Source of the DNA: Mustelus asterias
Lineage: Eukaryota
Assembly: GCF_964213995.1 (NCBI RefSeq)
Contig: NC_135827.1
Span: 23,622,001 to 23,686,000 of the forward strand
Length of the DNA: 64,000 nucleotides
Direction: 5' to 3'
Positions 1 through 64,000 of the stretch are shown one piece after another. Position 1 is the first letter of the stretch, and every line of letters begins with the position of its first letter. Position numbers and translations under genes: made by a program. The notes beneath the pieces are model-generated. The model searched no databases. It was not told where the DNA came from and saw only the letters and a program-made list of their open reading frames with translations.

Positions 1-1135
1 CCCTTCTAAGCTCGCTCTTCAACTCCCTCTTAGCCAATCTAAAGCTTTCTAGTGCACTACCCGAGTGCTCACGTCTCATCCGAACATAAGCCTCCTTTTT
101 CTTTTTAACCAACAAAGAAACTTTTTTGGTGCACCACGGTTCCCTAGCCCTACCAATTCCTCCTTGCCTGACAGGGACATACCTATCACAGACTCGCAGT
201 AGCTGCTCCTTGAAAAAACTCCACATGTCGGACGTTCCCAGTCCCTGTAATCTCCTAGTCCAACCTATGTTTCCTAATTCTCTCCTAATAGCCTCATAAT
301 TACCCTTCCCCCAGCTAAAACCACTGGCCCGAGGTTCATGCCTATCCCTTTCCATCACTAAGGTGAACGTAACCGAATTGTGGTCACTATCACCAAAATG
401 CACACCAACTTCCAAGTCTAGCACCTGGTCTGGCTCATTTCCCAGCACCAGATCCAATATAGCCTCACCTCTAGTTGGCCTGTCTACATACTGAGTCAAA
501 AAACCTTCCTGCACGCTTTGAACAAAAACTGACCCCTCTAACGAGCTAGAGCTATAACAATTCCAGTCAATATTAGTCAAGTTAAAATCCCCCATAACAA
601 TTGCCCTATTACTTTCACTCCTAAGCAGGATTGACTCCGCAATCCTTTCCTCAACCTCTCTAGAACTTTTAGGAGGTCTATAAAAGACTCCCAACAGGGT
701 GACCTCTCCTCTCCTATTTCTAATCTCCGCCCATACTACCTCAACAGATAAGTCCTCATCAAACCTCCTCTCTGACACTGTGATACAATCTCTGACCAAT
801 AATGCTACCCCTCCCCCTCTTCTACCTCCTTCCCTACTTCGACTAAAACATTTGAACCCCGGGACCTGCAGCATCCATTCCTGCCCCTGCTCTATCCATG
901 TCTCTGAAATAGCCACAACATCGAAGTCCCAGGTACTGATCCACGCTGCAAGTTCACCCACTTTATTGCGAATACTCCTGGCATTGAAGTATACACATTT
1001 CAAACCCTGCTCCACCCCACCTCTGCAATGCCGTGCATTGCAGTCCCCATCCATGCATCCCTCACTTTCAGCCCCACTACTCAGGATCCCTCCCCCCCCC
1101 CGAATCAGTTTAAACCTCCCTGCATGAGAGCTAGG
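1..1135 (-). mobile_element. CR1 LINE fragment: end of ORF1 and ORF2 AP-endonuclease domain, running off the left window edge
   Basis: The minus strand from ~1006 translates GLKCVYFNARSIRNKVGELAAWISTWDFDVVAISETW...GGGVALLV...FYRPP...VMGDFN...GDSDHN, which are canonical APE motifs of vertebrate CR1 ORF2. 'GGLN*' at ~1110 resembles a CR1 ORF1 C-terminus. Confidence 0.93.
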
Positions 1136-1604
1136 AGAAATAGGACAACAATGTTTTTGGCATAAGACAAAGGAATTTTTAATGTTAATGTTAAGGACTA
1201 AAGCAGGTGCAGATAGTGGCATACAGGTCAAATATCAGAACAAAGGCCAGCACTCTGTTGAAGCAAAATGTTCATATTTGCTAAACCTCTATACATCCTC
1301 TATTTTACTGTCAAGGTAATTATTGAGTACAGTAAACTACTTGCAGTTGCATCAATACATACGTAATTTACATCACTGTAAATTCACAATCCACTTTCTG
1401 TATGGAACATTTGGTGCAGATATTTATAAATTGTTTATTAATACTCAACTATGTTTACAGTTATTTTCTACAAAGGAACATGATAAGCACCTGAGGAAAT
1501 ACTCACAGCATCCTGTACATACTAAACGTTCCAAGGCATTTAGCTATGATCTTCAAAGCTATTACCTAACTTAACTCATCCCATGAAGTTGATTTTTAAA
1601 AACA

Positions 1605-2293
1605 TTAATTCAAAGGATGAATCACTGACTAGGCCAGCAGTTCTTGCACATCCCTAATTGCTACCACTTCTAAGATAGTAGTGAGCTGCTGTCTTGAATC
1701 ACTGCAGTGCATGTGGTGTAGGTAAACCCACTGTTGTTAGGGTGGGAGTTGCAGACATTTAACCCAGTGATAGTGAAGGTATGGTGATATATTTCCAAGT
1801 CAGGGTGGTGATTGGCTTGGAGGGAAACTTGCAAGTGGTGGTGTTCCCATGTATCTGCTGCCTTTGTCCTTCTAGATTGTGGTGGTTGTGAGCGCGAAAG
1901 GTGTTGCATAAGGAGCCTTGATAGGTTTCTGCAGTGCATCCTGTAGATGTTAGATGCTGTTGCCACTGAGCGAGAGAGGGAGGGAGGTTTAGGGGAAGGG
2001 GCGAAGGGGTTTTGAGGGAAGAGGAAGTTGGAGAGAGGGAAGGGGAGGTTGGAGGGAGTGAATGTTTGTGGAATGGATGCCAATCAAGTGGGCTGCATTG
2101 TCTTGGATGGTGTCAAACTTCTGGAGTGCTGTTGGAGCTGCATTCTTCCAGGCAAATGGAAAGTATTCCATCATACTCCTGACTTGTGCCTTATAGCTGG
2201 TGGGCAGGCTTTGGGGAACCAGGAGATGAATTTCTTGCCACAGGAGCCTGAGCCTCCGATGTACTCTTCTAGCCACAGTATTTGTATGCTGAG
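1605..2293 (-). mobile_element. 3' fragment of a second CR1-group LINE family (RT C-terminus plus 3'UTR), degenerate
   Basis: ORF 1989..2300(-) contains YKAQVRSMMEY...W...DTIQDNAAHLIG, an RT thumb motif. The 3' tail matches copies at 10890-11066 and 15745-16058. Confidence 0.85.
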
Positions 2294-2357
2294 TAAGCAT
2301 CTGTGCCCAAAAGAGAATAAAGGATTTTAGTGTTCAGTTGTTCTGTTTTTGATTGTT

Positions 2358-2588
2358 TGAGTCTTTTTACTATTGATGCTCTCTGTTTTGATTCATTCAG
2401 CCTGAGTAGGCATTCAGAAAAATAAAAAGCTGATTTGAAGTATAGAGCAGACATTTTAAAGCACTGTGAGTCTGTTTACTATTGATGCTCACTGTACTTG
2501 ATTCATTAAGCTTCAGTGGGGAGTCAGAGAAAATATAAGCAGCTGGAAGCTTGAGCTGCAGTGTGGAGTAGACATTTTTAAAGCACTG
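2358..2588. repeat. Diverged direct tandem duplication (~109 bp + ~122 bp units)
   Basis: Both units read tgagtct(t/g)tttactattgatgctc...gattcatt...agacatttt(t)aaagcactg; units are 2358-2466 and 2467-2588. Confidence 0.85.
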
Positions 2589-5500
2589 TGAATAAAATCT
2601 GTTAGACACATAAACCTTTGACGTTCTTGAGGTATAAAATATACAGGGACCAGTACCAGACAAGATCCTAAACCTTCATTACTCTGTGATCCAACTTGTG
2701 TGCCGACACAAAAAGTGCTTGAAAGTTGTATAATTTAAAATCTGATTCCTCACATACCAACAGTGTGTATGATGGAATATTTTTGTGCATGACAGGTCCA
2801 TGTAGCATGAGTGCTGCTTGCAGCAGTGCAGTTGTGTTTAATTCGCAAGTAAGAAAGATCTCTCTAGTCTCTCGAGATAGCAGCTGTTCTTGAATTTTTG
2901 GTCTGCCATCGTCCTAAAATGAGTCCAGTAATTCACTGCTGCTGGGACACTAGGTTTGTGTTTTTGGAAAAACTGCTACACTTCTATAATTTAGTCTTTT
3001 ATGCCAGAATACCGAATTCTTTTACCATTTATCATACGCTGAGCACCACTGTTAGAGTTGAAAACAAAGCCATTTTTGTTATGGTGCAAAACAGCTTTTC
3101 TAATACAATATCGCTAATGGCAAAAAGACATGAGCAATAAATCATGGCACCTTGCCCCCTGGAGTTTATTTATCTGTGTGCGTCAGTCCTCCCCCTCCCC
3201 CAATTCCTACAGGGACTGTTGTATCCATGGAAACTCTTTTGTACCCACTATTGCTTTGATTGTACCATTTGCCTTTGGTAGTATTAGAAGAGGCAAAAGG
3301 CAGAGTTCATTAGTAGCATGAAATATAAGAAATCTCCCATTAAGTGGCCTTTCAGTTGTGAACCCAGGACTTATAGCAGAATTTTTCTTTGGCAGTTATC
3401 CTGCTCATCAAAATCACAGTGCTCTTTATAATTTGCCAAGTACCAGCAAAGAAACCAATCTTTGGTAATAATAGCAACTCCAGCTTTGTAAAACTTCAGA
3501 TTACTTTCAGACGTGCAGGCAGCAGACCTGAAGAAGTTGCTAGTGTACGCTTGTGCGAACTGGACCACAGTTTCAAAACCATTCCATAATTTTCTGCTCA
3601 AAGTAGTGAATACATAAGTTCATTTTAAAGACCATTCCAATAAAGTGTGTACATTTCTCAGTAATGTTCGCCTTGGAAAGTTCTGCGCTAAATTGTAACT
3701 ATTAAAGGCTTTAGAAAGAAACATTAAAACTAACGCTTTAAATGCAAGTCATTTTGGAACATATTCATTGAATGTTGTTGGTTAGAAAGGTCTCAGCTTT
3801 ATCTACTGTCTTGGTGGGTGAGGGTTGGAGAAGCAAATTCAGAAGAACAAAGTTAGGATGTTTTATGCAATGCCTGCAGTGACGGATACAAATCAAGCTT
3901 TCATTACATTGTCAATGTTTATCAACCAATGAATTATGTGCATCACCAGATGCATAGATAGGATGAGAACTTAGAACTAAGCATGCCACTGTGGTATGCA
4001 AAGTATGATCTTGATTGGTGAGCCTTCTGTTCCCCTTTTTTATTTGAATTAATTTCATACTTTCTGATATCTTGTTGATTTTCTGAGTAAACACAGATTA
4101 TTAGTCTCATCAGGTCAGCCAGAATCAATTGAAGTATGAATTGCTAAATTAGGATAGCTGGTGAGATAAAAAATACTTTCCTTCTGTAATTTCTACCTGT
4201 GTAAAGCTTGGTTGCTTTATTTTGATGCATCCTTTAACATCTTTAGGTTATCAGCTGGACATGTAGGTCAAATGCAAAATAATAGTAAAGATGATCAATT
4301 TATAGAACTTTCTGCAAATAATAAAATTAAATTTACTACCAAATGTATTTCCTAAATTCTTAACATTCGTGTTTCATGTGCTTCAAAAGAGATTATATTT
4401 GAACATTCACTGCAGGCTGAGTGCAGTGTTCTGTAAAGTCAGTGTCCTTTCACTTGATCAGAATATAGTTCTTCAGATTCACATCGTAATAGGGCTAGAT
4501 TATTGCACAAACCCAAGGGAAAACTTGCATATTAATTCCAATGGATATTTACTTATTGGGAGAGAAGGAATGATTTGAATGTTATCCCAAAATATTCAAT
4601 GTTGAGATTTGTTTCTCACTTAGCTGCAAAATAGCAAAATTAGCAGGTGATTTTATAACCAATGCAATTAAGTTTGAGGTAAAGATAATACTTGCTAAAT
4701 GTTGATTTTATACAAGTATAATTCAATTTTTTTTAAAACTCCAGTGAAGGCATAAATGACAAATGTCCCATGTATTTTCATGTTACATTGCAACATCCTT
4801 TGACAAGTTGTAATAATGTGCACTTTTGTTTGTATAAAACCATTTTTTTGTATCCTGTAATTGAGGTATCACTATGTGATGTCTTAAGGCAAGAACATTT
4901 AAAGATATTGTTACCAATTAAATCTAATCTGAGGGAGGTGATAAATTACTAATTCTGTATTTAGTGTCCTTATTAATAAAAATTGATACATGACATCATG
5001 CTTTAATTACTTTGAGAAAAAGCCACGGGAGACATTAAGAGGCAAGGGCATGCTTGCTGGTAGGAGTAATGTTTCAGCCAAACAGATGGTACCAGCTTCA
5101 TATATTTTCCATCAGCCAAACCCAGGATGTGTAGAAGACAGCAGCTAGAACATCATTCCCCAAGGCATTCTCCTTCCACATGGCTTCACCAGTGATTTTA
5201 GCAGACTTGACAGATTTGGGACTGAGGAGGCTGGAGGTATCTTCAAACAGAAAAACACTGCATCATTTCAAGATTTTTTTTCTCCTCTGGTCTGGAGCGA
5301 ATGCTTACTTTCAAAAACTTCTAACATTCACCAGCATGGCCTTTGAATGTTACTGTGGCAGAATGTGTCTCACAGAAGCAAAGGTCCCTCCCTAAATTAA
5401 TCTACCCAGACTATGTTAACCATTATTTTTCTAAGCTGTGATGCTGGAAAACTAATATTGCAGCAGGGAATTGTTTGTTGAAAATTAAAATCCTCGGTGG

Positions 5501-6483
5501 TTTGTGATAAAACTTGCTGCACAGTTAGTGCTGACATTCATTTTATTAAGGTTGATTGCAAGCTAGCAGAATGCCAAGAGAGTGCTTCTTTTTCTGATAT
5601 TGCAACTTCATGTCAACGGAAAATCGAAAACACATACTTCGGCAACTCTGGTTTGTTCGCTTAACAATAGCATAGCAGATCTCACTTATACAAAATGAAG
5701 TGATGAGACAATACCCCCCATGTTTCTTTTTACAAATTGTATTTGATCGCTATTAACATGAAATTAGGATTGTTGTGAAAACAAATCAAACTTTCATAAA
5801 GCTTTTGTTCAGACAAAATAATCTATTTCTACTTATTTCAGGTTTGTGTATAGTTTGAATGAAGGCATTCAATCCCAAGCTTTTATGTACTTCAATTTAT
5901 ATAATATTGAACCATATAAATAAAAAATATATAGTTCACGGTTGCATTAATTATTAATCTTGGCTGGAATATCAGTCTTTTGCTCTGTTTTTATTTTAAT
6001 GTATTAGAATAGTTTTTAATACATACTAGATCTCGGTGATTGGATAATTTTCTTTCTTTTATTGTTATCATTCATTTATATGCAATTGTTTGTATCTGAA
6101 ATGAATTTCAATATGCACTATGAAGTGAATTGAAATTAAAAAAGGAATTGGGTAAATTGTAGTGTACTTTGTGATTAGATTCTGCAGTGTTAGTAGGAGG
6201 TTGATGAGATTTGTATTTGCTGACAAAAAATTTTTGCGCACTTGTTTAGCATCATAGTTTATTTTGCTGTGTCTCATCAGGTATTTGAGGTCTTCACTTC
6301 TGAAGACCAGGGTTAAAAATAATGTTTGCTTTATTGATTGTTAGAAGTTATGTTTGTCAACAGTGGTGTGGTTTGCACAGATGATTTTGGAAGGGCAATA
6401 ATCAATGTGTAAATTTATAGCAAGAATACACATGACATTGTCTTAAAGAAAACTGCCTGATATACCAGATGATGTGTAATGAT

Positions 6484-7011
6484 GGGGGTGATTTTCTGAC
6501 TTTGCTGCACCTGGCATAGATCGCACTGATCCTGGAAAATAACGCGTGGGGCTAACAATTGGTTTTTACACCTGGCACCAAAGAGTTTGCAATTTTCCCA
6601 GTCTCTTTCTAATGGCACAAACCAGATCATGCCCAGGCAGTGCTCGCCTGGCACACTGGCAGTGCCCACTGGACATTCTGACAGTGCCAGTTGGGCACTG
6701 CCAGTGTGATGGGCAGTGCCGAGGCAGTGGGGTCTGAGTGGGGGGGTGGATGGGCTATGATGATGGGGAGTTGTTCAGGAGTGGAGAATGAAAGGGGTCA
6801 TGATGAGGGGGTGGGGGGGCATGTCGGGAGTCAAGCAGGGGGACACTGGGACAGTTTCCCAGTGCACTGAGAGATTGCCCTCCCCACGTCCCGGCACACA
6901 ACTCACCACTCTCCCAAAAAGTAACTAAGTGTGGGACAAGTGTGGCGCGGAAGTCGCCTGCCTGACCGTTTGGTGTTCTCGCTGTTTTGACACTTTGGGG
7001 GAATTTCCGCC
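6484..7011. mobile_element. Non-autonomous PIF/Harbinger-like DNA element, degenerate
   Basis: GC-rich block with TIR-like ends (gggggtgattttc ... ggaatttccgcc). The internal segment 6580-6636 is clearly homologous to 22713-22770. Confidence 0.6.
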
Positions 7012-8334
7012 AATAACTCAGGCATTTGAATTGTACATACTCTTAAATTGGGAAAATGCTACTCTCTAAAAATTCTTTTTGTATAAGCAGCAGACCATCT
7101 TTTCAGAGTTCTTAGAGTGGCAGACAATGTTGTAAACCTGCAGGATAAAAGCTCTTACTCTGAAAACCCTTTAGCTGATGAGTTTTGCTAATCTGTCCTG
7201 ATCAAGCTAAGTAATTCTCCATAATTCGCATAGAAAGAATTGAGCAAAAAATTGTGATAATTTTGCTTCTCTACTTAACTACTTCAGATATAGTCTAGTC
7301 TAGACCTTGTTGTGGTGACATATGGTGCATTAACACTTAACGGCTAGAAACCTTTCAAGCTTTGCATCTGCCCATGGTGTCTGTTTTCACTTTAGATTGA
7401 ATTCCACAACAGATTGCTCCATAATACTGGGTGTTTCCAACACCCCGCCGCCCCTCTGAATGCCACATGAAGGGCAATAAGTGAACCGGATAGTACACTT
7501 TACTTATACTCTTGTTACATATATTTAGATTATCTTCACAATTACACTAAACTCAAACGCTAGCGACAGAAAGTAGAAAAATATTATTCGCAGCAGATTT
7601 TTGGGGGTTATATTGCAGGTAAAATCCGAATTCAGCTTTTTCCTAATTTTGCAATGTTGAAAATATTCAAAAGAATTGTGCACATAAATTACATGCTTCC
7701 ATCTGTTAAATGAAGTAATCTTGAGTCTGTACATAGTTTTAAATATTTCACCGTTCCTCTTGGCATGTGGCAGCTGTTTCAGGTTTAATTTTCTTCCAAG
7801 AAATCAGAGGTAATCATATTGTCTTGTAAGTCTGCCATTTTTCACGTGCAATAGTGTGGGTGAAGTTGGCACTGAATCGTGAATCAGTTTAAGGAAAGCC
7901 AGGCAGAGTAATGCTCCAACACGCCTCTTTTAAAGAAAAATACCACCATTAGCGGCATATTTTATTTTTGAAACTTTGTCTCTCTTATCTTGCCTCATCT
8001 CAGTTGCTAATGTCCATATGATGCTACTACAACCATCTGGTTAATCTCCCAGAAAGTGCATCCAAGTGATCTTTCCAGATTGCCTTCACTTATGGGAAAC
8101 CAAATTGTGACTATTATTGAGGATTATGACTTGGACTTGTTGGTAATTGGAACAGGAATCCAGGCTTTTCCCTTTCTTACTCCAGGGGCATTGAAACAAA
8201 TTGTAACATTTTTAACATTATCTGGTCATCACCATCCTGACTAAGATATGGTATAAAATGCCTTTTGACACTTGACCCTTATCCTTCCCTTTGTCTTCCC
8301 GTTGGTCAAAATCTCATCCATGGTTTTGCCACCT

Positions 8335-9030
8335 GTGTGCCCTCATACACCAGTCACTGAAGGTAAGCATGCTGGTGCTGCAGGTAGTACAAAAGGCAAA
8401 GAGCAGGGATGTCTTGCTGCAATTATATAGGGTCTTGGTGAGGCCACACCTGGAATTTTGTGTGCACTTTTCAACTCTATCTGAGGAAGAATGTTCTTTT
8501 TCTGGACAGAGTGCAGAGAAGGTTTACCACACTGATTTCTGGGTTTGGCAGGACTGATGTATGAGGAAAGATTGAGTCAGTTAGGATTGTATTTGCTGAA
8601 GTACAGCAAAATGAGAGGGGATCTCATAGAAACCTATAAAATTCTAACAGGACTAGACAGGGTGGGTGCAAGAACAATGTCCTCGATGGTTGGGGTGTCC
8701 AAAACCAGGGGTTACAGCACGAAGATACAGGATAAACAGTTTAGGACAGAGATGAGGAGAAATTTCTTCACTCAGAGTGGTCAGCCTATGGAATTCGCTG
8801 GAAAATAAAGTAGTTGAAGCCAAAAAACATTGAGGCCAGAATGTTACGGTGGGAGGGTGAGCTGTGAGGAGGATGCAGACATCCTTCAGTGTGATTTGGA
8901 CCGGTTGAATGAGTGGGCAAATGAATGAAAGATGCAGTATAATTTGGATAAACATGAGGTTATCCACTTTGGTAGCAAGAACAGGACAGCAGATTACTAT
9001 CTGGCCATGAATTAGGAGAGGGGAATGTAC
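8335..9030 (+). mobile_element. Two CR1 RT fragments (8335-8830 C-terminal part; 8845-9030 a more N-terminal part)
   Basis: Translates VLLQLYRVLVRPHLEFCV, MRGDLIETYKILTGLDRV, RNFFTQ; then LQCDLDRLNEWA...MQYNLDK..VIHFGSKN. Frameshifted. Confidence 0.9.
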
Positions 9031-10479
9031 CCTTTAAGTGTTACTTAACACTGTTAGCTGTTCGCATATATTCTTTCGGCTTCCACCGATATCTAGTGGT
9101 GACTTAAATCAAGGTTTATTTGAATGTTAAAGTGATTGAACCTCCAGCAGTAGTTTAGAGGGAACTTGTTTTTGTTGCCACCTCATTGGTAACAAGCTTA
9201 TCGGGTGAGATTAAAATTGGTTTTGGAGTTTTGCAAAACATTGTCATGGACTGGACAAGTGATAATAAGTCATAATAAATAGTTGGATGGTAGTTGAAGA
9301 GATCTGTTTGATCCAAGGAGCAGAGGGTGATTTTGAAAAGCAAACATCGATGCCTGAGCAATGGAGGCTGTTAATGGGGTTGGCAGCATGAATTCCAGGA
9401 AAGGTAATTGAGTGATTCAGACTTGAGTGGGGCGTGGGGTTTATGGAGGGGGGCAGGTATATTGCCTGCATTGAGATGAGAGAAAAATAATTTGCACTTA
9501 TTTTCACACACTACCAGAATATTTCACACTAGTTTTCACACAAGCGCAAAATGTTCTTGAGATGGAAGTGAGGCTTTCCCTAAGCATGATGACTCACAGA
9601 AGGGGTCTTTTTAATCGAGGATTTTGTTGGGTCCTGCTGATTTCCACGGCTAGGTTCCTGATGTGTGCTTTTACCAGAACAATTCACGCTGGGGATGTGA
9701 ATTCAATGCTGGTTTAGTTGGTATCACAATTTGGAGGATGTTTTCAGGAAGGAAGCAAGAGTAGTCAGCTGCCATGAAAATCATAGCCAGGAATTTATGT
9801 GTGTAAGCTTCAGGGCAACAGAGAGAGTACGGTGATAATAGGAAGATTTTATTTTCTTGACATAACTGTAAATCTGCAAACTGAAATGAAGACTAATAGT
9901 TACTGCGAAGGCTTACGACCTCCAATCCACTGGTGGTTTTTTTTCTGTGAACACTAAAATATGAAGTTACAACGCTGACTATTGGCAATGACATTGAGAA
10001 CACAGTGGATTTTTGGCAATACTTGTGTTGGTGAAAGTTCAGAATTGTTAAATGAATGGCAGTGTTCTACAGTTACCCTGCAATTATGTTTTTCAAAGAC
10101 GTTTGGGTAGCAGCCAAAGAAGCTTATTTCTTTCAGAAAAAGATCTTCCTAATTCAATCTATTGTGAATATATTCAAAGTTATGCATTGGAGTTCAATTT
10201 CTGTCATGAGTCACTTGTAAATTTAAGGCACTGGACTCGGGGTTTTTTTCATCGCAAACTTCCATTCCATGATTAAGTCATCTTGAAGGTTTCTTTGATG
10301 AAAACAGCCTCTTTATTAGTGTGAAATCCTGTTATTGTCACTTCATAGTTATTATGTCTTTGCTGATCAACAAATCTTTAGTGGTAGTAATGTGAATTGG
10401 TTGTACAACAAAATCTTTTGTTGTGTAGGGGTGTTTTAGTTGTTCAACAGTTTTTACATTTTGAATTGATTATAAACTT

Positions 10480-10670
10480 CAAATGAAGCAGGAAATATTG
10501 AACAGGTCTGGCAGCATCTGGAGAGTGGGAAAGAGAATTAATGTTTCAGGTTAGTGACGTTTCATGAGGAGACTTTAAAACTTGACTTTTACATCTCTTC
10601 TATTGCACTTCTTCCTCCTCCTCCTTTTCCCCTGAAGAAACTGACTTCTTGCTGGGTATTATTCCATGGA
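10480..10670. mobile_element. Highly degenerate PLE-terminus fragment
   Basis: ggaaatattgaacaggtctggcagcatctggagag...aatgtttcagg matches the minus arm of the 23155/61602 family. Confidence 0.5.
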
Positions 10671-10889
10671 CACCAAGGCCAGGCAGGATCCCTTGTTTGC
10701 GGGGACAGAAAGTTTAGAGAGCCAGCCGTAAGTACCTTGATTTCCAGCAGCACAGGGAAGTCCTGCCTTGGGCGTGGCTGGAGAATTCTTCCCAGGTGTA
10801 GTCTAGGTCTTTGCCTGGGTGATAATTCTTAGGAAGTGAGCCAAGGCAGGTTAGTGAGCACAAGCAGGTTGCTTAACTGCAGCTGACTT

Positions 10890-11066
10890 TTTAAAAAGTT
10901 CGTTCGTGGGACATGGGCATCGCTGGTTGGCCAGCATTTATTGCCCATCCCTAGTTACCCTTGAGAAGATGGTGGTGAGCCACCTTCTTGAATCGCTGCA
11001 GCCCATGTGCTGTGGATTGACCCACAATACCGTTAGGGAGGGAATTCCAGGATTTTGACACAGCCA
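10890..11066 (-). mobile_element. 3' end of the CR1-group LINE family seen at 1605-2293
   Basis: ggccagcatttattgcccatccctag...gaatcgctgcagcccatgtg; the minus strand translates KSWNSLPNGIV...LQRFKK..HHHLLKG*. Confidence 0.85.
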
Positions 11067-11068
11067 CA

Positions 11069-11414
11069 GGGCGGCACGGTAGCACAGTGGTTAGCACTGC
11101 TGCTTCACAGCTCCAGGGTCCCGGGTTCGATTCCCGGCTCGGGTCACTGTCTGTGTGGAGTTTGCACATTCTCCTTGTGTCTGCGTGGGTTTCCTCCGGG
11201 TGCTCCGGTTTCCTCCCACAGTCCAAAGATGTGCGGGTTAGGTTGATTGGCCAGGTTAAAAAATTGCCCCTTAGAGTCCTGGGATGTGTAGGTTAGAGGG
11301 ATTAGCGGGTAAAATATGTGGGGGTAGGGCCTGGGTGGGATTGTGGTCGGTGCAGACTCGATGGGCCGAATGGCCTCCTTCTGCACTGTAGGGTTTCTAT
11401 GATCTATGATTCTA
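11069..11414 (+). mobile_element. HE1-type SINE, full length, young
   Basis: tRNA-like head GGGCGGCACGGTAGCACAGTGGTTAGCAC...GGTTCGATTCC (A and B boxes), conserved body, CR1-like tail gggccgaatggcctccttctgcactgta plus (ttctatga)n. Confidence 0.93.
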
Positions 11415-13044
11415 ATGGCATTGTGGGTTAACTCAGAGCACATGGACTACTCAGTGGAACCTGATCTTGTTTGTATTTAACATTGGCACAAGTGGATTTT
11501 CAGCCGATATCACTGGGATAGGAGTACTGTCTGATGTCTCCCTGTCTCCTGGTTGAATGGTGCTGGAGCCAGTTGAAGCATCTTAATAGCTTGTGTTTGG
11601 AGTGAACTTGCAACAATGACAGGTGTGAATTCACCAAAGGAGTTCCGTTTAAGGTCTGTTCATGAGGGGTATTCCACCCAGGATGACTAGATTAGGAACA
11701 TTCTAGAAGCTTGGAAAGTCTGTGTTGAAATTGCAACACAGCAACCATCTTGACCATAAATGCTTTAATCGTGAAAAATGGTTCATCTTGAAGGACTATG
11801 TACATTCTGGAAGAACTTATGTTTTTTTAAAAGGACAGTAAGGTTGCTGCTTTTCCTGGGAAATGCAGTATTCTCTAAGAGATGGTAATTGAGCAGTTTT
11901 AAAGAAGCTTGAAATCTCTTGGCCTCAGTGGACTGTTTACAAGGGTCAGACAGTTTTCAAGGCACGTGTTTGAAAATGGGTGGGCTGCTTTGAAAACAAC
12001 CAAGTTTTTCCTGGAAATTCGCTCAAAGTAGTGTAAGAGACATTGATTGTTTCCCAGACCAGTGCCGAGAGACCGACTATATAATCTGCTGTATAGCTAG
12101 GTGGAAAAACAATCTAAATACATGTTGTGACCCTTAGAATACTGGAGGCCATTCGGCCCATTGAGTCCGCACCAAATAGGAGGAAATGGACTTCGGCTTG
12201 GGACCTGGACATGATACTGTAAGCTGATATTCAAGGACTAGGTGCACCAATGGTAAATACAATATATGAATATTGGTTAGAAGGATCAAAATTGTAAAAC
12301 ACTGAGCTGTAGGGGCCACAAGCTGTTAACCCCATTTGGAACATATGATCATGAAAATGTAAAGTGCACTTTGTCAAGAGAAGATCAGATGCTGGTATTG
12401 AATTGGGCAGTGAAGCAATCAGTCATGAAGCTCCTGTAATTGCTGCTTTATTGACTTTATCACCTTTAGAGGAGGGGATGGGGCTCAAATGCTGATCAAA
12501 AATGATTTTTCCACGTTTCTATTGTCATTTTGTATTTACACAGAGGCCCTAAAATAATACCACAATTTACATAAGTGAGGGACTTGATTGAAAGGTTTCT
12601 AGGAAGGTTGAAGGAATTTTGAAATCCTGTGATCTCTTGAAAGTCTAACCATGGTGAGCCTTGATAGTGTTATTAATATTTAATTTACTGCAGTTCCTAG
12701 TGCTAGAATTCAAAATCGATCCATTTGTATTTGCCACATTAGTATCTTGAAGTCTTGTGAATCATACAGATCCCTGACTTATTTCACAGTGGATTGTTAT
12801 ATAGGATTGAGTGTCACTGACAAATCCCCAAAACCAGGCTATTTTTGCATAAATTGAACAAGCACACTTTCATGTAGCTATCTTTAGTAGTATCTACTAC
12901 AACATCTAAATGCCTATTTATGCGGCAAAATGCCTGTCTTAATATTTCCAATGTTATTTTAATCTATTTAAAAGGATTTGCGGGTGGAAGTAAATTTGGT
13001 TGGGGGTGCAAATCAGGTGGTATTGCACCAGCAATATTCAATAC

Positions 13045-14335
13045 AATCCCACTGACTTCCAAAGCTACCTTGACTATAGCTCCTCCTCACACCCGCTTCC
13101 TATAAAGACGCCATTCCATTCTCCCAATTTCTCCTTTGTTGCATCTGTTCAATGATGCCATTGCAAAAACAGCACTTCTGACATGTCAGCCTTTTTCCTC
13201 AACTGAGGTTCCCACCCTCCCCCCAGCACATTATAGTTCACAGGGCACTCAACTATGTCCAACCAACCCATCTCCCGCAACTCTGCCTCATCCCTTCCCC
13301 TCCCTCTCTGAACCATGATAGTGTCCCTCTTGTCCGCATTTTTCACCCACCAGTCTCCGCATTCAAAGGTAACCTTCCAGCATTACCACCTACTCCAGCA
13401 TGATGCCACCATAAAAAAACACCTTTCTTTAACGCACCAACGCCCCCCCCCCCCCCCCCCCCCCCGCCCGCCCATCAGCATTCTGCAGGGGTCACTCCCT
13501 CTGTGACATCTTAGTCCACTCCTCCATTGCCCCAACCCTACATCCCATTCCACTGGCCCCTTCCCATGCAATCGCAAAAGATGCAACACCTTTACCTTCT
13601 CCCTTCTCATTGTACAAGGGCCCAAGCACTCTATTTAGGTGAAGCAGCATTTCACGTGCGACTCCTTCAATTTGATGTGCTGTATTCACTGCTCCCAGTG
13701 AGGCCTCTTCTGCACTGGGGAGACTAAAAGGAGGCCGGGTGACCACTTTATGGAACATCTTTGCTCACTCCGCAAGTATGACCCCAAACTTCCTGTCACT
13801 TGCCATTTCAACTCACCATCTTGCTGCCATACCCACATATCCATTCTTTGCCTGCTGCAATGCTCCAGTGAAGCCCAAACTGGGGAACAACACCTCATCT
13901 TCCGATTAGGCAAGTTCCAGCCTCCTGGACTCAACATTTGAGTTCGACTTTTAGACCGTGAACTTTCCCCTTGATCTTGACCTTTTTTGTTTTCTTTGCT
14001 TGCCGCATGGCAACTGACTGTTGTTTTCCTATTAACACATCGCACCTTTATGCCACTTCTATAGTCCTTCACACTGCCATTAACACTCTCTTTGTCTCGA
14101 ATCCATGACATCTTTGTCAATCTTATTTTAGCACCGACCTTCCCCTGACCTTCTATTCTGCTCCACCTCCTCCAAACCCACCCCACCCCCGCCACTCTAT
14201 AATCTACCCCATCTCTATCCCTCTCCAGCATTGAAGAAGAGTCATACGGTCTTGAAATGTTAACTGTTTCTTTCTCCACAGATGCTGCCAGACCTGCCAA
14301 ATTGATCCAAAATTCTGTTTTCATTTTAATATTGC
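13045..14335 (+). mobile_element. Degenerate Penelope-like retroelement (RT thumb, Cys-rich linker, GIY-YIG endonuclease, 3' end)
   Basis: Translates TDFQSYLDYSSSH...KDAIPFSQFL, then GPFPCNRKRCNT...HFTCDSFNLMCCIHCSQ*GLFCTGETKRR..DHFMEHL...PV..HFN...EQHLIFRLG..QP.GLNI, with stops. A degenerate hammerhead-like core lies at ~14230-14265. Confidence 0.9.
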
Positions 14336-14835
14336 ATCTGTCAATGTATATATCCTCTGTCCACAAGTCAGTTCCATAGCTGTCAGTAGGACTGAATAAG
14401 GCAACAGATGTATAAAGAGCATCAGATGTGATATTGTCTGCTTTGGCACCTACGTCGTCAAGTTTCAGCCCCTTTTTGTAACTTTGACATTGCCAGAAAA
14501 TAGTATATTTTTCTGGTAATTTTTTCAAATTGATGGGTATGGATAGAAAAGTGATCAAGAGACTTAATTGCCAGGAATAATGCACCTTGTTCAAACCTGG
14601 AATGTAGACATTTGGCATTATGATCCTAGACATAGAATCTATACATCCAAGGCAATAAATTGTATGTTCATATGGGCTGCATGTGAGAAATACATTTTGT
14701 CCTTGAAGCACAGTGTACATGTTCATGTGCCAGGATTGACACACGGTGTTTAGCCAGGTGAATAAATTACTTATACATGTTATGGACACACAAAGCCCTA
14801 GGCAAGTTGCACTAAAGCTGAATTCATTTCATATT

Positions 14836-15147
14836 TCATAGGTCATAGAATCATAGAATCCTACAGTGCAGAAGGAGACCATTCGGCCCATCAGGACTGC
14901 ACTGACCACAATCCTACCCAAGCCCTTTTCCCGTAATCCCACATATTTACCCTGCTAATCCCCTGACATTAGGGTCAATTTTTAGCAAGGCCAATCAACC
15001 CAACCCCACGCATCTTTGGACTGAGAGAGGAAACCAGAGCACCCGGAGGAAACCCATGCAGACACGGCACAAATGTGCAAACTCCACACAGACAGTTGCC
15101 GGAGGCTGGAATTGAATCCGGCTCCCTGGTGCTGTGAAGCAGCAGTG
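14836..15147 (-). mobile_element. HE1-type SINE
   Basis: Reverse complement of the 11069 family with a (catagaat)n tail; the head is slightly truncated. Confidence 0.9.
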
Positions 15148-15499
15148 GAATATTTTTCCCCTTAACATCTGCACCAAGAACATAGCTGTCTTCACTTATA
15201 CAGTAAAACAAATTGTCTGTTATCCAATAAACATTCCCTTGCAAATAGACTTGTCACTAAGCAAGACATAATAAGGATACATTATCTACTTCTGTGCCTT
15301 CAGCAGCTTGTATCAGGAAATTGGTCTATTCCTGAGAGTTTCTGGCCCTTAATTGTAATCAAAAGAAAAATCATGTGCTTTGGCTAGATAATTTCACAAA
15401 CCTGCTCGGGAAACTTATTTTGCAGAGAAGATGGGATGCATGTGTCGAGGACTACGTACTGAATATTGTACACTCGTTTATGTCCGGTCAAAATCTGTG

Positions 15500-16058
15500 T
15501 CTACATAAAGTGAGATAAATCCAATCAGTCAATTCCTGCTCCAGCAGTCTACTCTCAATGATCAGCAAAGTGACGGAAGATGTCATTAACACGATGATGA
15601 GGGAACACTTGGAGTTATAAAATGGTTACATTACAGAAAGTGACTATTCAGCCTATCATACCTTTGCTGGCCTTCTGAAAGAGCTAGTCATCTAGTGCGA
15701 CACCCCTGCCTTTTCCAATTAGCCCCGAAATTGCGCTGTAATAACTCATCAAGGTGCCGTTGGCAGTATCTTCCAAACCCGCGACCTCTGCCACCAAGAC
15801 GAGGGTAGCAGATGCATAAGAAGACTATCACCTCCAAGTTGCACACCAGTCTGATGTGGAAATGTACCTCTGCTCCTTCAATGTCACTGGGTCAAAATCC
15901 TTGAACTTCCTGTCTGGTGACGCTCTGGATGTAACTTCACCACATGGCGAGTGCAGTGGTTCAAGAAGTCAGCTCACCACCACCTTCTCAAAAGCAATTA
16001 CAGATGGGCAATGAATGCTGGGGAGCAATGTCTGCATTCCATGAGTGAAGTTAAAAAA
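15500..16058 (+). mobile_element. Degenerate pieces of the CR1-group LINE family (RT start ~15500-15612; 3' end ~15745-16058)
   Basis: agtctactctcaatgatcagcaaagtgacggaa (SLLS..SKV.E) and tail gcagtggttcaagaag..gctcaccaccaccttctcaa...gggcaatgaatgctgg. Confidence 0.7.
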
Positions 16059-16769
16059 GTCATGGGCCTGGTCATTTGAGTAGTTACTGTAAGTTTCAGG
16101 CGTAGCTTGGACCTTCCAGCTATTCACATCGGAGAACATCACAGAAGCAGCTCAAATTTAGAGTGATGTACCCGTAAATGTTCAATTACCTCTGGTGTAA
16201 AATGTTATTCTTGCCTTTCTAAAGTTCAGTATGTATTTTAAATATCATCCCTTGTCAAAGGCAGGAGGGAAAGGGAAGAAAGGCCAGAAAAGAAAATCAG
16301 TAGAAAATTTGATGTGAAAGTCTTGTCATGGAGCAATGTGGCATCTATGCTGGGCTGGCACAATGGCAGTGCTGCTTCATGAATTGTGTGCAAGAAGTGT
16401 AACCCTCTTTTGACAATCTTGGGTATAGTAATCAGAGGACAGTCATGTTCTTTCCTCCCAGGAAGCTGAGGGGCACGGTGTAGAGGGAGTGGAGTGGTGG
16501 TAGTAGTCAGTCTTCATTGTTTGTATACTGTATGGATGCTACTTGTGATGTGTAATAAATACAGTGCCCAGAAGATCATGCCTCCCGAGGCAATGGACAA
16601 GTCATCCCTTGTAAACAAGACCTCTGTTTGCAACAGCCGAGGTGTTGCATACTGCATCTACAGAAGGCTAATTATGTATTTAATTTTTACTCCATTCTTA
16701 AAGTTACAAAGCCAATGCTCAGCGTGGACCAGGCAAATCTAAATCTTGCTGGCTCCAAAAACCAAATTC

Positions 16770-16903
16770 AAAATCCAATTGAATCCAATTCATGGTCCCC
16801 ACAAGAGAGACAAACAAGATCCAAACTGACAAGATAAGGCATTACACCCCATCTTGGGCTTGTTCTGACGCTTGATCTTAGCCAAAAGGCTGAGAAGGCT
16901 GAT
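16770..16903 (-). mobile_element. Short element headed by a U2 snRNA 5' fragment, copy 1
   Basis: The reverse complement of 16871-16903 is ATCAGCCTTCTCAGCCTTTTGGCTAAGATCAAG, versus the U2 5' end ATCGCTTCTCGGCCTTTTGGCTAAGATCAAG. The following body is shared with 20795-20978. Confidence 0.75.
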
Positions 16904-17844
16904 TAATTGATTTGGCATGTGTCGCTGGTGGTTCTTTGGAAGGGTTTGGTAAACGGACAATAGCCTCCTGTTCACTGGAAGAGTCAACCTCCTGGTACAT
17001 GTTACTGTAACTATGTCATAGTCTCCTTCATGAAATGGAGGCACTGAAGATAGATTCCCTCAGAATTGCCAAAGAGGACCCTGCCTGGGCTAGAAATTTC
17101 AAATCCTATTTCATTATGTCATTACTGCTGATGTATTTAAGGTTACACTGCCTGCAGACCTGAGGGGCAAAACTAAACCTCTGCAGAATGATCTCGGCAT
17201 CCTTGAGCCCAAGATCTATTAGTAAGCCACGTCAAAATGGTGGAATGGCAAACTAGAGTAGCATGTGATGCAATAGCTTGGATGTGTTCCTACTGAAAAA
17301 CTGGTTGCCAACTTCTGAAAGATCAAACTAATTTTCCGTAAATTATTCAATTAAACGGAAGAGGAAAAATGTGCTTCTTGTATTAAGTGAACTTGCATTA
17401 TGCATTTTGGCAGCACACAAACCTACAAATACTTAAACCTGGCTTGTTCCCACAATGTTAGCAGAAATTGTGCTGTGCGTTTTGCTTTGGGACCGAGACT
17501 GCAATAACTGAATCTTGGCACCAGAGCGATAGCTGCCTTCTACTAAAGCTTTGTAGTCGTAATCTCTGAGGGACAACTAAATGCTTGGAAAGTTCACCAA
17601 CTTCCTATAAGATTTAGAAACTGGCACCAGGTAGCAGTTGCCTTTAAAACTTAACAAAACTAAGTGTTTTTTGTGATGTAAACTTTCTGCTGTCAGCCAC
17701 ACAGCTGAGGCTGTTCCTTTCTACCCACGGGCAGTCAAGTTAGCAGGATCTTTTCAAATGAGCTATCTGCAAAATAGTCATTCAATCCATATTGGTCCAT
17801 ACAAAGTGGCAGTGTGTAAATAAATTATGTTTACTGCAATATAA

Positions 17845-18135
17845 AATCCCTACAGCGAAGAAGGAGGCCATTTGGCCCATCGAGTCTGCAATGACCATAA
17901 TCCCACCCAGGCTCTATCACCGTCATCCCAGGTATTTACCCTGCCAATCTGCCTGACACTGAGGGGCAATTTACCATGGCCTATGCACCTAACCCGCACG
18001 TCATTTGGACTGTGGGAGGAAACCATGCAGACATGCAACGTGCAAACTCCACACACACTGAACGGAAGTCGGAATTGAACCTGGCTTCCTGGCGCTGTGA
18101 GAAACAGTACGAACCACTGTGCCACCATGCCGCCC
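17845..18135 (-). mobile_element. HE1-type SINE
   Basis: Reverse-complement head (accactgtgccaccatgccgccc) and tail (gaaggaggccatttggcccatcgagtctgca). Confidence 0.9.
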
Positions 18136-19079
18136 ATATATTTGAGCAATACTGCAAGAAAATACACTCCTTATTAAGGACACCTTTTTATGAAAGAGGG
18201 ATATTAAAAAATGGTGAGCAAGCTGGAGAATGAGAATTGTATGGAAAAATTACTTGAGATTTGAGGTCTAGTTTCTGCATTGCAAGCTTAAAACAACAAT
18301 AATTAAGACAATTTCAAGCAAAAAAACCTAAGCAGAACAGCATCCACAGCAGCAAAAGCTAATGTAATGAACAAAATACAACGTTAATATCAATGTTTGT
18401 TTGGAAAAAGAATAGCATGACTTTTTGCAGTCCAACCTAGTTCTAAGAATTCTGGCTTGTGAATTAGTTTAGATGGTCGAGGAGAGGTAATGACCGTTCA
18501 CCAGATGAACGTGGAAGTCGGCACAGACTCTTTAGTTATTGAAATGAGTCCCATGTTGCCCACTAACCCAGCCTCATTTACTGGGCTGCTGTCTTCATAA
18601 AAAATATCACCTACTGTGAATCTGGAGTGGGGGTGGTGGGCCTGCGTGTGGCAACTTTTGACCTCTGCTTGCCCCTCGTGAGACTGCTGTGCTACCAGTA
18701 AATCGTCTTGTGATCTGTGAAAGCCAGCCCTGAATTCACTGTAATGCCAGCCAGCAATTGAACCAGTGGCGTTTTCGCTGCTTTAAAAAGACTTTGGAAT
18801 TTTCAGCTCCCGCCAGTGGCCAGAATCGAGGTGGGTGTGGACACTAAATTTGGCATGATTGTAAAAGTCAGTTTCTCTCTGGCAGAAAATTAGTTTGGAA
18901 TTTTGTTCTCCTGACTTTGGAGTTTTAAAGACCAATCAAATTTCCTGTTGATCTATGTGGGGAAACAGAATTGCGTTCATTTGCACATCATGCATACTCA
19001 TTAAAAGGTCAATTCACCAAAATTATTTCTCCCCCCTCCCCGCAAAGAATTTAGATGCCCTAACACCTGAAGTCATTGT

Positions 19080-19370
19080 GGGCAGTACAGTGGCACAGTG
19101 GTTAGCACTGCTGCCTCACAATGCCAGGGACCCGAGTTCGATTCCTGGCTTGTGGAGTTTGCACGTTCTCCCCGCGTTTGTGTGGTTTTCCTCTGGTGGC
19201 TCCGGTTTCCTCCCACAGTCCGAAAGACGTGCTGGTTAGGTGCATTGGCCATGCTAAAATCTCCTTCAGTGTACCCGGGCAGGCGCCGGGATGTGGCAAC
19301 TAGGAGATTTTCACAGTAACGTTATTGCAGTGTTAATGTAAGCCTACTTATGACATTAATACTTAAACTT
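19080..19370 (+). mobile_element. HE1-headed SINE with alternative 3' tail (tail B)
   Basis: HE1 head and body, then gtacccg..caggcgccgg..tgtggc.actagg.gattttcacagtaac..attgcagtgttaatgtaagcctactt.tgaca. Confidence 0.88.
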
Positions 19371-19679
19371 AAGCTTAACAAGGGATAATTGAATGATCCG
19401 TTATGACTAAATAAGTGACCTAGTAATGGGTGCCAGCTCTGCTGGGAGGAAAGGCATGTGGAGGTGGACCATGATCGGGTCCACAGTTATGGGGAGAAGA
19501 ATGGTGATAATGGGTGGGTTTATGGTGATGAGGTGATGATGGCAAGTGACAGAGGGAAGGTAGATGGTGAAGTGAGTTTAAAAGGTGACGTGCACCATTT
19601 TTCCAAACTGACTTTGACCATGCAGTCAGTCAGTGAGATCCCCTGAGGTGGAAGGAGGGTCTTTTTGTGTGGGTGGAGT

Positions 19680-19921
19680 TCAAGAACCCGAGTTCAATTC
19701 CGGCCTTGGATGACTGTCCGTGTGGAGTTTGTACGTTCTCCCCGTGTCTGTGTGGGCTTCCTCCACAGTCCAAAGATGTGCAGATTTGGTGGATTAGCCG
19801 TGGTAAATACACAAGGTTCGGGCAGGGGACTGGGCTTGGGTAAGATGCTCTTTTGGAGAGTGAGCGCAGACTCAGTGGGCCGAATAGCTTCCTTCTGCAC
19901 TGGAGGGATTCTGTGATTCTA
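19680..19921 (+). mobile_element. HE1-type SINE, 5'-truncated and diverged
   Basis: B box gagttcaattcc, HE1 body and gggccgaatagcttccttctgcact tail. Confidence 0.8.
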
Positions 19922-19929
19922 AGGGCAGC

Positions 19930-21325
19930 ACAACCAGCTGACTAAAAGGACACCATAATATATGAGACAACTGGATGTCAAAGATGCTCAGTTGTGTTCT
20001 TCTCACTTGGTGAAGCCCATATTGCAGCAGGTTTGATCCTGACTTGTGGATCTCACATCAAGATCCCAGCAAGGTATGGAGCTGCTGTTCAGTTTATGCC
20101 ATTTACCATTGGCTGCAGTCAGAGGGAGGGAGGTGGATGCCTCCCAAGTGGCAGAGCTGGTGGAGGGCAGTCAATCTGTGACTCCGAACCTCCATCCTCC
20201 CGGGTGAATGGTCATGGCTAACTAGGGATCATGCGGTTAGTCTTTCTATGCTTCCAAGGTGTCTTTTGTAGAGTTTTGAGGGTAGTGGAGTGTAAAGATT
20301 CCCAGGATGTCTTTTACTTGGATGGGGGTGGGTGGGGATGTTATGTCTAGACAGAGGACAGCCAAAGGGCTTAGCATTAGCCTGCTGGCTTTGAGATGGA
20401 GGGAAACCTGTAAAGGACATGCTGACTTAATGTATCACTTCAATTTGTTCACACGTCCACTGATGTTGCAGGCAACCCTGTCTTGGTAATGGCTCCTCAT
20501 CCAGATGAGGAGAAGGTGGGCCCATTGCTTGTTGTCACAGGGCCAGGAGAAGCAAGAGCCTGAGCAGCAAGAGACAGTTTACCCTGTAAGGACATGAGGC
20601 TGGTGAACATTGATATCTGCAATTGCAAGCATTGGTTTGACCAGAGGTGCAGCGGCAGCCATTTTCCTATCTAGAGATGAGCAGAAGGCGCCCTATGAAG
20701 TTGCTCACACCTGTGAACTTCTCCAGTACAATTTTTGGCCACAAAGACTCTGCAGGAGATTTTTTGGTACCTTTCAGTACTTTAATTCTAATGAAAAAAA
20801 ATTTCAAATTAAGTCCAATCTTGGTCCCCACATGAGGGACAAACAAAATCCAAGCTGACAAGACATTGCATCCCATCTTGGGCTCGATCAAACAAGATCC
20901 AAGCTGACAGGATGAGGCATTGCACCCCCTCCCGGGCTTGATCTAACGGTTCATCTTGGCCAAAAGGCCCAGATGGCTTTGAAAACTTGCATCAGGTAAA
21001 GCCTCAGTTTAACCTCATTGGCTACCCTGATCCTTTCCTCTACCCTAGCTTAGACAACCAACGAGGGCAGGCATCAGCACACTCGGAGTGCAATGGGATA
21101 GCCTCATCCTGGGAGATCAACCTGCCTGATCATTGACTCTCCCTTGTGTGGAGCTCCTGGCTTTAAAAGTGGCACCATGACCTTCAGCCCTCTGAGGTAA
21201 CGTCGTAACGTGACTTCCTGCCTGCCCCAACACAAAGATCGTGCAAGTTCACCCACCCTATCATCCAGAAGGAATCAATCTGACCACCCTGCCGACCACT
21301 GGAGTCCACAATGGAAAATTTCATG
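19930..21325 (+). mobile_element. Possible highly decayed PIF/Harbinger-like element with transposase traces
   Basis: GC-richer block. Weak peptide traces QRQPFSYLEMS (~20650) and HQHTRS (~21080) recall HARBI1-like transposases; the block ends near tggaaaatttcatgc. Confidence 0.3.
20795..20978 (-). mobile_element. Short element headed by a U2 snRNA 5' fragment, copy 2, with an internal ~55 bp tandem duplication
   Basis: The reverse complement of 20950-20977 is GCCATCTGGGCCTTTTGGCCAAGATGAA (diverged U2 5' end). The body tccaatcttggtccccacatgagggacaaacaaaatccaagctgacaaga matches 16784-16834. Confidence 0.65.
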
Positions 21326-22069
21326 CTTCATGTTTTCAACTAGGTTCGTCTCTATCATGGCACCTTTTAATCTGCACTATAAGTTGCTCACTATATTAAA
21401 TGTTCTAAAAGTTGAATGTGTTATCTTTATTTCTGTTTATAAACTGTGTGTGAAAATAAATGATAAGTTATTAACACATTTAGTGCCTACCCAATGTTTC
21501 CCAAAATGCAGATTGCACTTCATGTGAAAACTTGGATTTTTAATTCCCATGTTAACGCATAACCGAGAGCATCTGTTCCACACACTTTGATGTTAAAAAA
21601 ACAATAAAGCTGAAGCCAAGCCTCAAGATACAGATAAAGAATTTTAAATAATTATCCAGGTCCAATTTCCACAAGGTAGCTTCCCATTTGTCTAACCCAG
21701 CATGAAAAACCACTCATTTTTCAACTGATTTGACAGAAGGTATTAATTAAAATAAATAGCTGAAAATTCACTCAAAAGGCCACATTACCTTGCAAATATT
21801 CAGGAGGTCCCGTGATCTAGGCATGCAATGAAGCCACATCTATGTTTCAGACACAGTGTGGGCATCTAAGCATCTGGTATGGCAGGTAATATAAAGTGGG
21901 CATTATGGGTGGATGCTCTGTCTGCCATCCGATGGGACGTACACTCAGAATGTGACAAAATTATACCATATGGCGCATTGTTAAAGGCAGAAAAGTAGGT
22001 GTACAGGGCCATTGGGAATGCCATTTACCAGGCCTTGAAATAAAGTTTGTTTCAGCAATTTTATTCTTC

Positions 22070-22640
22070 TCAAAAGCGAAAAACTACAGATGCTGGAAAT
22101 CTGAAATACATACAGAAGTGCTGTGAATGCTTAACAGGCAAATGTGGAAAGAGGAGCAAAGTTAAAAGTTTTTAAAGTATATTTATTAGTCACAAGTAAG
22201 GCTTACATTAACACTGCAATGAAGCTACCTTGAAATTCCCCTAGTCGCCACAGTCTGGCGCCTATTCGTGTCAATCCACCTTAACCAGCACGTCTTTCAG
22301 AATGTGGGAGGAAACCCACGCAGACACAGGGAGAACGTGCAAACTCCACACAGACAGTGACCCAAGCCGGGAATCAAACCCAGGTCCCTGGTGCTGTGAA
22401 GCAGCAATGCTAACCACTGTGCCATTGTGCCGTCCCTGGGCTGGATTGTAACATTGTGGCAGTGGGTGGGTTTTTGAATGGGTTAAAATTAGGCCTAATG
22501 TTTTGGGTTGGTGACCCTTCATCAGAACTGGAAAATGATCCCTTTTTGTTCTCCCCACCTCCCTTTCTTCTTGGCTCCACGCCTGTTGCGACTCCTTTTG
22601 ATCTCTAGTTCCTTCTATTTCTAATGAAATATTACTGACC
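22070..22640 (-). mobile_element. Degenerate PLE terminus interrupted by a SINE
   Basis: aaactacagatgctggaaatctgaaat...(SINE)...gtgacccttcatcagaact, the reverse complement of the CTGATGAAGGGTC core. Confidence 0.6.
22172..22436 (-). mobile_element. HE1-headed SINE, tail B
   Basis: ttattagtcacaagtaaggcttacattaacactgcaatgaag (reverse complement of tail B) through to the reverse-complement head taaccactgtgcca. Confidence 0.88.
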
Positions 22641-22649
22641 TAAAATAGT

Positions 22650-23140
22650 GGGGGCATTTTCCCACCTCACCGCGCCTGTTGCAGATTGCGCAGGTCTGGG
22701 AATATAGTGTTGAAACGGTTTGCAATTGCCCCAGCCTCTTTCTAATGGCGCAAACTGGATCGTGCGCAGAAAGGGCGTAATGCAGATTAGGATGAGATTT
22801 GTTTGGGTTTCAGTCACATTAGCAAGTTCGGCACGCAATCGGCCCCCCCTCCCAGAATGTTCCTAACTCTCCGGTGGGAAGTCACACCGGCACGCTACTG
22901 GGTCCAGTAGCAGAGACGCAATGTTTATGCCGGGGGATGGGGGGGGGCTCAGAGGCCATTACATTCCCCGAGTACCTGGGGGGCATGGCTGGGTGGTGGT
23001 TGGGGGCATGGCTGGGTGGTGCCCACCTGGCCCATTGGAAACCCTGGTGGTGGCCACCAGGCAGCCTGGTGGTACCAGCTGGACACCACCAGCGTGCCAG
23101 GGGCAGTGCCAATGGATTGGGGCATGATTGGGGGCCTTCC
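22650..23140. mobile_element. Non-autonomous Harbinger-like element, same family as 6484-7011, partial
   Basis: Starts ggggcattttccc; shares gtttgcaatt..cccag.ctctttctaatggc.caaac..gatc.tgc with 6580-6636. Confidence 0.6.
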
Positions 23141-23154
23141 CACATAGCGTTTCA

Positions 23155-23391
23155 ACACAAAGACAGAAAAGTGCTGGAAAATCTCAGCAGGTCTGACAGC
23201 ATCTCTGGAGAGACAGTAGAACCAACGTTTCGCGTCCAGATGACCCTTCGTCAGAGCTCTGATGAAGGATAATCTGGACTCGAAACATTGGGTCTATTCT
23301 CTCTCCACAGATGCTGTCAGACCTGCTGAGATTTTCCAGCCTTTTTCTGTTTTTGCTTCAGACTCCAGCATCCACAGTAATTTGCGTTTAT
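23155..23391 (+). mobile_element. Palindromic PLE-derived mini-element, family A, with hammerhead cores
   Basis: Inverted arms centred on cagagctctg (23252-23261); unique 3' tail; TSD-like ccacatag(cg/tt)tttca at 23140 and 23392. Confidence 0.88.
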
Positions 23392-24461
23392 CCACATAGT
23401 TTTTCATTGTGCATGTTGAATCTCAATAAAACAATGATAAATAAAAATGATTAAATTATTGATGTAGATAGAAATTGGCAGTAGATTAATTCCATTTTCA
23501 AAGATTAGCATTTAGATAACTTTTTACACTTGGAACAACATTTTGTATTGAGCTACAGTTGGACAAGATTGCTTTGCAATGAAGGTATTATTTTTTAAAA
23601 ATGGAACACTACATTGTGATTGGGTATGTTTACCAGATTTGACTGTAGCTTCCATAGCTTTTTTTTACATCTGAATAGAAAGCTTTTTAAAGTCACTTTT
23701 TATAAATTGAAGTGGGAAGTTTCAGTCCTTGTACACACCGGGTACAAGACAGATAAGTGGCTTTTCTTGTAGCAGCCCAGGCAGATAATTACCTGCCATT
23801 GCCAGTATGCTTATCTTAGTTTAATTAGTCCCTTTTGTTGTAGATGTATAGGAGCCTTTTTCATATAAATCAAAGTGCTCTTAATGCTTTTCTATGGCAG
23901 AGCTTGTACTGATTTGATAACCTGTAGATGGGAGTGTTTAATATTGACATAGATGAACTTTTTAATTTAGTGGGCAAATCCATCTGATAGTTTCACGCTG
24001 CTTGAGGTTTGCTAGCACGGAAGTTTGTGTAAAGGGAATCTTGTCTCTAATCTGTCTCCTGTCCATTTATCTCTGATACTGTAGACTCTACTGATTTGTA
24101 ACAGCTGAAACAACACTTAACTCTGAGAAGATAAACCAGTCCATATGGTGGGCAGCAGCATGACCAACATTCCAAGAGGATCAGAGTAGTAAATATTTAG
24201 AATGATACAGCCTGCACATTTGCAAATATATCGGGGTTGATTTTCTGAAGCCCCACTGGCATGTCGAGCTACACCAGGGTTGAGCATGAGCTTTGAGATT
24301 TTGCCCATCCCCAGCATATTGCTTTTCATAGGGAATAACGATATTAGGCATAAAGAGACTGTGCCGGCCCATAGCCACCTGATTATAAGAAGCAGCTAGC
24401 ATACATTGGCCTGACCCAAACATGGCGTGCTTTGAACAAGCTATGCCTCTGGTGCTGAAGC

Positions 24462-24771
24462 ACAGAATCCTTACAGTGCAGAAGGAGGCCATTCGGCCCA
24501 TTGAGTCTGCACCAACCGCAATTCCATCCAGGCCTTATTCCTGTAACCACATATATTTACCCTGCTAGTCCCCCTGACACTAGGGGCAATTTAGCATGTC
24601 CAATCAACCTAACCCGCACATCTTTGGACTGTGTGAGGAAACCTGAGCACATGGAGGAAACCCATGCAGACACGGAGAATGTGCAAACTCCACACAGACA
24701 GTGACCCGCGGCCGGAAATGAACCCAGGTCCCTGGTGCCATGAGGCAGCAGAGCTAACCACTGTGCCACCT
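24462..24771 (-). mobile_element. HE1-type SINE
   Basis: Reverse complement of the 11069 family, head and tail. Confidence 0.9.
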
Positions 24772-26476
24772 CTAAAAACCTGTCCAAATAAAATGTGTAT
24801 GACTAATGGTTCTGAAATCAGTGCTTATATTTGAAAAGTTGATATTAAAGTAAGTTGTGGTGAGCATTATTTTTCAAAGCCATGTATATTTGCATTTTTG
24901 CTCCATGCACTAGTTTCTAGTGTTTTAGAACATGATGCTTGAATAGTAACGTGCATTGTTTTTAAATCTAAAAATGGTGTTTCATTATTGTTGTTGCTGA
25001 AATTTTAAGTTGTGAGATCGATGACATTGCAGTTTTTGAATCCATCCATGTTCCTAGTCTCTGACCCAAGTGCATATTTAGGGGTCAGGCCCCCAGTACT
25101 GTATCTGGTCTTATCAAGTTGCCTATCTCACCCAGGATGGAACTGCACTCTTGGAGGACTTCTGTGGCTTGCATAGTAAATTGTTCTTTTACTCAAAACA
25201 TTTCAAAAAGCGCACTTCTGTAAGTGCAATCACAAACTCTATGAATGATTCCACTAGGCTTGGCAGCCTTGTAGATTTTACCAGCCCATCTGCTGACTTT
25301 GCATTTTTAGTGCTCGCTGTTGCAATATGGCTTTGCTAATATGGATATGTGTATTCAATATCTGACATCACTCTAGAATCAGAACTTGATTAAAGTCGAA
25401 CGGTATTCTTCTAACTCACCTCATCATTTCTGAATGCTAAAAATGGGGATACACCTTTGAGGTTATATCTGTGTATTTTATGCCCATTTCTCTTTCCAGT
25501 GTCTTTGGATGGGTTGTTACTTGTCAGCTTCTTCTACTTGTAAAATTTCCCTTTGTAATCCCTTCAATTTGTCCTCCCTGCATAACCACTCTAGTCACAA
25601 TCAGCAATGACATCCTCTGTGACTGGCCATGGTGTGGTCAGAAATAGGTGAACATGAGTTGGTTCTAAACATATTTTGATACTATTTGCACTTATTGCCC
25701 TTTCTCTGTCCCACGCCCCCACCCAACCAGATTCCACTTTTGTTCAACGTGCATTTGAATTCCTGCTGGATTTGTTTGTTGTAGGTATTTTCCCGTCTTC
25801 TGACTTTGCTGCGTAGGTACTGCTCTTCCATTACGAGATCTGGCATTTGAGCTTTGGTATCTTGCTTTATGTTAGAAGTCAGGAGTGATTGATAAAGAGG
25901 ATATGTGAAAATGACAGTCAGTGTGTTACTGAAATGTCTTCTCACCTAAATTTCCTGTCTAATTTAATCCAGAAGTTACAATAACCAGAAGTGTCAGAAG
26001 GTACTGTGGTTAAATATTACATTTGATGACAGCAAATTTACTTTTTTAATGTGTGGACCACAATTGCACAGTTGGAAACCATTTAAATTCTGAATTCATG
26101 ATGTTGGTAGAATCATACATAATATCAAAAGTAAAATGCATTGAAATTAAGAAATCATTGTTGAATAAGGATATTATGAAAGACGATCATTCATGAAAAT
26201 AAATAGGCAACTATTGCCAAACAAATTTAGTTTTAACTCCCACCAGAGCTGGGATGTTAAATTCAGATTGAAATGTTTTTTTGTTTGCAGCTATTTCCTG
26301 TTTTGTTTGGACTTTGACCTTAATTTCATGTGTTTTGATTGTTTCTAGGTTCTTTAGATTCAGGCCAAGGGATCGTAATTAAGTGTGTACCAGTCAATCT
26401 AATAAATTATCGTGACTAACAAAACAGAGGTCAGAAGTTAAGAATGATAAATATGATATGTGAATATTATTATTAG

Positions 26477-26774
26477 GGTGGCATGGTGGCACAGTGGTTA
26501 GCGCTGCTGCCTCACAGCACCAGGGACTTGGGTTCAATTCCCGGCTTGGGTCACTGTCTGTGCGAAGTCTGCACATTCTCCCCGTGTCTGCGTGGGTTTC
26601 CTCCGGGTGCTCCGGTTTCCTCCCACAGTCCGAAAGACGCGCATTGGCTATGTTAAATTTTTCCTCAGTGTACCCGAACAGGTGTTGGAGTGTGGCGACC
26701 AGAGGATTTTCACTGTAACTACATTGCAGTGTTAAAGTAAGCCTACTTGTGACACGAATAAATAAGCTTTAAAC
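26477..26774 (+). mobile_element. HE1-headed SINE, tail B
   Basis: HE1 head; tail ggattttcactgtaactacattgcagtgttaaagtaagcctacttgtgacacgaataaataa. Confidence 0.9.
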
Positions 26775-27620
26775 TGGTTACTCATAGCTATCTTAACTCT
26801 GATAGTCTGTTGCTACTTTAAGCTTAAAATATTTGCATTCTGTTGAAGAACAAGCAACAATCACATATACTAACTTCTGAAGTCTGAACCTTAATTTATC
26901 AGAGATCTACTTCAAGATGAGCATTCCGTCTTTGAGTGTCAATTGTCCAGATGGATGGTTTTCTTCAGTCACTTGTTTTCATGCAGTTTTAATTCAATAA
27001 AAAGTGGCAAGTAATTGCAAATTTTCCTTTGATTAACTTGTGTTAAATGTATTAGTGATGCAAGATATCATGATTATCATGACATCAGTGATGAGAAAAA
27101 AAATCAAAAGTGCAAAACTGAAACAGAACATCTCCTCCACCAACTCCAGTATGGAATAGCAAAAGACTCAAATGATATGTAGAGATTTCCAGATAATAAT
27201 CTCTGCTCTGGTTTCAGTAATGGTCATAAACCAGTTGAGCTTCATTCTTAACTACACATGATGCCATCTGAACCCTTTTGGTGCAATTGCATGCTTTTGT
27301 AATTGCATGGTTCTACATCTCCTTTTCATGTCAGTTGAACTCCTGTGACATTGCATGTGGTACAGTCTCCAGGTAAAGTGGAACTAGAAGGCAGGGGATG
27401 GTTGAAGCTAGGAATGCAAGTATACTCAGTTCATTTTTTTTAAGACATCAGTTTTTTTGGTATATTTGTAATGCAACAAATTAACTTATTCACTTTTATA
27501 AAGAACACTGACCATATAAATGTGTCATGTTGCAATTATACTAACCTAATATTGGCACTTTGCATAAAGAAATGAACGGTTAAAATTTAAAGTTAATTTA
27601 AATGACTGGTCGAATATTTC

Positions 27621-27732
27621 AGTAAATATGTGGGGACATGGGGATAGGGCCTGGGTGGGATGGTGGTCGGTGCAGACTCGATGGGCCGAATGGCCTCTTT
27701 CTGCACTGTAGGGTTTCTATGATTCTATGATT
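27621..27732 (+). mobile_element. HE1 SINE 3' fragment
   Basis: gggcctgggtgggatggtggtcggtgcagactcgatgggccgaatggcct...ttctatgattctatga. Confidence 0.88.
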
Positions 27733-28102
27733 ACTGCAGGACTGCTTTCCACAACATAACATTTTCATAGTGGGGTTTGTAAGTGCACGGTTTGAATGAC
27801 AGCTCAATGAGCTTATTAAAAGATCAGCTGTTTTGATGTGGGGGTTATTAATACAAATATGTGTTTTTATAAGGGCTAAGCCTTTATTTGAGTGGGCTTT
27901 CAATTGAAAGATAAATATAGTGAAGGCTGTAAATTAGAACTTTTTATCTCATCTCAGCATGGCTCCTGAGGTCTGCCTATGGTGAATATTTGATGAGTTG
28001 GCATGGAAGTTATAAGGGGGAAGGGTAGTGATGAGGACATCATTTGGCATTAAATGGCATAAGGGCTATAAGGGACCATGGATGGGTGGTGACATGAGTT
28101 GG

Positions 28103-28202
28103 CATGTATGGAAATTGGAGTGGGTGAGGGCTAAAGCCTATAGTTTAAGGAAATAACTGACATAGAGCCCCAGGGCACTGAGGTGGGCTGTTAACAAGTC
28201 TG
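28103..28202 (+). repeat. Left arm of a perfect 100-bp inverted duplication
   Basis: Exact reverse complement of 29194-29293 by eye. Confidence 0.92.
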
Positions 28203-29193
28203 TCTTGTTACTCTGGAATCCCTGAGGCTGCTTCCAATTTGCGTCTGGGTTAATGGACCCAACTCCAACCGACCTACACCCACTCAACAGCACTCCCATC
28301 CCCTCCCCAAGCAATGATCATGCCATTTGGGGCATTTTCTTTTCCTGAGATGGGTGCAGATTGCATCACTTTGGGAGCAGAAATTCAGGTCTTTGTCTTT
28401 TGTATTGTTTTGACCAATAGTAAACCTTGATTATTTTCAAAAACTACAAATTAATGTTAAATAATGTTTTTCATTCTATTCTGAAAGTAAATGTTCCAGT
28501 CTGCACTATTCCAAATAGAAATTGTTCACATTTTTACTCAAGTTGTTAAAAACCTGTAAAAGTTTTCACAAAAGGCAAACCAAAAACTAAATAAACAAAA
28601 GAAAGCCTCTTTAAAATTGCATCCCTGCTCAATGAGGTCTCGTAGAAAACATCCCTGCACTGAATTGATGGATTATAAAGCACATTACATTTTTAAGCAA
28701 ATTCCAATGTATATTCATGGAGGTCATTCGCTGTGAAAATCTTATCCAAAAACACTAGAATACAGAAGATAAGAATGTGGTTATTATTATACACAAGGGA
28801 ATTGCTGCTTATATAAGGAACATGGAGTGAGTCTATTGATGGCTCTGTAAGTAAGCCTGTTAATGCAAAAATAGAGATTGGGATGAATATTTAACTCGGG
28901 TAGTGTTTCGCTAGCTGTGTGCGTCTGTGCCAATGTTTTTGTTAGAATTGTTAATATATAAGGCAAAAATTACTAAAAATTAAAAATTACTTTTCCATTT
29001 TCATTGTGTTAATACGTGAAATCATGTAAGGAATTTGCAAAAAATGGCCAGTGCAGTGGTTGCTTTCATCCTCCATCCTTGTATATTCCATTTGGGTTCA
29101 GACAAAAGGAAGTACTTGTATTGTTTTTGTAAACTCAAGATCTCCCAAGGTAACCAGTTGGGTATTTTTTTTTGAAGGATCGCCACTGTTGTG

Positions 29194-29293
29194 CAGACTT
29201 GTTAACAGCCCACCTCAGTGCCCTGGGGCTCTATGTCAGTTATTTCCTTAAACTATAGGCTTTAGCCCTCACCCACTCCAATTTCCATACATG
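29194..29293 (-). repeat. Right arm of a perfect 100-bp inverted duplication
   Basis: Exact reverse complement of 28103-28202 by eye. Confidence 0.92.
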
Positions 29294-29339
29294 TAGACAA
29301 TAAACTTTAAAAGAAATCAATGGGATAAATAAGCAGAAA

Positions 29340-29750
29340 TCTGATTGTTGTGATGTTGCTTGAGGAGTGAATGTTGGCTAGGACCCCAGGAGAACGGAAA
29401 CAGAAAACATGCTGGAAATACTCAATGGGTTGGGCAGCACCGTGGGGGAAAGAAGTTGAGCTAATGCTTCAGGTCGATAACCTTTCATTTGACACATTTC
29501 CAGCATTTTCTGTTTTTGTTCTTAGACATATTTTGCCTTCTCTCTTGGGGAACTGATTTGCTGTTCTTTGGGCAGTGCCAGAGAGGGCATATGGTGCCTT
29601 GGTTTAATGTCTCATCTAAGTGACAGCACCTCTGACAAAGTTGCATCAGTAACTGCATTGAAATATCAACATAGCTTCTGTGTTCAAATTTCTAAAATGG
29701 GGCTTGAACATATGACTTTCTGATTAAGACCAAAGTGTCATGGTTAACAC
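29340..29750 (-). mobile_element. Old Deu-domain SINE (SacSINE1/AmnSINE1-like) remnant with a nested degenerate PLE piece at ~29395-29525
   Basis: gagagggca..tgg.gccttggtttaatgtctcatct....gacagcacctctgaca...ggggcttgaac...gactttctga matches the reverse complement of the recalled Deu-domain/tRNA head consensus. Confidence 0.6.
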
Positions 29751-29810
29751 TTTGTCAACATGTGAAAAAGTAAAAGCAAAGAGGGAATATTTCCAACCAT
29801 AGCACTCTAG

Positions 29811-30128
29811 AGCGGCACGGTGGTGCAGTGGTTCGCACTGCTGCCTCACAGCGTTAGGGACCCGGGTTCAATTCCGGCCTCGGGTCACTGTCTGTGTGGA
29901 GTTTCCACCTTCTTCTTGTGTCAGCATGGGCTTACTCCGGGTGCCCCGGTTTCCTCCCACACTCCAAAGATGTGCGGGTTAGATGGATTGGCCATGCTAA
30001 ATTGACCCCAGTGTCAGGGGATTAACAGGGTAAATATGTTGGGTTACGGGAATGGGGCCTGGGTGGGATTGTTGTCAGCGCAGACTCGATGGGCCGAATG
30101 GCCTCTTTCTGCACTGTAGGGTTTCTAG
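29811..30128 (+). mobile_element. HE1-type SINE
   Basis: Full head GCGGCACGGTGGTGCAGTGG...GGTTCAATTCC, body and tail. Confidence 0.92.
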
Positions 30129-30140
30129 GAAGTTCAGGAT

Positions 30141-30404
30141 TTAGAACATAGAACATAGAACAGTACAGCACAGAACAAGCCCTTCGGCCCACGATGTTGT
30201 GCCGAGCTTTATCTGAAACCAAGATCAAGCTATCCCACTCCCTATCATCCTGGTGTGCTCCATGTGCCTATCCAATAACCGCTTAAATGTTCCTAAAGTG
30301 TCTGACTCCACTATCACTGCAGGCAGTCCATTCCACACCCCAACCACTCTCTGCGTAAAGAACCTACCTCTGATATCCTTCCTGTATCTCCCACCACGAA
30401 CCCT
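30141..30404 (-). mobile_element. CR1 LINE 3' end
   Basis: (agaacat)n tail, cttcggccc, and the reverse complement of RFFTQRVVGVWNGLP; homologous to 59531-59780. Confidence 0.88.
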
Positions 30405-30484
30405 GTTGAACTTGATAATTAGCCATGGTCATAATGAACGAAGGGCAGAATGGCCTGCTCTAGCTTCTAGTTTCTATGTTTCTA
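30405..30484 (+). mobile_element. CR1 3'UTR tail fragment
   Basis: agccatggtcataatgaa..gaagggcagaatggcctgctc...tttctatgtttcta. Confidence 0.7.
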
Positions 30485-30934
30485 ACAACATCCAACTTTA
30501 TAAAGCATTATTACAACATTTACATAATTTTCAAGCTGCATTGGGTGATGATGAAGGTTCTCAGCAGCCTTTTCTCTCAAGACCAGAACATTTTAATAAC
30601 AGCAAGTCCTGAACAATTGCACCAGAGAAAAAAAACACTTCCTCTTCCTAATGGCTAACATTTTAAAAGAAAATGTGGAAACTGATTTGGTGCATTAACC
30701 GCAGTCAGGTCTGCCTGCGTGGTTGTAATCCGAAACGTTCAGCAAATTGGGCAGGTCACATTGAGAACACTGGAGTTTAGATCCCAATCTTGACTTGTGT
30801 TTTGAACTCTCTTCCTTCAGCATGCCAACTTGTCTCTCATCGAGGACGGGGAAGTAATAAGGGAAGTAATTGTCATGAAACACTTGTTTTCTCAACAGGA
30901 ACAAAAACCTAGTAGGACCAATCCAGCCCTAAAC

Positions 30935-31261
30935 TCATAGAATTCCTGCAGTGCAGAAGGAGGCCATTCAGCCCATCGAGTCTGTGCCGACAACAATCCC
31001 ACCCAGGCTCTATCCCCGTATTTACCCTATGTATTTACCCTGCTAATTCCCCTGACACTAAGGGGCAATTTAGCATGGGCGGTCAACCTAACCTGCACAT
31101 CTTTGGACTGTGGGAAGAAACCGGAGCACACAGAGGAAACCCACGCAGACACGGGGAGGACGTGCAAACTGCACACCGACGGGTACCAGAGGCCAGAATT
31201 GAACGCGGGTCCCTGGCACTATGATGCAGCAGTGCTAACCACTGCGCCACCGTGCCGCCCA
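30935..31261 (-). mobile_element. HE1-type SINE, full length
   Basis: Ends accactgcgccaccgtgccgccc (reverse-complement head). Confidence 0.92.
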
Positions 31262-32565
31262 CTGTAAAAGATAGTCCTTCCAGTGAACTACACGGCGCAT
31301 GCAACCTTTTCAACTAACGGAGGAAGTGCGACGGCAGTAGTGCGAATCTAAAAACGAAGGGACTTTTAAAAATAAAGCATATATATGAAAAATTGAAACA
31401 CCTCGAAGTTTCAAACTAGGTCAGCATTGAAATCCATTCCAGAGAACTTATTAAATCATGAACCTTACTCATGGTTCTGCAACTTCAGATATTGGCAGGT
31501 GAAAATTGCACGCTTAGTTCAAAGGCAACGTATCATCCTTCAGGCAATGGACTTATTTTAGCAAATCAGTTACGTTAAAATAAAATGTAACCATTCCTGC
31601 ATAGAATATTCTTATCCCTCTTCAGGTGGAGCAATAATAAAACTTCCATGAGTTCAGAATAACATGGCCAAAGGGTGTTTTTGAAATATATAAGTATTGT
31701 TATATGATTCCTTTGATTGTGATGGGCCAGGAATTGCGTCAGGAATTCGATTCAATTGCATGTTACCTGCACTGTTTTATTCCCTGGAAATGTTCAATGC
31801 TTTTCAAAGCATTGTTTAATCTTAGTGCTGCCTGTGCTTTTTATTTTGCATCCTATTGTTTGTGAAGTGTGTAATGGTGGACTATTCTTTTGACAAAGCA
31901 AAATTAATGATGCAATCTCAATTCCGTGTTCGTGTAATAAATATATTGAATATCCTATAAAGCAATTCACATTTACGGGCACTTTTATATTTGAATATAG
32001 TAAGGTGCACATAAACTAACATTGGCTTAATTTTCCCTGAATATTTCCCAAGATTTCCTTGCATTTATGAATCAGACAAGCGCTTGCTAACACAGGCAGG
32101 CTTTGGCGTGGGTATCTGAACACAAAGGGGCAGCTGTTGTGCTTCGTTTTTATCCTTTGTCCTACTCGACTCTGAAGTCCGCAGTGACGGTTGGATAGGA
32201 GCAGTATATCAGTCTTTTCACTGCAGATGGACAAAAGGAGCAATCTTGCTCATGAAATTTATTTTTTTTCTCTCACCTTCAAAGAATTTTTGGGGAGCCA
32301 AACTTCTTAATGCTGCACCGTGGCCAGGACTGTTGGACAGCTGCAGTATGGCATCAGAAAACTAACAATGTTTTTTAAAAATTCTAAAATTCATTACCCC
32401 TTTACTGTACAATACGCACATCAGTTGCAGATGATAGAACTGTTAGATTGGCTAAATGATGTCTCCCATTATGACCTGTTTTACTAAACTCAAACAAACG
32501 GGTTCTTCTTGGATAATTCTGAATTTTGGGATACAGATTTGCTCATTGTGTGCAACATGTTCAGA

Positions 32566-32885
32566 TGGTGGCACAGTGATTAGCACTGCTGCCTCACAGC
32601 GCAGGGTTCAATTCCAGCCTTGGGTGACTGTCTGCTTGGAGTTTGCATGTTCTCCCCATGTCTGCGTGGGTTTCCTCCGGGTGCTCCTGTTTCCTTCCAC
32701 GCTCCAGAGATGCGCAGGTTAGGTGGATTGGCCATGCTAAATTGTCCCTTGGTGTCCGGGCGGCGAGCAGGGTAAATATGGGGAGTTACGGGGATAAGGG
32801 TGGGTAGGGCCTGGGTGGGATTGTTGTAGGTGCAGGCTTGTTGGGCCGAATGGCCTCCTTCTGCAATGTAGCGATTCTATGATTA
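32566..32885 (+). mobile_element. HE1-type SINE
   Basis: Head ggtggcacagtgattagcactgctgcctcacagc, body, tail gggccgaatggcctccttctgca. Confidence 0.9.
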
Positions 32886-33359
32886 GATTTGATGTACAAT
32901 TAGCTACAGCATATTACATGCCATGTTTGTTGGGTAAATATTGAAGTAGGTCAAAAGTATATTTTGGTAAAATCTCGAATCTACGGGCTCAGTTTTGGAG
33001 GTTATATGTAAACCTAAAGTTTAATTGCATTTACAGTATCTTTTTGGATGGTTGACTTGAGTCAGATGGAAAATATTGTATTGGACATTATAATATATCA
33101 CTTAGGACAATGCAGTCTAATTTGCCAAAGAAATATCTGTGTCTCCAGATGTAGCTCCTCCTCTACTGATCTACCTTCTCTCGTTCCTTCTAAACATCTT
33201 GGCCTATAATTCTGTCCTGGGTGCCCACTGGAATTAATACCTATGTTGAGGGTGGAACCTCTTCCTACACCTCCAGACAAAGGGTAGAATGGGAAAGCAT
33301 GGGGAAATGAGTTTTCTTGTGTGTAAAAATCCCATGCACCATTGTCCATGACTGACTAT

Positions 33360-34115
33360 GGTGGAAATCTCTTATCTGGGACTGAGTCCCATGGCGGGGG
33401 GGCAGGAACATGGAGTGTTTCCTGCTGCTCAGGCTGGTGGGAAATCACATAAGGTCTTCCAGCCCTGCCCTCATTAATTATGCAGCCAAAGGTTCTGCGC
33501 TGTATTCTGTGGTGGCGCGGGCATGATAGCGGTAGTCTCACCATCATATCTGGGTGCAATTTGGAAAAGGTGCCCAACATCACTGACCCAACATTGAAGA
33601 GAGAAGATGGACCTCTTGACAGGGGAGGGGGTGGGGAGATGGACCTCCAGGAAACACTCTGAGGTTAGCAGTTAGAGCTCCTCATGACAATGAATCAGGA
33701 ATAACCACCTATAAATTCAGCCCCCCCCCCCCCCAACTGCTGTGGTGTTCCAGAGTTGCTGGTGACCTCCATCCCGAACTCCGGAGACAGCCCCCCACAT
33801 ATTTGGGTGAGTCCTGATTTCTGCATGCCACACTGTTCCTGCTGTGTTTTTCCTCTGGCGTCACGGAGAACCTGGAGTGGAGGTAGATTCTGGTTGGACC
33901 TTCATCTGCATCCCATTTCGGGGTGCAAATCAGTTTCGCATCGGCCTTGAGTGGGCTTCCTGATCCGCTGTGCACCAGCAGGAGGTACCTAGAAAGTTCA
34001 CACCGGCACTGAACTGATTTTTGGACTCCTTCTTGCTTCCCCCTCCCCAGGCATTGAACCCACCGGCAGGCCATGGGAGAATTCCATTGGCAGAATTATC
34101 AGTGGTCAAATCACG
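33360..34115. mobile_element. Decayed GC-rich Harbinger-like non-autonomous element
   Basis: GC-rich block starting ggtggaaatctc, with composition like 37405-38426. Ends are poorly defined. Confidence 0.35.
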
Positions 34116-35649
34116 CATACACCCCTGACCACAGTTTGGTTGTGGGGTCCACTGGGGATTTGGACTAGCAGTGAAGCTGGGGCTCCCTGGAAAAATAAAA
34201 GATGCTTTTTCAACTAAAGTATAATCTACATTTACAACATTCTAAAGGGACTTATGGGGGAAGCTACCTGTTCTTCCCCCTCCAGGCTAAGCCTGCCTTG
34301 CTATTGTTGTAGAGCGTCCCTAATAATGCACGTGGTACCATACAAACTCAAAGTAGGGAAAGTCTGCAAGTTGCTGGCAACCAGAATACTGGTGCCCACC
34401 CCAGGTGTTTCCACATAGTCATGTCTCGAAGTTCATGGGGGTCACCAAACCAAACTTAAACTACTTAAAAGGCCAATTAGAATCTCAGCATATTAAAATA
34501 ATCGATACTAGCGTTTATTTTATGGAAATGATAGAGAGACATACTGGCAGTTTTGTTACAGTGGATGTTAGTTGCCAGGATCCTGCACGCATGGTGAATG
34601 ATACCAACACGAGTGGTGGTGATATAATTGCTGTATTTTTATTAGTTCATAATCAACAGTTGATGATCACTTAATAACTGTGAATGGGTTAAAGTGACTA
34701 ACGCCAGTCCTGTTTCTTGTTTTGGTGATGTCATGCCTGGATTGAGTTACAGATGTAATTGATTTTATGGTTAGAGTGGCTATTCCTGTGGGTTTGGTGT
34801 TTGAATACAAAACCAGGCCATGTATCTCATGCTAAAATCAGCTGGACACCCCCACTTTCATTCCAGCATAAAATATATTGGAATGTAATCCTTAGCAACA
34901 CAACTCAGTAGTTACAGTTTAAGAATTTATGGTGCCTTATTTGTTGCACTCATAAGAGTCCAGGCAGCTTAAATTATACACATTCACCTGATCGATTGGT
35001 TCACTTATTTAGAATAGTCTATTCACTGATGCATATTTAATTAGATATGACCAAAGCACTGAAAACTAGTGGCTTCATATTTACTAGTGTCTTATCACAG
35101 TCATTATTTGCCAGTTCTACAATAAAACGATGAAAAGGGAGATGACCGTAAGCATAGTATAAATGTGCTAGAACACTAGATCAGTAGATATTGAGTTTTA
35201 CTTCTGTTTTGATAAATATCTTATGAATTTAAAAATCAATATCAATAGTCTTATTTATTATTCTCCTTATAATTCATGTTTGTAGTCTCTTTCCTGTTAC
35301 GCATTGCTTATTGAAATGGATCCAGTGTCTCTGGTAATGTGAAATTGCTCTTTGGATATTGTCGAAGTGTCATTTGGAATGTGGCTTACAACAGCTGATT
35401 CTGTGCAATGTGAGAGAAATGTTACTATTATTGAACTGTTGCACTTCATTGTTGTAATTCTTGTTGACATAAGAGGGCATGAAGTATCAGTGCAAACAGA
35501 AATGTGTTGTATTCTGTAGCAGAGACCAGAAATTCTCGCTCCCTCCCTCATTGGGCAGGTAGAAATCCTGGCCTAGCCAGGCCCCCATCTCTTGGAGATG
35601 ACATGAATGCCACTCCTTTGGCCCTGATATTTTATATACATGAAAGAAT

Positions 35650-35762
35650 GGCCAGAACTCTACCACTTTCGCCCGTCACGGAATTGGAGCGGGTGAGGGT
35701 CCGACAACAGAAATCCCCATTGACCTCGGGCGGGAATTTCCCGAGACCGTAAAATCCCACCC
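35650..35762. mobile_element. ~113-bp MITE (Harbinger-like), TSD AAT
   Basis: aat|ggccagaactctacc ... cgtaaaatcccaccc|aat; the core ttgacctcgggcgggaatttcc is shared with 55766-55892 and (reverse complement) 48707-48833. Confidence 0.75.
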
Positions 35763-37034
35763 AATGGGTCAGGATTAACCGATGACTCTTGTATTGAAGA
35801 AGGGTTGGAATTGGTGTATCCCAAGGCAGGGATTGTTGATAGGTGTACTTTTTCAATATAGAAATCTGCTGGTGGTGCAAAAGTAGGAATGTGGGCATAC
35901 AGCAAGGAGGACGATTGTTTGAAAACTTCAGATGTAATAAAGGTTAGCAGAGTAGATAGATAAGTGGTAGTGCCAATTTAATGCACTGAAGTATGATGTA
36001 ATTAAGCTTGGAAAGAAAAGTGTGGAATGGACTTGTAACCTCAATGGAAAAGTGCTGCAGATTGGGGAGGGATGGAAAGATTTGAAATGTAAAGCCATCA
36101 ACATCAGACCATCTATGAAATAGATTAAAGTCTCTCGTGCTTGTAGCTAACAATGTTTCCAGAACTTGTACATTGTCGTTCTTAAGAGTAGACGCAGATG
36201 AGCTGGTTGCCTCACTTTGGTCTGGGAGGATAGCGTTAGCTTTTGAAAATGAATCTCCATTGGTGGAGATGATCAGCCAGACCAGCAGAAAAAAATTCAA
36301 GTGCAAGTTGCATTCAGCGCGGATTGAGTTACCTTGATCTTTTCAGCTGATTTTTGAAAAAATAACTGCATTGGAAACTGGTCCTACCCGCAAAAACTGG
36401 CCACTCCCTTGATCGGATTAATTGCTATAGCGATATGTTTGTTGATTGCACCTGTTCTTAAGGAGTCTTTTAAAAGCAGCCTTTTTAAGTGCAATGACAC
36501 TAATGTACACCTTAAAATTAAAATATTTAATTTTCTAAAACTATTGTATTAGCTATGCACGAAGTGTTTTGAAACACAACAAGGCAACTTAAACAAAAGG
36601 AAAGTAGTGCAGGTGCTGTAAGATCTGAAATAAAAATAGAAAATGGTAGAACCACAGCATATCGGGCATGTTAATTGCCTTTGAAAAGGAAAGGCAATTT
36701 TAAAGATCCAATTTTTAAATTAAGATTATTGTAAGCAAATGCAGCACCTGATTTTCTGATATACCTTGTAATATAAACCATGTGACATCAATATCCATTA
36801 TATCAATCTTTGAAACGATCTGAAATCTACCACTACTATGGTGACATAAATACAGTAACGAAGCTACCTCTTTCATTTAGTTCTTCAATTCTGGTGTTCT
36901 CTTATTCTTCTGTGTATGAAGGATTTGGCTTCTGCCTCTGCCTCTCTAATTTGTGACACTGTTCCAAGTTTGTCTCCTTGGTTACCGCTTCTCATAGGCC
37001 ATAGTGAACTGTCAGTCTTAAAATCACAGGTCTT

Positions 37035-37228
37035 CCCAAAGATGTGTGGGTTAGGTGGATTGGCCATGCTAAATTGTCCCTCAGTGTCCAAGGATGTGTA
37101 GGTTAGGTGGATTAGTGGGGTAAATGCATGGAGTTACGGAATAGGGTGTGGGGTGGGCCCGGAGAAGATGTTCTGTTGGAGAGTTGGTGCAGATTTGATG
37201 GGCCGAATGCACTGTGGGGATTCTATGA
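37035..37228 (+). mobile_element. HE1 SINE 3' half
   Basis: cccaaagatgtgtgggttaggtggattggccatgctaaattgtccc ... gatgggccgaatg..ctgtgggattctatga. Confidence 0.82.
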
Positions 37229-37404
37229 AATTATCCCGTGGCAGAAATTCGGTAATCAAAGGTCACCGATTTTAAAGTGATGCCAAAAGAACTTGTGAAT
37301 GTTGTGGATTATGTTGACGACATTGGAGATTATTACTTGTGCATTCTATTGTCTCAGTAAAGCTGGTTCTGTGCTAAATTTAAATTTTGACAGTTTGGTC
37401 TAAT

Positions 37405-38426
37405 GGCCGCGATTTTACCGGTTCGCCCCACCAATTGATGGGCGGAGTGAGCTGGTATAACCGCGCGAGAGCCGAGAAATCAGGATCACGCCCTATTTCT
37501 CGGCCCTCGCGATCTTACCAGCATTGGATTTCCGACGTGTCAGCCTCTCACTCATTTCTGGCAAGAGGCTGAATAAATTGTTTAAATATATTTAAATATT
37601 AACTTGCTTGTGTTTATTGAACCGGCACTCAATTGTCCGCGCTCATTTGCCTTCATGGCCTCTCCAGGAGAGGTTCTCACCGGCGAGGAAAACACCTACT
37701 CCCCATGAAAGGGGAACAGTCGTGTTACCCTCGCCGGTAGAACCAGAGGTCATTGAGCTCCTGTGGGGAGGCCGAGAGCAAGCAGGGGGTGCTTCTTGGG
37801 CAGTGCCAACCTGGCACCTTGGCAATACCCACTGGAGTCTGCAGGGCAGGGCCTGAAGGGGGACTTGGGAGGGGTGGGGTGGGGGGGCAGGACCTGAAGG
37901 GGGCTATTTGGTGTAAGGTCTGGAGGGGGCTATGAGGGCGGAGCCTGGAGTGTGTGGGCCAGGCCGGGGCAGTCCGATCAGGGAGAGAGGGGGGCCCGCT
38001 GCCACTCTGCAGCTGCGATCGATGGGGAAGGGGGGGGCGTGACTGGTCTGGGTGGTGGGAGGACAGTGGAAGCTACACAGGTAGTATGGGGCTTGCGATT
38101 GGCCACGGGCTCCCATGATTGTTGGGGGGGTTTGGGGGTGCTGGTTGAGGCTCGCTCCAGCAACAGAGGCCTGACAGATCTCTCTCTCAGGCCTCTGCTG
38201 CTAGAATTGTGCGTGTGCAACCTCAGAGGCCTGCATATGCGCAAAAGCTCTCTCTGCTGCTGGCTGGCGGATTAAGCCCCACTCACTGCCTGTAGTAGCT
38301 AGAAACAGTCTCGCTCATTTTTTCATACACTATGTGCATAAGATTGGGAGTAAAAACTCACCATCTGCAACTCTCCCATCATCATGCCAGCTGGACGCTT
38401 CGAATTTTTGTAGGAAAATTCCACCC
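37405..38426. mobile_element. ~1 kb non-autonomous Harbinger-like element, TSD AAT
   Basis: aat|ggccgcgattttacc ... ggaaaattccaccc|aat; CpG-rich interior with internal hairpins (38158-38202). Confidence 0.7.
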
Positions 38427-40522
38427 AATGTACCTCTCTGCCAGATAGGATTCTGTTCATCAAAAATCTATGTGCACTTCTAATACAAAAATATCCGTGA
38501 CTGAGAATTATTTCAGAATGATTGTCTGCCTCATGAGTCATCAATGTTTTGTGTTTGGATTGCTGTAACTGTTGCATCTGGGAGTTATTATTCAGTTGAC
38601 TTTTATTTCCCCTATGTATATATTTTATTGTATTTTAAAATTTTCGGCCAGCCAGTATGGATCCACTCTTGGAGCTTCATTTCCAATATGTAAATAAAAA
38701 AACTACTGAGAAATCCAAAGTTTGATTTGAACAGGGGCAGGAGCATGTGCTCCACTGTCTTGGAATAATCCAGAGTTGTCTCCTGGTGTGAATGCTGTCA
38801 GAAGTGGCAAAAAAATAAGTTGGGAGCCCCAAGGGCATTGAGTCTATGCCTACTGTCTTGGTTTGTCTGTTAGGGTTGGCTCTGTGAGGGCTTCCAGAAT
38901 CCAGGTGTTAAAATGCAGCTGCATTGTTGATGATGTAATCAGGCCATGAGTAGACATCCACTTGTTGAGGGTGGGCAGAAATCCTGACTAAAGAAAAGAA
39001 TATATGGTGGAGCAATGAATTGGAACCCTCTCCCTTCTTTCCCCAACCCATGTCTGTGCAGTTCCTCTGGCGAAGAAGTCTAATGACTTTGGGGGTTGCT
39101 GAGCATCAAGGGAGCTCGTTTTAAAAAACCCTCTGCTGTCTTCCTAATTTGACTGTTCCCACCCTTCGACTCAAACCGAAAAAACAAAGCAAAATGCAAA
39201 AAGGAGGCACAAACGACATAGAACAAGGAAAGCAGAATCAAGATAAAGAGCAAAAAAAAGAATTTGGAAAGAAAAATTTTCCGCAAAAGAAGCAAGTATG
39301 TCAAAAGATGAAACTGAAACGGAGAATGATAAAGTGGAAAGTGAAAACCTGAATAGGACTTGCAGCATTGCACAGTATCTGATTAACAAAAACACTAATG
39401 TTCTTGTATTTGCCCTCTCACCCCTTTACCCACATCAAATTGGCAGAGGTTAATAATTGCAAATGAAGCTAAACATGAAAGAATCACTTGTGGGTGAGCC
39501 AACATTTTAAATGATGCAAGCTTTCAGGGCAGCTGTGTTTCATGTCAGGATACTGCAGTTGGTGAGCAATTTCAGGCTACTGGTAAATGAATTGGCTGCC
39601 CTTTTTTTTTTTAAAAAAAGAAAAATATTACCTGACATGGTGGTTCATGAATCTGCTCCAAGGCTTCTCTGCAATATTGTTCTGACGCAGAGTTTTATAA
39701 AAATGTTGAACAAATTGAGTTGACTCTCTTGCTAAGATGAGCATCTGTGAATGGAAAGTTACAAGTGAAAGCATGTATACTGCACAGGACTGTTCACTGC
39801 TGGAGGACCTAAAATCTTCGGCTAAATTTTCAGAGGAACGATTCCATTGCAAGGTGTTATTTGGATCTATAAGTCAACAATATCAACTAACATTTATGTT
39901 GTGCCTTTAATGTCGAAAGATCCAAAGATCATTCAGCCAAAGATGAATGTTGGGCTAACAGACTGGGAGGTGGCAATTGAAAACGAGATTCAAGTGGTGG
40001 ATATCAAAAAAGGGATTGTATCAGGAGAGGGAATAGGAGATGTGGAGGGGTTTAGTGAATTCCAGAGCATGAAGCTTACTTGGCTGAAAGTACAACTACT
40101 AATGATAAGGAAAAGGGAGGGGGAAATACACAGAAGACCATGGTCTTAGTAATGGAAGGTCGAAAGATAGTAGGAAGGGTCAGAGTCATGAAGGAGTTCA
40201 AATAGTAAGTAGAATGCAGATTTTACATTTGAATTGGAGAACCAGGAACCAATGGAGATCAGCAAGGACAGGAGCAAGGCTTTTAACAGGATAGGATAGG
40301 ATGTGGGCATCAGAATTTTGGATGAGCTTGAGCTAAAAAATGGTGCTGTAGATCAACCAAGAGTGCTTCGGAATAGTCAACTCTGGGGGTAATAAAGACA
40401 TGAATGAGAGTTTCAGTGGCAGATGGACTGAGGCAGGAACAATAGGCAGGTGATCTGTGATGGAGAGAATATGAGGTCAAGAGTTCACCTTAGCCTCTTT
40501 AGGATGCCAAGATAATTTGTGT

Positions 40523-40812
40523 GTGGCACGGTGGTACAGTGGTTAGCACTGCTGCCTCACAGAGCCAGGGACCCAGGTTTGATACCTGTACTGGGTGACT
40601 GTGTGGAGTTTCCTCCGGGTGCACCGGTTTCCTTCCACAGTCCAAAGATGTGCGTGTTAGGTGGATTGGCCAGGCTAAATTGCCCCTTATTGTCAGGGAG
40701 ATTAGCTAGGGTAAATGCATGGGGATAGAGCCTGGGTGGAACTTTGGTCGGTGCATACTCAATGCGCCAAGTGGCCTCCTTCTGCACTGTAGGATTCCAT
40801 GATTCTATGATA
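40523..40812 (+). mobile_element. HE1-type SINE nested in L2
   Basis: ggcacggtggtacagtggttagcactgctgcctcacag ... ccttctgcactgtaggattccatgattctatga. Confidence 0.9.
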
Positions 40813-40892
40813 ATGAGTAGTGCTGCCCGGCCTGACACAGTGCCTAAATGAAAGATGGAATCAAGCCAGGGGTGATGACCTTCAGTCTTCCC

Positions 40893-41260
40893 AGTGGTTA
40901 GTGGTATTGTCGTTAGACTAGTAATCCAGAGGCCCAGGCTAATGCTTTGGGGGCAAGGGGTCAGATCCCACTCTGTCAGCTAGTGGAATTTAAATTAAAT
41001 TAATATATCTGGAATTGCAAATCTTGGTAATGGTGGCCATGAAACAATTATTGTAAAAAGCCAACTGGTTCGCGAACGTCCTTCAGGGAAGGAAATCTGC
41101 CATCTTTATCTGGTCTGCGTACATGTGACTCCAGAGCCATAGCAATGTGGTTGGTTTTTAATTGCCCCTGAAATAGCCTAGCAAACAATTAGAGGTGGGG
41201 ATGGGCAACAAATACTGGCCTTCTCAGCGACACCCACATTGCAAGAAATAATTTTTTAAA
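40893..41260 (+). mobile_element. tRNA-derived SINE (second family) sharing its 3' tail with the CR1-group LINE of 1605/10890/15745
   Basis: Head agtggtatt.tc...agactagtaatccaga...gggtcagatccca; tail gatgggcaacaaatactggcc....agcgacacccacat; homologous to 62355-62728. Confidence 0.75.
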
Positions 41261-43324
41261 ACTGGAGAAAGCTGGGTCTCATCCAAGACTGGACACCAGG
41301 CAAATCACCTAACAAGTGGAAGATCGGAGGCAAGTTGGGAACAGTGGTCTCCAATCCTGCTCTTCTAAAGTGAGCTGGTAGTGGACCCTCCAAAATAAAG
41401 TAACCCAATAACCTATTGTGATTCATTTTTGTCTGATTTTAAAGAATACTAGTTTGGTTATTCTAGTTATCCCTCTGGTTCATAGAGATTTGGTTTTATT
41501 CTTTTTGGGACTGTGTTAAAAAAATAATGAAAATGATGAGCTTTTCGAATGTTGCTCATTCTATTTTTTACTTTGGAGAGGCATCTCTTGATTACAAAGC
41601 TGGAATAATCACAACCCTAGCAATGAATGTTGAGCAGTGTCACTGAACACACAGATAAAAATGTGGCAGGCTGTGGGTCCAGCTGGTCCATTTAGATGCT
41701 GAAGATGGTGTTCTTTCATCAATTGGTATTAGATTTTTGAAAGAAATGTTTTATTGTGCAACCCGACTGCACATTTCACTGGGCATGGGCAGGGGGACTG
41801 GGAGGGGAGACTTTGTAAAATTCAAATTAACAAATTTGCAATCTAATTTGGGCCACAGAATGTTTGGTGTAGGAAATTGAAGTAAATGTTGTGGTGTAGT
41901 AGCTTTGCCTCCCTTGAGTAGTTTGAGACAAAATAATGGGAGCTTAACTCTACAACTGTGCATCTGCCTTGCGAGTTCTTGATGCTGAGTGGCAGCCACA
42001 AAAAGAAATAGATAAAATTAAATGAATAGTATGAAGGTGAAGTGGGTTATAACATACATTAGCAGTAGTATTTTATCGAACTCTAGAAGGAGAAACCAGT
42101 AGAATTGGTGAGGAATCTTCCGTCCATTGTTAACAGTTTTATTGTTACCACTTACAGTGATTAATATTTTATGAGCACTGCAGTAATGAAATGAAGTATA
42201 CCATATATTTGTTTGTGCAAAGGTTAATGTGAATCCATTTCCTAATGGATGAGCTTGCTGCAGAGTTGAATCTTTTAATTGGAAAGTAATTATATGTCGC
42301 CTTGTTAGATACAAGGTTTTACTAATTTAAAATAAAGCCATCAAAACTCCTTGGAAAATTGAATGAACTGTGTCATAGTCACCACAAAATCTTGAAACAT
42401 TGTTGCGCCACCTTTTAAACGTCAGATCATCCAGGACCTTTATTATTGCTTGTTAGGAAAATAGCAAATATTTTGAGTCACTTGATTCTGCAAGAATGTC
42501 GCAGTCAGGTAGAAAAATGCATTAGAAAGCAGTATCCCAAATGAACATTTCTGCATGAGGGCATTGAATGTGTTTAGATTTTCAAAATTACAAGGGAAGC
42601 TTACTATTTTAATTTTTTTCAGAAATTGTAATGAAATATCAATACATGAATCTCAGAATTACAATTAATTGGATTAATTCTGAAGTGTTGTATTTGAAGT
42701 GTTGTATTAGCCATGGTAAAATTAAACCAATAAAATGGTTCAGTTATTTGCATGTTCGTCATCTGGGTACATTGAGCGCTACTTAATCAAATGTATATTC
42801 GTGCAGAATAAGAAAGTATTTGTCTGATCAGCTTCAATTTTCAGTGTTTTGCAAACAACAATGGCATTTCTCAAGGCATATTTGGATTCTGTATTTTAAA
42901 ACTGTTGGAAAGGTAAGCCAGAAGCTTTTTATTCCCCTCTGTCTTCGTAACACCCTTCTTTTTTTGAAGATTCCTTGTACACCAAAAAGTAAACAAATTA
43001 GTATTCATTCACCATCAAGCGGGCAAGAGGTCTATTCTGAGGTTTTTGTTAGTAGCAACATATTTGGTACATAATTGTGGTGAGGGTTGACTCACTCAGC
43101 TTGTGCTGAATGGAGCATCTAACTTCTCATCAACAACTTTGCCAAGATCAGGGATGCAATTTATGGGTAATTGTGGGGCCGACATTTATCCTACAATTTC
43201 TTAACGCAGGCACATTTTTGCACAACTAGTTCCACCATTGGATAATTGAGGAACTGATGCCACATTAGCAGCAAGTAGTGTTTATGATAACTGACACATT
43301 CAGGGTAGACAACAGATAAACAGT

Positions 43325-43672
43325 GGGCGGCACGGCAGCACAGTGGTTAGCACTGCTGCTTCACAGCTCCAGGGTCCCGGGTTCGATTCCCGGCTCGGGT
43401 CACTGTCTGTGTGGAGTTTGCACATTCTCCTCGTGTCTGCGTGGGTTTCCTCCGGGTGCTCCGGTTTCCTCCCACAGTCCAAAGATGTCCGGGTTAGGTT
43501 GATTGGCCAGGTTAAAAAAAAAAAATTGCCCCTTAGTGTCCTGGGATGTGTAGGTTAGAGGGATTAGCGGGTAAATATGTGGGGGTAGGGCCTGGGTGGG
43601 ATTGTGGTCGGTGCAGACTCGATGGGCCGAATGGCCTCCTTCTGCACTGTAGGGTTTCTATGATTTCTATGA
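43325..43672 (+). mobile_element. HE1-type SINE, full length, young
   Basis: Nearly identical to 11069-11414. Confidence 0.94.
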
Positions 43673-44073
43673 GATGCATTCTTTGTCATAGTAAGACAAA
43701 TAAGATTATTAGCAGCATACTCCAATGAGTACTGTTTAGCATTCAGAAATTACTGTCAGCAGAGATGCTTAGTGCTGCTCAACTGAAAGCACTCTGTTGC
43801 CTTGGGAGCTTCTAAAACTTTAACAGGAGAAATAATTGTTTTCCAGTGGTTGTCCCAGGTGTGGCTACTTTCCAAAATAGTATCTTCTGGTAATGGAAAC
43901 TGACTGTAGTGACTTAACTTTCATGTATAATTACAGAGAGGTGTAACACTTGACAATCCCTACGGAGACACTGCAATGTGGAAATTTTCACCTGTACTTT
44001 TTGCAAGTATTAAAAGGGTAGTATAATTATTGAGATGTGAAATGAAGTAAGGCAAGTTAAAGTCAAATGGCCT

Positions 44074-44176
44074 CTGCCGGAATCACCCAGTCCTGTAAAA
44101 AGTCAATGGACTTTTGGCTTGGCTGCCACACTTCCTACGCCAGATCCCCCACAGCAGGGCTGGAAAATCCTGACCC
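44074..44176. mobile_element. Diverged short MITE related to the 35650 family
   Basis: gccggaatcaccc ... aagtcaatggac ... ggaaaatcctgaccc. Confidence 0.45.
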
Positions 44177-44439
44177 TATTTAATGGTTTCCTAAAATTAG
44201 AAGAGAACTACTCTCATCCACTCAAACCAGGTTTTCTTTTGGCCTTCTTCTCTAGGGTACCTTTGGTAGTCCTGACATTTTTTCCCCACTCCCAAATCTC
44301 TCTCATCAGCTTTGGTGTTTGTGCTCTGTTGTCCAATGCCTCCCTTTGCTTGTTCAGCTGCTTCATCCTGTCACTTCTGCCTGGAGAAAGTGATTGATGT
44401 ACAAATACGGCAGTTATTCCTATGGCGTATACAATGCAC

Positions 44440-44772
44440 GATGTGGAAATACCAGCGTTGGACTGGGATAAACACAGTAAGGAGTCTAACAACACCAGGT
44501 TAAAGTCCCAACAGGTTTATTTGGTAGCAAACGTCACTAGCTTTCGGAGCGCTGCTCCTTCGTCAGATGGAGTGGAAATCTGCTCTCAAACAGGGCACAG
44601 AGACACAAAATCAAGTTACAGAATACTGTAACTTGATTTTGTGTCTCTGTGCCCTGTTTGAGAGCAGATTTCCACTCCATCTGACGAAGGAGCAGCGCTC
44701 CGAAAGCTAGTGGCGTTTGCTACCAAATAAACCTGTTGGACTTTAACCTGGTGTTGTTAGACTCTTTACTGT
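44440..44772 (-). mobile_element. Palindromic PLE-derived mini-element, family B; 13-bp TSD
   Basis: ~150-bp near-perfect inverted arms centred at 44622-44625; a ~33-bp unique tail on the left; TSD GTATACAATGCAC at 44427-44439 and 44773-44785. Confidence 0.93.
44677..44713 (+). ncRNA. Minimal type-I hammerhead ribozyme motif (mirror copy at 44534-44570 on the minus strand)
   Basis: CCAU-CUGACGA-A-GGAGC(AGC)GCUCC-GAA-AGCU-A-GUGG: stem I CCAU/GUGG, 5-bp stem II, palindromic stem III AGCU. Confidence 0.7.
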
Positions 44773-45659
44773 GTATACAATGCACTCCAGTGCATCCACA
44801 CAACATACTGAATCTACATAGTTTTGTTCAGTTCGCCTTCTAAATGCTCATATAATTTGCCCTAAGTGCACATACAAGAGTTTCAAAGGGCAACAAAACC
44901 AATCCAACACCTAATTTGGTTGTGGGATCAAAAAGAGTACAAAATAGTACAATCTTCGAAACAAAAATAAGCTTCTACTTTGTACTAGCTTTTCATCCAA
45001 CCCGTAAAACACCAAAGCATGACAGTGATGCATGTTTTCAATGAAGTACTCTTTCAAAATGAAGCACTGATGAAATGAACAACATTAATAATTGATTATC
45101 AAGATACAGCGTAGGTAGTGAATGAAACCACATATTCATCGATATACTATGTGGTTGGGAATTCAGTTACTTCACAAAATAGATTTACATTAACTCTGTG
45201 CATTTGTGAATATCGATGGCCGTGGTTAGAACTTTAAAATATAAATGAGACCACTGGCAAGGGTGACCTGATGAATTGTATTTTGTTTAGACTATAGGAA
45301 GGCAGGTTTATGCTTGGTGGTGATTCAGTGTGTCAGTGAGGCTGGATCTTGTGGTAAGTGGCAAAGCAACAGTGGTTAACCTTGAGACCTAGTGATCACT
45401 GGTGCGGATTTCCCCTTTCCCAACGTCAGTTTGTTTCTGGTGCCAAGCCAAGGGAATCTCCAGGTGCCCAACAACAGTGATGTCATCAAATGGGGCAAGC
45501 ATTCAGTTACATTGAAGTTTTCTCTCAGACAACCAACTGTGAAATTAAAACCATTGAATCCTTTCACATCTATTTTTAACATTTTTAAGAGTAAAATAGA
45601 TGATTGGGGGAAACCTGACTGAAGGGTGATGAGAACATCCCCATAAATTAACCCTCCCA

Positions 45660-45957
45660 TGATGACACAGTGTTTAGCACTGCTGCCTCACAGCGCCAGG
45701 GACCTGGTTCGATTCCGGCCTTGGGTCACTGTCTGTGTGGAGTCTGTCCATTCTCCCTGTGTCTGCATGGGTTTCCTCGAGGTGCTCCGGTTTCCTCCCA
45801 CAGTCCGAAAGACGTGCTGATTAGATGCATTGGCCATGCTAAATTCTCCCTCCGTGTACCCGAACAGGTGCCGAAGTGTGACGACTAGGGGATTTTCACA
45901 GTGACTTTATTGCAGTGTTAATGTAAGCCTACTTGTGACACTAATAATAAATAAATT
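45660..45957 (+). mobile_element. HE1-headed SINE, tail B
   Basis: Tail gactaggggattttcacagtgactttattgcagtgttaatgtaagcctacttgtgacactaataataaataaa. Confidence 0.9.
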
Positions 45958-45989
45958 AGTTATAGGTTCAAACACTTGCCAAGACTTTA

Positions 45990-47545
45990 ATAGTAGCAGT
46001 GTGGCTCTTATCATCAAATCGTACCTTGGCCAGGTCGCTTTCTCCTCCCTTTGAGCATTTCACCTTGTTCCAGCTCTCTCTCTCTCCTCTTAAAATCCTT
46101 GTTCTCTACCAACCATCCACGTACCTGAGCCCCAGCACTGAACAACTTTTTATCCTCAGTGATTAAACCTCCAACTCAACCCATTATACTCTCTGCTTTG
46201 TTAACTGCTCTCCTTCCCTTCCTTAATCTCTTCCATGTGAACTTTCCAGACCACATTCATTGCCACCCTTGTGATCTGGCTACTTTTATGTGGCCTCATT
46301 AGTCCCATTGTATTAATCATAGATCAGGCCATGGCTGATCACTTCCTTGTATCACTCTTCTATGTTCCCCTCTCAAACCTACTTGCTTCTGACTTCATCC
46401 TTGGGGAGGAAAAGCAAACCTTTCAACAATTCACTTATGACGCACATTCAAAATCTCAATTGTCTAACCTTTGTCCCTCCTTTTGTCACGAAACATGAGC
46501 AGTTATTGATTTTCTCACCTCCATCTTAGATGCTATGGTCCCTTCTAAACTCTTTACTCTCTTGGACTGCGACCATTCATCTCATCTCTGCTTCATTAAG
46601 TCCAAAGGACACCTGAACAGATATGGCAGGCAACTCGTTTAGCCATTCACTGCCAGAACTGTGCTGTGTCTCATAAAGCACTTTTGTGTCAATTCTCAAC
46701 TGCCAGAACAGCTCAATATCCCAGAGTAATCTGGAATGCAAAGGTAAACTCTGGCTTCCCTCTCTGATGCAAACCATTTCCTTAAACCCTTAACCACCTA
46801 GAAGGAGAAGGGCAGCAGATGCATGGGAACGTCATCACCTGCAAGTTCCTTCACTGTCCTCTAGACTTAATCACAACAAGCATGAAGAGCCTATTTACTA
46901 CTTTTTAAGATTGACACCTTATGATCAGCTGTTTCTGCTACTTCTCTTCCGGTGCCTGAAGATTCCCCCTGCCCTAGCCCAGTACACAAATCATTCTCTA
47001 GCTTTTCTCTTCATGCTCTCTCTGAGCTCATCTTGTCAATGAAGACGTAACTTCTGTTTGACCCTTTTTCTAATAAACGCTGACCTCCCAAAATTCCTTC
47101 CTGGTTCTCATCTGATATCGTTAACAGTTCTCACTCTTGAGGTTCATTCCTTTTCCCCCTTAAAATTTGACATAATCAACCTTCTCAAACAAAGCCAACC
47201 CTTGACCTCACCATCCTCACCATGTCATCTGCAACTTGCTTTTCCTCTCAAATCTATTTTGTGCCTCTTAAATCCGTGCTTTTCTTTCCTGGAACTCCAT
47301 GTTTGAAGCCCTCCAGTCAGGTTTCTGCCCCTGCCGCAGTGCTAAACCAGCTCTTATAGAAGTCATATTCCAGACTACCCTGACAGAAGTAGACTATTCC
47401 CCATCCTTCTTGACCTATCTGTTGCCTTCAACAAAGTTGATTGTGAAATTCTGCTCCAGTGCCTCTCAACCAACAACCAGCTGTGTGGGACTGCAGATCA
47501 TAGCTAATGACTTTGCTTCCTGTTCCCACTCTGTTACTCAGTCGA
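45990..47545 (+). mobile_element. Decayed L2 LINE ORF2 (endonuclease through early RT)
   Basis: Pyrimidine-rich. ~47300-47465 translates LQSGFCPCRSAKPALIEV...LLDLSVAFNKVD.EILLQCL, matching the L2 RT motif QSGFR..HSTETAL..LDLSAAFDTVDH. Confidence 0.75.
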
Positions 47546-47650
47546 GAAATAGAAGGGAACCATGTTCATAGGTTTCCGTTGATTATAGTCTGCGAGGACC
47601 ATCAACAGTGCACTTTCTGCAGAAATGTAAAATCACTTCCAGAAACTTCT

Positions 47651-48083
47651 AAATAAAAGCAAATTACTGCGGATTCGGAAATCTGAAACCAGAAGAGAAA
47701 ATGCTGAAAAATCTCAGCAGGTCTGGCAGCATCTGTAAGGAGAGAAAAGAGCTGAAGTTTTGAGTCCAAATGACCCTTTGTCAAAGCTAAAAGGCATAGA
47801 AAGTGGGAGATATTTATACTGCAGGGTGAGGGAATGAAAGATGAGTCATAGCCACAAAACAAGGGGAAGGGCTTGCTAATGACAGTCCATAGAGAGAATA
47901 AAAGGTGTGAATGGCCAAGCGGCAGAGAAGCTGAAATCAGAGGATAAACTGTGACAGATGAAGATGTGAGGGGAGGGGGGGATGAGTGGGAGAGAGATAA
48001 AATGGAGAAAAAGGTGGAGAAAAGGTAAGGAAACAGGGGATAAAATAGGGGGGAAGAAAAATAAAGAAGTAAAAGGTAGAGAA
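47651..48083 (-). mobile_element. PLE 3' terminal region, family A-like
   Basis: aaataaaagcaaattactgcggat..ggaaatctgaaac...atctcagcaggtctggcagcatctg; degenerate hammerhead at ~47750-47790; TSD-like cag(a/c)aacttct at 47640-47650 and 48084-48094. Confidence 0.8.
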
Positions 48084-48706
48084 CAGCAACTTCTGGGTTG
48101 TGCATATGCAGCTCTAAAAATCGCTGTCAATTTCAGTGGAGCAATGATGTTGAGCACTGATGATTTTGGCATCATTACTACTGCATAATCTAGGCTGATG
48201 AATTTTATTCAAGGGAGAGACTAATCATTCATTATTGTTGTCTCGATCAATGCTATTATAACATTAAGGCAACATGTCACAGAGATTATGAGGAACTTTC
48301 AGAAAGATTAGTACTGACTGCCATGAGCATTCTCAATGACTGCCATAAGCATGAAGAATGGAAATGGGAAGAAGCAGTCCAGATTTATGCTGACTGTATT
48401 TCTTCCAATCACTAATACAGATGGAAATAAATAGGTTGATTCAAGTCACAAGATGTACTGTAACAATACAAAGTGCAATGCTTAATCTAACAGTGCAATT
48501 AGCCTCTGGTCAGAATACTTTCACTGAGTTTTCTCACTGGCATATCGGAAATCAGTAGGTAAATTGAACGATAGAACTCACATTTTGGGCATACACTATG
48601 AGATTGAGGTAGAAAAAAATATCAAACGTTTTAAAAGTTATTTTAACAATGTGTGAAATTTCTTTTTATAATGTAGAAACTTGATGTGCAACAAGTTTTT
48701 TAGGAA

Positions 48707-48833
48707 GACTTGGGATTTTACGGCCTCGTTTGAGCGAGACCGGAAATTCCCATCCGAGGTCAACGGACATTACTGTTGTCCACCCCTCGCACACTCTGAT
48801 TCCATGGCGGGCGAGGTGGTCGAATTCCAGCGT
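48707..48833. mobile_element. Short MITE of the 35650 family, opposite orientation
   Basis: tgggattttacgg...ggaaattcccatccgaggtcaa...ggtcgaattccagc is reverse-complement homologous to 35650-35762. Confidence 0.7.
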
Positions 48834-49409
48834 GGGTGTTCAGTAGTAATGATAGCACAGAACCACCAATTAGCAAGGTGTGACTTTCAAGAGTTTGCAT
48901 GCATAAGAGCACTGGCCAGTGCAGTATTGTGTTAACATCTGTATGCTCGATGTATCTCTTTAGTAGGAACAGGGAAGAGGAAAATGATGCTGAGATTCCA
49001 CTTGCCATTACCTGGGATTTGCTGGAGCCTTGCAGCGTTATGCTGGTAGGCCCACAACTGTACTTCTGTTCCCTGTCTCATTATAAAACATGAAGCCAAG
49101 CAATCCTGTGAGCCTATGGCTATATTTGGCAGACCGATGGGAATGATCTGGGATACACATCACCCACTTCCTCCCAGTAAAGTGAAATCACTTCCTTCAA
49201 GTGACAGTGTCATATCAGGTAAAGAGGATGTTCTGGTAATATTTTGTTACTTTACATTCTTCTACTCCAATAGGATCAATCAAACTAATGAGAAAAGAAG
49301 TCACAAAATATCCCTTTTAAGATGTCTTTTTTTGAGACATCATTGTCGTGGGACATCTCTGAATTGGCTTCATATTATACAGCTGTATTTTCCAATAGCT
49401 TAAATGCTT

Positions 49410-49620
49410 AGCTAGAAAATCTCAGCCGGTCTGACAGCATCGGTGGAGATAGAATAGAGCCAACATTTCAAGTTTGGATGATGCTTCATCAGAGCCTAGT
49501 CATCCAGACTCGAAACTTTGGCTCTACTCTCTCTCCACAGATGCTGTTAGAGTTGCTGAGATTTTCCAGCATTTTCTGTTTTTGTTTCAGATTCCAGCAT
49601 CCGCAGTATTTTGCTTTTAA
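49410..49620 (+). mobile_element. Palindromic PLE-derived mini-element, family A; 11-bp TSD
   Basis: Inverted arms around ~49495; TSD CTTAAATGCTT at 49399-49409 and 49621-49631. Confidence 0.88.
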
Positions 49621-51707
49621 CTTAAATGCTTTGTTTGTTAATGGACAACTTTTTCACAAATTGCTATCTGATTATGATTTTAAATGTACTGAAATGTTAA
49701 GACAAAAGAAATTACCATAAAATATACCTGTTAATAAAACTGTTAATAAAGGAAGGCAATGCAACTTTGGCCTCATTGTTATTATGGAGGGTTAAAATAA
49801 TAATAAAAAGAACAAATTAAACCAAAACCAGTTAATGTTGTATATCCTACAAACCTTTGCAATGCAACCACATGACATTTAGTTATTAGAAAGCTGGTAG
49901 TGTTGCCAATTCTAATTTGATATTCCATAACAACTTTACAGCCATTTGCTTTTATCAGATTTACAGAAGAGCCAGATAATTGCTTTAGAAGCAGAAAATC
50001 TCAGATGGTTCCCAGGAAATGCATGTTATTTTAATTTATTTAAGTATGAAAGAAAGACATTGTTTTCCATGGACAATTATGAAGTGTGATAATGATATTG
50101 AAGATAAGATGAAAAAAATTAACATATCCAGAAGTGTAGGTTTTTTGTTTTCATAAACAATTATTTACTCAGCACATCTCAATTTAAAGGACACACCCCA
50201 CAATGTTTCTGAATGTCTAAAACTTTATAAATACATTGGCATTGCGAAATATAATTCCAGTGAATGATTCCCCTCTACCAGTTCAATAGTAATCTATCAA
50301 CAAAAGATATTAAGGACACACTGGTTAAATTTGCACTGTGCAATACAAAATATGTTAATGTTTATGAAATTCTTCCATTTGCTATTTTAAGGAAGTCATT
50401 GACCAATTTAAAAGGTAGCATTTTCTATAAATTGATAGACTGGAATATTTTATGAATATGAAAGACATTTGTTGCTGTTATTCACATATTTCAGTCTCAA
50501 ACATGTCTGCTTTGAAAATCTGCGTACCTTTACAAGGATCTCTGGAGACTGGTAATTGTTATCTCAGAAGAAAAGTGAATGTGCTAAACTTTACCATGGC
50601 AGCCCATCCCTATGCAATTTGTTATCACCTTGGCTGACTGACTAAGGAGCTCCCAGGGTGTTTGTGATTGATGAGCTGGGTGGATTGTCCTTCACAACCT
50701 ATCTGGCAATCAGCATTGTTTCGGTATTTGTTTTCTGTAATATTCCAGTTAGCTTGAAACTTCAGACCTTTGCTATTCTTCTGCATCCTTGTTCGATTTT
50801 GTTTTTATCCAACTTTCTTGTCACAGATAATGCCAAAAGACTTAACTGTGTCATAATGAAAAACCATTGCTGGGTCCAAGGGAACAATACACCTTTCATT
50901 TTAGCTTGCAGAGAAATAAGCAAGTGCTTACTGATACCGGCAACAATGATTTGAATGTGTTTCATAATCTTGGGGGTATTTGCATTATGATAGGTTAAAA
51001 CAAGTCTTGTACTTCTGTAGAACATTTTAAGTAGTGTCTAAAATTGATGTTTAAGATAAACACTGAACTAATGGATTTTTTTGTATTTGATTGCGAGAGC
51101 TAATTGTTGCTTTGTTGCCTGTCAAATTTCCTGGTTTTCACTTAACATCTTTCTATACTACTAAGGCTAAAACTAGGAAGGCAGTAGAGTGGGAAATGAA
51201 AGCAGCACCTCTTCACTCTGAAACAAGACTAGTACTGCTGATTTAGTCCATTTCCTTTGTTTCAAGAATTTAAAATTCTTGTAAGTACCTTGGTTGAGCT
51301 TCACACCATGAAATCACTTGATGATCACTCTACAGAAAACAGGATACTTATCTGGTAGCTAAATCAATTTATATTGTTTTTGAGTTTTCTACAAGAGCTT
51401 AGACTTTAACTGACCCTCCTGTTCTTGCAAACTTCAACACAACAGGAGACAGCAAATTTGTTGTGGATGAATACTTTGTGCTGAGCATACAGATGCACGA
51501 TGTGTCATTTCAATCTGGCTAATGCTTTGCTAATGCAAGACAGCTGCTGCTGCTGAACTTCACTTAGAGCTGCCATTGATGCAGCTGTCATTGCCACAAC
51601 TGTCTGAAATCCGTAATACGAGTGTTTGTAAATTTAAATACCAAGAAGGTGCTTTACCTTCACTTGTATCTTTGGTTAGGAACAGTTATCAAGTAGGTCA
51701 TAATTGG

Positions 51708-51816
51708 CTAGATCAGCGCTGATGAAGAGTCATCCAGAGTTGAAACGTTGGCATTATTCTCTCTCCACAGATGCTATCAGATCTGCTGAGATTTTCCAGC
51801 ATTTTCCGATTTTTTT
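51708..51816 (+). mobile_element. Single-arm PLE mini-insertion, family A; 15-bp TSD
   Basis: ctgatgaagagtcatccagagttgaaacgtt core; TSD GTAGGTCAT(A/G)ATTGG at 51693-51707 and 51817-51831. Confidence 0.85.
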
Positions 51817-52403
51817 GTAGGTCATGATTGGAATTATACAGTGGAAAACTGAGGGATGGTAAGGGAGGGGGGGAAGAAGCAAGTGGTGAGGGGAGAAGCG
51901 AGGCAGTGCAAATCCACCTTGCTAAGCTGTTGGTGAGGATTCCCACACACAGCAATGGAGGACCTTTTATATATAGGTGCTAAGGGCAGATGATGTGGGA
52001 TTACTACTGCAGAGGCCACAGAAATAAAGTATATATATGCTTGAGGTAAGAGCAATAGCATGTAAGTGAGTGAGCGAAGCATTGGGATTAGTTTTGGATT
52101 CCTCTAGGAAGGAGCCACCACAAACGCACTGTCCCAAAGAGCCTCTGACCTAGGTGTAAGCTCCTCCCTACAGTTCCATGGATCTTTTGTTAATTCCTTG
52201 CATTTGAATTTGAGAACAACATTGGCAGATAGCTGAGAATGGTGATAGAATGACGTGTGAGGCCCAAGGAACTGCTGTCTGTTTAAATTGATAAGTGTAA
52301 CTTCAATAAATAAATAAAACAGGAGCTGTCTGGATGTGAATTTGTTATCACATTATAATTATTATGATAACTAGATAACATAAACACTGTTGCTTAATAT
52401 TTA

Positions 52404-52657
52404 CAGTAAGAAGTCTCACAACACCAGGTTAAAGGCCAACAGGTTTATTTGGTAGCAAATACCATAAGCTTTCGGAGCGCTGCCCCTTCGTCAGATGGAG
52501 TGGTTATCTGTTCTCTGATAACCACTCCATCTGACGAAGGGACAGCGCTCCGAAAGCTTATGGTATTTGCTACCAAATAAACCTGTTGGACTTTAACCTG
52601 GTGTTGTGAGACTTCTTACTGTGCTTACCCCAGTCCAACGCCGGCATCTCCACATCA
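52404..52657 (+). mobile_element. Palindromic PLE-derived mini-element, family B; 13-bp TSD
   Basis: ~105-bp inverted arms centred at ~52512; unique tail on the right; TSD TGCTTAATATTTA at 52391-52403 and 52658-52670. Confidence 0.93.
52527..52563 (+). ncRNA. Minimal hammerhead ribozyme motif (mirror copy at 52462-52498 on the minus strand)
   Basis: CCAU-CUGACGA-A-GGGAC(AGC)GCUCC-GAA-AGCU-U-AUGG; stem I CCAU/AUGG. The minus copy has the better stem II, GGGGC/GCUCC. Confidence 0.65.
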
Positions 52658-52719
52658 TGCTTAATATTTAGCCACTGCTCTAAAAGCCAATACATTAGGA
52701 TTTAAATCATTTGTTAGCA

Positions 52720-52865
52720 ATCAGAAATAACCCCATTTCTTTCTCTCACTCTCTAACCTTGATGGGCTGAAGCTGCCTTCCTTTCGTTGTGATCAGCTCA
52801 CTTAGCACAAACCCGGTATCAATCCTGGAGCCTACCTGCTCTGTACGAGTTTAGCTACTCATCGG
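52720..52865 (-). mobile_element. Old tRNA-SINE remnant (LF-SINE-like)
   Basis: gatcagctcacttagcacaaacccggtatcaatcctggagcctacctgctctgtacg..ttagctactca resembles the reverse complement of a tRNA-head B box and the recalled LF-SINE-like shark repeat. Confidence 0.4.
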
Positions 52866-53321
52866 TAAACTTGTCAAGTTATTGGGGAAAGCCCTGAAAA
52901 GAGAGACATTTGAACTGTTCTTGTAGAATAGTAGAGATTGGTTTGAATTTTGGTTTAGCATTACAATTAACAGACAGTAGTGAGCATCTGGGCACCTTAA
53001 ATTGGAGTGCGCCATTAAATGAATTTGAAACATGTTACGAGTGACTAACATCTCCCAAAGGATATGGCTGCCCCATCCATCTTGGAGATTTTCCCATAAC
53101 CCAATTTATTAGAAAGCCTTGAAGAAATTTGATCAAGGGGGAAGTCATTGATTTCGAGTGCTCTGTCGTGACACAGCTATGGGTTTAATAATTTCTCTGC
53201 ATGAGCTATATATTTTCCTTATCTTGTTTGGGATGCTAACCACTTATGCCACAGGTGGTGTATCTTCTGTAAAAAGGATGGAGTGATGTATCATCGTATT
53301 TTGCTAGCAATGCTCCTAGAT

Positions 53322-53400
53322 CAGTGTTGTCCAGTACATTAGCCACTGACCTCATGTGGCTAATTGGGATTGCAGATGTGGGTAATTGTATATTTGAGTA
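53322..53400 (+). mobile_element. hAT-Charlie-like terminal fragment
   Basis: cctagat|CAGTGTTGTCCA...TAGCCACT..CC.CATGTGGCTA resembles Charlie/MER33-type termini and the NTCTAGAN target preference. Confidence 0.45.
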
Positions 53401-53966
53401 GAATATTTTTTTAAAAACAAGCATTTGACACAGCTGATGCGCACATGATCTCAATATTCATATTACACAGTGTACCCGTGTGTGCTTGATGGGTTTTTTT
53501 TGTGCATTTACTGGTGAAATGGCGAGACTCGGGTCAGTGCGTGTGGGGGAGTGACGCTTAATTATTGTGTGTGTTTTTCTTCCTTGGTTACTGATTATTG
53601 GTTATCTGCTAAAGTGGTTTGTAACATGCACGAAAGCACTGGCCATCAGCACCCTGGAAAATATAGCAACGTTTCACGGAGGCAGGAGTTTATCATAGTG
53701 GTCCCTTTAAACAATTGGAGCAAGTGATGCAGACCAGGAAAAAATAGCAGGCAGTTTCATTAGGCCTTGGCATGGTAAAAACAACTGGTCTAAACCACTC
53801 CTTGTCTTGTTGTGCGAGTCATAATTCTTAGCAATAACTCTGCTTGCAGCACCTGGACAAAAAAACCTCGCAGCTGGACTAAGATTTGCTATTTCTAATA
53901 AATTAATACCAGAATTATACACTTTTTGAAAGAGAGACTCCAGTGTTTGTTTAGTAAACTTATATC

Positions 53967-54130
53967 CAACATCAGGAGCCCGCACAAGGACAGTGAGTCT
54001 ACTGGGCAGCCAATTGGGAGGTTGTCAGTGCTTGGAGATTCCATACGTCTACAGAAGGACGGTCTCTGTGATTTTACCATAGACAACATCTCAGTTGGCT
54101 GTCCAGTAGACTTGCGGGCTCCAAATGTTG
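53967..54130. repeat. Imperfect inverted repeat (hairpin), probably the interior of a decayed MITE ending ~54316
   Basis: caacatcaggagcccgca..agtctactgggcagccaattgggaggttgtc pairs with gacaacatctcagttggctgtccagtagacttgcgggctccaaatgttg. Confidence 0.75.
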
Positions 54131-54717
54131 CTGGCTCCTAATTTGAGGCCTTAATTATGCAAGTCAGCTCTCTGCCTCTGTGAAGTGGTGATCCACCTCA
54201 CAGCCCACCTGTGGGAAACCTCCCCCAACTGTGGGACAGCGGTGGGCAGCCATCACAGTGTGGCTTCCACTATTTTGCCAGCCATTCCCCCCTCAATGAC
54301 TGGTAAAGCTCGGCCCATAGTGTCTGTATGTTGTATGGAGCTACATGAATAATTTTACTCGACAAACAATTGCTTTGGATTGAAGCCCAAGATTCTGCAC
54401 TTGGACATTTACAACACGACTATCACATCAAGTGTACCAGAATCTGAACTTTAAACAAACACTTGAGAGATTGAATGTCAGTGGTTGGTAGGTCCAGATA
54501 GAAAATGAAGCTTTCTGTTGTTGGCTATATGTTAGGTGTGTTTATTACCTTTTCCAATTACAAAACAGAGGTTTGCTCTTGTCACCAGAGGCTCCCGTTT
54601 GGTCCTGGCAGCAGTTTATATCTTACGGGTTTTCCATGTTTTGCCACTGTACTTAGTAGCACCATCTAAATGCTTTTGCTCAGATAAATGTCAATTGTTA
54701 TCACTGGGAGTCAAATA

Positions 54718-54812
54718 GGAGCTCTGACGGAGGGTAATCCAGACTCAAAACGTTGGCTCTATTCTCTCTCCTCAGATGTCGTCAGAACTGTTGAGATTTT
54801 CTGTTTGTGTTA
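54718..54812 (+). mobile_element. Single-arm PLE mini-insertion, family A, degenerate core
   Basis: gagctctgacggagggtaatccagactcaaaacgttggctctattctctctcc.cagatg. Confidence 0.78.
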
Positions 54813-55032
54813 GAATTATGTCAGTTCAGAATAGAAAGGAGCAAACATTGCGGTGAAAGGTGTGTGGGTGGCAATTCTCCGACTTGCATTTGTTTTAAAT
54901 ATTACATTCAACAATGTACAGTCTAAAGCTGTTGGCACAGATGGATAGTACTTGAGCTCATGGGTCAAAGCAATGTCTCCAGTTCTATGAGAAGTATAAT
55001 TTTACTTGGCCCCGGCTTCACTCCGTCTTTTA

Positions 55033-55356
55033 GATCATAGAATCATCCAATGCAGAAGGAGGCCATTCGGCCCATTGAGTCTGTTCCGACCACAATCCCA
55101 CCCAGGCCCTATCCCCATAACCCCATCCATTTACCCTAGCTAGTCCTCCTGACACTAAGGGAGAATTTAGCATGGCCCATCCACCTAACATGCACATCTT
55201 TGGAGAGTGGGAGGGAACTGGAACACCTGGTGGAAACTCACACAGACGCAGAGAGAATGGGCAAACTCCATACAGACAGTGACCCAAGCCGGGAATCGAG
55301 CGTAGGTCTCTGGCGCTGTGAGGCAGCAGTGCTAACCACTGTGCCACCATACTGCC
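55033..55356 (-). mobile_element. HE1-type SINE
   Basis: Reverse-complement tail tcatagaatc..gcagaaggaggccattcggccc and reverse-complement head gtgctaaccactgtgccacc. Confidence 0.9.
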
Positions 55357-55765
55357 TGCAATTTTGCTAATTTATCGAAATCTTTTGATATTTATTTTCT
55401 GCAAATTGATAGTAATGATTATATCCTCACCCAGCAAGGTGATAAAGTCTCTCCGTCTAATTGAGTATCAATACAATTCTGAAGTAACAGGAAAGCAAAT
55501 GCCGAAGTTAATGACCAACATGATAATTTGGGTGGCATAAAGTTAAAATGCTATTTAAGATGAGTGATCATTTGAATGCTTAAACAATTTCTTGCAGCTG
55601 TTTTGAGCTGTACGTTCTGTTTCTACTGACTCTGCACTGATTAAAATTAATTCTTAGTATCTCTTCCATTCAACTTGTGAATTATGCCATTAAGAGTAAC
55701 GATATTTAGAGGCCTTTCACTTGGAAGAACTGTAATCTGGTCTGTACATTGCATAAAAAGTCCAT

Positions 55766-55892
55766 GGGTGGAATTTTCCTGTCCCGCCCGCCATGAGAAT
55801 CGTAGCTGAGGGGGGGCCGACCATGCAAAGATCCGTTGACCTCAGGCGGGGATTTCCAGCCTTGGGGCGAGTGCGGCCGGAAAACCCCGCCC
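55766..55892. mobile_element. 127-bp MITE (Harbinger-like), TSD CAT
   Basis: cat|gggtggaattttcc ... ggaaaaccccgccc|cat; CpG-rich. Confidence 0.8.
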
Positions 55893-57014
55893 CATGTCTC
55901 TGCTACCAAGTGCAAAGAAACAAAGACAAGCCGCGGAACTCTGGATGACCACATTTTAATAGTTTATGACCAAGTGGAATAATGAAGCTGCAATTCTGGT
56001 GTCACCCAATGAAATCAGTTTGGAAACTTAAGCTTGTTGATAAGGCATTCAACTTTACTGTTGTCGTCCAAGCGTCCAATAAGACTGTGTGCCTGGAAAT
56101 GTTTCATTTTTGTGATCAGCTGCCTCTACCTTTGGTTCAGCAGTTAAATGCCACAAACAATGTCTGTTGTAAAATGCTTTTCTTCATTTAACTCGAGTTA
56201 AATACAATATATTTCTGCCATGAAACAGAAGTTGCTTATTACAGATGCTGTTTTGAATCAGTTCAGTCACTTTGGGTTTGAGAAGATGCCAGATGGCTGC
56301 AGCTTGCTTGCATGTATTTAGGCTGTGTCAGTTGACCTTGCAGTTGCAGAGTGTGTAGTAAATGAGTTGTACCTAATGTTCTTTGTGTACAAATAGATAC
56401 AATGTTCATATACTGAACTGAGCAACATACAGTGTGATTAAATATTTCAGTCTGCAGTATCAAAAGATACTGACGAGGTATTTTGGAAGGGAAAAGAAAG
56501 TCTGGATGATGTCATTATGGCAAATCTTGCATTAAAAGCACTGTACTGCACAATAGGCATTAGGTTGTCATGGCAGCAGCTGGCGATTTTGATTAATAGC
56601 ATGACCTTGAGGTTATCTTTTATTCCTGGATGGAATGGAGTGAAATGGGCAACGCGGATGTTCAATGGTAACTGTTCATCACCAAAGTAATTGAGCTCTT
56701 CATGCACAGCTGTGATGCTACAACCGCTTCTTCTGCATAAAGCACTAATTGCATTAACTAGCAAAGTAACGCAAGGTTATATCTTACACAGTGTGCTGGG
56801 ATTCAAAATAAACATCAGATCTACTGTAGCATGGGTTACAATGAGCAAGAGATTGTGCTGCAGCAAGTGGGGAGGAGGAATGGTGCTGTGGGGCTGGAGG
56901 GAGGTGAGGGAAATTGGAATAGTTATAAGACAGCTCCCCAGAGATGAAGTGAGCATTTTTCTCATCATTTCCTGGGAAATATTGAATTTTTCACAGTCGT
57001 TGCCTAAATCTCTA

Positions 57015-57303
57015 AGTTTAAAGTTTATTTATTAGTGTCACAAGTAGGCTTACAATAACGCTGCAATGAAGTTACAGTGAAAGTCTCCCAGTCACCACAC
57101 TCCGGCGCCTGTTCGGGGACACTGAGGGAGAATTTAGCATGGCCAATGCACCTAACCAGCATGTCTTTCAGACTGTGCGAGGAAACCGGAGCACCCGGAG
57201 GAAACCCACGCAGGCACGGGGAGAATGTGCAGACTCTGCATTGACAGTGACCCAAGCTGGTATCTGGCACTGTGAGGCAGCGGGGCTAACCACTGTGCCA
57301 CCC
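57015..57303 (-). mobile_element. HE1-headed SINE, tail B
   Basis: aagtttatttattagtgtcacaagtaggcttaca.taac.ctgcaatgaagttac (reverse-complement tail B) and reverse-complement HE1 head. Confidence 0.9.
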
Positions 57304-59128
57304 TGACCTAGATGTAATGTGGAGGATTAGTTGGTTACTGTGCACTCATTCAGGGTGTAACAGTCTAAACTTTAAAATCTTTTGTGTGTCTTGCATGAGA
57401 TAATTTTAAAGAGATACTGCCTTTTGGTCAGGCTGTTTTAAGTCCAGAGATCTCCTCTCAAAGGACTTGCGAATCCCCTGCCAGCTCAGCTGATGGAGAG
57501 ATTTGTTGAGTTGCTTTTAAGGCCACAGTAGGTGCCATTCCCAGGATGGGCTTGGGCGTGACAGATTGACTTAGTCAGGGCTGACGGTGGACTCACTCAC
57601 TCAACATCCACCAGAAAAGTGTTGGGTTGAAAAGAACAGGGTTCTATCTCATTCTGTGAACCCTGAGTTGGGTTTTTTTTGCCCTGATGTGGACAAACAT
57701 TCCTCTCTTACTCCATCACGCCTAGTGGCATGGACGATTGCCTATTTCTTCCACTTATTTTTAAATCCAGCAGATTACGCAATGTCCTGTTTCTTTTAAT
57801 GAAGAGACTTTTGATCTGAGTAGGTTGCTAGCCTGACTGGGGTGACATGCTAGATGAGCTGGAGTGCTATCACTCCACTTCCATCAGATATGAAAACCTA
57901 GCTGACTGTCAACTCAGTAATCAGAGTCTGGAGTGAGCAGTAGTCTCCTGTTGGCTAGGGCTACAATCTGATTGACACTCTGCTTCCATTGGGTGCCAAT
58001 ACTGCACTGGATGTTAACCAGGTATTCAGAAACTGAAAGTCTTGCCCAAGGCATTCTAGTCAGCGGCTCAAACCCGTAACCACCTAGTTGTGACACCCCC
58101 TACTAGAATTCTGAGGCCTGAAATCTTTGCAGACTTCTTAAATCTTCTCCAGAATCTAAAGAGGAAGGATTCACCAAAGGGATTCAGGTTATTGTGATTT
58201 ACAGTCAAGAGCACATATGGAATAAACATTGAGTAAAGTTCAGTGCAATCATTTCAGTTCCAGCCAAATAATTTGAATGGACCCTCAGGCTGCTAACATA
58301 GAATTTTCTAGGGATTTACAGCATGGTGCAGATAACAGTGTGAGTAATAAAACATTTATTTTGAATTTTGTTATGGAGTTCTTGTCTAATAAACCTGAAG
58401 TTCCCATCAGTGAAACATGGTTCTTCTGCTTGGGATTTTATTGCTCTCCAGTCATAACTTTCTTTGGGTGGTGTGAGCATTATTGATACATCAGATATTA
58501 ATAAGACAAAAGTCAATCAGGTTTGCAATGGTCATAAACCTTAGAAGGAACTTCATTGAATAATTTTACCAGTCATTGATGATTTCAGCATAACTCCATT
58601 GTGTAGAAACCATTTGGAAGCTGACTTCAAATAATGATTCTGAAGAAGCAACTGGTGAAGGTGTTTGGGAAAGTTTGCCATTTCTTTACCATTATTGTAA
58701 GGTTAGAAGTTCACGATTGTTTCAACTCTTCAAAGTTGATAGGTTCCCATCTCATTAAGTAATTCCCAGATGTTCTATTCTGTGTGTGTGAATGACTTGG
58801 TTATCAAATATGACCTGAAAGGATTATATTTGTTGTCAGCGAGTTTATCTACTTCAGCTTGATTAGGATCTGTCTGGACACTTGTGAAGTGAACCTGCAA
58901 CCAATAAATCACTAGCCAGAAATGGGGCTATCAAAGTAGAATACCTTGGAGAACACTTACCCTTCTATAGTTACTGCTGCTTTGAATAGCAATATAAATT
59001 AGTATAATTGTTCATTTCCTCAACTACTTTTTTGTTCCAAGAATATGTCACTCTCTTCAGGATCCGACGTTTAATTATTAAACAGTCAGTGCTAGATTTT
59101 TATTGATTGACAAATTAGGGAAAACCAT

Positions 59129-59407
59129 GGCGGGATCTTAGCAGCTCACCACGCCGGTTGATCAGGAGTACTATACTGGGAGATCGGGGTGCCTGCGCAA
59201 TGGCGCCCCTAGAGCGCAGCAGCCAACCTTACAAGTGAGCTGAGACTCCACCTCACCGCCCCACTGGTGAGATTCACATTACGGCCTCTGCTTTGCACAG
59301 AGTGCCGTAAATTACCATCACTTACCTCACTGAAAAGACGTGAGAGAGAACCAATCATTTTCTCACCTGTTTGACACCGAGAACTTTTTTGAAAAAAAAT
59401 TTCACCC
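59129..59407. mobile_element. Harbinger-like MITE, degenerate
   Basis: CpG-rich block cat|ggcgggatctta ... aaaatttcaccc|tat. Confidence 0.45.
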
Positions 59408-59530
59408 TATGTATCTAGACATTTCAAACTGAAGAATGGATGGAAGATGTGTTAGCAACAGTTGTCATGTGCAACCAGGGGAAAGAAAATCAAAATGGTG
59501 TAGTGTTTGTAAATCATTGTTGAAGGATGT

Positions 59531-60598
59531 TAGAAACATAGAAACATAGAAAAACTACAGCACAAAACACACAAGTTGTGCCGAACATATCCCTACCTTC
59601 TAGGCCGACCTATAACCCTCCATCCTATTAAGTCCCATGTACTCATCCAGGAGTCTCTTAAAAGACTCTATTGAGTTTGCCTCCACCACCACTGACGGCA
59701 GCCGATTCCACTCGCCCACCACCCTCTGTGTGAAAAACTTCCCCCTAACATTTCCCCTGTACCTACCCCGCAGCACCTTAAACCTGTGTCCTCTCGTAGC
59801 AGCCATTTCCACCCTGGGAAAAAGCCTCTGAGAGTCCACCCGATCTATGCCTCTCAACATCTTATATACGTCTATTAGGTCTCCTCTCATCCTACGTCTC
59901 TCCAAGGAGAAAAGACCGAACTCCCTCTGCCTATCCTCATAAGGCATGCCACGCAATCCAGGCAACATCCTTGTAAATCTCCTCTGCATCCTTTCAATCT
60001 TTTCCACATCCTTCCTGTAATGAGGCGACCAGAACTGAGCTCAGTACTCCAAGTAGGGTCTGACGAGGGTCTTATATAGCTGCATTATTATCCCCGGACT
60101 CCTAAACTCAATCCCTCGATTGATAAAGGCCAGCACACCATATGCCTTCTTAACCACCTCCTCCACCTGCGGGGCCGATTTTAGAGTCCTATGGACCCGG
60201 ACCCCAAGGTCCTTCTGATCCTCTACAGTACTAAGAGTCTTTCCCTTTATATTGTACTCCTTCATCCCATTTGACCTGCCAAAATAGACCACTACGCATT
60301 TATCTGGGTTGAAGTCCATCTGCCACTTCTCCACCCAGTCCTGCATCCTATCTATGTCCCTCTGTACCTTCTGACATCCCTCCAGACTATCCACAACCCT
60401 ACCAACCTTGGTGTCGTCGGCAAACTTACCAACCCATCCCTCCACTTCCTCATCCAGGTCATTTATGAAAATGACAAACAGCAAGGGTCCCAGAACAGAT
60501 CCCTGGGGCACACCACTGGTGACCGACCTCCATTTAGAAAAAGACCCATCTATACCCACTCTCTGCCTCCTTTGGGCAAGCCAGTTCTGGATCCACAG
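59531..60598 (-). mobile_element. Young 5'-truncated CR1 LINE (RT C-terminal half, one in-frame stop)
   Basis: WIQNWLAQRRQRV...SGVPQGSVLGPLLFVIFINDL...KFADDTK...LYKTLVRPYLEY*...RRMRGDLIDVYK...FFTQRVVGEWNRLP; tail (tagaaaca)n on the plus strand. Confidence 0.96.
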
Positions 60599-61601
60599 GG
60601 ATGTTTCTATGTTTCTAAAACACTTTTTTAAAACCGTGTTGATTGGTCGTGTATGGGATTCTAATAATTTCCCTTCAAACTTAAAGCTTATGTACAACTT
60701 ATGAACAAAGGAGAATTATAAATTCACAGCATGAGATAACATATTATAAACTTAATGTTGCTATCACTAAGAAATCTACAAATTGACGCACAAATGGAAA
60801 ACTTGGGCTGCAGTATGTCCTTTAATAATGGCACCAATTTAATATAATTTTGCTTTGCTTCAGCGTTTGCATTGATTTAGTGATGTGTTTTCATACTTGA
60901 CATTTAATCCATTGAAAATTCTGTAGGGATTTTGTGTTCCTTTAGAATCCCAATTTTCAGACTGTCTAATGTTACACCATTTAATCATGTTTTCTTTTGT
61001 GGTCAGGTTACATAGTTAAACCACGTACAATTATATTAATTTGGAAAAAGAATACCTTGCCGTTCTCAGGTTTTGTGTCAGAAGGTACACTGTGATAAGT
61101 TATTTTACGCAAGTGCATTAAATTTAGCAGATGTTCAAAATTTAGCTTCAGTTTAGGTCAGTCAAAGACTTGCCTTTTTGGGCCTCCATTTGCCTCAGTG
61201 CCAGCAGGCGGCCTCGCACCCCACCAATTAAATCTGCCTGAAGACGGCCAGCTGCTTCTTTTGCCCCAAACTGAGAGCAGACTTGACCTTTCTGAACAAG
61301 TACTCAACCATGGATGTACTTGCCTCAGGTGTTCAACTCTGTTGTGATGCTTTTAACATTTTCTTTAAAAAAAACTGGAAGAATAAATTGAATCTTCATA
61401 TTCTTGGCAAAGTGTTACAGAACCTATTTTCCACCCTTGCAAATTACTTTTTTCTTGATTAATTTGTGTTCACAAATGTGAAGCAGAGACCACGGATTAA
61501 TGTGGAGAAAACTGTTTGTCGTGCATTGTCAAAATCTGCTGCGTCTTGAATACCAGAGGTAATTTATTACCGAAATGTTTCGACAAAGCCCGAATTTTGA
61601 G

Positions 61602-61830
61602 GATAAAAGCAAAACACTGCGGATGCTGGAATCTGAAACATAAACAGAAAATGCTGGTAAATCTCAGCAGGTCTGACAGCATCTGTGGAGGGGAAAAGAG
61701 CCAACGTTCAAGACTAGATTATCCTTTGTCAGTTCTGACGAAGGGCCATCTGGACTTGAAATGTTGGCTCTATTCTCTCTCCAGAGGTGCTGTCAGACCT
61801 GCTGAGATTTTCCAGCATTTTCTGTTCTGG
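61602..61830 (-). mobile_element. Palindromic PLE-derived mini-element, family A
   Basis: Arms centred at gtcagttctgac (~61733); unique tail on the left; possible 7-bp TSD ttttgag (61595, 61831). Confidence 0.85.
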
Positions 61831-62354
61831 TTTTGAGAAATTCGGAAGGTGTGGTGGCAGCTAGTTAGACGGCCAGATCCATTTTCAAGACTGAACCTCA
61901 TTAGCAAAGAACTGAACTCTATGCAGAAAGGGGAGACCTGCAGCCACTGGAGTTTAAAGCAGTCTAGCCGGCCTCTGGGCCTGCAAGAAGTACGGGTGCT
62001 GGAGTGTGTCCATTTTCGGGGAGAAGAAAACCTTGTACAGCAGGCAGCCCAAGTTGTTTTTGTGGAGATCTGAAAGATATGCCTTCTCCTTTTGGCCCCC
62101 AGTTGAATTAACAGTGACCAACTGGGCTCCTCTTCAGCTAAGTCCACCCCTGCAATGGTGCAGAGTATACACAGCCTCATCCTCTGCCTGGTTGAATCTT
62201 AGTATGAGAGTCGGGATCCTATGCATGTCCTGCTGGATTTGTAGGCTGAAGGGGCCTCTTGTTTGACTCGAGCATGCATTCCAGTGGTATGTTATTGGGG
62301 AAATTGCATTGGCCATACTAAATGTGAGAATGTAGTAGAAGGCCCAGAATAATT

Positions 62355-62728
62355 TGCTAAGTGGTTATGTTACTCAGTTAGTAATTCAGGAGTTCCAATT
62401 CCATCATGGCAGCTTGAAAATTTAAATACAATTTTTTTAAAATCTGGAAATAAAAAGCTGGTATTGGTAAAGCTGACCATGAAGCTATTGGACTGTGATA
62501 AAATCCTAACTGGTGAATAAACGTCCTTACAACATCTGTCCTGTATGTGACTCCAGTTCCACACCAACATGATTGACTCTTTACCTGCTCCCTGAAGTGG
62601 CTTTGCAAGCTATGTGTTTGTGTCAATCCACTCCATGCAGACACTCTGGCCCATCATCAGCTTCTGACAGCGACCAGGAATGGCCAATAAATGCTGACCT
62701 GGCCAGCGACGATTACGAACAAAAAAAC
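62355..62728 (+). mobile_element. tRNA-derived SINE, same family as 40893-41260
   Basis: agtggttatgttact..ttagtaattcag..gagttccaattcca ... tatgtgactccag ... gccaataaatgctgacctggccagcgac. Confidence 0.75.
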
Positions 62729-63469
62729 GATTTACCGGCTGCTCTTCTCCACATTTCTCTTGAGCACGGGCGCCTTGCCTGAAGAACTAACCTTTTTCAT
62801 GGATATGGAAGCTAAACAGGCAACCCAATCTCGTGGTGGCCTGGAGTCAGCAAGCTTCGCTGGGATGTAGGTTTTCTGCTTGTTGCTGCTCTGCTATTTG
62901 CTGATATGACCTGACCTTCAAAATGAACTTGGCCTCCTTCCAGAATTATCTGATAGCTGTCAGTCTCATTTTGCTCCGCTGTCACTTTGGTTGGGGATGG
63001 GTGCAGTAGCAGGGAGGGGTGGTTCGGTAGCAAGGGAGTGGGGGGTGCGGTCGCAGCAGGGATTTGTGTTTGGAGGGGTGAATTAGTTAGCTATAGAGAT
63101 TGGAGGAGAGGGAGGAAGTTTTCTTCCATTTTATACGAACAATACAAGTCTTTGTGACCTGTCATTGAAAGCTATGGATTTGGCTACACTTGGCTTACAA
63201 ATATTGTATTCGAGAAGAGAATAACAAATAATAGAATAAAAAGGGATTTTGGGCTACTTCCCTGGTGAAAATATGAAGATTTAAAAAAAATAACAAACAA
63301 ACTGGAGAACTTGAACAATGCACTGCAACATGTAATAATAGAATGTTAGTTCATGCCTATACTCACTTGAATTTTGAATTCATCTTGCCAGAATGAAGGG
63401 GTTATAGTGTGGAGAATGTTCACAGTCTTGCACCTAGTGAGGTTCAGCCAGCAGATTCAGATGAATGGT

Positions 63470-63552
63470 ATGCCTTGCCTATATAGCGCACAAGAAACAA
63501 TACTTCTCAATGTATGCTAATACAGGTGACAATAATAAACTAAATCAAACCA
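63470..63552 (+). mobile_element. Isolated LINE 3' tail, Rex1/Babar-like
   Basis: tatagcgcacaagaaacaatacttctcaatgtat...tacaggtgacaataataaactaaatcaaac resembles recalled Rex1-type tails. Confidence 0.45.
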
Positions 63553-63646
63553 ACTCTCTGCGGTGAGAACCTGAGGTTTAAGGGCTTTGTGGAAAAAACA
63601 GTCCCAAATAAATTAATTTGAACGATTGCAAATTGGTTGAAACATA

Positions 63647-64000
63647 GGGCATGATTTTACCACCAAGTTGCGCCCGTTTTCGGGTGCGAAAACTTGGTAA
63701 AGTCGGGCGTGAGGTGAGAAGCGCGATCTGCACCCGCCTCCGAGCTGGTTCCCCCTTTGCCAAGGCCCTAAAATGGCCATGATCGTAACCACACCCAAAA
63801 TGGGCACGACGGTCATTAAATTAACTTAATGAGCTGCACGCCCAACGTTACCGGCATTTCCACCTTTACCACCGCGTTCGCCCATCCAGAATCGGCGCGA
63901 ACCAGACATGCTCTACAGATGTCCAATTTGGGCGCTCCAGTTAGTGAGCAGGTAAGTGCTGAGCATCCAACGGCTCTCTGCTTGAAATTGGGGGTGCGGG
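63647..64000. mobile_element. Left end of a young CpG-rich Harbinger-like element, continuing beyond the window
   Basis: Starts gggcatgattttacc (TIR like 37405); subterminal hairpin tttaccaccaagtt...aacttggtaaa; CpGs retained. Confidence 0.65.

What the first reader, a model, noticed from the sequence alone, without database searches (positions are those of the whole stretch)
44427..44785. Fold-back mini-retroelement carrying hammerhead ribozyme cores on both strands (family B, copy 1)
Seen: a 333-bp insertion bounded by a perfect 13-bp TSD. It is a ~300-bp near-perfect palindrome plus a ~33-bp unique tail. Each arm holds CCAU-CUGACGA(A)-stemII-GAA-AGCU-A-GUG(G/A), with a stem III so short (palindromic AGCU) that it can only form in a dimer. 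Known: Penelope-like elements carry minimal type-I hammerheads in their pseudo-LTRs, minimal hammerheads cleave as dimers, and PLE insertions often have inverted ends plus a short tail. Inference: whichever strand is transcribed, the RNA contains one hammerhead plus its antisense copy, so it should form a long dsRNA hairpin that sequesters the ribozyme. That makes it a self-silenced ribozyme cassette and a likely ADAR/Dicer substrate in a host intron.
Basis: partly seen in the sequence, partly recalled or inferred. Interest (0 to 1): 0.7.

Follow-up and report, generated by a model that had tools for sequence, protein, structure and literature searches.

The report
Folded-back stub of a Penelope retrotransposon
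This 333-base palindrome is a short back-to-back insertion of the end of an abundant Penelope-type jumping gene, a known layout, likely copied from uncut RNA; a sister subfamily has an excess of copies ending at the ribozyme's predicted cut site, which likely records occasional cutting in the germ line.

Summary
In detail: exact 13-bp target duplication, 148-bp arms with 3 differences, a 34-bp tail, and a minimal type-I hammerhead on each strand. It is not a discrete mini-element. It is the 3' pseudo-LTR end of an RT + GIY-YIG Penelope-like element (Neptune-type linker), present in thousands of arms. In 69 consecutive loci, 38 are fold-backs of 96-1,364 bp with different centres; 34 of 38 carry the tail on one arm; only 12 of 34 keep both ribozyme cores. 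This layout is published. The hairpin would bury the ribozyme, but as a by-product; no host gene or expression was shown. This copy starts about 85-89 nt upstream of the cut, so it came from uncut RNA. One extra result: in a sister subfamily 957 arms end at the predicted cut, against 363, 362, 299 and 54 at offsets -3, -5, +2 and +7. The excess is about 2-fold in the focal subfamily and undetectable in an older family. That suggests cutting of a minority of templates in vivo. The scan has reported such stubs, and this excess, on other genomes, with mixed verdicts.

The parts
44427..44439 (.). left copy of 13-bp target-site duplication
44440..44473 (-). 34-nt PLE tail; in the near-full copy L031 it runs directly into the ORF start codon
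   Evidence: 30 of 34 identical
44474..44625 (-). tail-bearing arm: last 152 nt of the pseudo-LTR, including the 4 loop bases
44534..44570 (-). minimal type-I hammerhead of the left arm; stem I reduced to 3 bp; predicted cut between 44538 and 44537
44619..44628 (.). fold-back centre: a 3-bp inverted repeat around a 4-nt loop that is native to the parent subfamily (10-nt overlap of the two arms)
44626..44772 (+). tailless arm: last 147 nt of the pseudo-LTR
44677..44713 (+). minimal type-I hammerhead of the right arm (4-bp stem I, bulged A, 5-bp stem II with G10.1-C11.1, palindromic AGCU); predicted cut after 44709
44726..44731 (+). AATAAA hexamer in the pseudo-LTR (possible poly(A) signal; untested)
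44773..44785 (.). right copy of 13-bp target-site duplication
52391..52670 (.). second, independent fold-back of a sister subfamily: 254 bp, different centre, tail on one arm, 13-bp target duplication

Best explanation
This is a dead, heavily 5'-truncated, head-to-head insertion of the pseudo-LTR end of an endonuclease-bearing Penelope-like retrotransposon, likely made when the element's enzyme nicked the target 13 bases apart, copied about 190 bases of an uncut RNA starting at the tail, and the new DNA strand likely folded back on a 3-bp inverted repeat to make the second, tailless arm. Shown: the family identity, the RT + GIY-YIG parent, variable centres, one-sided tail, 12-14-bp target duplications, arm-length symmetry, the native micro-hairpin at this centre, and stem covariation of the hammerhead. 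Inferred: target-primed reverse transcription from two start sites 34 nt apart (by analogy with Frangieh 2024), snap-back, and uncut template (the arms begin 85-89 nt upstream of the cut). The hammerhead belongs to the parent's life cycle, not to this stub; it likely cuts a minority of templates with protein help, which would explain the excess of sister-subfamily arms ending at the cut.
For: Arm matches 48 scored places; 3,374 exact 32-mer pseudo-LTR ends. L031 has the textbook layout: inverted truncated copy with tail / pLTR-hammerhead-tail-ATG / ORF / tailless pLTR; RVT_1 E 6.8e-10, GIY-YIG E 6e-4, below the curated cut-off; 62% identity to an 881-aa RT protein. The closest relatives of the focal arm (L002, L004, L005) run upstream into the same ORF end. 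Of 69 consecutive loci, 38 fold back, 34 of 38 have one tail, 24 of 34 have a 12-14-bp duplication, total lengths 96-1,364. 32 of 38 short pairs have arms within 20 nt of each other against 13.9 under permutation, 0 of 20,000. Stem I pair 2.1-1.1 is C-G 114, U-G 31, U-A 23 of 172 descriptor hits. The layout and self-priming idea are in PMC3846280 and PMC8557442. Cut-site excess: 957 vs 363, 362, 299, 54; 27 of 30 such loci are fold-backs, 24 with a duplication of 8 bp or more, 19 different junction strings, and the arm ending at the cut bears the tail in 23 of 27 (p 3e-4).
Against: Junction microhomology of 3 nt or more is not enriched family-wide (11 of 38 against 27% in simulated blunt joins, where 3 of 60 reached 10 nt or more), so snap-back at this centre is suggestive only. 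In 4 of 27 cut-site fold-backs the tail is on the shorter arm, and 12 of 58 pairs differ in arm length by more than 100 nt; a single snap-back cDNA does not explain these. The cut-site excess is weak in the focal subfamily (20 vs 8 and 16, p 0.02-0.04) and not seen in family A (2 of 53 junctions at the cut, 5 if two common point variants are allowed). 0 of 20 incidental sister-subfamily arms end at the cut. No intact ORF copy was recovered. The empty site was not seen.
Confidence: 0.85

Rival explanations
1. Same element, but the two arms are two separate cDNAs primed on the two nicked strands by a dimeric enzyme, one from each start site, then joined head to head; similar lengths come from coupled synthesis.
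For: The anole PLE protein cleaves and extends both strands, uses two start sites and is predicted to be a dimer (PMC11167929). Strongly asymmetric pairs exist (12 of 58 differ by more than 100 nt), the tail can sit on the shorter arm (4 of 27), 3 of 38 fold-backs have two tails, and microhomology is not enriched.
Against: Near-exact symmetry in 32 of 38 short pairs; this centre sits on a native micro-hairpin; the arm ending at the cut carries the tail in 23 of 27.
Confidence: 0.35
2. A fixed non-autonomous palindromic mini-element, mobilised as a unit, whose antisense arm silences its ribozyme.
For: The hairpin does bury the ribozyme in silico. Some junction strings recur (8 of 30 cut-site loci share one).
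Against: Centres span 29-193 nt from the arm end in 38 short pairs; the four closest relatives examined read through this centre; 22 of 34 lack one or both cores; the recurrent junction carries the tail on either arm.
Confidence: 0.04
3. The cut-site excess in the sister subfamily comes from a sequence feature (the six-base palindrome next to the site, an RT stop, hairpin-tip trimming or a transcription start), not from ribozyme cleavage.
For: A self-complementary hexamer begins one base upstream of the site in that subfamily; the excess is weaker where it is absent and not seen in family A; offsets -2, -1, +1 and +3 to +6 were not counted; Frangieh 2024 found no RNA reads ending at the cut. 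Several earlier scan notes favour this reading.
Against: The offset-0 filter excludes fold-backs that keep the palindrome; trimming from a palindrome centred at +3 predicts +2 at least as high as 0, yet +2 is 299 against 957; junctions fall to about 81 (scaled) at +7; most other arm starts cluster 22-49 nt upstream, where a transcription start could lie (19 of 38 centres).
Confidence: 0.4
4. Assembly artefact (a fold-back chimeric read).
For: Long palindromes are a known artefact of long reads (recalled). Reads were not examined.
Against: Exact target duplication, three differences between arms, a one-sided family tail, and the same anatomy in 34 of 69 loci.
Confidence: 0.01

Closest known systems
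EN+ Penelope-like element insertions with inverted 5'-truncated pLTR and one-sided tail (Adineta vaga Pen2/Pen2a, PMC3846280; general scheme in PMC8557442; D. virilis Penelope 34-bp repeat, PMC2377424)
   Same: Head-to-head inverted pLTR, 30-40-nt tail on one end (34 here), target duplication, palindrome at the inverted junction, tail next to the ORF start.
   Different: Here both arms are truncated inside the pLTR, so no ORF remains; duplications are mostly 12-14 bp against the 8-10 bp quoted for A. vaga; copy number is in the tens of thousands of arms.
Neptune (or Nematis) clade of C-terminal GIY-YIG PLEs
   Same: [quoted passage not shown]
   Different: No tree was built, so Neptune against Nematis is not resolved; no microsatellite preference is evident (2 of 34 duplications are TA repeats).
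Minimal type-I hammerheads of metazoan PLEs (Cervera and de la Pena 2014, PMC4209133)
   Same: 4-bp stem I, extra base after A9, G10.1-C11.1, palindromic 15.2-16.2, no stem III; that paper also notes pairs 100-700 bp apart on opposite strands, read as truncated PLEs.
   Different: Stem II is 5-6 bp rather than 7-8; activity was not tested here; no shark example appeared in the parts read.
Non-LTR retrozymes (PMC7229834; bioRxiv 10.64898/2026.07.22.740005)
   Same: Non-coding, type-I hammerhead, derived from PLE pLTRs.
   Different: Retrozymes are head-to-tail repeats of a fixed unit; this is a head-to-head pair with a variable centre and cannot yield a unit-length circle.
Poseidon of Anolis carolinensis in vitro (PMC11167929)
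   Same: Tail explained by two RT start sites; hammerhead near the pLTR-ORF junction; uncut RNA is the main template.
   Different: There the ORF starts inside the hammerhead; here the start codon follows the tail, 97 nt past the cut, and some genomic copies end at the cut.

Membership tests
EN+ Penelope-like element (truncated inverted copy) | Linked single ORF with RT and C-terminal GIY-YIG | tested here: met
   L031/L032: RVT_1 E 6.8e-10; GIY-YIG E 6e-4, under the curated cut-off but with the motif visible; closest relatives of the focal arm reach the same ORF end. All copies seen are broken.
EN+ Penelope-like element (truncated inverted copy) | pLTR at both ORF ends, with an adjacent inverted 5'-truncated copy | tested here: met
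   L031 anatomy
EN+ Penelope-like element (truncated inverted copy) | 30-40-nt tail on one end | tested here: met
   34 nt; one-sided in 34 of 38 fold-backs
EN+ Penelope-like element (truncated inverted copy) | Variable target duplication and variable 5' truncation | tested here: met
   0-20 bp, 24 of 34 at 12-14; total 96-1,364 bp
Neptune clade | CX2-5CxxC linker motif plus CCHH | tested here: met
   CX4CxxC upstream of GIY-YIG and two cysteines within it (definition); shared with Nematis
Neptune clade | Placement in the Neptune clade of an RT tree | not testable with these tools
   No named Repbase references were held
Minimal type-I hammerhead | Core CUGANGA / GAA / UH, bulge after A9, G10.1-C11.1, palindromic 15-16 | tested here: met
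   Rfam models gave no hit
Minimal type-I hammerhead | Stems kept through compensatory change | tested here: met
   Pair 2.1-1.1 C-G/U-G/U-A in 168 of 172 hits; stem II of 5 bp or more in 146 of 172 across different sequences. Counts are copies, not events, and the scan fixed the core.
Minimal type-I hammerhead | Self-cleavage (dimer or protein-assisted) | not testable with these tools
   Indirect only: junction excess. The double-hammerhead fold (-19.7) gains nothing over two monomers (2 x -9.9) and loses to a non-catalytic dimer (-28.9).
Non-LTR retrozyme | Head-to-tail repeats of a fixed unit, each with a hammerhead | tested here: not met
   Head-to-head, variable length
Discrete palindromic non-autonomous element (MITE-like) | Fixed length and centre across copies | tested here: not met

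The most novel reading that the evidence does not exclude
The minimal hammerhead of this shark-type Penelope family cuts its RNA in the germ line, and thousands of insertions are DNA fossils of the 3' cleavage product: the enzyme runs off the cut end and folds back. That would be genome-scale evidence that metazoan minimal PLE hammerheads, nearly inactive in vitro, act in vivo on up to about a tenth of templates, and the per-subfamily height of the peak would be a read-out of ribozyme activity.
Probability: 0.55. Interest if true: 0.6.

Novelty: new member of a known kind. Interest (0 to 1): 0.33.

Why it matters
The stub itself is ordinary. Two family-level results bear on open questions about Penelope-like elements. 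First, whether minimal hammerheads ever cut in vivo is unresolved (weak in vitro, PMC4209133; protein-dependent, dispensable for insertion and unseen in RNA reads, PMC11167929); an excess of insertions ending at the cut makes this testable from DNA alone. Second, tight arm symmetry constrains how the inverted ends form. About half of the sampled insertions are near-perfect hairpins, so the genome holds thousands of potential double-stranded RNA sources, though none was shown to be transcribed.

Tried and rejected
(1) 'The two arms always differ at one C/T site' looked striking in the first 30 loci but came from querying with the rare allele: T is in 2 of 100 listed unbiased matches. Rejected. 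(2) Junction microhomology as a family-wide snap-back signature: not above the null; a first attempt failed for short pairs because other palindromes matched end to end. (3) Replicating the cut-site excess in family A: 90 of 951 matches examined, 37 were internal indels, 53 junctions, no peak; old and noisy, so weak either way. (4) A filter meant to enrich truncations in the focal subfamily instead returned a larger sister subfamily (62 of 100 listed rows read through). (5) Rfam: only generic hairpin (miRNA) matches below gathering score. (6) Host gene: no credible Pfam hit in 290 of 323 non-repeat ORFs of 48 aa or more (one weak repeat hit, E 0.005); short exons would be missed. (7) Sequencing runs: no RNA holder listed. 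(8) Isolated hammerhead folds are no more stable than shuffles (z -0.3 to +1.2). (9) No earlier finding near this place or by sequence. (10) The Terminon paper PMC5850863 was not held; it may discuss hammerhead cut sites at junctions.

Full report
OBSERVATION. The RNA fold is -300.8 kcal/mol, z = -38. Each arm holds a minimal type-I hammerhead motif; the + strand one spans 44677-44713 with a predicted cut after 44709, and the left one has lost a stem I pair. Rfam does not detect it. A second fold-back of a sister subfamily lies at 52391-52670 with another centre and its own 13-bp duplication.

WHAT IT IS. The arm is a genome-wide repeat: 48 scored matches, 3,374 exact matches to a 32-base end motif, and 25,024 matches to a looser pattern, of which 62 of 100 listed belong to a sister subfamily here called B3. 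Locus L031 shows the parent: an inverted 5'-truncated copy with tail, then pLTR-hammerhead-tail-ATG, an ORF broken by frameshifts and an inserted repeat, and a tailless pLTR. [quoted passage not shown] It is 62% identical to an unnamed 881-aa RT protein; short pieces match two shark gene models at 72-80%, in keeping with a cartilaginous fish host, which I did not identify further. The closest relatives of the focal arm (L002, L004, L005) continue upstream into the same ORF end, and B3 copies do too. The stop codon lies 310 nt upstream of the tailless end in L031, so the focal arms are only the distal half of the pLTR.

NOT A FIXED MINI-ELEMENT. I took the first 70 loci holding the exact end motif on contig C1 and dropped one duplicate. 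Of 69, 38 are fold-backs; 34 of 38 have the tail on one arm, 3 on both, 1 on neither; duplications are 12-14 bp in 24 of 34; total lengths run from 96 to 1,364 bp; only 12 of 34 carry the hammerhead core on both arms (one pair, L054, was mis-split by the script). The outer ends are fixed and the centre varies. This is the published anatomy of PLE insertions: an inverted 5'-truncated copy with a 30-40-bp tail at one end (PMC8557442), 9-10-bp duplications, junction palindromes read as self-priming, and small RNAs from Penelope copies (PMC3846280), inverted repeats of variable size (PMC2377424), and minimal hammerheads 100-700 bp apart on opposite strands read as truncated PLEs (PMC4209133).

HOW THE FOLD-BACK LIKELY FORMED. 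Among 38 short pairs, 32 have arms within 20 nt of each other against 13.9 expected under permutation (0 of 20,000; Spearman 0.57). The focal centre sits on a 3-bp inverted repeat with a 4-nt loop that is native to its subfamily, and the tail-bearing arm owns the loop. This fits a first cDNA, primed at a nick and started at the tail site, folding back on itself. Against it: microhomology of 3 nt or more is no commoner than in simulated joins (11 of 38 vs 27%), 12 of 58 pairs are asymmetric by over 100 nt, and the tail is sometimes on the shorter arm. A two-cDNA route by a dimeric enzyme, in line with the anole protein that extends both strands from two start sites (PMC11167929), remains a real rival and may operate alongside.

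THE RIBOZYME. Across 172 descriptor hits in the loci held, the first stem I pair is C-G (114), U-G (31) or U-A (23), and stem II keeps 5 bp or more in 146 with different sequences; the focal subfamily differs from the main one at several bases just upstream of the core, two of them pairing-neutral stem I changes, while individual copies decay mainly at CpG sites (the scan fixed parts of the core). So selection acted on master elements, not on stubs. The double-hammerhead fold has no energy advantage, which fits protein-assisted cleavage as reported for the anole element. The focal arms start 85-89 nt upstream of the cut, so this copy came from uncut RNA, as did most: 19 of 38 centres lie 22-49 nt upstream of it.

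AN EXCESS OF ENDS AT THE CUT. I counted genome-wide arms that follow the B3 sequence to offset k from the predicted cut and then mismatch at three bases. Counts: k = -5, 362; -3, 363; 0, 957; +2, 299; +7, 54 under a stricter filter, about 81 scaled. By eye, about 36, 35 and 1 of the first 100 rows at -5, -3 and 0 are read-through variants, giving about 232, 236 and 947, a 4-fold excess (2.6-fold uncorrected). The negative offsets also take in sister subfamilies. Of 30 offset-0 loci, 27 are fold-backs, 24 have a duplication of 8 bp or more, there are 19 different junction strings, and the arm ending at the cut bears the tail in 23 of 27. Scaled roughly by filter pass rate, the excess is about 2,000 arms against at least 15,000 that read through, at most about 13%; 0 of 20 incidental B3 arms end there. 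In the focal subfamily the counts are 22 (2 not junctions), 8 and 16 at offsets 0, -2 and +3, about 2-fold, p 0.02-0.04. In the older family A, whose pLTR sequence looks unrelated, 2 of 53 junctions (5 allowing two common variants) fall at the cut. Offsets -2, -1, +1 and +3 to +6 of B3 were not counted, so the peak is located only to within a few bases. A neighbouring six-base palindrome, an RT stop or a transcription start are not excluded, though palindrome-retaining folds cannot pass the offset-0 filter and +2 is lower than 0. I put cleavage at 0.55.

CONTEXT. No host exon was recognised in 290 of 323 non-repeat ORFs. Intron status, expression, editing and small RNAs are untested.

LITERATURE SEEN. 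PMC4209133 and PMC11167929: parts 1-2 of 4 (main text). PMC8557442, PMC3846280, PMC7229834, PMC2377424: passages. bioRxiv 10.64898/2026.07.22.740005: part 1 of 5 and passages. No supplements were read; those of PMC4209133 and PMC11167929 (Fig. S2 on read and copy ends) may bear on the cut-site claim. PMC5850863 was not held. Seven searches showed no paper reporting genomic 5' junctions at an EN+ PLE hammerhead cut; the library lacks most subscription papers. The scan's own notes (read after my counts were made) report such stubs in other genomes: two favour cleavage, five favour a palindrome or uncut template, one calls it unproven. They are unchecked and are not used as support.

VERDICT. A real feature and a new member of a known kind. 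The cassette idea is not supported. The family-level excess at the cut site is the part worth following. Interest 0.33.

Noticed in passing
window 23150-23390, 47650-47790, 49410-49620, 51710-51820, 54720-54800, 61600-61840: Older fold-backs or single arms of a second hammerhead-bearing repeat (family A, 80-85% alike), with a different-looking pLTR, palindromic ACGU core and its own stem I; likely another PLE family, parent not sought.
   Followed up: partly
L105-L164 (G000 C1): Subfamily B3 is far more abundant (about 15,000 or more arms) and homogeneous, with N7 = A, a 6-bp stem II and U17; many copies are long inverted pairs.
   Followed up: partly
L135-L164 junctions: After the cut-site end, junctions often add C, CC or a short stretch re-copied from a few bases downstream before the second arm, suggesting untemplated addition and template slippage at the RNA 5' end.
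   Followed up: partly
L031:6599-6632: The tail ends exactly at the ORF start codon; several tailed arms elsewhere keep 1-5 further bases of the ORF start.
   Followed up: partly
window 21054-21147 (-): Partial U1 snRNA match, 40.2 bits, E 1e-6, below the gathering score; likely a pseudogene fragment.
   Followed up: no
window 11076-11409, 43332-43675 and about 15 other places: A 330-bp interspersed repeat (likely a SINE) that also interrupts the parent ORF in L031.
   Followed up: no
P0004, P0005: Pieces of this element's protein are included in two annotated shark gene models (72% and 80% identity over 17-24% of the query); mis-annotation or exonisation.
   Followed up: no
rows: A recurrent 7-9-nt deletion between two short direct repeats removes the cleavage site in many arms (roughly a quarter of 100 listed rows, by eye); a ribozyme-dead sublineage or a deletion hot spot.
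   Followed up: no
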